DNA from: Haliotis rubra
Taxonomy: Eukaryota
Assembly (NCBI RefSeq): GCF_003918875.1
Contig: NW_025767020.1
Location: forward strand, 930,001 to 994,000
Length of the DNA: 64,000 nt
Reading direction: 5' to 3'
Numbering within the stretch: position 1 is the stretch's first letter; each line of letters opens with the position of its first letter. Below, one piece after another: positions 1 to 64,000 of this stretch. Below the pieces are notes generated by a model. It did not search any database and had not been told where the DNA came from. It saw nothing but the letters and a program-made list of their open reading frames with translations. The position numbers were made by a program, and so were the translations under genes.

Positions 1-947
1 ATCTGTGAAGATCCGGGTAGAATTGGTCTTCAGTTATTTACAGAACTCTGCCAACAGCTGGAAAATTGCCAAGGGGCGTTATACAACAAACATAACAATA
101 GTCGTGTGACCTCGAGACACCTAGATATACGTTATCTTTTCACGGGTCCTAAGGTCATAGTGACATCAGCCAAAGGGGGTCAAGTTTACTGCTAAACAGA
201 CGGCTGTGATCACATCCATAATCTCAAACTCACTTTGGAACTGATAATTTTGGCTGTGGAAAAAATGTTTTTACCGATTCTGTGTTTGACTTGTTCATAT
301 TATTGGGAAATATTCCCTGTACAAATGCAAGCCGAATTCTGCTTTAACAAATTTTGCTCAGTTCAGAAGTGAGTTGAGACTGAGATATAGTATAGAAATA
401 TTGTATATACTTTAATAAAAACTGTAATGCCGAAATTTATTCTAAATGGCTCATGCATCATGGCTTATTCAAAGACGACTGAATTATAATTTGCTAAATC
501 AATTTGTTGGATAATTTAAAATAAGCTTATGTTTGTGAGAATAGTGAGTGAATGGTTTGTCTTTTTACATTAAAGCTATACAGAATGCGACAGAATGAAG
601 GCCAACCTGTCCAGTCATGCAACGGGGGTATATCGCCATCCGGAATGTAGCAGTTTTACGCCGCACTCAGCAATATCCCAACTATATGGCGGCGGTCCGG
701 AATATCGACTAAAAATAACTCAGTGATACGGTTGTTTTGAAACAAATCCGATTGTCGTGCTCCAAATTTGTTATGTGTATAGTCGTTGTTTAGTGTTGAA
801 TTGTCCGCTGATATTCGCGGATGATTATGCATAGAACGATAATCTCAAAGGTTTTTGGTTAATTGACTGAATCTTGATACAAATGCCAGTATTCAGAATG
901 AGTAACAAGTCGTCCTCCATGTGTCTGAGATAATCCGTACAGGGCAG

Positions 948-1085
948 TTAGTCTGTCTCACAGTCCCTGAACCACATTATTTCCCCTCTGCCTTGCCCTC
1001 CCTGCAATGCTGAAGCTCCAAATGAGGGCAGTCTAGATTTCCCCAGGTGAATCTCTCAATGCACTGGGTCTCTTTTTCAATTAAA
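948..1085. repeat. Dispersed repeat of ~130 bp; reverse-complement copies at ~14500-14616 and ~30939-31070
   Basis: gtctgtctcacagtccctgaacc...ctgcaatgctgaagctccaaatgagggcagtctagatttcccc matches, as reverse complement, ...tagacttgcttcatttagggcttt...gcattgc...gggactgtga at both other sites. Confidence 0.7.
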
Positions 1086-1680
1086 ATTGTTTGTTTTTTT
1101 GTCAGTATCAAACTTATATATACATATATATACATTCAGGGACAAAGCGTTAGTCTTAGGGGCAGTTCTCGTTTAACAGAAGCCCGGTTATGTGGAACCG
1201 TACCGCACGTGCTGCATGCGGGCATATTCCGCACGTGCCTTACGTGCAAAGCTAACTATCAGTTGAAAATAATGGGATCCGCCCAAGGAATATGACTGTT
1301 GATTTTCACATAAGCACCTTACATTTCCACCTTCCCGCACTCATTCTGCCTTTTCAAAACACAGCAACAGTCAATGACTCCGCAATGGATCATGCAGCTA
1401 ACATGATGGAAACACATGTCAATATGATGACTTGTTTAGTTTATACCAGACGGCTCATGCAACAGTGTTAAACACGCCAAATAAACACCTGGGTATATCG
1501 CATTTCACACTGATCTTTAGCTGACTACAACTGTTATATTGTTTAGTTATGATGACATAACTTTATATGAAATGTTACCTACCTAAAAGATTGATTTTCT
1601 GTGTGTTGTGACGAGCAGTCTCGAAATTGACAGTTGGTGCGCTTGGACTCACCGAAACAACGCGAATGAACTTTCACGGA

Positions 1681-1766
1681 CCATTTGTTATCATTCGCCC
1701 CTTTCCGTAACCTGCAAGAAGCGCTATTCGGCTTTTCCCGGAATAGCACCTGTGGGCCGCGAATGG
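1681..1766. repeat. Miniature inverted-repeat element of ~85 bp (CCATTyG...CGAATGG ends); opposite-orientation copies at ~34537-34580, ~35256-35340 and ~48905-48978
   Basis: Shared core cattcgtgacccactcgtgttattccgggacaagccgaatagc...gttacggaaaggggcgagtggtgacgaatgg, with complementary termini. Confidence 0.65.
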
Positions 1767-1946
1767 TAAAGACACAAGCGCCCAGACACGACCACTATCT
1801 GGGTCAGTATGATATGGCGTGGCTTGTGAAAGCGCCTTGTGGCTGACTCACATTAATATATTCATGTTGTGAGGACCAACCTATCCAGGCGAGTAAATAT
1901 TTTACCATAAAAGAGTGACAATTAAGTCAGGTTTATTGGCTCATCA

Positions 1947-2099
1947 NNNNNNNNNNNNNNNNNNNNNNNNNNNNNNNNNNNNNNNNNNNNNNNNNNNNNN
2001 NNNNNNNNNNNNNNNNNNNNNNNNNNNNNNNNNNNNNNNNNNNNNNNNNNNNNNNNNNNNNNNNNNNNNNNNNNNNNNNNNNNNNNNNNNNNNNNNNNN
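1947..2099. other. Assembly gap (N run)
   Basis: Run of N. Confidence 1.
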
Positions 2100-2235
2100 A
2101 AATAAATAATAATATGAAAACCTATTTAACAATTATCTATTTTAGTGAAAATCACAATTCACACCATTTTTATAATTCCAATTCCTGCCTATCAGTTCGG
2201 ATCCTTGAGCTGTGGGCTAGCCTAATGGGCCCAGG

Positions 2236-3698
2236 TGTCGAGAAGCATCCCTATGCCCGGATTTCAATTTATCTGCGACTCGTCCGGTTAACTGAGGACT
2301 GTGTTGTTTTTCCGGATTTTTTCTTTTGGTACTGTACATTATGGGTAATACACGCGAGATGAGAGCACGTGTCCTGTTTTGCCTTGAAGTTGACAACCAC
2401 TTGACTGAGAAGTGCCCTGATAGATTTTTCATGGTCCCGCGAGCCGGATGGTAACCCCAGTCTTACGTTGCCATTGAATATGAACGTTGCCATTGCCGGT
2501 AAGAACGACAGTGATGAAATTCGTCAGCCAGCCGAGAGAGGTGCTCGGTTTTCGTCGCGCGACAGACGACCTCCGAGGTATCTTTCTGACTATGTTTTGG
2601 ACAGATATTTAAACGAGTCATATCGACCTGCTTGACAAAATGGACACTGATGCCTACTTGATGGCACTACGGCGTTTCATAGCACGTCGAGGGAAGCCAT
2701 TTGAGATTTGGTCAGACAATGGAACCAATTTCAAAGGAGGAGTCAAGGAACTCAATGAGGCATGGGCAGTAATGGTGCCATCATTAACAACACAACTTGC
2801 TAAACAGAAGATTCGCTTCCACTTTAACCCGCCAAGTGCCCCACACTTTGGAGGTGTATGGGAGAGAGAAATTAAATCAGTGAAGTATGGGCTTAGAGTT
2901 GCCCTCGGAGATCAAAGTGTCACAGAACCAGTACTCCAGACTGTATTGGCCGAAGTAGAAGGAATCCTAAACTCAAAGCCTTTGGGTTATGTGTCGTCAG
3001 ATGTAAGTGACATTGACCCGGTGACTCCAAACATACTTCTGAACGGTCGCAGAGACAGTTCTATGCCACAGGTTGTGTATCCAGAAGACGAGATACTTGG
3101 TCGCCGCAGATGGCGGCACAGTCAAGTTCTTGCTGATCATTTTTGGAAACATTTTATTCGTGACTACTTACCCAAGCTACAGTTGAGGCAGAAATGGCAG
3201 AACGATCGCAAGGATCATAAGGACATTGAGTGTGGAGATGTTGTGATGGTCTTAGACCCGCAGAGTGTTAGAGCTGCATGGCAAGTCGGTAGAGTAAATG
3301 AGACTTTCCCAGGGGTTGACGGTAGGATTCGATCAGCTGCTGTTCAGGTTGATGGTCAGCGGATCCTGAGACCTGTCTGTCGACTTATCCTACTACCTGT
3401 GTGCCCTGACGAATAACAGATCATGGACATGTCCTGTGCTGATAATAGAGACATTATTAGGTAATCGTTTATTTTCAAATTTGTGTCAAATTTGGTGGCG
3501 GCTGTCGAGAAGCATCCCTATGCCCGGATTTCAATTTATCTGCGACTCGTCCGGTTAACTGAGGACTGTGTTGTTTTTCCGGATTTTTTCTTTTGGTACT
3601 GTACATTATTGGTAATACACGAGAGATGAGAGCACGTGTCCTGTTTTGCCTTGAAGTTGACAACCACTTGACTGAGAAGTGCCCTGATAGATTTTTCA
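2236..3698 (+). mobile_element. Internally deleted, non-autonomous BEL/Pao LTR retrotransposon, 1463 bp. LTRs at 2236-2431 and 3503-3698 (196 bp, TG...CA); 5-bp TSD CCAGG
   Basis: The two LTRs differ at 2 positions by eye. CCAGG lies at 2231-2235 and 3699-3703. PBS TGGTCCCGCGAGCCGGAT directly follows the 5' LTR and resembles the tRNA-Tyr PBS TGGTCCTTCGAGCCGGA. A G-rich tract precedes the 3' LTR. The internal ORF is a BEL-type integrase. Confidence 0.95.
2640..3416 (+). CDS. BEL/Pao integrase core plus C-terminal (DUF5641-like) domain, N-terminally truncated; 258-aa open frame
   Basis: Motifs ALRRFIARRG, SDNGTNF, PHFGGVWEREIKSVK, EVEGILNSKPL, FWKHF..DYL..LQ.RQKW and G.DGRIRSA. The zinc-binding domain and first catalytic Asp are absent. 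Confidence 0.9.
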   Translation: MDTDAYLMALRRFIARRGKPFEIWSDNGTNFKGGVKELNEAWAVMVPSLTTQLAKQKIRFHFNPPSAPHFGGVWEREIKSVKYGLRVALGDQSVTEPVLQTVLAEVEGILNSKPLGYVSSDVSDIDPVTPNILLNGRRDSSMPQVVYPEDEILGRRRWRHSQVLADHFWKHFIRDYLPKLQLRQKWQNDRKDHKDIECGDVVMVLDPQSVRAAWQVGRVNETFPGVDGRIRSAAVQVDGQRILRPVCRLILLPVCPDE

Positions 3699-3990
3699 CC
3701 AGGGGTCGGTCGTCTCGCCTGAAGGCCTAGAATCGCTTCCCCAAGTGGATAAATGTGAATAACGAAGAATACGACTTTATGGAATACAACTACTTGTTTA
3801 TTGCACGTTTAGGTGTAGATTCTAACACCGTTATCAAGCCAGTGCTTAAACATTCCCCAAAGTGTCAAGTTCAACCCTTTGCCGGGTGGGCCAAACATCA
3901 CAACGAAAAGTGCACAGAATTCATTTTCACTGATGAGCAAGTTGTACTTCCAACCCAGCACAGAAAGCCTGTCAAGCTTCAAACCCAGAA

Positions 3991-4137
3991 GGGTGGTGGG
4001 GTAGCGTAGTGGTTCGGGTTCGATCCCCCACATGGGTACGATGTGTGAAATTCATTTCTGGTGTCCCCTCCGTGATATTGCTGGAATATTGCCAAACACG
4101 GAGTAAACCTAAACTCACTCACTCACTCACTCACTCA
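3991..4137 (+). mobile_element. tRNA(Asp-like)-headed SINE (family S2, ~170 bp, (ACTC)n tail), internally deleted copy
   Basis: ggtggtggggtagcgtagtggtt...gggttcgatccccacatgggtac...gatattgctggaatattg...aaactcactcactc. Same family as copies at ~17862, 18600, 28198, 31936, 32330, 35429, 41048, 43622, 45375, 50137, 51690 and 52020. Confidence 0.85.
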
Positions 4138-4831
4138 AACCAGGACTTCAAACTGGGTAGTGTTAAACAGTAAATGGTGACACTATACAAGAAGTCTGTT
4201 CTCCTCCAAAAACGCTCCAACCAGGACCTGACGAAAGCAGAGGAAACAGGGTTGTGTTAGGTAACATGACAGTGATAGGTTAACAAACCACATTAGCCGA
4301 GAGATCGTTAGTCGACGCACCATTAGCTCTCTATTTTAGAGTCTCTATTTTATATTAAAACTACAAAATTGCAAATATTTTCACATATAACCTCACAGCA
4401 AAGGGGGGGGGGAGGGAGGTGTGGCCAACCGAAGACTATAACCATCATACAAAATATCGGATCAGTCAACCGTGTGATTTTGTAGGAAAATTGCTTAACG
4501 CGACGTAATACTAAACTCACTCACTAACTCACTCAACAAAGCCTTGGAAGCCCGACTACGACTATTATGACGAATGGCGTGACATCTTTTCGGGGCAATG
4601 TTTTTCAAAGAACAATCTTCAGCTCAGAAACGTTGCCTTAAATGAACAGTTAAAACAGAACAGAAATAAAGTTGTTTTAACCATAAGCATCACGAAAACA
4701 CAGAAGCTAATTGCATCGTCTGACACTGTAGCATTTTTTTAAGCTGTGTCACGTGCTGACAATCTGAACAATTAGAGGGACACGTTGCTAGTGACCACGG
4801 CTGACCACTCCCACACCATGATGATGAGATA

Positions 4832-5030
4832 ACCACAAGTGACACAACGTTTTCGCAACGTTGTGGGAAGGTTGTAGATTGGTAACTTTTTGACACAACG
4901 TCACAACGTTAGTATTACGTCATTTTATAACGTTATGTGACAACGTAATAACAACGTTGCAAATTTACGTTGAGGAAACGTTATGCTTTGGGCTCTTCAC
5001 AACATCATAACAACGTTTCTTATAACTTGT
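4832..5030. repeat. ACAACGT-rich subterminal-repeat segment, probably a fragment of a non-autonomous DNA transposon
   Basis: Dense clustering of (ac)aacgtt/aacgt motifs in both orientations. Confidence 0.4.
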
Positions 5031-5746
5031 CACGAGTTTTCTGTAAAACTTTTCACTTTGAGATTCTAGCTTCACTATTTAGCTATAGCTTCAGAAAACA
5101 CAAGACCAAAACAACATGCCACGGGATCCACGAACAGAACTACATTGCTAGAACTCTGAATGTGCCCTGTTTTACAAGTTATGGCACCCTAAATCTGCAC
5201 AGGCTTATTCTATAAAGATGTGCAACAAACCCAAGATACAGACATTTGCAATTTACATCTCTGAGCAGCACAGATTGTGGATAAAAGAAGACAATTAACG
5301 TGTAAATAGTAAATGTTTTGTATTGGTAAACAATTACTGACACAGACATTAACATACATATAGTACACATTTCATTGGTAGTATTCTTGTAAATTAAGCA
5401 TAGTAAATGGTTCCACTCTTAGTTTTACATGTTATTAAGGTACAAACAGAGATATGTTTTATGTATCTTCAGTGATATAATAGTTACGAATGTCTTTATA
5501 GCACTGTTATTTCTTAAATATATGTATACTGTCTCCACCAGAGGTATACGCCGCACATACATTTAAAACATACATTTCATCTTCTTTTCATATTAAGCCA
5601 ACAGTGAAGACATGCATCAGTGTCTCCTCTTGTCTCGGTCGAAAGTATAAAATGTCCACATTCCATTCACTAAGTTCAATATTACTGGATGCAGTTTCAC
5701 AAACTTTCAGGAATAATATGAACTTTTTTATCTGTACATTTGCATT

Positions 5747-6802
5747 TCATTGCAATAAATCCCAATATTGTGTTCGCTTTTTACCATTAAACTTCATTGT
5801 GCCTACTGCTGTGCCTGATATTGACTGAAACAGGAACACCTTTTCAGCATCTGTCAGTATCTTGCGAGTAGAAACATAAGAAGAATAATATGAAATATCG
5901 AGCAGACTAAACCGAATTTTGAACAGCAATTCACCAAGAATTTCCCTCAAATTCGAATCGTGTACAGGTTTGTGTTGACGTTTACATTCCGCCTCTGCCC
6001 AGCGAAGCATTGCCTCGAAGACGACGCTTTCCTCACAAGCCAAAGAATTTGAGGAAATTACATCAGAAACGCATGCGCGCGAGAGCAAAAGGAATCCGGT
6101 TGTTTGCAACACTTCCGTCCCCTGTTGGTGAATGAAGGAGAGACAACTCTGGTACAACTGTTCCTCGTCAAAGAAGTGAGCTTGTTCGAACAAGGAACAC
6201 ACGTTGTCGACAGACATCATGTTCTTGATGAAGTCCACGCACTTGGTCAACAGAGACTGAACGTTGTACTTCTTGCCGCAGTAAAGGACGGACAGCACGT
6301 TGTCCATGGCAACGAGTATTTCATCACAGTACAGGTAGCTAAAACATAAAACATTACTATCTTATCATTATATTGTACAGATTGAAAATAGTATGCAGCA
6401 GAGAGGGATTGGGTGATCCTCAGGGTCAGGGTGGTAAGGCTGGAGTCAGTAAACATACTCATATTACCCAGTAATTAATCACAGTGTTCCAAAGAAATTA
6501 GACCGACCATACCGTAAGAATATCTTGAAGGGTTCCAGCTCGATATCAGGAACATCGACGTCATCACTTTGTGGAATCGATCCGTTGAACATGGTAAAGA
6601 AGACGTCACTCCTGGCACCCAGCACATACTTGTGGGCACCTACCGGCGACTTCGACTGCCCGACCTTGAACTTGACGTCACATGCAAGCTGTTGGTCAAG
6701 CATCCGTCGGTTACATCCAATGACTGTGTCTTCAGAGTTGACCACGGTATCTTGTCGAAAATGTTGAGCTGTTCGTATTATATTAAAGGTATTAATATAC
6801 AT
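5747..6802 (-). CDS. BTB/POZ-BACK domain protein (BTBD1/2/3/6-like, no PHR domain visible). Exons ~6802-6513 and 6338-5747; N-terminus unresolved (candidate ATGs 6900/6909 are out of frame)
   Basis: BTB: CNRRMLDQQLACDVKFKVG..AHKYVLGARSDVFFTMF..VPDIELEPFKIFLR|YLYCDEI, joined by a phase-2 GT-AG intron (6512-6339). BACK: NVCSLFEQAHFFDE..LYQSCL..E..VFEAMLRWAEAEC..LFKIRF. Stop TGA at 5749-5747. Confidence 0.85.
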
Positions 6803-6937
6803 GCCTTTGCCAGTTAGGAACTCATGAACTAAAAGTCAACGGACTGGGACTTATACTTGCAGGTATGATAAACTTCAATTTCGCAACCCATATCAGCCAT
6901 TGTTAGCATCTTTATTGTGCTTCCAAGTCTGTGGAAT

Positions 6938-6948
6938 TGCGCATGCGT
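6938..6948. promoter_or_regulatory. NRF-1-like palindrome TGCGCATGCGT at the LINE 5' end, between divergent BTB and ORF1 start codons
   Basis: Close match to the YGCGCAYGCGCR consensus; function untested. Confidence 0.3.
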
Positions 6949-6987
6949 GAGCTTGTGTGTTGACGTGTCAATCACGAGCTCTAAAAA

Positions 6988-7989
6988 ATGGGCATTTCTT
7001 TAGCCCAATACAGAGTCAAAATAGGCACCTTTTGTCAACCAAGCAAAACAAAATGTCAGTGTTTACATGGACTAAAACTTGAGAGGCATTATCTTTCGCT
7101 AGGAGTGCGTTGGATGTGTCTGATGAGTGTCCTACTTATCACATGTGGCGATGTCGAGTCGAACCCGGGACCCACTACACGACAACAAACACTGGCTGTG
7201 GACGAATCGGGTGCACTGGGCATAAACGTGAGTGAAAAGGACAACACTGATATATTGACAATACTCCTTGAAATGAAAGTTGATATCAAATCTATGAACA
7301 AAAACTTTGTAAATCTCGGCGACAAGGTTGACAAGATGGCGTCAGATTTTAGCAGCCAATTTCATCAACTACAACAAGAAAATAAAGAGCTAAAGTCAAA
7401 ACTATCAGCCATGGAAGATAAGATTACCGACTTCGAATCTAGGAACCGAAGAGAAAATCTAATTGTCCATGGGATCCCCGGTGATAAAGGTGAGACGTGG
7501 GAGCAATCGGAGAGTAAGGTGCGCATATGGACAACGCCAATGGGATAGTGATAATACGAGCACATCGGTTAAATCCACGGAAGCCAGGTTCTCCAATCAT
7601 CGCTAAATTCTTGACGTCTAAAGATAAGAGCGACATCTTCAAGGCAGCACGAACCGACAGGACGGAGGGATCACAACATAAGCGTGTGACAGAGGATTTC
7701 CCCCCAGAAAATACGAGAGGACAGGCGAGCACTCTCACCTTGGTTTGTGAAGGCAAGGAATGCAGGAAACAACCCGAAAATGAGACAAAATAAGCTGATT
7801 GTAAATGGTCAAGTGTTTGTGTACGATAGGGACTCTCAGAACATTGTAAAAGAGAAAGGATCGCGCAAAGAACTACCCCACACAAACAATAACACAACCA
7901 CGTGGGCAGGTTTGTTTGGACCCGGAAATGAAACTGACAAGCAAGGTGAAGGACGGAGCCAGTTGGGAAGTAAACAAACCGACGAATGA
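6988..7989 (+). pseudogene. LINE ORF1: N-terminal peptide, 2A-like motif, coiled coil and RRM-like domain; two frameshifts (~7520 and ~7700-7750)
   Basis: MGISLAQYRVKIGTF...LLITCGDVESNPGP; coiled coil (QLQQENKELKSKLSAMEDKITDFESRNRRENLIVHGIP); RAHRL..PIIAKF; NKLIVNGQVF. Confidence 0.85.
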
Positions 7990-10900
7990 TACGATGGTCA
8001 TGGCCCTACTTTCAACATTTTGACGTGGAATATCGGTGGTCTAAATAAACATGATAATGAATTTTCTCAGGTGAAACCTTTGTGTCATAATTTCGATGTT
8101 GTATGTTTCTGCGAATCATTTGTGAAAGCTCAAAACGAATTTTCGGCATTCTTGTCCGGTTTTCGAGCAGTCAACGCTGTGAGAGATAAAATGAAACAAC
8201 TAGGCCGTCACAGTGGCGGTGTCACCGTCTTGATAAAGGAGAAATGGCTACATGATAATCTAATTACAAGGCTTTATGACCACTTCCAGAATACTGTTGT
8301 TCCACTTTTTTCAACCAAATGTTTGCATTGGGAAAAAGACACTCTGTTGATGTTTACTTATATCTCACCAGAGGGCTCTCCAGTGTATGACAATAGTGAC
8401 AATGATGGAATTGACACCCTTGAACATTATATAAACATTATAGCTGCTGATCACCCGGACAAACAATTATTTCTAGCTGGTGACCTAAATGCTAGGACTA
8501 AAGACTTTTTGGATTTCATTCCTAATGATAATATTGATTTTATTGTGAGAGATGTTGATGATTATCCTTCAGATGATTTTGAAATGCCAAGATCAAGTAA
8601 AGATAACTTATATCATAATAACTTTGGCAAAAAACTGATGGAATTGTGCTGTACATTTGGAATCCATATCATGAATGGTAGACTATTTGAGGATAAACAA
8701 GGGCAGTTTACTTGTGTTACACATAACGGTTCTAGTCTAGTAGACTACATGATTGCATCGACATCTGTGTTTCCTAGAGTTCCTGATTTTGGTGTTGGTA
8801 CTTGTGATGTGTCTGATCATTTCCCTATTTACTGCTCTCTGAACATCCAGCTACCCAACATGGTTGGTGCACTACAGCCAACTGTACTATCAAATTCTCC
8901 AACTAGTAATTCTGCAGAGAGCAATTCAACAACAATATGGACTAAATATGTGTGGAATGGAGAGCTCTGTGATCTATTTATCTCTAAGTTGCAAGAATTG
9001 TTTGAAAATCTACGTAGTAAATTATATCACTGTATAGACACCAATATTGAAGATTCATTAAATGTTTTCACTGAACTGTATCAGCGAGCTGCAGACCACA
9101 ATAAGAAGATATTTTCAGGTTACCATGATATTAACTCTAAACCTCAACCCCCATGGTGGGACCAAGAACTCGAACAATTAAAACATATGAAATATAAAGC
9201 ATTAAGAGATCATAGAGACACTAACTTGGATATTGTGATTTATAAAACTCTACGTAAATCTTTCAAGAAGACTTTTAACAGCAAACGAAGAGCATACTTC
9301 GATGTACAAAAAGAGAAACTTATTGCAGCAAGAGACAACCCAAAGGAATTCTGGAAAACATTAAAGCAATCAGGTTTAACCTCAACATGTGACACTACGT
9401 ACAATATAAGCTGTGAAGACTGGTTCAGTTACTTCTCAGGGCTTCTAACTGAGAATTCTGGTAATGAGTATGACAGTGATATCAATTCAGAGTCCATCAA
9501 GGATGAAGAGCTAAAAACATTAAATTGTGACATTACTGAAAACAAAGTCTTACTTCACATTGATAAACTGGCAAAAAAAAGTCTCCTGGACCAGATGGTA
9601 TTGCAATTGACTTTATTAAAGCTTCTAAGACTTTTATCAGCAATTATTTTACAGTGTTGTTTAACAAGATTTTCCAAGACAGTATTTTTCCGGAGCTTTG
9701 GGGTAAAAGCATTATCTGTCCTTTTTACAAATCTGGTGTAAAAAGTAACCCCAATAATTATAGAGGTATCTCTCTTATTGATTCTGTGTGTAAAATATTC
9801 ACTTCCATTCTTAACAGTAGATTACAGGTTTGGTGTGAGGAGAAGAATATTATTCATGAAGCTCAGGCAGGATTCAGGAGTAATTATTCTACTACTGACC
9901 ACATTTTCTCACTTCAAGCTATGGTACAGAAATATTCATGTAAGAAGAAAGGAAGGTTCTATTGTCTGTTTATAGATTTCTCAAAGGCCTTTGATACAGT
10001 TAATCATAAAATTCTTCTGTCAAGTCTAGAAAAAGTTGGTGTTGGTGGTAAATTCTATAACATCCTTGAATCAATGTATGGTAGGTTGTCAGCTTGTGTC
10101 AGAACATCTCAAGGCCTTTCAAGCTATTTTGATTGTAGTATAGGTACTAGGCAGGGTTGCATCCTCAGTCCCCAATTGTTTATTATCTTTATTAATCAGC
10201 TTATGGAAAATATGGAGCAATTTGGTGGCCGTGGTATATTTATTACACCTGATGTTAATAATCTATATGCTCTAATGTTTGCGGATGATGTTTCCTCAGT
10301 CTCGGATACTGCTCTCCAGCTTCAGAAGAAGATTCATGGGCTTGAAAATTTTTGTCAACTCACCGGTATGAAGGTCAATATTAATAAGACTAAAGTTATT
10401 GTTTTCAGGAATAGCGGGCCCCTTAGACAGTATGAAAAGTGGTTTCTTAATGGGCAAAGGCTGGAAGTTGTCTCATACTACAGGTACTTGGGTATTGTGT
10501 TCACTCCTAGGCTAGTTTGGACTAAAGCTCACACTACTCTTGCTTCTCAAGCCAATAAAGCCCTTATGGCTATCTATAGATATCAAAAGAGTAGGTTATC
10601 TGTCATGTGCGGATCTTTTTAAAGTATTTGATGCTATGGTTAAACCTATTCTTTGTTACGGTTCAGAAATTTGGGGTGTTACCCATTGTAAAATCATTGA
10701 ACAAATCCAGATAAAGACATGTAAATATTTCTTAAAAGTTGGTAAAAATACATGCAACAATATGGTTCTTGGTGAATGTGGCAGATTCCCTCTTCAACTT
10801 ACTTATATGTCAAGGGCAGTTAAATATTGGTGTAGACTTTTAACTCTTCCAAGTTGTAGATTACCTCATCAGTTTTATTTAATGCTTAAGTCTTTGGATG

Positions 10901-11480
10901 AATCTGGACGGACGACATGGGCATCTCATATCAAGAATATTTTATTTAGATTTGGCTTTGGCTTTGCTTGGATTCACAGGATATTGGAGATATTGATGGT
11001 TTCATTTCTGTTTTTAAGCAAAGATTGTCTGATAATCTTTCACAAGAGTGGTACTCATCCCTACATAGTACAACCAAGTGTTCTAATTATATTCTTTTCA
11101 AGTCCCTCCTGAATGTTGAAACTTATCTCAGTTTAGGTATTGCCCCATATTTAAGAAATTGTTTAACAAAATTTAGATGCGGTAAATTTAAACTTAGTTC
11201 TGAGACCGGTAGATATAACAATGTCCCTTATTATTCAAGATTCTGTCATTTTTGCTACAAAAATAATCTGAATTTAATTGAAGATGAAATACATGTTTTA
11301 CTTTATTGTAAAGCCTACTTAGATATAAGGAATAAGTTTCTTGGTAAATATTTGAAACATTCTATTTCACAACACAGTTTTATAAACATAATGACTTCAA
11401 AAAACATAAATGTTATAAATAATTTGTGCCTATTTTTATATAATGTTGGGAAAATAAGAGATTCTGATGTTTTTATGTAA
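7990..11480 (+). pseudogene. LINE ORF2: apurinic endonuclease, reverse transcriptase and CCHC-type C-terminus; frameshifts at ~9575, ~10590 and ~10970
   Basis: APE: TWNIGGL, CFCES, GDLNAR, VDY, SDHFP. RT: YRGISL, DFSKAFD, RQGCILSP.LF, FADD, YRYLG. C-terminus: ETGRY..RFCHFC..EDEIHVLLYCKAY. Confidence 0.95.
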
Positions 11481-12261
11481 AAAAATGGCAAGCAAAATGG
11501 CAAAAAATGGCCATAAAGATGGTGTATCGAGGAAGATTCGACTGGAGGCAAGACACTATGTATAACGATCATTCTTTAACATTGCACTAAGGTTACCTTT
11601 GTGACTTACGATCACCTTAGTGCTTTGTGAAAGGAGGCCCTGATCAATATCAATAAATGATCCGAATTTATTTAACCTTTGTCCCACGACCATATTTATA
11701 TAATTCTTCTTCTGACAGAATTACTTCAGTAGCAAAATGTTTAAAGGCAAGTACATTCTGCAGCAAATACGATGGAAAATTATCAGAATTGTTGCTCCCT
11801 TCGTTTTGAATTTTCTGCCCCACTTCATCGCCACGCTGAAAGGGTCGTTGTCAGCACGAGTTCAGAACACAGTACAGAAACGTACCCCCAGTCAAAATCT
11901 GAATACAGAAACGTACCCCAAGGGCGAATTCATTCCGCATTGGGCCGTTTTCTTGCTTGGAACTGTCATACTGTTGTATTAGATGCATTTGATTGGGTTA
12001 TATAAAAAAACAAGCATACGCAGTGACGAATATTTCGCGATGCACTATACTACTTGCAATAATAACTACATTCGGTATGGGTTTGGGGTTGCGGAATATG
12101 GATTTGTCCGTCGTTTAGGGTACCGGGTACATTTATGTATTTTGACTGTGGTAAGGGCACATTTCTGAATACTGAAACGTACCTGGGGTAGATATTTGTT
12201 GAACCTGTGCCGACCCCTTGAGCCATAGCAGAGACCATTTAATAAAATTCAATAGTCACCT

Positions 12262-12491
12262 CGTGAAGATCCGGGTTAGAATTGATCTTCGGTAACCCAC
12301 GTTTGTCGTAAGATGGATCGGGTGGTCAGGCTCTCTGACTTGGTTGACACATGTCATCGTATCACAATTGCGTCGATCCTCATGCTGTTGATCACTGGAT
12401 TGTCTGGTCTAGACTCGATTATTTACAGACTGCCGCCATATAGCTGGAATAGTCCTGAGTGCGGCGTAAAACTAAACCCACTCACTCACTC
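12262..12491 (+). mobile_element. V-domain-type SINE (family S1, ~230-270 bp, no tRNA head, (ACTC)n tail)
   Basis: cgtgaagatccgggttagaattgatcttc...gtcgtaaga...gatcgggtggtcagg...gcggcgtaaaactaaac. Other copies at ~1-33, 16978-17203(+), 22243-22482(-), 35582-35818(-), 38923-39155(-), 47851-48036(+), 49812-49935(-), 61927-62167(-) and 63065-63283(-). Confidence 0.85.
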
Positions 12492-14966
12492 TGGTCATAG
12501 TCACTGCATAATGTTTACCCACGTGACCAATCAAACCCTCTCATCGGCTTGATGAGCTTATATCCCAAAACTTCCACATCCCAATACTTCCACAAACTGT
12601 TAAAACAACAACCCCTCATCACCCCTTTTTAGGTAATAGGATAGCCCGGGAAGTGCACTTAACTGAAACAACAGATAATGATATATCACCTGACTTAGCT
12701 GAGTAGAGGTTTTAGTAGAGAAGAGAGCAGTTAGATAATAAATCTGAAATCTAATATAATATAAATTCGTGCATATTTCATGTAGGAAAACATGGTAAAT
12801 TTTGTTTTCTTGTTTTACTTTGAAATGTTGTTGTATTCTGACTATTTAAAACATACATTATGCAGCATAACGTACATTTAATGTACATGTATATTAAAAT
12901 ATGTTGTTTTACAATATAACATGGCTGCCAAATGTGCCGGTGAAATCTTGGACACTATAGGACATGATTTCTATATAAATGTTCCACATAGACTATGATA
13001 TGCAACTACAAAAGATATGTACTTTTTGTAAATATCCCTGCCTTAATAAAACATATAATTTATTACTAAGTGATTGTTTCTATTCACTACTGATTAATGG
13101 GTTAAACCATTACAGACTGAGGTATTCAGTATGTTCGCAGTCAACCAAAAATGTTGTTATAAGCTGTAAAGGTTTTGGGAGGATACCCGTGAGGAGCGTC
13201 GATTTATTTCACAAGGTCACCCACTCCAATTATCAACATGGCTGTCATAGAGTGACCTCCCTTGGAAATTGGGCAACTCAACATGACTGATCTTGTGCTA
13301 AAATTGAACTTACTGCATGAAATGTATTGCTAAATAAACTCTCATAACCCAAATCTACCCTAGAACATGTCACATGTCAGTCTACGGACAATCCAACAAT
13401 ACAATAAAGCCGGCTATGCTTTCTGTTGCATTACATTCAGTTTGATTACACTTGGGAAACAATCGATAGAAACATTAAAACATTAATACCCCTACCTCGT
13501 TCAACTTGAACACGCCTTCCCCGAGGGTTTGGGCCACCAAAATTAAAGTACATACTTGTGTCAGCTTCAATGTCAATCGAACAGGAGCTACATAGACAGG
13601 CTGCGTAGTACAGGCTTGATAAGAGGATGATAATTGTGTTTCACCGTTGCATTTATTGCATGCAATATTACTCTTAGGTCAAGTGTAGAGATAGTGTGGA
13701 AATCAGGTGATATGACACACCCTGCCTTATCACCCACTCTGCACATCTTGACCAGATAGAACACCAGTGCTTGTCACCGTCCATTAGACCATGTGGTTTA
13801 TACTCTTACAGTTGGTTAGACTAAACAACAACAACAACAAGTACTGTCGGAAATAGAACAAAAATGTTTTTTCGCATTCATATCTACATTTTATGTAATT
13901 AATATGTGAAAGTGTGAAATATCTGTTAATTTCGGCCTAACTACAGTCGCAGTGGTAGGGAAATAGGAAACGTAAAAAGAGGACTTTACTAAGGAGAGAA
14001 CAGTGCAGAAATGAGCAATGCGGGTCCAAAGCGACTTATTTGGAACAGACCATGGCTTTATGCAAATTAGTGTGCGGTGATATTGTATTACAAAGGACAC
14101 TTTTTAAATGCCCATTTTGAAATTAAACTTAGCTTCATTATAAACGATAGCTGACGTATAAAAATAGTAACTTTAATACTGAAAGTCTTGAGGATGTAGC
14201 TACAATGGAGTCTCACTATCACTATAAAAAGAAATAGGTAAGGTAGGAGGGTCGTCTCAAAAGCAAACCCAGGACGGGTGTCGCAGACAGTGGTTGAGGT
14301 CGGGCTGGGGGATATAGATATCAACTAAGATAAGATGATCCTTTAGGGGAATTAAACTTGGGAATTAAACGGCATGTCATTGCAATTTATAAATAATATC
14401 CAGTCCTGTCGAACTTCGATGGCTTTTCTATGGGTATCATACTTAGGCTTAGTCCCTGACTATATGTAATTTTGATTGCAAGTAATAAAACCATTTAAAT
14501 TAAAGACGAGCTCCAGTGAGTTGGAAGATTCGGGCTGACCTGGGGAAATTTAGACTTGCTTCATTTAGGGCTTTTAAATTTTAAAAGCATTGCGGGGGGA
14601 CTGTGAGACAGACTATTCAAAGTTGAAAAAGACTGGTAGTTATAGTTACATGAAGTCACTCTCCTTTGTCGATCTTTGCTGATTCCTCTGAAGGCTGAAT
14701 TACATTTATTGTTATATCAGCTACACATTTCAGGTAAAGGAAAATACATCTGCATTAATTGTTTTAATTCCGCAATTCAGTTACATTATCCATTTTTATA
14801 GTGTGTCAATGTAACTGTTTGTACCCATGCTTTGTAATATGTAATTTTCCTTTTGGTGTACAGTAATATTTCTCCACTTGTCTATGAAACATATCAGAGT
14901 AAACTAATGGAATTAACAATTTTCACCATGTTCATGCAAATAATACTATAAATCACAATATGAAGT

Positions 14967-15320
14967 CCGCCTCCGTGGTGTAGTGGTTAGAGCGTCCGCC
15001 CGGAGAGCGGAAGGTCGCGGTTCGATCCCCAACCGCGTCATACCAAAATACGTTAAAATGTGGTACTCTTGGTCCCTGTCTGGCGCTCGGCATTAATGGG
15101 TACAACAAGGACTGGTCGTCTCGGAGTCAGTATAATGTGTCTGAGTGGGGTATTCATGGTTCACTGCGGCATGGTATCACAGTGAGCTAGCACTATAAAA
15201 CCAGCTTAAGTCTGGGCTAGTACAAGCAGCCGCACATACACACACACGCGCATGCACGTCGTCATATTAGCGAAATATTCTCAAGTACGACGTTAAACCC
15301 CATATCACCTCACCTCACCT
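14967..15320 (+). mobile_element. tRNA-headed Meta-type SINE (family S3, ~355 bp, (TCACC)n tail)
   Basis: A box (tggtgtagtggttagagc) and B box (ggttcgatccc); core gtcataccaaa...ggactgg...gtcagtataatgtg; tail gacgttaaacccc..cacctcacct. A second copy lies at 37869-38224(-). Confidence 0.85.
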
Positions 15321-15901
15321 TTAACATACATCCTCATTGTCTGCAAGTAATGCTGTGTCTGAACCTTGTGGTATGTAATGTGAATGACGAATTGCTTATG
15401 TTTGAATTTGGTGTTATGATATTTTCTGTTGGCAAATAATAATGTAATAAATATATATGATTATAAACTAAAACTCTTTTGGACTTTGTATATAAAATGT
15501 CCATGTATGAAACTGTATGTAACTCAACTGAGCCTAGTGGGCTGTGTAGGTCAGGCAATTAGATAAACCTTGACTGTTTGTTGTTACCTGGTACGTTCTG
15601 TGGCTAGTTCACCGAGGACAGGAAATTCTTTAGGTCGGAGGTGTCATACTTAGGACAGGGAAATTCGTTCACTGGCGTTCAGCCTTCAGCCCAGTTGACA
15701 CAGGAAAGAAGTAGATCGGAGGTGAAACCTTTTATTATCCGGGCAAATAACAGTCGGTCGGGCGATGAGAAATACAGGTAGTACAACCAGAAATTATTGA
15801 GAATTTAAGATTGTAATTTTTTAAATTTTTTCACTCATTACTCACGTATTAAATGTGAATATTAGCAGAACATAACTCCAGATTCAAAGACAGGTGAACA
15901 G

Positions 15902-16857
15902 TTAGTATTTTGTCAAGTCACCATGGGCAGCAATGCAGTCTTCAATGCGACGGGGCATACTGCTGATCAAAGGAGTTAGAAAGTTGTGGTCCATGCTGTC
16001 CCAATATCGGACCACCTCTTCTTTCATTTCAGCAATATTTGTCAGATTTTTCTTATTGACACTTTCCTTCATAAGTCCCCAAACATTTTCTATTGGATTT
16101 AGGTCAGGGCTATAGCTTGGCCAATCTAATAATGTCATATTTTGGGTCCGAAACCAGGCCTGTGAATGCTTTGAACGATGTTTTGGGTCGTTGTCATGCT
16201 TGAAAATCCAAACATTTCCATAGAGCACGTGAGCAGATGGAAGTAAATGTCCCTCGAGAATATCTGTGTACCGCTCACTGTTCATATTCCCTTCAAATAC
16301 ACAGAGGGGCGTTGCCCCTAACACAGATATGCCACCCCACACGTTAAATTTCGGACTGTACTTTGGGCGCTGATACAAAGGTTTTCAGTTTGTTTGGTCC
16401 AGAATTTCAGTGTATTAGGAAACAGCCACACATTGTCCCAGTTAAAATTTCTATGCTGTAAGCATCAGTTCAACCTTCGCTCCTTTTGTTCAGGATTCAT
16501 GATCGGTGATGGAATTCCTCGACTTTTCTGCCAACCAAATGCATGCAGCTCAGTTCTAATTGTCTCCTTACAGACAGCCACAGTTCCTCTATCAATCATA
16601 TCCAGCCTTACGTTTTCTAAACTCCTTCGTTTGTTTTTTAGAAACAAGAATACCAAACCGCCTTCTGTCAACGACAGTCAATTTTCTGGGCCAACCTGCG
16701 CCTCCCTGGTGCTCAATGCCATATTCATTTGCAATATGTTTCAAAACACGATAAACAGTGGACAAAGGGATGCCTGTTCTACTTGAATCACTTTAGCTGA
16801 TCTGATGTCCTTGTTATAATACTCTAAAATCAACTTCCTCTTCTCTAAATCATCCAT
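15902..16857 (-). pseudogene. Tc1-family (DD34E) transposase, decayed by frameshifts and a stop; first catalytic D apparently deleted
   Basis: N-terminal HTH (GIPLSTVYRVLK..GAGWPRKLT); VWGGIS; HDNDPKH..WPSYSPDLNPIENVW with 34 residues between D and E. WDNVWLFPN lacks the expected F(S/T)DE. Confidence 0.9.
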
Positions 16858-17539
16858 ACTGAGGATCACTGAAAATGCCATCTGCTAGCAAGTAAATAAA
16901 GGGGGATAACTCTTCACAAACTAATGAAAAAGGATTAACAGAGGTGTCTCTCTTGAATGAAACCAAGCACGTGATAGCTGGAAGATCAGGGTTGGAATTG
17001 GTCTTCAGCAACCCATGTTTGTCGTAAGAGGCGATCGGTTGGTCAGGTTCGCTGACTTAGTTGACACATCTCATCGTATCCCAATTACGTAGATCGATGC
17101 TCATGATGTTGATCACTGGATTGTCTGGTCCAAACTCGATTATTAACAGCTGCCATATAGCTGGAATATTGCTGAGTGCGGTGTTAAACAACAAACACAC
17201 AAACAGTTGGCCGGGCGATGAGAAACACAGATATAACAAATGTGTTCATACAAGACAGCCGCTTTACTTGAAAACATCGCGACTATCGGTGCATAAAAGT
17301 GCATAACGTCACGTGTTACTGTAACCACAGCATCTACAACGAACAAGGAAGTTGTAGTAATCGACCCGTGTAGGATGAATCGTTTTCTTGGGAATACTAA
17401 CTCGTAAACTCGAGGGAATCGTGTAGACGCTGAAGATCCACTGGGGCGGAACGCACCACGATAGACCCCAGTGTAGGCCGGTGGATTTAATACTTATTGT
17501 AAAATGTCTCACCGTCAGTGAGGAGTGACATCACCAGAC

Positions 17540-19830
17540 ATGGAAATATGGGTTGTTTATCTGATGCTAGGCTTTCTACACATGTCGGGTGAGTGTTTCA
17601 TTTATGTAGCATTATGGAGTTTTGTTGGAGTCAGATGCGAATGAAATCTGAGGTGGCGGAATTCCTCCCCAATCGCGGTATCACACACATATATGTCTAC
17701 GATGGCGGTCGAGTAGCCTACTGGTTAATGCGTTTGCTCGTTACGCCGAAGATCCAGGTTCGATATCCCAGTACAGAGTATAGTTTTTAGGAATATTCCA
17801 GCAATATCACGGTGGGGGACACCAGAAATGGGCCTCACATTGTACCCATATGGGGAATCCTAATGGTTAGAGCGTTCGCTCTTCACGCTTAAGACCCGGG
17901 TTCGATTCCATACATGGGTACAATGTATGAAGCCCACTTCTGGTGTCCACCGATGTGATATTGCTGCTTAAATTTCACTCACTCACTATGTTGCATTGTT
18001 TCTGCTACAGATGGCCTTCTGTGCTATCAGTGTTCCAGCAGCGGAAGTAAAGGCGAATGTATGACAGGGTACGGTACGTTCATAAGGGTGTCCAACGCAC
18101 TGTCCTCACCCAACAGCACCTTTGTTCGTGGGGGCGGCCCCACAGCCAGTGAAGTTCCTCACTACAAGAACTGCAACACCTTCGGTAACAGAAGCATGTG
18201 TATCATCGAAGAAGTTCGAAATGTGTGTAAGTGGTTATATGAACATGAACATTGTAATTTGAAAGCAGACAAGCTGAAATTGGGAGCTTGTTTGTTTATG
18301 TTGTNNNNNNNNNNNNNNNNNNNNNNNNNNNNNNNNNNNNNNNNNNNNNNNNNNNNNNNNNNNNNNNNNNNNNNNNNNNNNNNNNNNNNNNNNNNNNNNN
18401 NNNNNNNNNNNNNNNNNNNNNNNNNNNNNNNNNNNNNNNNNNNNNNNNNNNNNNNNNNNNNNNNNNNNNNNNNNNNNNNNNNGAACATGTTCAGGCATAT
18501 ATCCTGTCATCTTACATCTTACACGATAAGCTGTGCCAACGCCCGGTACCAAAAACATCAGATTCTTTTATTGATTGGTCAGCTTTAGAAACAGACAATG
18601 TCCGATTCCCCACAAGTGTACAATGTGTGAAGCCCATGTAATAATATTGATGAAATATTGCTAAAAGCGGCGTAAAATTAAACTCACTCACTCAAACTGA
18701 TACCTGATGCCATCACTGAATCACAGCAGTGATTCGAGGCATCCTTCACGAATGTCCGCAGTATATATCGTGAAAGTATTGGCAAGGAACCTGCGAGACG
18801 ATTATCATCACGATACAATAGTGGCAATATGATACGTATGCCCATCATTTACAATTTCTAATAACAGAACAGATATGATAGATAAAATGACTGAAACTTT
18901 ATTTGTTATACAGCAGAACTTGTGTTACATTCACTTAAACAGCTGTTGATCTAATAAAGTTTCAGCATTTAATGCTTATGAAAGTACAGTCAAACATATT
19001 TGGTATACCTTGATCTAATACACATAAATTTGAAAGCGAATCACTGAAAAACAATCTTTAGTCTGCCTTCTAAATTTTATCTTCTCTTTGTCCTCTTTCT
19101 TAACAAAGCTAAGACATCGTTCATAGTTGTTAATAGTGTCATTTGTCAAACATCTAAAACATATTTCAATTACTTGAAGACAAGTTTTCTACAGTTCACA
19201 GAGTTTGCAAAATGTTCACACTCTTTCACTTAAACACCAACTCCTTTGTTCCTGTAACAAAGATAACAGACACATTAAAGTCCTTTTAGGTTCAATTTCA
19301 AAGGATTTCAAAGAGACTCCTATCATATTACTAATGCAATATTCCTTAAAACTTTAAGTAGTATTTAAGTTGTATCGGGATATATCGTCTCTTGTGGCGA
19401 TACATTGATGTATCATAGACCCTCGCGATATACATATCCTGATATATTGCCTCAATGTGTTTTGTATCGATACACTCGTATCGCGTAGTTAACGATGTCA
19501 ATACTATCGATGAATCGTTACACCACTAATGGGTATGTTATATTGGTTTTTTGTTGGTCTGTTGCTATAGTTACGGGAGATGTTTCAAGCTTCAACCGGG
19601 ACTGTTCAGACGGTGTGTCGTTCTCCATCAACTCTACCTCCCTGAGCACAGACACGCCTGCCAACTTTACTGCTTGCGCATACGGTAACCATGGCTACCA
19701 AATCTGCATCACTCTGTGCAATTCCGGAAACTTCTGCAATGGGCCCAATAGAGGAGCACAACAAGAAAATCCCTCTGTTGTCGCGTTAACCTTCCTACTT
19801 TGCTTATTCTATTCTTGCGTCAAATTCTAA
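17540..19830 (+). CDS. Ly6/uPAR three-finger (Quiver/Sleepless-like) protein A, 174 aa, signal peptide and GPI-like tail. Exons 17540-17588, 18011-18226, 19571-19830
   Basis: Exon 1 MEIWVVYLMLGFLHMS G|gtgagt. Exon 2 (D)GLLCYQCSSSGSKGECMTG...KNCNTFGNRSMCIIEEVRNV. Exon 3 FTGDVSSFNRDCSDG...TACAYGNHGYQICITLCNSGNFCNGP plus a hydrophobic C-terminus. Both introns are GT-AG, phase 1; 10 Cys ending in CN; AATAAA at 19840-19845. Confidence 0.88.
18305..18482. other. Assembly gap (N run) in intron 2 of gene A
   Basis: Run of N. Confidence 1.
18765..19528. mobile_element. Probable non-autonomous hAT-like element (CGATA/TATCG-rich subtermini) in intron 2 of gene A
   Basis: Clusters of gatac/tatcg at both ends; terminus ...gaatcgttacaccacta. 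A similar end (catcgttacagcccta) lies at ~22815-22830. Confidence 0.4.
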
Positions 19831-20024
19831 ATATCCCAGAATAAATACGGTTTTTGTTGTTACTTTTGTTTGTTTTTCAGTACATTTAGTTGTGCAGTAT
19901 AAAGGATTTTATAGAGTTTCTAGAGTGGCCTATTTTAGACTACACCGACTGTACGCAAATTTTGAATTACTTTTCTGGCATGTGAAAAAAAGGAAGCCAG
20001 GTCAAAGTGTAAAAGGTTGAAATA

Positions 20025-21830
20025 TACTGAACCACAAAATATAACGTCGCTTTTCAAAACCAAGTGCACAAAAATTTGTTCTTGCAAGGTGATGTTTTTA
20101 TTGTGATTGTACTGTTTTCTTAACATGTTTTACAATCCAAATTGACAGTTATTACCAAAATCAGTGTGTTTTCTGATGAAAAAGCATATCGACCTAACGC
20201 ACCGAAAAAGGCAGACATGGTAAAAGAGTCCGCATGACATTCGTGAAAATGAAAATGCACGAGCATGTCGTGACAACCCTACCAATGAAAGCGAGTCCCA
20301 AACTCGCCTGAAATCATTTTTTGTTTTGACACAGGCTCCATGCTAGTTCTTATGAGAGATCAGAGGAGTGAGTGAGTGAGTTTAGTTTTACGCCGCACTC
20401 AGCAATATCCCAGCTATACGGCGGCGGTCTGTAAATAATCGAGTCTGGACCAGACAATCCAGTGATCAACAGCATGAGCATCGATCTGCGCAATTTGGAA
20501 CCGATGACATGTGTCAACCAAGTCAGCGAGCCTGACCACCCGATCACGTTAGTGGCCTCTTACGACAAGCATAGTCGCCTTTTATGGCAAGCACATGGGT
20601 TGCTGAAGACCTATTCTACCCCGGATCTTCACGGGTCGAGATCAGAGGAACCAAGTCATGAGACGATTGCAAGTTGTCCAGACTGCCAATCATTTGGATG
20701 TTCATGTTAGGACAGTAGGAGTGGTATCAGGTCACTAAGAGCATTCAAATCCGTCCACGCGGTGGGCGACCTTCAGTTACATCACAACTTCAAGACTGAC
20801 AGATTGTGCGCCACCATCTGCAGGATCGCTTCCCCAGACCGACGGAAACAGCACGCCATACTATTGGGACTAACAACAGACCCATTAGTGCCGATACAGT
20901 GCGTCGACGTTTGTGCGGAAGAAACCTCTGCTGTCACAGACCCTCGCGTAGTCTTGTCCTCACTGCTCATCATCGCCAAACCCAACTGCAACGGGCAACT
21001 CAGCATCGAAATTGGTATTATCGACAATGGAGAACTGTGCTGTTATCTCATGAAAGACGATATTGTGTTTCGACAGTCGATTGCAGAGTGAGAGTTATGG
21101 CGAGGGCGTGGTGAAATGTTTTGCAATGAGTGTATTGTTGAAAGAGACTCGTGGAGTGGTCTAAGCATCATAGTGTCACTAGTGTGGGGTTCAATCGGTC
21201 TGAACCAATTAGCTGACACCATGGCGTTCCAGAATTTTAGTCCAGAATGAGGAAATGACATGACAGCTACTCGCTAGACCCACGTTGTACCACATTTTGG
21301 ACGTTACAGAAATCACATCTTCCAGCAAGACAACGGTCGTGCCCACACTGCAAGAGCAACATTGGACTTCCTAAGACAACATGGCATCCAAACCCTACAA
21401 TAGCCTACACTCATTCCGTATTTAAATCCAAAAGAACACCTTTGGGACGAGATTCAAAGAAGACTGAATGTCCTCCAACCAAGGCTGACAACTGCGACAA
21501 GATTCAATCAGGCATTTCGCAGAGTATGGACTCAAGCGCCTATGGCCTTCATCAACCAGCTAATTCGTTCCATATTCAGACGACTCACTCATTCATCGAT
21601 GTCCATAGAGGCCACACACGATACTGACTTTGGGGTATCTTAATGGTACCACTTTTGGTGATGTTGTTTGTGTTAACTCTAAATGTTATTCCCGAAAATG
21701 TGTTAACCATACTTGTCAAGTTTGAACTCAGTCCTCCGTTTTCCCTCCGGTTTTATTGCTAATTGGAGTGAATTAAAGTGTGTGCTTTAAGAAACCCCTA
21801 TCAGTGCGACATTTCTTTTGTGGTTCAGTA
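20025..21830 (+). mobile_element. Decayed Tc1-family transposon with both TIRs and TA TSD, interrupted by a SINE
   Basis: TIR tactgaaccacaaaa..aacgtcgc (20025-) pairs with gcgacatttcttttgtggttcagta (-21830), flanked by TA. Remnant ORF: RPRGGRPSVTS..ISADTVRRRL..WRTVLLS..FQQDNGRAHTAR..LNPKEHLWDEIQRRL (D-34-E spacing). Confidence 0.88.
20368..20637 (-). mobile_element. Full-length S1 (V-domain) SINE with 12-bp TSD GAGATCAGAGGA, nested in the Tc1 element
   Basis: TSD at 20356-20367 and 20638-20649; 5' end GACCCGTGAAG. Confidence 0.92.
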
Positions 21831-22834
21831 TATATACGGTGAAACACTTTTTTGGGAACAGGCTTGTTTGCAACCTAAATATACACTCTGCACAGTGTAT
21901 GTTCAGAAGGGCTTGAAATCATACAAGAGATGACTGCATTACGTTGACGTTGGATTGACCTCTTTGGTAATGTGGGCAAGGTGTCCGATCTCGGTCCGAG
22001 GTTCGAATCAGATCGTAGAACTTGAGAATGTTATTACCGGAACGTATACAATTTGTTGCGGTCGAAGATCCCTACAAGACTAATACCGGATGCAACCTTT
22101 TCAACCATGCATGCATGTGACACTGTTCTGTTAACGTTGTTGTTGTTTTTCACCATGGACTACCTGAGATGTTCGCTATCAGATTAAAGTATGAGGCATC
22201 TGTTGTTTGTTTGTAGCCTCAAGTATATACATCATAAAAATATGAGTGAGTGAGTGAGTTTAGTTTTACGCCGCACTCAGCAATATTCCAGCTATATGGC
22301 GGCGGTATGTAAATAATCGAGTCTGAATCAGACAATCCAATGATCAACAGCATGAGCATCGATCTACGCAACTGGGATACGATGACATATGTCAACCAAA
22401 TCAGCGAGCCTGACCACCCGATCCGGTTAGTCGCCTCTTACGCGTTGCTGAAGATCAATTCTAACCCGGATCTTCATGGGTCGGAAGTAGGTTGAACTAA
22501 GTGCCGTTTGAAAAAGTTTCTTTCTTTGCTGTTTAACGTCGCATCCAGCAATATTATTTCGGGATATAAATGCAGACTGACAAACCAGGGGGTGATATGG
22601 AGGGGTGACTATTGAGGCGGAATCAACTATTGCAAAAGCGATAGTCTATTGCAACATACTATTGCGATAGGGATACTCTATTGCGACCAACATGAGACTT
22701 GAAAACCAGATCAAGTTTGTTTTAAGAGGTAACAGGGGCGGATAAGTCTAACTCAAAATGAACGAATCTGCTACTTCGGAGACACAACAATTGCAATGCA
22801 TCGATAGATCGATGCATCGTTACAGCCCTAGTGA

Positions 22835-25800
22835 TATGCTGTTCTGTAGGATTGAACACATCTACTTTGCTCTGATGTTTTGTGGGATTGAACACATCTA
22901 CTGTGCTCTGGTGTTTTGTGGGATTGAAAACATACACTTTGTTATGATGTTTTGTAGATTGAACACATCTACTTTCCTCTGCTGTTCTGTAGGATTGAAC
23001 ACATCTACTTCCCTCTGCTGTTCTGTGGAATTGAACACATCTACTTTGCTCTGATGTTCTGTGGGACTGATCACATCTACGTTCCTCTGATGTTCTGTGG
23101 ATTGAACACGTCTTCTTTGCTCTGATGTTTTGAGGGATTGAACACATCTGCTTTCCTCTGATGTTCTGTGGATTGAACACATCTACTTTGCTCTGATGTT
23201 TTGTGGGATTGATCACATATACTTTGCTCTGATGTTCTGTGGGATTGAACACATCCACTTTGCTCTGATGTTCTGTGGATTGAACACATCTACTTTGCTC
23301 TGATGTTCTGTGGGATTGATCACATCTACTTTCCTCTGATATTATGTAGGATTGATCACATCTACTTTTCTCTGATGTTCTGTGGGATTGAACACATCTA
23401 CGTTCCTCTGCTGTTCTGTAGGATTGAACACATCTACGTTCCTCTGCTGTTCTGTAGGATTGAACACATCTACGTTCCTCTGCTGTTCTGTGGGATTGAA
23501 CACATCTACTTTCCTCTGATGTTCTGTGGATTGATCACATCTACTTTGCTCTGATGTTTTGTGGGATTGAACACATCTACTTTCCTCTGATGTTCTGTGG
23601 GATTGATCACATCTACTTTCCTCTGCTGTTCTGTAGGGCTGAACACATCTTTTTTGCTCTGATGTTTTGTTGGATTGAACACATCTACTTTGCTCTGATG
23701 TTCTGTGGGACTGATCACATCTACGTTCCTCTGATGTTCTGTGGATTGAACACACCTACTTTGCTCTGATGTTTTCTGGGATTGAACACATCTGCTTTCC
23801 TCTGATGTTCTGTGGATTGAACACATATACTTTCCTCTGATTTTCTGTAGGATTGAACTCATCTACTTTGCTCTGATGTTTTTGTGGGATTGATCACATC
23901 TACTTTGCTCTGATGTTTTGTGGATTGAACACATCTACTTTGCTCTGATGTTTTGTGGGATTGATCACATCTACTTTCCTCTGATGTTTTGTGGGATTGA
24001 TCACATCTGCTTTCCTCTGATATTATGTAGGATTGATCACATCTACTTTCCTCTGCTGTTCTGTGGGATTGAACACATCTACGTTCCTCTGCTGTTCTGT
24101 AGGACTGAACACATCTACGTTCCTCTGCTGTTCTGTAGGACTGAACACATCTACTTTGCTCTGATGTTCTGTGGATTGAACACATCTACTTTGCTCTGAT
24201 GTTTTGTGGGATTGAACACATCTACTTTCCTCTGATGTTCTGTGGGATTGATCACATCTACTTTCCTCTACTGTTCTGTAGGGCTGAACACATCTTTTTT
24301 GCTCTGATGTTTTGTTGGATTGAACACATCTACTTTGCTCTGATGTTCTGTGGGACTGATCACATCTACGTTCCTCTGATGTTCTGTGGATTGAACACAT
24401 CTACTTTGCTCTGATGTTTTGTGGGATTGAACACATCTACTTTCCTCTGATGTTCTGTGTGGGATTGAACACATCTACTTTCCTCTGATGTTCTGTAGGA
24501 TTGAACACATCTACTTTGCTCTGATGTTTTTGTGGGATTGAACACATCTACTTTGCTCTGATGTTCTGTGGATTGAACACATCTACTTTGCTCTGATGTT
24601 TTGTGGGATTGATCACATCTGCTTTCCTCTGATATTATGTAGGATTGATCACATCTGCTTTCCTCTGCTGTTCTGTGGGATTGAACACATCTACGTTCCT
24701 CTGCTGTTCTGTAGGACTGAACACATCTACGTTCCTCTGCTGTTCGGTAGGACTGAACACATCTACTTTGCTCTGATGTTCTGTGGATTGAACACATCTA
24801 CTTTGCTCTGATGTTTTGTGGGATTGAACACATCTACTTTCCTCTGCTGTTCTGTGGGATTGATCACATCTACTTTCCTCTGCTGTTCTGTAGGACTGAA
24901 CACATCTTTTTTGCTCTGATGTTTTGTGGGATTGAACACATCTACTTTCCTCTGATGTTCTGTGGGATTGATCACATCTACTTTCCTCTGATGTTTTGTG
25001 GGATTGAACACATCTACTTTTCTCTGATGTTCTGTGGGATTGAACACATCTACTTTCCTCTGATGTTCTGTAGGATTGAACACATCTACTTTCCTCTGCT
25101 GTTCTGTAGGATTGAACACATCTACTTTCCTCTGCTGTTCTGTGGGATTGAACACATCTACTTTCCTCTGATGTTCTGTGGGATTGATCACATCTACTTT
25201 CCTCTGCTGTTCTGTGGGATTGAACACATCTACTTTCCTCTGATGTTCTGTGGGATTGAACACATCTACTTTCCTCTGATGTTCTGTGGGATTGATCACA
25301 TCTACTTTGCTCTGATGTTTTGTGGGATAGAACACATATACTTTCCTCTGATGTTCTGTGGATTGAACACATCTACTTTCCTCTGATATTCTGTAGGATT
25401 GAACACATCTACTTTGCTCTGATGTTCTGTGGGATTGATCACATCTACTTTCCTCTGATGTTCTGTGGGATTGATCACATCTACTTTGCTCTGATGTTCC
25501 GAAGGATTGATCACATCTACTTTGCTCTGATGTTATGTGGGATTGAACACATCTACTTTCCTCTGATGTTTTGTGGGATTGATCACATCTACTTTTCTCT
25601 AATGTTCTGTAGGATTGAACACATCTACTTTGCTCTGATGTTCTGTATGGGATTGAACACATCTACTTTCCTCTGATGTTCTGTGGGATTGATCACATCT
25701 ACTTTCCTCTGATGTTCTGTGGGATTGAACACATCTACTTTGCTCTGATGTTCTGTGGGATTGAACACATCTACTTTCCTCTGATGTTCTGTGGGATTGA

Positions 25801-27765
25801 TCACATCTACTTTCCTCTGATGTTTTGTGGGATTGAACACATCTACTTTGCTCTGATGTTCTGTAGGATTGATCACATCTACTTTCCTCTGATGTTCTGT
25901 AGGATTGAACACATCTACTTTGCTCTGATGTTTTGTGGGATTGATCACATCTACTTTCCTCTGCTGTTCTGTGGGATTGATCACATCTACTTTCCTCTGC
26001 TGTTCTGTAGGACTGAACACATCTTTTTTGCTCTGATGTTTTGTGGGATTGAACACATCTACTTTCCTCTGATGTTCTGTGGGATTGATCACATCTACTT
26101 TCCTCTGATGTTTTGTGGGATTGAACACATCTACTTTTCTCTGATGTTCTGTAGATTGAACACATCTCCTTTCCTCTGCTGTTCTGTAGGATTGAACACA
26201 TCTACGTTCCTCTGCTGTTCTGTGGGATTGAACACATCTACTTCCTCTGCTGTTCTGGGATTGTCCTCTGATGTTCTGGGATTGATTGACATCTACTTTG
26301 CTCTGATGTTTTTGTGGGATAGAACACATATACTTTCCTCTGATGTTCTGTGGATTGAACACATCTACTTTCCTCTGATATTCTGTAGGATTGAACACAT
26401 CTACTTTGCTCTGATGTTCTGTGGGATTGATCACATCTACTTTCCTCTGATGTTCTGTGGGATTGATCACATCTACTTTGCTCTGATGTTCCGAAGGATT
26501 GAACACATCTACTGTGCTCTGATGTTATGTGGGATTGAACACATCTACTTTCCTCTGATGTTTTGTGGGATTGATCACATCTACTTTTCTCTAATGTTCT
26601 GTAGGATCGAACACATCTACTTTGCTCTGATGTTCTGTAGGATTGAACACATCTACTTTCCTCTGATGTTCTGTGGGATTGATCACATCTACTTTGCTCT
26701 GATGTTCTGTGGGATTGAACACATCTACTTTGCTCTGATGTTCTGTAGGATTGATCACATCTACTTTCCTCTGATGTTCTGTAGGATTGAACACATCTAC
26801 TTTGCTCTGATGTTTTGTTGGATTAATCACATCTACTTTCCTCTGATGTTCTGTGGATTGATCACATCTACTTTCCTCTGATGTTCTGTGGGATTGATCA
26901 CATCTACTTTCCTCTGATGTTCTGTAGGATTGAACACATCTACTTTCCTCTGATGTTCTGTGGGATTGATCACATCTACTTTCCTCTGATGTTCTGTGGG
27001 ATTGAACACATCTACTTTCGTCTGATGTTCTGTGGGATTGATCACATCTACTTTCCTCTGATGTTCTGTGAGATTGATCACATCTAATTTCCTCTGATGT
27101 TTTGTGGGATTGATCACATCTACTTTTCTCTAATGTTCTGTAGGATTGAACACATCTACTTTGCTCTGATGTTCTGTAGGATTGAACACATCTACTTTCC
27201 TCTGATGTTCTGTGGGATTGATCACATCTACTTTCCTCTGATGTTCTGTGGGATTGAACACATCTACTTTGCTCTGATGTTTTGTGGGATTGATCACATC
27301 TACTTTCCTCTGATGTTCTGTGGATTGATCACATCTACTTTCCTCTGATGTTCTGTGGGATTGATCACATCTACTTTCCTCTGATGTTCTGTAGGATTGA
27401 ACACATCTACTTTCCTCTGATGTTCTGTGGGATTAATCACATCTACTTTCCTCTGATGTTCTGTGGGATTGAACACATCTACTTTCGTCTGATGTTCTGT
27501 GGGATTGATCACATCTACTTTCCTCTGATGTTCTGTGAGATTGATCACATCTAATTTCCTCTGATGTTCTGTGGGACTGATCACATCTACTTTCCTCTGA
27601 TGTTTTGTGGGATTGAACACATCTACTTTCCTCTGATGTTCTGTGGGATTGAACACATCTACTTTCCTCTGATGTTCTGTGGACTGAACACATCTACTTT
27701 CCTCTGATGTTCTGTAGGATTGATCACATCTACTTTCCTCTGATGTTCTGTGGGATTGAACACAC
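22835..27765. repeat. 36-bp minisatellite of ~4.9 kb (roughly 135-140 units); consensus CTGATGTTCTGTGGGATTGAACACATCTACTTTCCT
   Basis: Contiguous tandem units with occasional 35/37/38-bp variants. This repeat explains all repetitive ORFs here (MFCGIEHIYFPL, EHQRKVDVFNPT, SEESRCVQSHRT). Confidence 0.98.
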
Positions 27766-29011
27766 CAATCTACTCAAATGGTAGATGTTTTCGGGGGATT
27801 GGGTCTGTTTGTTAATTTTGTACACCTATTCTCAAAATTCCTACATTTTTTGTCTCGTTTGACTTCTCGGCCTTGTCTGTAAGTATCAATGCGACCTTGC
27901 ACCTGTTTTTGTCACAGATCCCCAGAACCAGCTCTTGTTTACAGTCCCAAAAATCCGCTTTGCTTTATTTCATTTATCATTTCTTTATACAGCTCCAAAT
28001 CTCAGGATTCTCGTCATGTCAGCAAAATGATTTCGGATTCTGTAACATCTTTTAAATCTCGCTTCCAAACTAATCTTTTCACCAGCACTAATTATTGTCT
28101 ATTCTTAATCCACCATATATATTTTGTATATATCCTCTCGTTCTATTGAAGCGACTTGAACACGCACAAGTGATAAAAGTCCATTATTGATATTTTTAGA
28201 AATGGGCTTCCCACGTTGTACCCATGTGGGGAATCGAACCCAGGACTCGGCGTGACGAGCGAACGCTTAAAACTTGGCAACCACATTACTGCTATGTAGA
28301 TAGTCATTTTGTACATACTTCGTTGCTCTATATGTGTAAAAGGTTTTCTTGGCAGCTTGACACAAATACGTATCATCCGTGAAATCATAGGCTTTGTATT
28401 ATTCGACGCAACCACCACCATTAATCATTGTAAAGTTAGCAATGAATATCTATTTCGTTCTACAGTTACACAGAAGGAGACTGTGGAATTTCAAATTCTT
28501 AAACCTACGAACGACTATTAACAGCAATAGGGATTTCAATGCAGCTCTGACCCAAAACATATCACATGACTTCTTGAATGACATCATGTATAGGGTAGGG
28601 AATAATGCAAATTCTAAAAACAACAGTAACTGAAACCATTCGACGCTGGGTCACGGTGACACAAGCATCCAATCTCACCACTCGATACGGTTCGGTTAGA
28701 ACGCCCAAGAGACCCACGTGACCCAAGAAAGTTGGTGTTGCATACAAAAGCAGTTGCATATTAAAACACATCCTGTTCAGTAGCGTTGGCGTGTCGTGTG
28801 TCGTGCTGTCTTTCATTGTAATCTGACTCTCGGTCCCCGACTAGGTGCTTTCCCGAAGTAGTCCCTTGGTACTGATCCCTGCATCTAAGAGAAGAAGGGT
28901 GTGCTACTCATCTCCTTGACAAGCTTACGCACAAACGAAACTCCGATGACTGAACATACTTGTGCATATGGTGGAGAAAGGTTTCCTCTCCCGTAGAGGC
29001 TGCTTGCATCA

Positions 29012-30733
29012 TTGACTAAACTTAGGACACGGACTATGGCAACTGTACTCAGCCTTGTTCTGTTTTTCGGATTATTTCACAGCTCGGGTAAGTTGTTCTT
29101 AAATCACACTGACGAAATCCATGGTCTTGTGGGTAGAGCTTCTCCGGAAAGACCGGTTGGTCAGTGGTTCGATATCTAGACGCGTCGCTTTTGACTAAAT
29201 TTAGGAGATTAAAATGACAATCCACTCAGTCGTGATCTGATTATCGGGTTGCTTCAAAGCTCGGGTAAGTTCTGTCATTATTCTTAAACCACACTGACGA
29301 AATCCATGGTCAATGGTCAAGTGTTTAACGACCGGTTGGTCAGTGGTTCGATACATGGCCGCGTCTCTTTTGACTAAATTTAGGAGATTTGAATGACAAC
29401 CCTACTCTGATTATCGGGTTATTTTACAGTTCAGGTAAGTTATGTCATTGTTCTTTAAACACACTGACGAAATCCATGGTCAAGTGTTTAACGACCGGTT
29501 GGTCAGTGGTTCGATATCTGGACGCGTCTGTTTTCACTACATTTAGTAGATTTAAATGACAACCCCACTCAGTCGTGATCTGTTTCTCGGGTTACTTCAC
29601 AGCTCGGGTAAATTGTTCTTAAATCACGCTGAGGAAATCCATGGTCTTGTGGGTAGAGCTTCTACGGGAAGACCGGTTGATCAGTGGTTCGATATCTGGA
29701 CGCGTCTCTTTTTACTAAATATAGGACATTTAGGACATTTAAATGACAACCCCACTCTGAATATCGGGTTATTTTACAGTTCAGGTAAGTTATGTCATTG
29801 TTCTTTAATCACACTGACGAAATCCATGGTCAAGTGTTTAACGACCGGTTGGTCAGTGGTTCGATATCTGGACGCGTCTGTTTTCACTACATTTAGTAGA
29901 TATAAATGACAACCCACTCAGTCGTGATCTGTTTCTCGGGTTACTTCACAGCTCGGGTAAATTGTTCTTAAATCACGCTGAGGAAATCCATGGTCTTGTG
30001 GGTAGAGCTTCTACGGGAAGACCGGTTGGTCAGTGGTTCGATATCTGGACGCGTCGCTTTTGACTAAATTTAGGAGATTTAAATGACAATCCACTCAGTC
30101 GTGATCTGATTATCGGGTTGCTTCAAAGCTCGGGTAAGTTCTGTCATTATTCTTAAATCACACTGACGAAATCCATGGTCTTGTGGGCAGAGCTTCTCCG
30201 GAAAGACCGGTTGGTCAGTGGTTCGATATCTGGACGCGTCGCTTTTGACTAAATTTAGGAGATTTAAATGACAATCCACTCAGTCGTGATCTGATTATCG
30301 GGTTGCTTCAAAGCTCGGGTAAGTTCTGTCATTATTCTTAAATCACACTGACGAAATCCATGGCGTTGTGGGCAGAGCTTCTCCGGAAAGACCGGTTGGT
30401 CAGTGGTTCGATATCTGGACGCGTCGCTTTTGACTAAATTTAGGAGATTTAAATGACAATCCACTCAGTCGTGATCTGATTATCGGGTTGCTTCAAAGCT
30501 CGGGTAAGTTCTACCATTATTCTGAAATCACAATGACGAAATCCATGGTCAATGGTCAAGTGTTTAACGACCGGTTGGTCAGTGGTGCGATGTCTGGACG
30601 CGTCGCTTTTGACTACATATAGGACATTTAGGACATTTAAATGACAACCCCACTCTGAATATCGGGTTATTTTACAGCTCAGGTAAGTTATGTCATTGTT
30701 TCTTTAATCACACTGACGAAATCCATGGTGTAG
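29012..30733 (+). repeat. Tandem array of ten ~160-185-bp units; each unit is exon 1 of gene B + 5' splice donor + tRNA-SINE head
   Basis: ATGs at 29036, 29214, 29393, 29556, 29743, 29906, 30083, 30268, 30453, 30641. Donor GT at 29088, 29265, 29435, 29608, 29785, 29957, 30134, 30319, 30504, 30683. Confidence 0.92.
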
Positions 30734-32797
30734 TGATGTTAAGACGCAGTATAAAACGTTGTGAAACAGGGTTTCAAATTTTATACACTGTGCATTTTAT
30801 ACAATGCAATAGTGGCGCGCTATATGTAGACTTGTGCTATATTTGGACAGAGTTCTCGGGCTTCCACGGTGTTCTGGCTAGACTAACTCTTAGTCTCTGA
30901 ATATGTATAATTTTGATAGTAACAAACAAACCCATATAAATTGAAAAGGAGTCCCAGAGAGACCAGAGATTCTGAATCTGAGGAAGTCTAGACTTGCTTC
31001 ATTTAGGGCTTTAGCATTGCAGGGAGGGCTTGGCAGTGGGGACAATAATGAGGTTCAGGGACTGTGACACATGTTCTGACCAACAACATATTATAGAATT
31101 TTCCAGCAAATATTTTCGGTGACGATCATATACCCTGCCTTGGCCTATAGTTAAAGTCGGATCACTGTTGCTGAGCGCAGAGCGTCTGTCATGAGACCGG
31201 TTGGTCAGTGGTTCGAGCCACGGTCACGGCCATGCCACGTCGTGTCCTAAGAGGACCTAAGAAATGGGCTTGACACATTGTGCGCATGGCAATGTGTGAA
31301 GCCCATTTCTGGTGTCCCCCGCCGTGATATTGCTAAAAAGCTGCGTAAACCTAAACTCATTCATTCATTGTACGCATGGGGAACCGAGGCTGGGTCTGTG
31401 GAGTGACGAGCGAACTCTTTAACCGCTAGGCTACCCTACCACCCCTTTAACGATTGGAACACATGGTGTCATTCATATAATTTCGACCAGTACATTGTCT
31501 CGTGGTCATCTGTTTCAGTGGATAATAGAGACTGCATGGTTATTCTCTGTCCTTGATATTTTTTTTTTATCTGTTCAGACGGAATCCTCTGTTACACCTG
31601 CGGCGCCGCTGGAGGAGAAGGGGAGTGTATTTCTGGGTACAGTTTATTCCTAGATGTCTACAGACACGTTATGAACAACAACACAAAGCACGTCAACGAC
31701 GCCGGCAGCCGCTATCCTGGTTACGCGGACTGCGACACCTTCCCAGAACAAACTGTGTGCATGATTGAAGAAGTTCGTGAGAGTAGTAAGTTGGAATAGA
31801 AAATGCTTTTTTTCCTCAAAAAAAAAAAGAGTAAAATTTAACTTTGGTCACCGGTTCAAAATCTTGTTTCCAAATCAACGAAGCACTGAAACAGACATAC
31901 ATTTACAGGGAACTTTACCCACTAAGGTGTGTAATTGAGTTTAGTTTTACGCCGCTTTTAGCAATATCCCAACAATATCACGGCAGGTGACACCAGAAAT
32001 GGGCTTCACACATTGTACCCATGTGGGGAATCGAACCCTGGTCTTCGGTGTGACGAGCAAACCACTAGGCTACCTCACTGCTCCTCACTGTCATGCGATT
32101 TCTGGTTGCATAATCACTCTGCCCTTGTTAGGAGTCTCGTTACGATAGATCGCCATTACCTCCATGTATTGTCGTAAAGACAATTTCAAAAAACAACTAA
32201 AAACGGGGCCATACCTCATATGAAATTGAAACTGCTCGATATCTAGCTCTCGTATAACTAAACTCTGCGCCTCGCGTGGTTGATTCTCCCTGCAGTGATG
32301 ATGATGATGAGTTGCTCGTGGAGGGGATGGGGGGAGGGTAGCCTTGTGGTTAAAGAGCTCGCTCGTCACGCTGAAGACCCAGGTTCGATTCCCCCTTCCC
32401 CATTCTGAAGCCCATTTCTGGTGTCATTCAGTATTTCTGAACTATAGCTAAAAGCGGCGTAAAATTAAACTCACTTACTCACTCTTTTACCTGACAGTAC
32501 ATATTTCGTATATGTATTTCGACTCTCATTCTCTCCGCAGAAACCAGAAAGATCCTCAGTTACATCCGGGGCTGTTCAGATGGCGTGACCTTCTCGTTTA
32601 ACCTGGCCAATCTGAAAGGTCTGAAACCCTCAAACACCACGACGTGTGGGTTTGATACTCGAGGCTACCGTCCCTGTGTCACTCTATGCAAGTCGGACTT
32701 CTGTAACGGACCTTCTGGAGCGACAAGATCGCATCTAAGTTTGGCGATGACTGTCATCTGTCTTGTCGTCCTATACTGCAAATTGCGGGCATCCTAG
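29036..32797 (+). CDS. Ly6/uPAR three-finger (Quiver/Sleepless-like) protein B, 171 aa. Exons 29036-29087, 31579-31785, 32541-32797
   Basis: Exon 1 MATVLSLVLFFGLFHSS G|gtaagt. Exon 2 (D)GILCYTCGAAGGEGECISG...ADCDTFPEQTVCMIEEVRES. Exon 3 KTRKILSYIRGCSDG...TTCGFDTRGYRPCVTLCKSDFCNGPSG plus a hydrophobic tail. Phase-1 GT-AG introns; 10 Cys. Confidence 0.88.
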
Positions 32798-33806
32798 AAG
32801 GTTGTGTATTTATGTTGATTATGGGATTATGTAATATATTAATCTATTGATATATAATAATAATATGGCAACTTATATTTTACTGAACTCCACGCCACAC
32901 GTGCATGCAACATAATGGACATTATCACCCCGAACAACCCAAGCTGGAAGGTTAAAAGTCATATGACTTATCCCATCGGGTACCCATTTTCTGCTGGATG
33001 AACAGTGGTAATTTTAAACAAACCCACAAGCCTATCGCTATTGTTAGGTAGACTATCAGTTTTACCTAAAGTCATGGCAGTGCATACTATGGAAATTATC
33101 CCCATAAGTATGACCGAGGAAACCAATGACCACCAAATGACCACCATGTGCTTCGTGGTTAGGCAGGACAGAAGCCCCTGAAACTCTCAGGAGTCAAGAC
33201 CAAACACGGATGGGAATACTGTAAGATTTTGAGTTCAGTTTGTTGCGTTTGATCCAGAAATGTTATCTGGTCACAACAACGTGAGAAACATTGAAGGAAT
33301 AATGAGTGAGTTACTATTTACCGTCACATCCGCAATATCTCAGCCATATCGTGACCATTGAAGGAATAAAAAATATCGTAATGTATTGACGTACGTTGTA
33401 CATGAAATTTCAAATATATGTTTTTATTGCTTAGCATACTTTAAATAGTATAGATGAACATATTCCCGGGCGATAATGATATATCTAATACATATTCATT
33501 TTGCAATGAGTTGTACCTCCTAATACATGCTCTTTGTGTAATGCATTTACTACCGAAGTTAGCGGATCATAGAGTATTCAGATTGGGAAATAATCTTGCC
33601 CAATGAAACAAATGATCATGTATATATCCTAGGCCGGAGAGCTGTCACTGAAATAAACCTGTCTCTCTGTCCGTCTGTCTGTCTGTCAAATCAGGATACG
33701 GCTGAAGCAGCTTGTTTGGTCCGAATATTTTGTTTTAGTGTTTTACCACGTGTACATGTGCATGGGAGTTGTGCGCATGCTCAGGGCTACATGTGACTTA
33801 AACACT

Positions 33807-34150
33807 GAGTGAGTGAGTGAGTGGATGTGTGTGTGGGTGAGGGAGTGAGTGGGAGGGTGAGTGAGTGAGTGGATGTGTGTGTGGGTGAGGGAGTGGGTGA
33901 GTGAGTAAGTGAGTGGGAGGGTGAGTGAGTGAGTGGGTGGGTGAGGGAGTGAATGGAAGGGCGAGTGAGTGAGTGGGTGAGTGAGGGAGTGGGTGAATGA
34001 GTAAGTGAGTGGGAGGGTGAGTATGGGAGGGAGTGGGTGGGGAGTTGAGTGGGAGGGAGGGTGAGTGAGTGAGAGGGTGGATGGATGTGATGGTGGGTGA
34101 GTGAGTAGATGGGTGGTTATGATGGTGGTTGAGTGAGTGAGTGGGTGGTT
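33807..34150. repeat. Degenerate (GAGT/GGGT)n microsatellite
   Basis: gagtgagtgggagggtgagtgagt... tract. Confidence 0.9.
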
Positions 34151-34162
34151 TAATTTTGGTGT

Positions 34163-34965
34163 ATGAACATTAGAACTTCTTAAAAAAACGAACGATAACT
34201 CCCTTTCGGTCTGATTCCAAAAGTACCTAAAATTACTGAAGCACTCTAAAACTGTTGCTTTTAAAAAACTTTAAACCTGTTTTAAACAATAATCATGATG
34301 ATGATTTGATGAAAACATAGTCTATTGTTAATATTGCCAGCTGTTACCACATTATATTTCCAAATGTATATTTCTAAGTACTTGTTTCAGTATCGCAAAT
34401 GGGATTCTTTTTCTTCCTGGTGAAGCAAGTACAATAACATTTTATTTCAGCAGTAAGTCCAAACATAGATACGCAAAAATGACATTGAAAAGTATCTCAA
34501 ACTGAAGCCTTTTTAGAGAGTCATAGCGTGACCTTCATTCGTGACCCACTCGTGTTATTCCGGAACAAGCCGAATAGCGACTCGTGCCCCTCTGGAAGGA
34601 TTTCATATTGGCGCATGAACATCAGAACTACTTTAAACAAGAACGACAACTCTATCCCTGGTTGATTCTAATGTTTCTGAATATCACCGAAGCACATTGC
34701 TAGGTTGTTGTTTTGGGGATTTTTATACTTATTTATTTTAAAGAATTAAACCACTTTGAAAGAGAAAAACATATTTGTTAAAGACATATTCTAATGTAAT
34801 TACCAGCGGTTCACCTTATATTTCCAATTATGTTAATTTTCTTAATAGGGTTTAATCATCACAAATGGGAATTGTTTTATTGAATATACACAAAATAAAT
34901 TTCAGCTACATTAAATCCAAAAGCAGATACTCAAAAAAGACTTAAAATATTTCCCAGACTGAACA
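34163..34965. repeat. Old, diverged tandem duplication with period ~450 bp
   Basis: atgaacattagaacttc...tgattccaaaagt...ctgaagcac (34163-) versus atgaacatcagaactac...tgattctaatgt...ccgaagcac (34615-); similarity continues to agatacgcaaaaa / agatactcaaaaa. Confidence 0.7.
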
Positions 34966-35821
34966 TTCATGTAACCTTGCTGTCACACCCCTGGTGGAAT
35001 TTCAAATGTATTCGCTGAAAAAAATATGAATGACCAAAAACACACTCAGACTAAAATATCCCCAGAGCTATGAAATATAAGCCCAATGTTAAAGATTAAG
35101 GTTGATTAGTTACATACAAATACGGTATTATTGTTTTGAAACTCGTAGCGATTATAATTACATTTCCTAAAATTGGTCGAAGCGCACGTACAATCTCCAT
35201 AACGAGCCCGCAAGATCGTCAGAAATACACTCAGTTGGAACCATGATAGCAGTTCATTCGTGACCCACTCGTGTTATTCCGGGACAAGCCGAATAGCGCC
35301 TTCTTGGAGGTTACGGAAAGGGGCGAGTGGTGACGAATGCGTGACCTTGTGTCCAGTTGTCTGAACTTGCGTGTTACCTTGCTGCTATGCCCCCGTTGGA
35401 ATTCAGGCAACAGACTGACCGAATTCTACCGGGTCTTCGGCGTGACGAGCGGACGCTTTAACCACTAGGCTACACCGCCGCCCCACCCCGACTTAAACCT
35501 GAATGTGTCAGTTCATACCAATAATTGAACAACAAGCAAAAACCTCCGAGAAATGACCATGACCATACCATGACTCCACTGTTGGTTTGTTGTTCAACGC
35601 GCACTCAGCAATATTCCAGCTATATCGCGGCGGTCTGTAAATAATCGGGTCTGGACCAGACAAGTCGGTGATCAACATCATGAGCATCGATCTGCGCAAT
35701 TGGGAACCGATGACATGTGTCAACCAAGTAAGCGAGCCTGACCACCCGATCCCGTTAGTCGCCTCTTACGACAAACATGGGTTGCTGTTGACCAATTCTA
35801 ACCAGGATCTTCAGGGGTTGT

Positions 35822-36118
35822 CTTCAATGATACAAGTGACGTTAATGATCCAAGTGACGTTAATGATCCAAGTGACGTTAACGATACAAGTGACTTCAAT
35901 CATCCAAGTGACGTTAACGATACAAGTGACTTCAATGATCCAAGTGACGTCAACGATCCAAGTGACTTCAATGATCTAAGTGACGTCAACGATACAAGTG
36001 ACTTCAATGATCCAAGTGAAGTCAACGATACAAGTGACTTCAATGATCCAAGTGACGTCAACGACACAAGTGACTTCAATTATCAAGTGATGTTAACGAT
36101 ACAAATGACTTCAATGAC
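35822..36118. repeat. 18-bp minisatellite (~16 units, CAAGTGACKTYAAYGATM)
   Basis: Tandem tcaatgatacaagtgacg units; translates as (IQVTxx)n. Confidence 0.92.
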
Positions 36119-36934
36119 ACGTTTACGTTTTTGGACCACGTCGCATGTGCACACATTAGACACTAATAATTACCTACTTTACATTTACTAAACTGTCGGC
36201 TATACAAACATGTTGAAATCATTCAGCCCATACGAGACAGACTTGGCAGTCCCCACACAATACGCCGGTGATCAGGAGACATATTACTGGTATCAGATTG
36301 CATGATCGCGTGCAGATCGGACCAATCAGCCACACAAACCATGCCTTGGAGTTTGGCAGTTTGCGTGCTTGTGTCGTCTCTGCGAGGATTCGTCTTGGTT
36401 CTCAACAGGTCAACCAAACCAGCTGGGCTCTACACACACTTAATCTTGTATCGAAATGTACACCAAGCAGCCCTTGTTGAAATAACAATAATATGCATAA
36501 TGTTTGGGGTCTTTTTTAAAACGTTTTGAATCGAGTCAAACATCCATGACTGGCGCCAGTTCATTTCCAACACTAAAGAGGCATTATTTATATATTTTTT
36601 CTCTTATTCGATTTACGCACCATTAACGTTTAGTCCTCGCACAAGAACTCATATCCAATCACTTCCTTGTTCCACCCTCTTTCACCTTGCTGGCCGTCAG
36701 TGAAGTAGTCTTGCAGTGGATTCAGACATATATTTACATATGATCTGCTTATTGCATCGAACACAACAACGCACAGCTACAGTTTGGGATCCTATGTTTT
36801 TAGTTTGATTCCAATTTCTGATTAGCTTTAGGAGAAGTCCCTCTATCTAACGAAGCAATCGAGAAGACCCGGTGTCCAGTATTGCGCAGTTGGGTCGTCA
36901 TTTGGAAACGTTTGTTTAAGTGGAACGATACAAT

Positions 36935-39900
36935 ATGGCTATCACAATATTCATCTTCATTTGTCTACTCGGAGTGTTGCCCTTTACAGGTAAGTAATAC
37001 ATTTGTCATTTCCCGCCGATATCAGGCTAATTTATCATGGAGTAAATACACACTACACAATATACTCACATGTCAACACATGTATGGAAAATATGATTTG
37101 TCCATACCGTTATTACGCAGAACCACACTTCCTGGGTTCTAAGGCATATATCAAGCTAATGTATGATGAATAAAATATACACAACACAATATACTCACAT
37201 GTCAACACATGTATGGAAAATCGGTTTTCTCCATACCGTTATTACGCAGAACCACACTTCCTGGGTTCTAACGCATATATCAAGCTAATGTATGATAAAT
37301 AAAATATACACAACACAATATAAACACGCCTCAACAAATTTATGGAAAATCCACTTGCTCAACTCTTCCCAGCTTCTAACTGTTGGTAACTATTTGTATT
37401 TAAATATCCGTGACTAATCCGTAACTGTGAACCGTAACGATTTGGTTTAACGAGTTTCGAGGAATGTGTAAACAGAAGTACATACCAACTGTTAGGATAT
37501 CTACAATAAAGGGTTCAATAACGTTATGGTTGGAAACAGCGATATCAGCCGGTTTAGTCTGTGTATAAAATATATACATCAGTTTCGTTGTTGTAAGATA
37601 TCTCCTGAAAATGGCAGCTTAACCTTGGTTACTGCTTGGCAAGAAGCCATTGGTGATTACTATTGCGTGTTCTGCACACTGCGCGGGACGGGCATGTTTG
37701 ATGTATGGAATCCTAGAAGGGACATCTCAGCGTTGTTGCCCTTACAAACCCGAGTCAAAACTTGCAAAGAAGTAACCGAACCAGCTGTCGCATTTGAAGA
37801 ATTGTCGCGTATAGGGCGACCATGGATAACATATTTACAACGGTCAAAATATGCTGACGTACGCAATAGGTGAGGTGAGGTGAAATTGGGTTTAACGTCA
37901 CGCTTGAGAATATTTCGCTCATATGACGACGTGCATGCGCGTGTATGTGTAGATGCGGCTGCTTGTACTAGCCCACACTGAAGCTGGTTTTATAGTGCTA
38001 GCCCACTGAGATACCATGCCGCAGTGTAACATGAATACCCACTCAGACACATTATACTGACTTCGAGCCGACCAGTCCTTGTTGTACCCATTAATCCCAA
38101 ACGCCAGGCGGGGACCAACAAGTACCATATTTTAACGTCTTTTGGTATGACGCGGTCGGGGATCGAACCCGCGACCTTCCGCTCTCCGGGCAGACGCTCT
38201 AACCACTACACCACGGAGGCGGTCACGTACGCAATAAAGTAACACACACATTAACTTACGACTATCTTAGCGCTAAAGAGGGCGTCGAAAATCTAGGCCC
38301 TGGTGTTTGTCCATGTACACAATGCTTTTAGCTTTTCAAATCATAAGTATGGGGTTTTGAATTTTTGGGAAAATGACTCCAAAGTGTGTAGTTTCTTTTG
38401 TGTGTCAGTTTATGACATACGTTTATATCCCGAGGCAAATGAACAGTGTGTTTGTTGTCTTTGGGTGTAAAAACTTCATTATCAATTTTTGGCCGGTATT
38501 TTTATGACTTTTGAGACCTTTTTGGTAATCAATTTTACCTCGTGGGGGGCGTGTTTTAAATTTAATCAACTGGGATATTAAAAGAAAAAATTTAAGGATG
38601 TTCATTTACTGCTTCTCTTATCATAATGAAGTCCCATGTGGAAAACCCCTTTTGTTTCAGTTAACCCAACACGTTTATTAAAACTGTTTTCAGATAGTCT
38701 TCTGTGCTATCAGTGCAGTGCAACTGGTGGCAAAGGCGAGTGTATAAACGGACATGACAACTTTCTGAAAGTGTCCAGACATGTCTTGGCTGCCAAAAAT
38801 AACACTGGCGCCGTCATTGTGGACGATTCCGGAAGTCAGGCTAATCATTACAAGAACTGCGACACCTTCGTCAACAGAACCATGTGTATGATTGAAGAGG
38901 TCCGGAATGGAAGTAGGTGGTGTGAGTGAGCTTATTTTTACGCCGCACTCAGCAATATTCCAGCTATATGGCGGCGGTCTGTAAATAATCGAATCTGGAC
39001 CAGACAACCCAGTGATTGAGCACCGATCTACGCAACTGGGATACAATGACATGTGTCAACCAGTAAGCGAGCCTGACCACCCGATCTGGTTAGTTGCCGC
39101 CAGACGACAAGTATGAGTTGCTGAAGATCAAATCTAACCCGGATCTTCATGGGTCGGAAGTAGGTTGAACTAAGTGCCGTTTGAAAAAGTTTCTTTCTTT
39201 GCTGTTTAACGTCGCATCCAGCAATATTATTTCGGGATATAAATGCAGACTGACAAACCAGGGGTGATATTATGAGCAACACACTATGCTATCGGGGTTT
39301 GGAAAACACTGAGTCTGACCACCCAATCCAGTGCCATAGTCCCACACTACAGTATTTTGAAGTTAAAAAAAACATTAATTTGACAGAAACATGAAGAGAC
39401 AAAAGTCAGATAGTAAGATGTCTAACTAGATTAGATCATTTTAGATGGTGGCGCCATGTCTCGTTGGTACCACTGATCTAGTTGGTCCAGTTTAGAGTGA
39501 GTAAAGGACTATTGTTTTACGCTACTTGTAGCAATATTCCATGGGACACCAGAAATGGGCTTTATACTTTCTACTCATGTGGGGAATCGACCCCGAGTCT
39601 TGGGTGTGACGGGCGACCGCTTTCTCAACTCGACCACCCGACTAGGCCGATCGCCCGTCCAGCTCATATCTTAAGACATTGATATAAAATATCTTGTCAC
39701 AAACGTCACTGTGTAAGTTTACTTCCGGTGTTAGACGGAAGTCACTTTGGTGGCCACTTGGGACAGTGCGGCAGCCTGGAAATATCATAGAAATATATAC
39801 CACTTGTTTCAATGCCTCGTCTTCTCAACATTCTCTCTATCCACAGTTGCCGGAACTATTTTAAGCTACATCCGGGATTGTTCTGACGGAAGTACGTTCT

Positions 39901-40109
39901 CCTTTGATTTGAAAATCCTGAAGAACCTGAGTCCCTCGAACTTCACCACCTGCGGCTACGACAACCGTGGCTACCAGGTGTGCGTCACCCTGTGCAACTC
40001 CACCGACCTCTGCAACGGACCTCAGAACATCACAGGAGCATCAGGATGCCCTACTCTAAACGTGCTGCTGTATCTTCTATGTGTATTTACTGTCTGTATG
40101 AAGGAGTAG
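36935..40109 (+). CDS. Ly6/uPAR three-finger (Quiver/Sleepless-like) protein C, 178 aa. Exons 36935-36989, 38694-38912, 39847-40109
   Basis: Exon 1 MAITIFIFICLLGVLPFT G|gtaagt. Exon 2 (D)SLLCYQCSATGGKGECING...KNCDTFVNRTMCMIEEVRNG. Exon 3 IAGTILSYIRDCSDG...TTCGYDNRGYQVCVTLCNSTDLCNGPQ plus a hydrophobic tail. Phase-1 GT-AG introns. Confidence 0.9.
37055..37350. repeat. Tandem duplication of ~130 bp (2 copies plus a partial third) in intron 1 of gene C
   Basis: acacaatatactcacatgtcaacacatgtatggaaaat...gcagaaccacacttcctgggttctaa is repeated. Confidence 0.85.
37869..38224 (-). mobile_element. Full-length S3 (Meta-type) tRNA SINE with 12-bp TSD ACGTACGCAATA
   Basis: TSD at 37857-37868 and 38225-38236; reverse complement of the 14967-15320 copy. 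Confidence 0.92.
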
Positions 40110-41931
40110 ATGCACCTGAAGAGGATCGACCATTGCTTCCACCTTTTGGCTCTTATGTAAGAACCATGGAATTTTTAAGTTAAAGAACTGCAAGTCTCAG
40201 CAATCGAACCAGAGTTAATTGTAGATCGGGAACAATTTTATAGACATTTATTTTTGCTAGGGGTGACTTTTCCATTGATGGCTACATATATTTGTTTATT
40301 TTTTTTTTTTTTTTTTTTTTTTATTTTTTATTTTTTTTGGGGGAAGTCGTTTTTTCAGGATATATTGTTTGTCCCTTTGACTGTAGATTTCGTTTCTGAA
40401 ACCAGAGCCCAAATTCCTTTCGGGTATAGTTAATCAGGTTAAATGGACATAATACAGTATCTTTTCCCGTTTGATTGTATTTTCCTCAAAAGTAGACGTT
40501 GGAACGAGAGTAACGAACAAAGCGGATTTTGTGTAATTTTCACTTTACTTGTTTAGATAAAATACTTCTTGCAGTCTCGTCTCCCTTTTTATTCCTATTT
40601 CGTCATTATTTGTCGAGACAAGTTATATATTTTCACAGAAAAGGAAATCATGGCTCATCGATGAAGGTTTTAATGGATTCCGCCATCGTCGTAGAAATAC
40701 AGGACGTCATGGGAGATATTATCACTGTCATTTAAACATCACCAACTGATTCAGTCCTGGATGCATACTACGTCCAATTGATGTTTCACAATGTACGTCA
40801 AAATGAAAAAACAAAACAAATGCAACATTACATTCTATCATTGACTTACTCTCGAAGTTTTAAAGAATTACGCATACAAAGCAGTTGCAATGGAACAGAC
40901 AAGAAAATGGTTTACATGATTCCTATAACAGCTGCAACACTGAGTCACACTGACTCACCCTTCATTTTTGGTAAAACAGATCCCACAGGGAGATGCCTAT
41001 TCTAACGCTTGTTAAAACATAGAAACCTTTAACCTCAAGGTATTACTGAGTGAGTGAGTTTAGTACAAATTGTAGCCATGTGGGGAATCGAACCCGGGTC
41101 TGCAGCGTGACGAGCGAACACTTTAACCACTAGGCTACCACACCGCCCCTAATGACAATACAAACGATTGCGGTATTCTACCGGAAAGGTTCGAATTAAC
41201 CTGTTTTGGTTCACCCGATCCCGCTAGTCGCCTCTTACAACAAGCATGGGTTACTGAAGACGTTCACAGGTCTGAAGTAGGTGGAACTAAGTGCCGTTTG
41301 AAAGAGTTTCTTTCTTTGCTGTTTAACGCCGCACTCGGCAATATTATTTCGGCATATAAATGCAAACTGACAAACTCATTATTTTGTTGCCATTTTTCGC
41401 TTTCTCTAACGAGGGTGGATCACTTGCTGGTAGAAATTTCACTGCACACGCTTGTTGATTACCTGGCTGTTCTACCATCAAGTGGTCCCCCCTCGTTAGA
41501 AATAGTGAAATGTGACAACAAAATAATGATCGTTTGTTAAACAACTTTTTTTTATTCTAGTGTCCAAAATTATGAGACAAATTATCAGAGTTGGTCTGTT
41601 GATTTTATGTGACTGTGCAAAATGTGGTTTTGTTGCAAACATTGGATTTTGTGTTACTAAGCAATTCATCGGTCTAAAATGAAGTCAAACGGACTGGAGT
41701 ATTTTTATAAGTTTTCGGTGCATACATTATCTGCGTCGCTTATATTATCTCTCTGTATGGAGACTTCCCTGTGGCATATTCGCCCCGGGAAAGAAACTGT
41801 TCCTTAGACATATGAGATTGGATTTTTATAAACAATTAGAGGGCATGGCTCATGAGATTCCATCTTGAAATATATCACTTTAATTGCCCTGGTGCAAAGA
41901 TCGATCGGCCGTGACATGTCAACAATCGATA

Positions 41932-42288
41932 ACGTCCTGCCTGGGCAGACTGGTTTTTAACACATCTTTGCATTTGGATGTACCTCCTATAACATCATCA
42001 GAAATAAAATATGTCACGGAAATGATAAACGAAACAATGTCTGATAATGATGTTTTATTACTATTTAGTACAGACTAAAAAATTATGAACTTCTAACCAG
42101 GAGACATTGACGTCCTGCCTGGGCAGACTGGTTTTTAACACATCTTTGCATTTGAATGTACCTCCTACAACATCATCAGAAATAAAATATGTCACGGAAA
42201 TGATAAACGAAACAATGTCTGATGATGATGTTTTATTACTATTTAGTAAAGACTAAAAAATTATGAACTTCTAACCAGGAGACATTGA
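41932..42288. repeat. Near-identical 178-bp tandem duplication in the probable 3' UTR of the EGF gene; each copy has a minus-strand AATAAA
   Basis: acgtcctgcctgggcagactgg...ccaggagacattg occurs twice; tttatt at ~42054 and ~42232. Confidence 0.9.
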
Positions 42289-42580
42289 ATATTCTTAAAC
42301 TGTCGGTTGGTTAATTTAAAGATACACTATATTTTTTTGCCAGGTACTTAGATGATTCATATAACATTATATGGTAACAACTTGTCAAGTAATGTATTCA
42401 TTCACTGCAACCTGCCCCGACAGAAAAAGACGTTCCTGGACGTTCTCAGATTCTGCTGGGACTCGACGTCTTCGGTATCTGCATAAGAAAGACAATTGTC
42501 AAGTAATGTATTCATTCACTGCATCCTGCCCCGACAGAAAAAGACATTCTACCGGAATTATATTATATGACAACAACTTG

Positions 42581-45500
42581 TCAAGTAATGTATTCATTCA
42601 CTGCAACCTGCCCCGACAGAAAAAGACGTTCCTGGACGTTCTCAGATTCTGCTGGGACTCGACGTCTTCGGTATCTGCATAAGAAAGACAATATCGAGAG
42701 TGACACAGTAATAAGCAGTGTATGACTGACTGACTGAGTTTAGTTTTACGCCGCTTTTAGCAATATTCCAGCAATATCACGGCGGGGGACACCAGAAATG
42801 GGCTTAACACATTGTGCCCATGTGGGGAATCGAGCCCGGGTCTTCGGCGTGACGAGCCAACGCTTTAACCACTAGGCTACCCCACCGCCCCAGCAGTGTA
42901 TGAAATAAGGCCCGTCCGACCACCCGAGACGGGCTAGATTTCTGACGGACGGTCTAAATTTATATTTAAATTTACAGCTGACCAGCCCGATGGTCTGGTA
43001 AAAAAATTATATGACATGTTTCAACCATCTGAGTAAATTGGATTTTGGGTTATTTCATACACAGTAATAAGTATGTCGTGTAAGGTAATGCTTACAAAAA
43101 TAAAGGTGTTTATGAGTATGTTTGGTTTTCTTTTTAAATGATGGCACGAAAGTATTTGTAGAAACGCAATCTGATTGCTTGTATTTGTAAGCATTGCGAT
43201 CTTTTGCGGACATTTTCACGATGAATGAACCCATTACGTTTCAAATGAACTTTCGAGGCATCCAAATTCTCTGTCACATTCGAAACGGTAATATATACGT
43301 AGTGTCTAGGTAATAAAAGCACATTGTCCGAAACTTCAGATAATTGAAAATCAACAACTTACATGACATAAATTCCGATTGTAACTGCGATTACCGTCAG
43401 AACAGCAACTGTAGAAATGATTGTGGAAACATGTGCCAGTACCTGAATGGCGGTCGGTTCTGTGAAAGAAAAGCAAATGGGACAGCTTAAAATATAAAGT
43501 ATATGTTTGAGCCATGCATCAGTTTCATCTCCTATTATACTGGACAAAAATAGTTAGGAATATATGTAAATTTTGAAATTATGAATAATGATCTATTTAT
43601 TCATTGACACACTGAACTCTCGGGGCGGTGGGGTAGTCTAGTCGTTAAAGTGTTCCCTCTCACGCCAAAGGCCAGGGTTCGATGCTCCACATGGGTACAA
43701 TACGTGAAGCCCATTTCCGGTGTCCCCCGGCGTGATATTGCTGGAATATTGCTAAAAGCGGCATAAAACTAAACTCACTCACTCACTATTACTACTCTCG
43801 TATGTTATATGGCGATTTCCCGACAATATACACATGCAATGGTCAATATCGTTACTTGGGCTTATAGTAGAGATTTCTTATGATTATATATGAACATCTG
43901 GAAGCATCTTTATATATATGAAGTTTCTGTCGCTTTTATTTCTCATGGAGTCATAGGAAACTGAAAATGGATTCACGTGCACCACAATATAATCTGACAT
44001 TTGTAGTTACATAAATGATTATGAAGAAATAGCAATATCTCACTCTGAATGCAACCTTTTACCCACTCGCCCCATTACTCTGATGATTAATACGGCATAT
44101 ACATTTATCAAGTAAAACAATGGACAGTCAAACCATGTATTAATGAGCTCAGTTACCATGGGCCATGCGGATGCACTGACTTCGTCCATCATATGTGAAC
44201 CCTTGATGACATGCTGTGCAGTGGCCACTTTCTTCTTGACATCTGAGACAGTTTTCAGAGCAGTTAAACTCACAGGTCTGTCCCCACCATCCATCGGTGC
44301 ATCCACCGCACATTTCGCCATCGCTACAACCAGAACGACAATTGCATCTCTTGTCACAGCTGCTTCCGGTGAACCCTTTCTTGCATGATGTACACACCCC
44401 AGCTTCACTGTAGGATAAACAGTTCGGTAGGCACGAGATGTCGCAGAAGGGAGGCTTCCAGCCCGGTACACAGCCACGAGTACAGGCTGGCTTGTCTCTG
44501 TCATACAATGTACTGCAATCTCTGCCAAGGCATTTATCATTACACATTCTGTCACAGGTTCGTCCGTAGAAGCCAGTTTTACATCCACTGAGGCAAATGT
44601 CACTCAGCTGACCGCAACTGCCGCCCAAACATCCAGCTGAACAGGATTTGTTACAGTGAGTCCCGGTAAAACCAGCCTTACAAGCAAAGGCGCAAGAACC
44701 ATCATAGAAGAAACACTGTGAATCAGTACATTGTTCTCCACACTTGTGTTCACATTGATCCCCCCACCATGTCTGTTTACAGCCTTCCAGACAGTTTCCT
44801 GTTGAACGGTCACAGAAGACACTGTCACCGTAGCTCTCTCTGCACTGAGGCGGACATGTCAGTGAACAGTTTGTGGAGTAATGGCCAGCTTGACACTGGA
44901 TACAAACACCTGTCGTTCTGTTGCACCAACCCGAGTCACAGTTTTGACACTCTTTGTCACAGTTAGTTCCATGCCAGCCCATATGGCATCCGTCCAGGCC
45001 ATGATGTTCAGAACTGTCACCAATGTCGATGCCTTAAAAAATCAATGTGAAACACTATTTTTCACGATTTTGAATTCCCTCCGTATCTTGAGTGAGTGAG
45101 TTTAGTTTTACGCCGCACTCAGCAATATTCCAGCTATATGGCGGCGGTCTGTTAATAATCGAGTCTAGACCAGACAATCCAGTGATCAACAGCATGATCA
45201 TCGATCGGCATAATTGGGAACCGATGACATGTGTCAACCAAGTCAGCGAGCCTGACCACCCGATCCTGTTAGTCGCCTCTTACGACAAGCATAGTCGCCT
45301 TTTGTGGCAAGCATGGGTTGTTGAAGACCTTTTCTACCCCGGATCTTCACGGGTCCCGTATCTTGAGACACGTATGGTTTTACACCGCTCTTAGCAATAT
45401 TCCAGCAATATCACGGCGGCGGACACCAGAAATGGGCTTCACACATTGTCCCCATGTGGGGAATTGAACCCGGTTCTTCAGCGTGACCAGCGGCAAATTA

Positions 45501-48413
45501 GCATAAGTCTTCTCAGTAAGTTAGGATTTACAGAAGATACCCGAGAGATTCATTGTTAAAGTCATATGAGATTCTACAAAAATACTCCACTAAACTAAAC
45601 GCTGGATATTTGTCAAATGTGTAACTCCTGGATATTTAGACGGATTTGGGCGAGGATTTACATAATAACCAACGAGGATCAAGTGCTTATGGAAAATACG
45701 TCACGTGTGAAATTGATGTTTTAAGTTCTGAGCTTTATGTGTAGGATATAACATGACCCGCGGGCATTATTGAAAAGTAAGCCAACTTCCCGCGGGAAAT
45801 GCCCAAGGGAAGACGGCTTACTTTTCAATAATGCCTACGGGTCATGTTATATCCAACTTATAAACCAACCGATGATATACTTTAGATATAATTTCAATAT
45901 TTGGTATTTACTTTTGAAATCAACGGGGATGAAACTGGCAGCCGACGCCTCGCAATGCACGTGCTCCGCACGCGCTACCCGTGTCCTGCACGTGCGCTGC
46001 CCGCACTACCCGTCTTGTGAGGAACACACGGTTCATACCGACAAACAATCTCATTATTCACAGTGATCCTTCGTAGCCTGGTGGATAAAACCGCCAAACT
46101 AGTAAGCGAAGGGTAGCGGCTTCGAAACCGTGTATCGGCACAACATGTTGGAAATTGTCAAAAATGTCATATTTTAATATCGCATTCAGTGATGGCAAGA
46201 CAAAGTCGTATCAATCTTCAAAACAAGTAAAGTAGTATAGGGAATGGAGAGAAAAAACGGTATAGGTGCACCTTTGCTTAGAAGCTTCCATAGGGGCTAA
46301 TTCTGCTACCAGCCTAGTAAAAAATGAGTGTTTTACCAAACACTTCGACAAGACCACTTTCGGCTGCTCCCAATGTAGTGCACTCCCAATTAGAGCTATG
46401 TGGGTGCATGGATATAGAAACATGCCAGGAACCAAGCTCTCGCGCGAAGCCTATACCGAGATCCGATCTGGTCGTTTGTCCCTTCGGGAAGCAAAGAGGA
46501 AGTACCACATATCACAAGCCCGATACACGCGAATCCGAAGTGGTATAGACCCCGAGCCCCAGACGACGACAACTCCCGACACGGCCGAAGACTGCGAGGC
46601 CCTGCTGCAGAAGTGTCGCCCCATGCTGCTTTCCAACCGAGAGAAACAAATCCTGGAGCAATCGGGACAACCTTCTACGAACGCTACCAGATCCCACACC
46701 AGTTTCTCGAACTCTATTTGCTGTGCTTTCGCCCCCTAGTAGAAGCCGGCAAAATAGTCGATTTCGTCTACATCTACCCACCCCAACAATTTCGACCCTC
46801 GGCGGGCAAACTCCGAATCATTCTCGCCGACGACTGCTATCCGGGCCCCAAGGACAGACACAACCCATGCACCGACTGCCTCGCCACTCTATCGGAACTG
46901 CCTGCTCTCTTCGGACCCGACAACTCTACATGCAAGTGCGGCGCCATCGACCACTGCGTCGACAGGAAGAAATGTGTTCTCTGGGAAAAGAAAGCGATAG
47001 ACAACACACCGCAGGAGCGACTCCCACTCGAGGTTCCAGAAGAGATCGTGGTCGACAGCTGTTTTGCGAATGTAGAGAACCTATACGACAATGCCTTACT
47101 TTGTCAGCAGCTTCCTGACGGGGGTTCAGTTAACCTCTTTGGTCATGCAGACAAGGCGTCCGACTTTGGATCAGAATGTCCGTGATTCGATCGAATCCAA
47201 GCACGGGACCAGGAGAGAAATTCTCAGTACCATGCTATGCGGCGCGGAAGGCGCCTTCTGTTGACGGGGGAGAATGCAGCAGGATATATGTGTATTGCCC
47301 ATAATCATATTAACGACATGTAACTGTCTATCCAATCGCATTACGCATTTAAAAGCTCACATTGTAGCAGCCATATGTTAGATACATTATTAGTCGTATC
47401 TCTCTGCGCTGATTTTGACATGTTGCTTTAGAGCTAGGATCTGTTCCTGTTTTCATAAAAGCTCCCCGAATCCCATCATACCTCCCTCACAACGCTTTCA
47501 TAATGTGTATGATATATAAACCCAGCGATTTACATTCTCAAACACTTACCTTCAAATATTTGTACATATGGGTCACCCATTTTGTTCTGGGGAGGTAGGG
47601 GGGTCAGCAATTTTGTACACGTCTCTAGGGGGGCCAGCAATTTTGTACATAAAAATATATATAAATTATGCTTTAAAAATATGGAAGGTGTAATTGTCTT
47701 TGTTCATGACATGAGGGGGGTCACTTACTTTGTACATAAATTTTAGAGGGGGGGTCATTCACATTGTATATGCTTCTCCATAAAATCATCATCACCCCCA
47801 CCCTACCTAGCCATAAATTATGAACGGTCCCTCACCTGTGTGGCGTAAGAGACGGCTAACGGGATTGGGTGGTCTGGCTCGCTGACATGGTTGACACATG
47901 TCATCATATATCCCAATTGCATAGACTGATGCCCACGCTGTTGATCACTGAATTATCTGGTCCAGACTCGATTATTTTTAGACCGCCGCCATATAGCTTG
48001 AATATTGCTGTGCACGTAAAACTAAACTCACTCACTTATCTGGTGGGAATTATCAAGTGGGTTCATATTTCGGATTTTCGTGCGCAATAGCGGATAAAAA
48101 GTATTTATGAGTTCGGTTTCTAACTCACTATGTGAATATATCGTTGCATGATCTCAAAGAAAGTGTTCGTACTTGAATGCAAGTGCCTCGGTAAGTGAAT
48201 AGTGTTGCGTTTGCAGATCACCACGCATCACCACACATCACCACGCATCACCACGAATAAAGCATTTGTCCAGACGCTCTGAAGAGACGCGTATTAATTT
48301 GTAATGAGATATTCTTGCTAAAGAGTCGGTTTATGTGTATCTATGATATAAGACGTACTAACATACTCACATTGTAGACACAGAACTATTGCAAGCAGCT
48401 GATACACTTCCAT
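42581..48413 (-). CDS. EGF-like-repeat type-I membrane protein (MEGF10/SCARF-like, short form), 369 aa. Exons 48413-48371, 45032-44157, 43459-43363, 42674-42581
   Basis: Signal MEVYQLLAIVLCLQ|CIDIGDS. An 876-nt exon of tandem C..G..G..C...C...C EGF/laminin-type repeats. TM exon EPTAIQVLAHVSTIISTVAVLTVIAVTIGIYV. Last exon IYRRRRVPAESENVQERLFLSGQVAVNEYIT*. All introns are GT-AG with matching phases (1, 1, 2). Confidence 0.85.
42726..42891 (-). mobile_element. Full-length S2 tRNA SINE with 12-bp TSD AGCAGTGTATGA
   Basis: TSD at 42714-42725 and 42892-42903. Confidence 0.92.
45093..45355 (-). mobile_element. Full-length S1 SINE with 12-bp TSD CCGTATCTTGAG
   Basis: TSD at 45081-45092 and 45356-45367; 5' end GACCCGTGAAG. 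Confidence 0.92.
45744..45854. repeat. 111-bp palindrome with 40-bp arms, 38/40 complementary
   Basis: ggatataacatgacccgcgggcattattgaaaagtaagcc ... ggcttacttttcaataatgcctacgggtcatgttatatcc. Confidence 0.92.
46422..47185 (+). other. GC-rich, intronless orphan reading frame (HTH-like N-terminus, Cys-rich C-terminus) split by one frameshift at ~46620-46670; antisense within intron 1 of the EGF gene
   Basis: MPGTKLSREAYTEIRSGRLSLREAKRKYHISQARYTRIRSG resembles a psq/CENP-B-type HTH. The overlapping ORF 46613-47185 continues with CTDC..CKC..HC..C. Confidence 0.45.
47572..47833. mobile_element. Partial copy of the MITE at 52521-52855
   Basis: Shares the TIR ataaattatgaacggtccct and internal cagcaattttgtacac / cccattttgttctgggga motifs. 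Confidence 0.8.
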
Positions 48414-48769
48414 TTCAACAGTTGAAAGCTGTAAGCAAGAAACGTACGTTTGAGCGATGATAAGCATAAAGCTAGTGTACATACTTCCCAAACGTTACTA
48501 AAAAATGTACAGTTATTATACATGCACGGTTGTTGTGCCCTTCAACTCCCTCTACTAGTTCCGCGGAAAATACTGTGCCGTGTATGTGACGTAGTGACAT
48601 AAGCTCCGCCCACTCATGAATATTCATGATTTCTGTGCACTTAAGACCGTTGTAGGTTTAAGGGCACAACAAACGTCGTTTAGCAAACTACCATCATTAT
48701 TAACACGATTGTTGACAGTTGGCGCGAAAGGGCGCACGGCAGAACGGATGCAATGGCAGCCCTCCTCAC

Positions 48770-49325
48770 GTTCATCCCACCAACCACTGCCGTACCTCCC
48801 ACCACAACTACCACCACATCCACACAAACCTCACCAACCTTTCCCATTCCACCAACATCATCACACATACACGCTCGCGCACACAACCACACACGCGCAC
48901 ACCCCATTCGTGACCCACTCGTGTTATTCCGGGACAAGCCGAATAGCTTACGGAAAGGGGCGAGTGGTGACGAATGGCGCACACCCACCCACACAGCCAT
49001 TGCTGTCCTCCCATAATAAACACATCTACCACCACATCCACTCAAACCATCAACCCCGCCACCCATCACCCCTCCTCAGAATCATCCCACCAACCACTGT
49101 CGCACATCCCATTACTGAACCACCCCAACAACCACAACCACACCAACACTATAGCTACCTCCACCCCTACCACCTTCACCTCATCTTACCCAAGCAAAAT
49201 CATCCCTTACCCAGCCTTTCTCGTTCCCTTCACATCAACCCTCACATTCCACCTTCACTCCACCATCCACTGTCTCCCCTACCCCCAACGATCACAACCA
49301 CCACCACCATATCCACCCCAACCCT
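48770..49325. repeat. CA-rich low-complexity tract (degenerate (CAC/ACC)n) containing a miniature inverted-repeat element
   Basis: Base composition; the His/Pro/Thr-rich ORFs are by-products. Confidence 0.8.
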
Positions 49326-50699
49326 GGAATTAGGACCGAGGACTATCAGTGTTTATCATTGACCCTGATAAAAGTTGGCGTGACGCCAACTTCAAGTATA
49401 CTCAATTCTCGGGTAATGCAAATACAACATTGTAAACCAAAAAGTTACTGTGTTCTATAATCTGCTTGGTTGAAAAACATGATCGAATGGTATTCGATTC
49501 CGGGGAAATTGCAAGACCATATTAATACGTACAAACACATGATGTTTATCTCCTAATTGTCGGCGTAACGTCAGTTCCAATCTGCAAGGAAGGAGCTTTC
49601 TCTAGGATAATCTTTCCTCGGGAAATTAACTTCACAGTAAGTTCACACGTCCCCGATAATGGTATCACATATGACTCATTAATATCTTGCCACTATCATT
49701 GTTTGACAGATTTTATCTCTCTTACAGTATTTGCTATATGTAACTACTGGAGGCTAATAATCATCCCACAAAAATATTACGAACCTCTCGAAAACTAATG
49801 GAGAACTAAATGAGTGAGTTTAGTTTTACGCCGCACTCAGCAATATTCCAGATATATGGCGGAGGTCTGTAAATGATCGAGTCTGGACCAGACAATCCAG
49901 TGATCAGCAGCATGAGCATCGATCTACGCGATTGGGATCAATTTATTGTCTGGCCTGATTATTTACAGACCGCCGCCATACAGCTGGATAATTTTACAGG
50001 GTGACCTGTTGCCCTGTCAGACACAATGTCATATGTAACTAATATACTTGTAAATGTATAGCAAGGACAAATAAGGGAATGGGTGACAGTGCCAACTGCT
50101 CAGACAAATAATGAGACATTCATTGATTATGTGTGACGGCGGGGTAGCCTAGTGGTTAAAGCGTTCGCCCGTCACGCCGAAGGGTTTGAGTCCCCACATA
50201 GGTACAATGTGTGAAACCCACTTTTGGTGTCCCCCGCCGTGATATTGCTTTGATATTGCTAAAAGCGGCGTAAAACTAAACTCACTCATTCGTTGATTGT
50301 GTAATCTATATTAGATCACTGAAGGTTCAAACGAATCTTGATCAGATATGCTACAGTTTGTATGATTTTAATCTTGAAATTCATAATAAATGAAACTAAA
50401 GCTGGCCATTGCCAAAGTTATCAGAAGGATCCAGAAGGGGGTTGGGGCTGCCCCCTGAAAGTTTATTAAATGACCATTAAAACTCTCGTGAAAATGAAGT
50501 GTGCACCCCCACTTTCTCAAGTGTGCATTCCCCCTTACTCAAAAAACTGTATCCACCCCTGATACAACACGCATTACATGATCCCTGGAAATCGTCTTTA
50601 TCGTCCCAGTCAATGTATGCATGTATTTTTGGAACTGACTTGAGCTACGAGAATAGTGTTGCATCGTTCAATATCAGAACTTGCTGAGAGACTAACTTG

Positions 50700-50870
50700 A
50701 TATTCCGTTGTTATGAATTTCAAATATTTTATTTCGATACTTTCAGGAAGTTCCCTCTTTTCCCAGTGGTTAATGTTTGTATGGAGAATTTTGGTTTGTT
50801 GCCATGAAATATGGTTGTCGGGATTTGTGATGAGGTGATCCGAAAGGGCAGATTCCATGTCAGATTTGAA
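50700..50870 (-). pseudogene. Fragment of a Penelope-like element GIY-YIG endonuclease (C-terminal part)
   Basis: SALSDHLITNPDNHISWQQTKILHTNINHWEKRELPESIEIK fits the SAL..H...H.I.W....IL......KR...E.I.I pattern. Confidence 0.75.
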
Positions 50871-52520
50871 ATAATGAAATCTAAAGAAAGAAGCCAGCCA
50901 TCCACCGGGATCAAGGCATCCCCCATCCCAGTGTCTACCCCATATTTATACATTGTTATTTTTGTGCATTTATCCTATCTAATTGGCTTCGTGGTTATAT
51001 TGTTTTATTTGTACATCAACGAACCTTGAAAGATAGAGCTGAATGTATATGTAAAGTTAATTTATTATAACGGGTAAATGACTAATGGAATTAATCCGTC
51101 TCACTGACACCACAGGTTTTACAACGAAAGTACTGTGATGTTTGTTGTTTTGTCTGACTGTGATACACATGAAACATTTTGTAATTATGAGATTCTTTAA
51201 AAATTGTCTACTATGTCGAAAATGTACACATCTAAATGAAATATAATTACTAAAACGAAGATTACTAAAACATTATTGACATCATCAAGTAAATGCAATA
51301 TCATGAAAAGAACTGGTCATAGATTAAAACCGCTTGGCCAAAGACTAAAGGACTGATAACAGGATCCTTTACTGATAACCTCTGAATGCCCCCAGGTTTC
51401 AGTCTCGTCTGTGTGCTAAATATAGCTTTATTACCTACAGAGGATAACGTACCTTGTTGCTTCTCACACGGAGAAACTGCCTTTCCCGGGAAGTACTCCG
51501 GATGCAATCGGCACAGTTAAAACTGTATATCGAGCGTTCTTGGAAGCAGTTCTTCAATAAATCTTCAGGCGAGTCGACACGACCATGTGCACTGTTGAGT
51601 AAAACCACTCAGCCTTGGTCATAGGCGCTCGACTCTGATCGGGCGCCTATGCCTTGTGTCACCATTCAAGAGTGAATGAGTGAGTCTAGTTTTACGCCGT
51701 TTTAGCAATATCCCAGCAATATCACGGTGGGGAACACCAGAAATAGGCTTCACATATTGTACTTATGTGGGGAATCGAACCCGGGTCTTCGGCGAGACTA
51801 GCGGACGCTTTAACCACAAAGCAATCCCACCATTCAGGATTCCACAGTGCGCTTTTGCTACTTCTTTGATACATCTACTCGTATCCAATTTCTGCAGATC
51901 GATGCTCATGATGTCAATCAAAATATTATTTGGTTCCGATCAATTGTTACAAACCGCCGTCATGGAGCTGGCATAGCGGCATTAAGTGACAAGCAACACT
52001 ATAAATTCAAGAGTGATTGACTATGGTTTTACGCCGCTTCTGGCAATATTCCAGCAATATCACGGCGGGGGAAACCTGAAATTAGCTTTACATATTGCAA
52101 CCATGTGGGGAATCAAACGATGAGCTTGAAAATATTTCGCTATAACGTTCGTTCTGGTTTGGAGCCCCCAAAACTCCAGTCTATCCGAAAATTTGCCAAA
52201 TACAACGGCAAATGATGAAGTACCTATTTCGTTCAATGTTTTCGGCATCAGACTCGCTGTTTGTCAGTCGTGTGTGCCGTGCAAGTATTCTAATTGGCTG
52301 ACATGATGTCATTTAAAGAATAGGACCGAGCACCAGGACTAAAAGTAGGGAAAACATGTGCCCTTGTTTATATTACCCGGACCTTATCGCCATGCACGCC
52401 CATTCATGTGTGTCCTCTAATCCCAGGTAATCTCCTGTTGGATGCAGGCAAACTGGGGGTACACTACATATACATTGTCCTGACTAGTACTTCATAATTC
52501 ACCAGTTTTGGGGGCATTAA

Positions 52521-52855
52521 AGGGACCGTTCATAATTTATAGCTGGGGGTGGGGGTGGGGTGGGGTGTGTGATGATGATGATGGGAAGCATGCACAATGT
52601 GAATGACCCTCCCTAAAATCTAAGTACAAAATAAGTGAAACCCCCCCTCTGCATGTCATGTACAAAATCAATGACCCCCTCCCCAACTTTCAACATAATT
52701 TTAAACATAATGTTAAGTACAAAATTGCTGACCCCTCTAGTACATGTGTGCAAAATTGCTGACCCCTAGCTCCCCAGAACAAAATGGGTGAACACCCCCA
52801 CCCCACCCCTTTAAATCATCATCGCCCCTCTAGTCATAAATTATGAACGGTCCCT
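52521..52855. mobile_element. MITE with 20-bp perfect TIRs (PIF/Harbinger-like)
   Basis: agggaccgttcataatttat (52521-52540) pairs with ataaattatgaacggtccct (52836-52855); TAA-like flanks. Confidence 0.85.
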
Positions 52856-53297
52856 AATTAACTGCATTGCTTATATTATCTCTGCGCGACCAGGCTGGGA
52901 TCTTGTAGGGAGACTTGATAATTTATTAATGAGAACTAGGATCCTAATTTTTTTCAAGGAAATAATTCCTTCAACAGTGGAATTTTTGTAGCGACCTATT
53001 TCTATTTCCTCCCGTCTGAAGCATAATTATTGATTAATCCCAGAGTCCCTGCAGTCACCAATTTAACACAAAAGGAACTGCAATCACATTTCACTGGTCA
53101 TCTATTATTGGGGTGGGTGTGCTGGTTAGAAGTTTGTCTTGCAAGATGTAAAATCGGGTCTACTGGCACGGTCTAACATCCATGTCAGAAATGGCATCAG
53201 GCACATCTTTTACTGCTTCAGAATCCGTGGTCGCTGTCAAGTTGTGAGGTAAAATCAAAGATAAAGCCATCAGCAATAGGCACATATGACGTCACAT

Positions 53298-53382
53298 AAG
53301 GCGCTAAGATAGTCGTAAGTTAGTATGAATGGCACTTACGACTATCTTAGCGCTAAGAGAGCTTCGAAAATCTTGGCCCAGG
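53298..53382. mobile_element. Palindromic MITE fragment (gcgctaagatagtcgtaagt / acttacgactatcttagcgc); related ends at ~11585-11642 and ~38252-38303
   Basis: Internal 20-bp inverted repeat and a shared ...ggccc(t/a)g terminus. Confidence 0.65.
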
Positions 53383-54138
53383 CGTTTCCGTAATAGGCGC
53401 AAATACGAGTACGTTTTTTATTCGTCAATTCCGATCTTACAAACATTTTGTTCAATTTTAATCACGTAAGGTGACTTTAACAATGCCTTTACCCCTATGA
53501 AAGTTAATATTTTGGTATATTTTGGGTAACCATAATTAACACCCCTGCACATGGCTCTTATCACAACACCTACTTCATGTTGATGTACTTATTTGGTTCC
53601 TTTTCCATGGACAAATATGAAATTGAGAATACATCATTACATTTAATGCATCATAATGGATTAAGAAGGCCAATGCATATTACATTATGCTGAGCTTAAA
53701 AAAGGTTATCACTAAATCAAAACATGTTTTAAAGTAATATCTATGATAACACATAATCAGTAAAACCAAGATATAAGCAGTTGTTAGACACACAACTTTG
53801 CAATACAAATACATTAAAACACTAACACTAAAATTCCCCAAATTCTAACAACAAATATCATGTGGTGAGTGCTGATGGCATATTTGGGTGCCATGAACAT
53901 CCTCCTAAACTATACAAAGACTGGGTAAAGGAGGCTTTATTACATGCTAATATCCACATAGGGAGATGGCTAAATGCCAAACAAGCAAATTTCTACACCT
54001 GATGATAAATCCGATATGCCACCCCAGGGAAATATGTAACTCCAATTATGGAAGGTAACAAAAAGAGTCTTGCTTCATCTGTATCTTATCAAAAGTCTGA
54101 TTAGATGATCAACTCCATCCTCGTCAATCCAAGGTGTT

Positions 54139-57100
54139 TCACTGAACTTTGCAGGGTGGGTCAAGGTCAGCTTGCTCTGAAATGGCAAAACCTGAGTGAG
54201 AACAACGTTTTTAAACCATTTATGGATATTTTTTGGGTTAAATTGTGGAAATGGAAATGTGGGACCTAATAATGTTTTACCTTATTTGGCACTGTGTTAT
54301 TGGTTGACCTTGTTATTTGAAATATGCAGTAATGATTCAAGTGCAGGTTATACTGAATTTATACAAGACTGTTCATTAAGTATATACAGCAAGCAAACCT
54401 ATGGCACGTTTTGTATTACATATGGGTCTTGTAGAAATTGAAGATTGTTCATACAGTGCAATGTATCAAATATGTTTCTTAAATTTACAGTCATAATGGT
54501 TTCTGACAGTATCCACAGATAAAATTCCCCCAATCATTTGAATTCTTTTCTGAAACTGGCTGGTTAAATTGAAACAAATATGTCCGACAATTAAAATATA
54601 ATTGGCTCTCACAGTGGAACCATGACTAAGATCAGACACAGTTGTTGACATTCATATTGTTGCTTGGTGACACTGCCATGACAACTGAGACTGTCTTACC
54701 TCTTTTGGCAAGTCTGCGTTCAATGTGGGTGTCACAGAGAGGACATATCTCGGTGATCAGGCAACACTGTCGACACAGGACCTTGTGGCCGCATGGCATC
54801 AGGGTTATGTCCGCCATCTTGTCCATGCACTTGGCACATGGGAGATGCATATCAAACAATGTACTGCCCATCCGGAACCTTGCCCCAAGCCCTTGTTGGC
54901 TGGAGGGGGTGGAACGCTGGATAGAACCCTGACTGGAAGATGGTACAACCAATGGTATAAATTAGTTTCAGTGTGTACCAACATAGTCATATAAATTTTC
55001 CCAAAGTTTCCTTTATCTTTTTAGAGCAAGAGCACAAATAATCAAGCCAGTCTCTTGTATTGATCATACTGAGTGTGTGAATTTTTAGAGTACTCCGGGT
55101 ATGTCATCCAGGGTAGACCAGACAAACTAGTGGTTGACAGAAATTATCCATGTTGTCAGGATATGTTGAGCTATTAGTTGTATCCAATAATCTGATAATT
55201 TGATGTTTTTTATCACCTAATACAACTGGTATACTGGGAACCTATTCTCCCATCAGTTCTCACGAAGAACTGTATGTGCCATGAGGGATCCTTTTTTGCC
55301 CTGAAAAGCCCCTGTGAGACATGCTTGTGGTACAGGGACCTCTTCTTCCCAAGAACCCAAACAGGGAGGTAAGCATGGGGCATGGGGACCTATCATTTCC
55401 CAGAACCTTAATGGGGACACAAGCCTGGGGTACAGTGACTTATTCTTTTCCAGAATGAAAATACAGAGACAATTGTGGGGTACTGGGACCTAATACTTTC
55501 CAGAACCCTAATGCAGACCTTATCATCACCAGAACCAAAATGTGGACACAAGCGTGAAGTTCAGGGACACAAGTGTGGGGTGAGGAGACCTATTCTTCCC
55601 GAGAAACCTTAAAGGGACACAGACATTGGGAACACTGGGACCTAATCTTTTCCGGAAACCTAATGCAGACACAAGTGTGGGGTACAGGGACCTATTCTTC
55701 CCCAGAACACTACTGGAGGCACAAGTGTGAGGTGCAAGGACCTATTCTTCCCCTGAACCCTACTGAAGACACAAGGATGGGGTGCAGGGTCCTATTCTTC
55801 CTCAGAACACTACTGGAGGCACAAGTGTGAGGTGCAGGGTCCTATTCTTCCCCAGAACACTACTGAAGACACAAGTGTGGGGTACAGGGACCTATTCTTC
55901 CCCAGAACACTACTGGAGGCACAAGTGTGAGGTGCAAGGACCTATTCTTCCCCTGAACCCTACTGAAGACACAAGTGTGAGGTGCAGGGTCCTATTCTTC
56001 CCCAGAACACTACTGGAGACACAAGGATGTGTGCAGGGACCTATTCTTCCCCAGAACACTACTGGAGGCACAAGGATGGGGTGCAGGGACCTATTCTTCC
56101 CCTGAACCCTACTGAAGACACAAGCATGGGGTGCAGGGTCCTATTCTTCCCCAGAATACTAATTGAGACACAAGTGTGGGTTACAGGGACCCATTCTTCC
56201 CCAGAACACTAATGGAGACACAAGCTTGGGGTACAGGAACCTATTCTTTCCAAGAACACTAATGGAGACACACGCATGGGGTGCAGGGACCTATTCTTCC
56301 CCAGAACACTAATGGAGACACAAGCATGAGGTGCAGGGACCTATTTTTCCCCAGAACACTACTAGAGACACAAGCATGGGGTGCAGGGACCTATTCTTCC
56401 CCAGAACACTAATGGAGACACAAGCATGAGGTGCAGGGACCTATTCATCCCCAGAACACTAATGGAGACACAAGCTTGGGGTACAGGAACCTATTCTTTC
56501 CAAGAACACTAATGGAGACACACGCATGGGGTGCAGGGACCTATTCTTCCCCAGAACACTAATGGAGACACAAGCATGAGGTGCAGGGACCTATTTTTCC
56601 CCAGAACACTACTAGAGATACAAGCATGGGGTGCAGGGACCTATTCTTCCCCAGAACACTAATGGAGACACAAGCATGAGGTGCAGGGACCTATTTTTCC
56701 CCAGAACACTAATGCAGACACAAGCATGGGGTGCAGGGACATATTCCTCCCCCAGAACCCTACTAGAGACACAAGCATGGGCTGCAGGGACCTATTCCTC
56801 CCCCAGAACCCTACTAGAGACACAAGCATGGGGTGCAGGGACCTATTCTTCCCCAGAACCCCAACAGGGAGAAAATCACCTGGAACAGGGACCGGACCTT
56901 TTCCTTTCTCATTCCCATACCAATGAGCACAGGTAAATGGTGAACAGACTAGGATAATGTTTTGGGTTAATCTGATTCAAACCCAAAAATACTTAACATA
57001 AGTTTATAATCACTTTTGTCTGATAAACAGCTGCACTGCCTGACGAACTGTGGGACTCTTGGCAACCTCGAGTGGTGTGGCGCCCCTATTGTTCTTTGCA

Positions 57101-60100
57101 TCTACGATGGCGTTCTTCTGCAGCAGCAGACAAGCCAGGCTTCATCGCAAGCGTCTCGCCGTCCCTACGAGCCGTCAGTCCAAGTAGTGCAGCCAACTGA
57201 AACACGGGATGATTTGGGCTTTGATATGCAAGTATCAACTTGCTGTATTACGCCCCTGTCAGTAATACTCTGGTTGTACCAGGTCAGGTCTACATCAGGC
57301 AAAACAGGGGCATCTCGAATGATCACTGTCCCATTCCATATGGGTCCAGTACAATGAAGTCAACCAAATCAAACAGCATGATGGACCTAGGACCATGCCA
57401 GACCCAAAATCTCTACATATAAGAGTTATTTCACAGTAATAAGGTTCATTGTTAGTATTGCTCGATAGGTGTGATGCTTGTGTTCACCCATTGTTCATTC
57501 AGGGGGTAACCTACACAAATGATCAAAAAAAACCTATTGTTCGAGAAGTGTTTTGTTGGTGGCATGTGCATGTACAACATATCAAATATGTTTGGTAAAC
57601 TGTAATAACAAGAATCTTATTCATGTCTGAATCAATAATCATTACCATATTTGTGAATAAATTTCAAGCTAAGAAATCTGATTATTGGACTGTCATTCTT
57701 AGATGGAATAAAGATTCAAAGCCTCTATAATATGTTTAATGTTATGAGTGAGTGAGCGAGTATGGTTTTACGCCACTTTTAGCAATATTCCAGCAATAAC
57801 ACGGCAGGGGACACCAGAAATGGGCTTCAAACATTGTACTCATGTGGGGTATTGAACCTGGATCTTGGCGTGACGAGCGATCGCTTTAACCACTAGGCTA
57901 CCCCACCACCCCCTTAATGTTATGACCATGCGCTAGATTGAGAACCCGATTCACAAAGTAGTCAAATAGCTACAACAATCATTACTCCTACCCTTTAACA
58001 TGGACCCACTATAGTAGTAGTGATATGATCACATTATGGATCAGAGAATTCCACCTTTGCACAGAAACAAGCCTGAAGTGCATGCATAGCGCTTCAGTAA
58101 AATGTATGGCTAGTGTGTTGAAACTATAACATATTCTAACCAGACGATGTTCTGTACCGCCTCCTGTAGATTTGTCTGCACCCAAGGTGATGTGTAAAGC
58201 TGTGTTGCCACTCACATCCTTCAAATTGGGGTCAGCACCTGCATCAACATAAACATGGTCGGTATGCAGGAATCAGTCAAATGGATGATTTAATGTTGAT
58301 TTATGACACAGGCAGTGATGACTATAATCAAGTAAGATATACCATCATCTCGATGACAAGCAATCAAGCAAGTCACGGCCTGACATATCACTACTGAACA
58401 ACAAACGCAGATATTCTGACACGGAATCACCATAGAGGGAGTGAGAGAGTTTGGTTTTACTCTGCTTCCAGCAATATGACGGCATGGGACACCAGAAATG
58501 GGTTTCACACATTGTACCCAGATGGAGATTCCACTCCCACCCGTGTCTTTGGAGTGATGAGCGAACGCTTTAACCACTAGACTACCCCCCCACCCCAATC
58601 ACCATAGAGACAAGTACAATATGCACATTTTGATATGAATCACAGGTTACTCAAGGGGAAGTTCAATAAACTTCGTTAAAATGGGGTTTACAGTTTACAT
58701 TTGTCTGAGACATCAAAATCAACCGGAATGCATTTCGAGTGTCCAGTTATGTGTAAGTGTACTTTTTGTAACAAAGAGTTGAGGTAATAAAGGGGATACC
58801 ATGTTCTGTGATCAATGACACCACAACCTGAAGCACTGTGCAATGGTAGTACCTTTCTCCAAGAGCAACTCTGCTGTCCTGTATAGAGCCTCATGACATG
58901 CCAGGTGGAGGGCTGTGGATCCATTAGCACCCTGGATATTCACCTTGGCCTTCCCCTATCAACACAAAGTGTGTACTGGATCCGGATGTATCATTGCTTC
59001 ATTAACTAATGTCAACATTAAACTTAATGATACATTAAATCCTTAATGCATCATTAGTTAATGGCATTATTAAAAATGGTTGTATCAAACACTTATTAGC
59101 GTATCATTATCTAATGACGTCCTAATGTAAATATTTTCATTAAATTTGGGGATTCCCCTAAATATATCCCTCAATTCAACATGAACTTTTCTGAAGTTAA
59201 TGACGCTCTAATGATACCCCAGAACCTTCATTATGTTAATGACGCGCTAAGGACAACATGACGTCACTAAAACCTTAGTACAACAGATTTTAATGACACA
59301 ATTTACTTAATGAACGTTTAATGGCACGTTAATGCTTCATTAAAGTTTGATACAACCGGGCCCTGGTTACAGTGAGTCAGGTGAGTTTATCACCACTATG
59401 ATCATATTCATGTTATATCGAGACCTACATAAGGCGGATCCTGAGGGGTGGCACGGTGTTGAATATTCCAAAAACCAGAAAGTGCACACTGCATACTAAT
59501 CCTAAGTCTCACTACTGCCAGAAACGCTCATAGCAAGCACAAGGGCAAGGTGTCTATGGAGTCAGTCATCCAGTGAATCTAGCAGCTATGGCCTTAAGGT
59601 CCCAATGAGATTGATAACTCGAGCTACAGTGAGCTCCAACACAGCCTGGTGTAGTAGCAATGCTAGCATGTACACGCACCACTCTATACACATGACACTA
59701 TGTGCATACTCATCCACACACACAGGACATATCATCACATACATTTCAGGAACATTAATATGTACACACTCGGCTGAGTGAAAGTCCAGTAATGTTGGCC
59801 CGAAAGTCTTTTAAATGTCAGTTGCCTTACATGTGGGACATCACAAAAGCCATCATGTTAGTTATAGATCAACTAACTATAACTAATGTTTTCCATGTCA
59901 GTAACAAGCTGGTCAATCAATTGTAACAGGAGGATGCTGTTTCCGGTCCTCAGGTCCGCAGGATTCAGGGGTTTAAAGTCATAATGACAACCAAACACAA
60001 GATTTTGCAAACCAAATAAATTTATTTCCAACTCAACTAATATATGTCATAAAATCAACAATAAACTAAGTTAAATAAACAACAAAAATAATAATGCCTC

Positions 60101-63100
60101 CAAAGATCCTGTGAAAAGTGAAAACCCTATTAAATATACCTATACTATTGCCCCTTATCCCAACTTAATTCCCCAAAATAATGTTCCCTGCAAAATACAA
60201 CAAAAATTAACAACCTAACATTATCTAACCAAAACTTAAGAAACTTAAAACACTGTTTGCCTAGTTTACAGAAACAATAGGGAATTTCACACCTTACTTG
60301 CCTCTGTAAGACCCCAGAGTGCAGAGGAAAAAATAATCTGCCCTTTTATACCCCTAACCTATAACTCTTACCCAATAAAATCCATGCTCTGAAAAATACC
60401 CAATAAATGCCTACAAAAGAAAAGTTCAGTGGACTGATCCCTCTGCTCATGAGATGCACATGCACTGGCACATCCCATTGCATAACAATGGGGAAGAAGC
60501 ATACTAGGCACTTGCCTAGCGGGTCCTTACCCCTCAAGAGCTAATGGACCAGCCCACTGAAGGCTAAGCCTGGTGTGTTATTTTTAGCCCAGCCTATGCC
60601 TAACAAGTCCCCACCCTAAAACAAGCCTAATTTCTACTAAAAAAATAACTCTACCATTACACAATATTAGCCTACCATGGCAAGGTCAAAGCCTTAGATG
60701 TCAATAAAAAACATGATCAATGTTCCAAAGCCTTCCATCTCAGTAACAGTATCTGGTCAGTTTCTAATTCCAAGCACCATGTCAGTCTTCAAACAGTCTA
60801 CCACATCAATTACATGTCTTGCCAATCTTCAAATGCTAACCAAATCAATGAAATGTGTAGGTCAGTATTATCAAAAGCCAATCATATCAACATTAGGGTC
60901 AGTTTGCAAAAGCTTACTATGTCAAAAACAAGTAAGTCTTTTCTGGTCTACTATTTCTATAAAATGTATGGTCAATTTTCAAATGCCAACCAAATCAATA
61001 AAATCTGGTCAATCTTCAAAAGCCTACCATAATCTGGTCAATCTTCAAAAGCTTACCATGTCAATGAAATCTGGTCTTTCTTCAAAAACCAATCATGTCA
61101 ATGAAATCTGGTCATTCTTCAAACCTACCATATCAATGAAATCTGGTCAATCTTCAAAAGCTTACCATATCAATGAGATTAGTCAATCTTCAAAAGCTTA
61201 CCATGTCAATAGTGTCTAGTCATTCTTCAAAAAGCATACCATGTCAATGAGAAGTCTGGTCAATCTTCAAAAGCCTACCAAATCAATAAAATGAATGGCC
61301 AATCTTCAAAAGCTTACCATGTCAATGAAGTCTGGTCAATCTTTAAAAGCATACCATGTCAATGAGAAGTCTGGTCAATCTTCAAAAGCCTACCATGTCA
61401 ATGAGAAGTCTGGTCAATCTTCAAAAGCCTACCATGTCAATGAGAAGTCTGGTCAATCTTCAAAAGCCTACCAAATCAATAAAATGAATGGCCAGTCTTC
61501 AAAAGCTTACCAGGTCAATAAGAAGTCTGGCACATTCCACATGGTCATTGATGGTAGCAATATGCAGGGCGGCAAAATTGTCCTCACCCTTCTGAAGATT
61601 CACAACGCCCGCGTCTCTCTTCAAAATGGCCTGTGTGGCGCTGAAACAGAGTGATATAGTTTATGGCGACTTGGACCAGAAATAGGGTCTCTTTGTAGTT
61701 GCATGTCGAAGAGTTACATCCCTTTGCTTGTCGACTGCAGATGTTTGTGCACACACATTTGAAAGGGTTATTCTTGGAGTGGTAAAACAAGGCTTACCCT
61801 GTTATTTGACTGGTATTGATTGAATCATACTGTTTAAATCATGGCACAGTTGTAAAGCAAAATGGCTGAAAATCAGAATTACTGACAAACACACAGTTTT
61901 CAGTTCTGAGGCTCATGTCAACATTAGTGAGTGAGTTTAGTTTTTAAGCTGCACTCAGCAATATTCCAGCTATATGGCATAGATCTGTATATAATCGAGC
62001 CTGGCCAGAAAATCCAGTGATCAATAGCATGAGCATCGACCAATGCAAATGGGATACGACCATATGTGCCAACCAAGTCAGTGAGCCTGACCACCCGATC
62101 CCGTTAGTCACCTTTTACGACAAGTATGGGTTACTGAAGATCAATTCTAACCCGGATCTTCACGGGTTCATTCCAGCATTAAGTGACATCATTGTTCATA
62201 TGACTGATTACCTCACACTGGGCAATCATCAATTCTCATTTACCTGACTGTCACATTACCAAATACAGAGAGAGGCACACATGTCTATTTGAACCTGTGT
62301 AAGACTTACATGACTGTGATGTTTTGTTTGTTTCATTGTTGTCCAACACCGCACTGAAAAACTCCAATGTTATCCCATGGTCTAAATTTTGCATTGAGTT
62401 ATCAATACTGGAAATCCTGGTTGGTAAAATGCAAGCAATTGTTCTTTTTGTTCAAATGATCTTTCACAAGTACACAATTCACCTGGTGTTTCCGGTGAAG
62501 GCAGCAAACTGCAGTGGATTGAACCCTTTCTTGTTGGGAATGCGGAGGTCAATCTTGGCAGCTCTCATCAGAAGGTCAACAGCCTCCCTGTTCCCCTTCT
62601 GAATGGCATCATGGAGGGCTGTGTCACCAACTACATCCTGAAATATACGGTAAGTTAATTAAGTTTAAAAATGAAGTTGAAGTTGAAACATATTTTGCAG
62701 AAGTTGACTGTGTGGAAGAAAACATCAATAAACCTCTGAAAATATCAGAGTCAACTGTATGATTTCAACCAAAAAAAAAACAAAACAAAAAAAACAAAAA
62801 AAAAATATGCTGATGGTTGTCTAATGCAAAAAAATTTACCAAAGTAACAGTTCCAATCCCATAATGATTACAATATGTGAAGTCAATTCTTGGTCTCATC
62901 TGCCATTATGCAAATAGACTATTGCTAAAAGAGGCATAAAATCACACTCACTCCTTTTAACATGTTTACACAAAAATGTTATATTTTAAAAACATGAAGA
63001 CACTTCACTTTCTAAGTTATACACAAATCAAATTCGTGTTTTGAATCAGCATTTTATTTGCTTTGTTTGATGTTTAACACCGCACTCAGCAATATTCCAG

Positions 63101-63532
63101 CTATATGGCAGCAGTCTGTAAATAATCAAGTCTGGACCAGACAATCAAGTGATCAACATTCTTAGCATCAATCTTCGCAAATGGGATGCAATGACATGTG
63201 TCAATCAAGTCAGCGAGCCTGACCACCCAATCCCATTAGTTCCCTTTTATGACAAGCATGGGTTGCAGAAGATCTGGATCTTCAAGTGCTTGAATCAGCA
63301 AGAACCAGTAAACTGAGTAATACCTTATTGTCAAGTCTTGTGTGGAAAGTTGGTTTGGTCACCTGACAGTCTTACCTTTGCGTTGACGTTGCATCCCTTC
63401 TTGATGAGCTCCATCATGACATGCGGAAGGTTTGCAAAGGCGGCGAAGTGAAGGGCTGTCCTGTTCTGATGGTTACACACCTGTACACTGGCCCCTTTCT
63501 CCAACAGCAGCTGGGCTGTTTTCTCCTTCTTT
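54139..63532 (-). CDS. Mind-bomb-like ankyrin-repeat RING E3 ubiquitin ligase, 3' portion (5' exons lie beyond the window). Exons 63532-63376, 62637-62483, 61640-61511, 58955-58853, 58238-58141, 57196-57014 (1-nt frameshift at ~57138), 54932-54700, 54191-54139
   Basis: Ankyrin repeats RTALHFAA, GDTALHDAI..NKKGFNPLQFAA, FAALHIATINDHVECARLLI, GSTALHLAC, GNTALHITL, GATPLEVA; the GDT.LHDAI..GFN.L..AA repeat resembles MIB1/2. RING: CAKCMD..ITLMPCGHKVLCRQC..CPLC. Intron phases are consistent once the frameshift is corrected. The protein ends DPPCKVQ*. Confidence 0.85.
55235..56870. repeat. Intronic 50-bp minisatellite (~32 units; GGGTGCAGGGACCTATTCTTCCCCAGAACACTAATGGAGACACAAGCATG), degenerating leftward
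   Basis: Tandem units; the ORFs here are by-products of the repeat. Confidence 0.95.
57748..57913 (-). mobile_element. Full-length S2 SINE with 12-bp TSD TTAATGTTATGA
   Basis: TSD at 57736-57747 and 57914-57925. Confidence 0.9.
58438..58596 (-). mobile_element. S2 SINE with 13-bp TSD AATCACCATAGAG
   Basis: TSD at 58425-58437 and 58597-58609. Confidence 0.88.
58976..59366. mobile_element. Probable MITE with imperfect TIRs and a TTAATG/CATTAA-rich interior
   Basis: actggatccggatgtatca versus ccagggcccggttgtatca (reverse complement of the right end). Confidence 0.55.
59922..60661. mobile_element. Probable solo LTR (740 bp, TGTAA...TTACA, 4-bp TSD CAAT) inserted in the decayed distal part of the 39-bp array
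   Basis: CAAT at 59918-59921 and 60662-60665; terminal TGTAA/TTACA; both flanks resemble the 39-bp repeat. Confidence 0.7.
60670..61532. repeat. 37-39-bp minisatellite derived from an exon/5'-splice-donor junction of the ankyrin-RING gene
   Basis: Minus-strand unit GACTTCTCATTGACATG|GTA(A/G)GCTTTTGAAGATTGACCA versus the true junction GACTTCTTATTGACCTG|GTAAGCTTTTGAAGACTGGCCA at 61511/61510. Confidence 0.9.
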
Positions 63533-63609
63533 CTGAATGATCAAGAGAGGGAGAGTCAAGGTAAATGCCTCACCCAATGGCATTCCATTACGGAAGTAAG
63601 TGATCATGA

Positions 63610-63754
63610 GTGAGTGAGTTTAATTATTTCACCAATTTTTAGCAATATTCCAGCAATAACACAGCGAGGACACCAGAAATTTGCTTCACATATTGTACCA
63701 ATATTGGGAATAGAACCCGGGTCTTCAGCGTGATGGGGCCACCCCACTGCCCCA
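63610..63754 (-). mobile_element. S2 SINE (internally deleted) with 12-bp TSD AAGTGATCATGA
   Basis: TSD at 63598-63609 and 63755-63766. Confidence 0.85.
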
Positions 63755-64000
63755 AAGTGATCATGAATGTAGGTTGTTCTGAGTATGCTATAATATACTC
63801 AGTAGCAGGCTATGGTTAAGACACATTATGTGTAATATTCCAGGGCAAATTTTGAATTCAAATGAAACACTGCACATAAAATTTGGACAATGGGACCATA
63901 CGTGTCTTGTGACGACAAATGAAATATTGCATCAGGACTTCAAAACCAAACAGCCTGGAGAATTTGGCCGAGATTGACCTCATCCTTTTCAAACAGAAGA

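What the first reader, a model, noticed from the sequence alone, without database searches (positions are those of the whole stretch)
29012..30733. Ten-copy tandem array of the signal-peptide exon plus splice donor of a three-finger gene
Seen: what looks like a ~180-bp satellite is exon 1 of gene B amplified ten times with its 5' UTR end, ATG and donor. Unit 1 is the intact signal peptide (MATVLSLVLFFGLFHSS G|GTAAGT, 29036-29087). Unit 4 (29556-29607) is open and in the same phase (MTTPLSRDLFLGLLHSS G|GTAAAT), but Arg-Asp in the hydrophobic core should weaken or abolish ER targeting. Unit 6 is open but phase 0, so it would be frameshifted against exon 2. Units 2, 3, 5 and 7-10 reach a TGA within 6-9 codons. 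The coding part has decayed, yet all ten donors keep GT: eight are GTAAGT, and units 3, 5 and 10 read CAG|GTAAGT behind a pyrimidine-rich ttattttacag, which resembles a recursive AG|GT splice point. Inference: nine extra donors lie between the real exon 1 and exon 2. They could act as decoy or poison donors, alternative first exons (secreted versus non-secreted isoform) or recursive-splicing steps, so copy number could tune expression of the protein.
Basis: partly seen in the sequence, partly recalled or inferred. Interest (0 to 1): 0.8.

Follow-up and report, generated by a model that had tools for sequence, protein, structure and literature searches.

The report
Splice-junction minisatellite copying a signal-peptide exon
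The end of the first exon of a small Ly6-like gene (start codon, signal peptide, splice donor) plus the start of its intron has been copied ten times in a row; this is a known kind of repeat ("mirage" minisatellite), and the transcript evidence shows only the first, real copy in use.

Summary
There are ten tandem units of 163-185 bp at 29013-30735, each with an ATG and a GT donor. Unit 1 is the intact signal-peptide exon, unit 4 is open in phase 1, unit 6 is open in phase 0, and the other seven reach an early TGA.

- The real exon 1 starts at or before 28755, so the units copy only its last ~75 nt and no promoter.
- The array ends where a dispersed repeat (30736-31175) was inserted. The rest of unit 10 resumes at 31177-31216.
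- Spliced RNA contigs from two organisms join 29087 to 31579 only, and no RNA contig lies on units 2-10.

The donors are no better conserved than their neighbours. Half of the alignment columns are invariant, and 41-54% of 9-column windows are at least as conserved as the donor window. Unit 1's coding part is the outlier (51-73% identical to the other units), while its intron part is 88-98% identical. That is the usual exclusion of an edge unit from homogenisation.

This matches the amphioxus "mirage" minisatellites and the human F7 intron-7 repeat, where pseudo-donors stay silent. This scan has already found many such arrays elsewhere in this genome. It is most likely a tolerated by-product, and a decoy or dosage role remains untested.

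The parts
28755..29087 (+). Real exon 1 of gene B (5'UTR at least 281 nt, plus ATG at 29036 and a 17-codon signal peptide; ends in phase 1)
   Evidence: Spliced RNA contig X1 record 1 (1557 nt) lies on 28755-29086/7, then 31578/9-31785, then 32541-33302. Translation.
29013..29191 (+). Unit 1: the authentic exon end and donor (GT at 29088), plus the first ~100 nt of intron 1
   Evidence: Its coding part is 51-73% identical to the other units; its intron part is 88-98% identical.
29192..30609 (+). Units 2-9: intronic pseudo-exon copies with ATG and GT donors (29265, 29435, 29608, 29785, 29957, 30134, 30319, 30504). Higher-order structure: units 3+4 match units 5+6 (97%), unit 7 matches unit 8 (98-99%), unit 2 resembles unit 9
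30610..30735 (+). Unit 10, left part (donor at 30683), cut by a repeat insertion
   Evidence: Array homology ends at 30735, and homology to dispersed copies starts at 30736-30737.
30736..31175 (.). Dispersed, high-copy repeat inserted into unit 10
   Evidence: Many matches elsewhere in the genome. Contig depth rises from about 50 to 10^5-10^6 in DNA runs.
31177..31216 (+). Rest of unit 10: the diverged 3' half of the tRNA-like segment, and the right edge of the array
   Evidence: Local alignment to unit 8 scores 47, against a maximum of 25 in 300 shuffles. The stretch is unique in the genome.
31579..31785 (+). Exon 2 of gene B (first five Cys of the domain; phase 1 at both ends)
   Evidence: RNA contigs X1 and X5; translation; paralog alignment A2.
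32541..32797 (+). Coding part of exon 3 of gene B (five more Cys, a C-x5-CN end, a hydrophobic C-terminal tail, and the stop codon)
   Evidence: RNA contigs; translation; alignment A1.

Best explanation
This is a "mirage"-type splice-junction minisatellite. A segment of about 180 bp straddling the exon 1 / intron 1 boundary of a Ly6/uPAR-like gene was duplicated in tandem. The segment holds the last ~75 nt of exon 1 (ATG and signal peptide), the donor, and ~100 nt of intron. Unequal exchange then expanded and reshuffled it.

Only the first unit is an exon. It sits behind the gene's promoter and long 5'UTR, it keeps the ancestral leader, and it is the only donor seen in mRNA. Units 2-10 are intronic pseudo-exons removed with the intron.

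Their donors look intact because the copies are young and keep being homogenised, not because the donors are selected. The splicing machinery most likely takes the first donor it meets behind the cap, as shown experimentally for the human F7 intron-7 repeat. Any slip to a later donor would carry the in-frame TAG at 29177 and be unproductive.

Shown here: the structure, the use of the unit-1 donor, the lack of extra donor conservation, and the edge-unit pattern. Inferred: neutrality, the first-donor rule in this animal, and loss of mis-spliced RNA.
For: Structure and uniqueness of the array.

RNA:
- X1 contig record 1 (depth 141) joins 29087|31579 and 31785|32541.
- X5 (another organism code) has two allelic contigs with the same exon 1-exon 2 junction.
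- RNA depth is 0 in every bin from 29235 to 30737. The 16.0 in bin 29068-29234 is exactly the last 19 nt of exon 1.

No promoter is copied: the transcript starts at or before 28755, and the unit starts at 29013.

Donor conservation is ordinary:
- 66 of 131 alignment columns are invariant.
- 32% of all 2-column windows are invariant in all ten units.
- 41-54% of 9-column windows are at least as conserved as the donor window.
- The longest invariant runs lie in the intron part.

Concerted evolution with the edge unit left out: unit 1's coding part is 51-73% identical to the other units, its intron part 88-98%. Internal units are 97-100% identical in blocks.

Exon 1 is ancestral. Paralogs A and C each have a single predicted leader exon of the same phase with a similar end, and none of the other seven paralogs in the cluster has such an array.

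Minisatellites are common here: about 12 arrays in 138 kb.

Precedents:
- PMC3087553: amphioxus mirages, with units up to 150-160 bp, no effect on splicing, and boundary units excluded from homogenisation.
- PMC1557585: the F7 IVS7 pseudo-donors are silent and the most upstream donor is chosen.

Many similar arrays are noted elsewhere in this genome.
Against: The RNA evidence consists of assembled contigs from one run each of two organism codes. Contigs drop rare isoforms, and NMD would hide unproductive ones.

Three pseudo-donors (units 3, 5, 10) match the consensus better (9/9) than the real one (8/9), so some use is plausible.

GGTAA is invariant in all ten units, and only 6% of 5-column windows are that conserved. 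This is a weak signal.

Neutrality is inferred, not shown. Earlier notes of this scan say junctions carry such arrays more often than chance predicts (not tested here).
Confidence: 0.77

Rival explanations
1. Decoy or poison donors. Some transcripts splice from a downstream donor, pick up the in-frame TAG at 29177 and are degraded, so array length sets how much productive mRNA is made.
For: There are nine consensus donors, three of them 9/9 matches to CAG|GTAAGT, against 8/9 for the real one. Read-through from the real ATG meets a stop after 47 codons. The unit make-up differs in another individual (X6 contig: 28 differences in 459 nt, clustered in unit 2).
Against: No RNA contig extends past 29087 or lies on units 2-10, although the main transcript has depth 141. 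The donors are not preferentially conserved. In the F7 model, identical pseudo-donors do not compete with the first one (PMC1557585).
Confidence: 0.1
2. Recursive splicing. Units 3, 5 and 10 (pyrimidine tract plus CAG|GTAAGT) act as ratchet points, so that intron 1 is removed in steps.
For: The sequence of those three units fits the recursive-site consensus.
Against: The intron is only 2,491 nt, whereas known recursive sites serve very long introns (general knowledge). The motif differs from the coding sequence of unit 1 by only a few changes and is shared by one recently duplicated subfamily. The end product would be identical, so the contigs neither show nor exclude it.
Confidence: 0.03
3. 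Alternative first exons. Transcription starts inside the array, giving isoforms with another leader (unit 4) or no leader.
For: All ten units keep an ATG, and unit 4 is open in the right phase.
Against: The units lack the promoter and the first ~258 nt of exon 1. No RNA contig starts or lies in the array. Eight of the nine copies are closed or out of phase. Unit 4's leader has Arg-Asp in its hydrophobic core.
Confidence: 0.03
4. A SINE- or Pol III-driven repeat. The array is a satellite derived from a tRNA-type SINE that captured, or gave rise to, the exon. This is the reading of the neighbouring note s1-329680.
For: Each unit has a ~75-nt stretch with A-box-like and B-box-like motifs followed by a T run. 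One other locus (C2257) matches it at 79% over 68 nt, next to other tRNA-like sequence.
Against: ARAGORN finds no tRNA, and Rfam finds no tRNA or SINE match at E up to 1. The stretch is otherwise unique to this locus in 1.38 Gb. The exon is ancestral in the gene family.
Confidence: 0.04
5. Assembly artefact. The array, or its copy number, was produced by misassembly.
For: Short-read contigs of another sample collapse the middle of the array, joining 29390 to 30652.
Against: That collapse is what a word-graph assembler does with any tandem repeat. The same contigs confirm units 1-3 and units 8-10 joined to both unique flanks. The units differ enough (60-99% identity) to be ordered uniquely.
Confidence: 0.03

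Closest known systems
"Mirage" minisatellites of amphioxus (Adh3, globins BflGb6 and BflGb9): tandem duplications of exon-intron boundaries (PMC3087553; it cites Canestro et al. 2002, which I could not read here)
   Same: The unit spans an exon-intron junction. Unit length is comparable (150-160 bp in BflGb6, 163-185 bp here). Many units keep splice signals. Regular splicing is not disturbed. The cluster shows concerted evolution with boundary units excluded. Composition varies between haplotypes.
   Different: This one is in a mollusc. It involves the first exon, so each copy also holds the start codon and the whole signal peptide. It has a 349-bp higher-order period and a transposon insertion in the last unit. 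Somatic instability was not examined.
Human F7 intron-7 37-bp VNTR, whose first element spans the exon 7 / IVS7 boundary (PMC1557585)
   Same: The authentic donor is followed by a row of near-identical pseudo-donors that stay silent, and the most upstream site is used.
   Different: The F7 unit is 37 bp and follows an internal exon. Here the unit is ~180 bp, the copies have diverged (60-99% identity), and three pseudo-donors are stronger than the real one. No mutational test exists for this locus.
Clusters of variable first exons spliced to common exons (protocadherin, UGT1A; from general knowledge)
   Same: Several first-exon-like units with donors lie upstream of a shared exon 2.
   Different: In those clusters each exon has its own promoter and an intact reading frame. 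Here there is no promoter copy, eight of nine copies are broken, and no transcripts are seen.
Recursive splice sites of long introns (Drosophila and vertebrates; from general knowledge)
   Same: Units 3, 5 and 10 have a pyrimidine tract followed by CAG|GTAAGT.
   Different: The intron is 2.5 kb rather than tens to hundreds of kb, and the motif is a by-product of the copied exon end.

Membership tests
Mirage / splice-junction minisatellite | The tandem repeat unit spans an exon-intron boundary | tested here: met
   Each unit holds ~75 nt of exon 1's end, the donor, and ~100 nt of intron. The exon boundary is fixed by an RNA contig.
Mirage / splice-junction minisatellite | The authentic junction is the outermost unit and is the one used in mRNA | tested here: met
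   Junction 29087|31579 is seen in X1 and X5 contigs.
Mirage / splice-junction minisatellite | Pseudo-sites are silent in mature RNA | tested here: inconclusive
   RNA contig depth is zero over units 2-10 in two runs. Contigs drop rare forms, and no NMD-blocked data were available.
Mirage / splice-junction minisatellite | Concerted evolution inside the array, with edge units left out | tested here: met
   Internal blocks are 97-100% identical. Unit 1's coding part is 51-73% identical to the others, and the right-edge remnant at 31177-31216 is diverged.
Mirage / splice-junction minisatellite | Length or composition polymorphism between individuals | tested here: inconclusive
   The DNA contig of another sample differs at 28 of 459 positions, clustered in unit 2. 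Copy number cannot be read from short-read contigs.
Ly6/uPAR (three-finger, LU domain) protein, GPI-anchored | Ten-Cys pattern with an N-terminal L-x-C-Y-x-C and a C-terminal C-x5-CN | tested here: met
   Five Cys in exon 2 and five in exon 3, all invariant in the three paralogs.
Ly6/uPAR (three-finger, LU domain) protein, GPI-anchored | N-terminal signal peptide and hydrophobic C-terminal tail | tested here: met
   A 17-residue hydrophobic leader (hydropathy 2.69) and a hydrophobic tail after the CN motif. No SignalP or GPI predictor was available.
Ly6/uPAR (three-finger, LU domain) protein, GPI-anchored | Match to a curated LU-domain profile (PF00021, PF17064 and related) | tested here: not met
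   Pfam gives no hit for exon 2 or exon 3 pieces of genes A, B or C at E up to 10. PDB profile searches gave no relevant hit. The exons were searched apart, which halves the signal. The Atlas feature search lists only families of the uPAR/Ly6/toxin clan, at scores 0.85-0.91, which is a lead only.
Ly6/uPAR (three-finger, LU domain) protein, GPI-anchored | Three-finger fold | not tested
Recursive splice site | Pyrimidine tract plus AG|GTAAGT | tested here: met
   Units 3, 5 and 10.
Recursive splice site | Sits in a very long intron and yields splicing intermediates | tested here: not met
   The intron is 2,491 nt. Intermediates cannot be tested with contigs.
tRNA-derived SINE | Recognisable tRNA-like structure and dispersed copies | tested here: not met
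   ARAGORN found 0 genes. Rfam found no tRNA or SINE hit. There is one distant match in the whole genome.

The most novel reading that the evidence does not exclude
The nine promoter-proximal U1-binding sites are not inert. Array length, which varies between individuals, would change gene B output, either through unproductive splicing or through U1-dependent effects on transcription. More broadly, this genome would make junction minisatellites by a mechanism tied to splice sites rather than by chance, which would explain why so many are seen here.
Probability: 0.1. Interest if true: 0.6.

Novelty: new member of a known kind. Interest (0 to 1): 0.27.

Why it matters
On its own this locus is another example of a described repeat class, and the protein is made from the first unit as if the array were absent.

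It is a clean natural test for 5' splice-site choice outside vertebrates: ten donors in a row, three of them stronger than the one used, directly behind a first exon. It also shows how whole leader exons can be multiplied, which is raw material for new first exons or new introns, as proposed for amphioxus globins.

The wider question is why exon-intron junctions in this abalone genome so often turn into minisatellites. That belongs to the set of such findings rather than to this one.

Tried and rejected
- Satellite or SINE origin. I searched the whole assembly with the full unit, with the tRNA-like part and with both flanks. The unit is locus-specific. Only the 30736-31175 insert and later intron stretches are dispersed repeats.
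- tRNA or Rfam identity of the unit. Nothing was found.
- DNA similarity between exon 1 of gene B and the paralogs. blastn with word size 7 found none. A constrained scan then found one leader exon each for A and C. These are predicted and not RNA-verified.
- Exon-1 arrays in the other seven paralogs of the cluster. TRF over 138 kb found none.
- Pfam and PDB searches on exon pieces gave no hits. The joined protein was not built, searched or folded. The large protein searches were not run, because an exon piece cannot reach full-length relatives of about 170 aa.
- Assembly artefact: rejected on independent DNA contigs.
- The original mirage paper (PMC117041) is not held.
- Read laying and the look-up of sequencing runs allow one call each, so runs X2-X4 and raw reads were not examined.

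Full report
**What is there**

Reading 28700-32000 with Tandem Repeats Finder (periods 185 and 349, 84-88% matches) and the repeat finder confirms a head-to-tail array. Anchoring on a conserved motif gives ten units, starting at 29013, 29192, 29371, 29534, 29712, 29884, 30061, 30246, 30431 and 30610. They are 163-185 nt long.

- All ten have an ATG.
- All ten have a GT donor: eight GTAAGT, two GTAAAT, and three preceded by CAG.
- Unit 1 encodes a 17-residue hydrophobic leader ending in phase 1.
- Unit 4 is open in phase 1 and unit 6 is open in phase 0.
- The other seven meet TGA at codon 6 or 9.

**The gene**

The window holds three paralogous genes on the + strand (A, B, C). Each has a phase-1 exon 2 that begins with L-x-C-Y-x-C and carries five Cys. 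Each has an exon 3 with five more Cys, a C-x5-CN motif and a hydrophobic tail. The contig carries eight such genes between 864 and 969 kb.

The pattern is that of GPI-anchored Ly6/uPAR proteins. These are abundant in molluscs, about 83 per genome according to PMC13719153.

Support from profiles is lacking. Pfam gives nothing for the exon pieces, and PDB profile searches give nothing relevant. An Atlas feature search lists only families of the uPAR/Ly6/toxin clan, at lead level.

I therefore did not join the exons, and neither searched nor folded the joined protein. "Three-finger gene" is thus likely but rests on the Cys pattern.

**Transcripts**

One call of read laying put contigs of four public runs on 28400-33400.

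- Run X1 holds a 1557-nt contig (depth 141) that lies on 28755-29086, 31578-31785 and 32541-33302. Allowing for a G shared by both sides of the first joint, the junctions are 29087|31579 and 31785|32541, both GT-AG.
- Run X5 (another organism code) has two allelic contigs with the same exon 1-exon 2 junction and one with the exon 2-exon 3 junction.
- In both runs the depth over 29235-30737 is zero. The 16.0 in bin 29068-29234 of X1 equals the last 19 nt of exon 1 at depth 141 spread over the bin. So no contig runs past the real donor.

Two consequences follow. First, only the unit-1 donor is seen in use. Second, exon 1 starts at or before 28755, about 258 nt upstream of the array's left edge. 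The units therefore copy neither the promoter nor most of the 5'UTR.

**Is the donor specially kept?**

In the ten-unit alignment, 66 of 131 columns are invariant. Of all 2-column windows, 32% are invariant in all ten units. Of 9-column windows, 41-54% are at least as conserved as the donor window. The longest invariant runs lie in the intron part. GGTAA as a 5-mer falls in the top 6% of windows, a weak signal at best.

The variable fraction is 0.46 in the exon-like part, 0.36 in the intron start and 0.48 in the tRNA-like part. So "coding decayed, donors kept" is not a real contrast.

**History**

The units fall into three exon-like types (2, 7, 8, 9 / 4, 6 / 3, 5, 10). The intron-part types do not match these groups, so units are recombinant. 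Blocks of two units are repeated: 3+4 match 5+6 at 97%, and 7 matches 8 at 98-99%.

Unit 1 is the outlier only in its coding part. There its best identity to any other unit is 65-70% per 20-column window, against 92-100% from the donor onward.

Paralogs A and C each have a single candidate leader exon of the same phase with a similar end. Their start reads ATGG-, like unit 1 and unlike the ATGACAA of units 2-10. So unit 1 keeps the ancestral exon and the other nine are derived copies. None of the other seven paralogs has such an array, although about 12 minisatellites lie in these 138 kb.

On the right, array homology stops at 30735. Homology to dispersed copies starts at 30736-30737 and runs to 31175. 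The missing part of unit 10 then resumes at 31177-31216 (score 47, against a shuffle maximum of 25). A transposon therefore landed in the last unit. The array predates that insertion, while its inner units are still being homogenised.

**The tRNA-like stretch**

Each unit holds about 75 nt with A-box-like and B-box-like motifs (noted separately by the scan as s1-329680). ARAGORN and Rfam see nothing there. The stretch has only one distant relative in the genome. I treat it as an old, degenerate fragment that happened to lie in the duplicated segment.

**Independent DNA**

Contigs of another sample (X6, X7) cover the left flank plus units 1-3, and units 8-10 plus the right flank. They collapse the middle, as word-graph assemblies do. 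The left contig differs from the window at 28 of 459 positions, clustered in unit 2, so the make-up of the array varies between individuals. Copy number could not be measured.

**Comparison with what is known**

A word search of the scan's notes showed many "exon end plus donor" minisatellites elsewhere in this genome, which those notes call blacklip abalone. Earlier follow-ups tied them to amphioxus "mirages" and to human F7. The scan has therefore found this kind of repeat before, on other DNA.

I checked both sources:
[quoted passage not shown] Units reach 150-160 bp, many keep splice signals, splicing is undisturbed, copy number differs between haplotypes, and boundary units are excluded from homogenisation. 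Each of these features is seen here, except copy-number variation, which I could not measure.
- PMC1557585 shows for the F7 intron-7 repeat that the pseudo-donors are functional in principle but silent. The most upstream donor is chosen by a 5'-to-3' scanning process, even when the pseudo-sites match U1 well.

That gives a tested mechanism for why the unit-1 donor wins here, although units 3, 5 and 10 match the consensus better (9/9 against 8/9). Whether the rule holds in a mollusc is inference.

**Rivals**

- Decoy or poison donors. Any downstream donor would bring in the TAG at 29177, so the products would be unstable and could escape contigs. I give this 0.1.
- Recursive splicing fits the motif but not the 2.5-kb intron.
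- Alternative first exons lack promoters, open frames and transcripts.
- A SINE or Pol III origin fails the tRNA and dispersal tests.
- An artefact is excluded by independent contigs.

**Verdict**

This is a new member of a known class, and it is unusual only in copying a whole start codon and signal peptide with a long unit.

Noticed in passing
window 22840-27764: A 36-bp minisatellite of about 137 copies (4.9 kb) lies between genes A and B. It is open in several frames, which gives long spurious ORFs on both strands.
   Followed up: partly
G000 contig C2130, 864-969 kb (window genes A, B, C plus five upstream; loci L039-L043): A tandem cluster of eight paralogous Ly6-like genes, all on the + strand. 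No Pfam profile recognises their exon pieces.
   Followed up: partly
window 33303-33374: All four runs laid, the two DNA runs included, skip 72 nt here with non-canonical ends (TG..AT). The window therefore carries a 72-bp insertion or duplication in the 3'UTR of gene B relative to the other samples. It is not an intron.
   Followed up: no
window 37019-37351: A 129-bp repeat of 2.6 copies starts 30 nt after the predicted donor of gene C's exon 1. It sits at the same place in the gene as the array in gene B but does not include the exon.
   Followed up: partly
window 31239-31450, 31936-32060, 32241-32574: Very high-copy tRNA-derived SINE-like repeats lie in introns 1 and 2 of gene B, with contig depth up to 10^7 in DNA runs. 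Similar elements fill intron 1 of gene A at 17700-17960.
   Followed up: no
window 55566-56859 and 60969-61530: Two further minisatellites (50 bp x 26 copies, and 39 bp x 15 copies). With the others this makes about 12 arrays in 138 kb, so minisatellites are a common feature of this genome.
   Followed up: no
window 29066 and 29080: The signal peptide of gene B varies between samples. T>A at 29066 (Phe to Ile) is in all four runs laid, and C>T at 29080 (His to Tyr) is in the X6 DNA contig and in one X5 allele. Both changes leave the leader hydrophobic.
   Followed up: no
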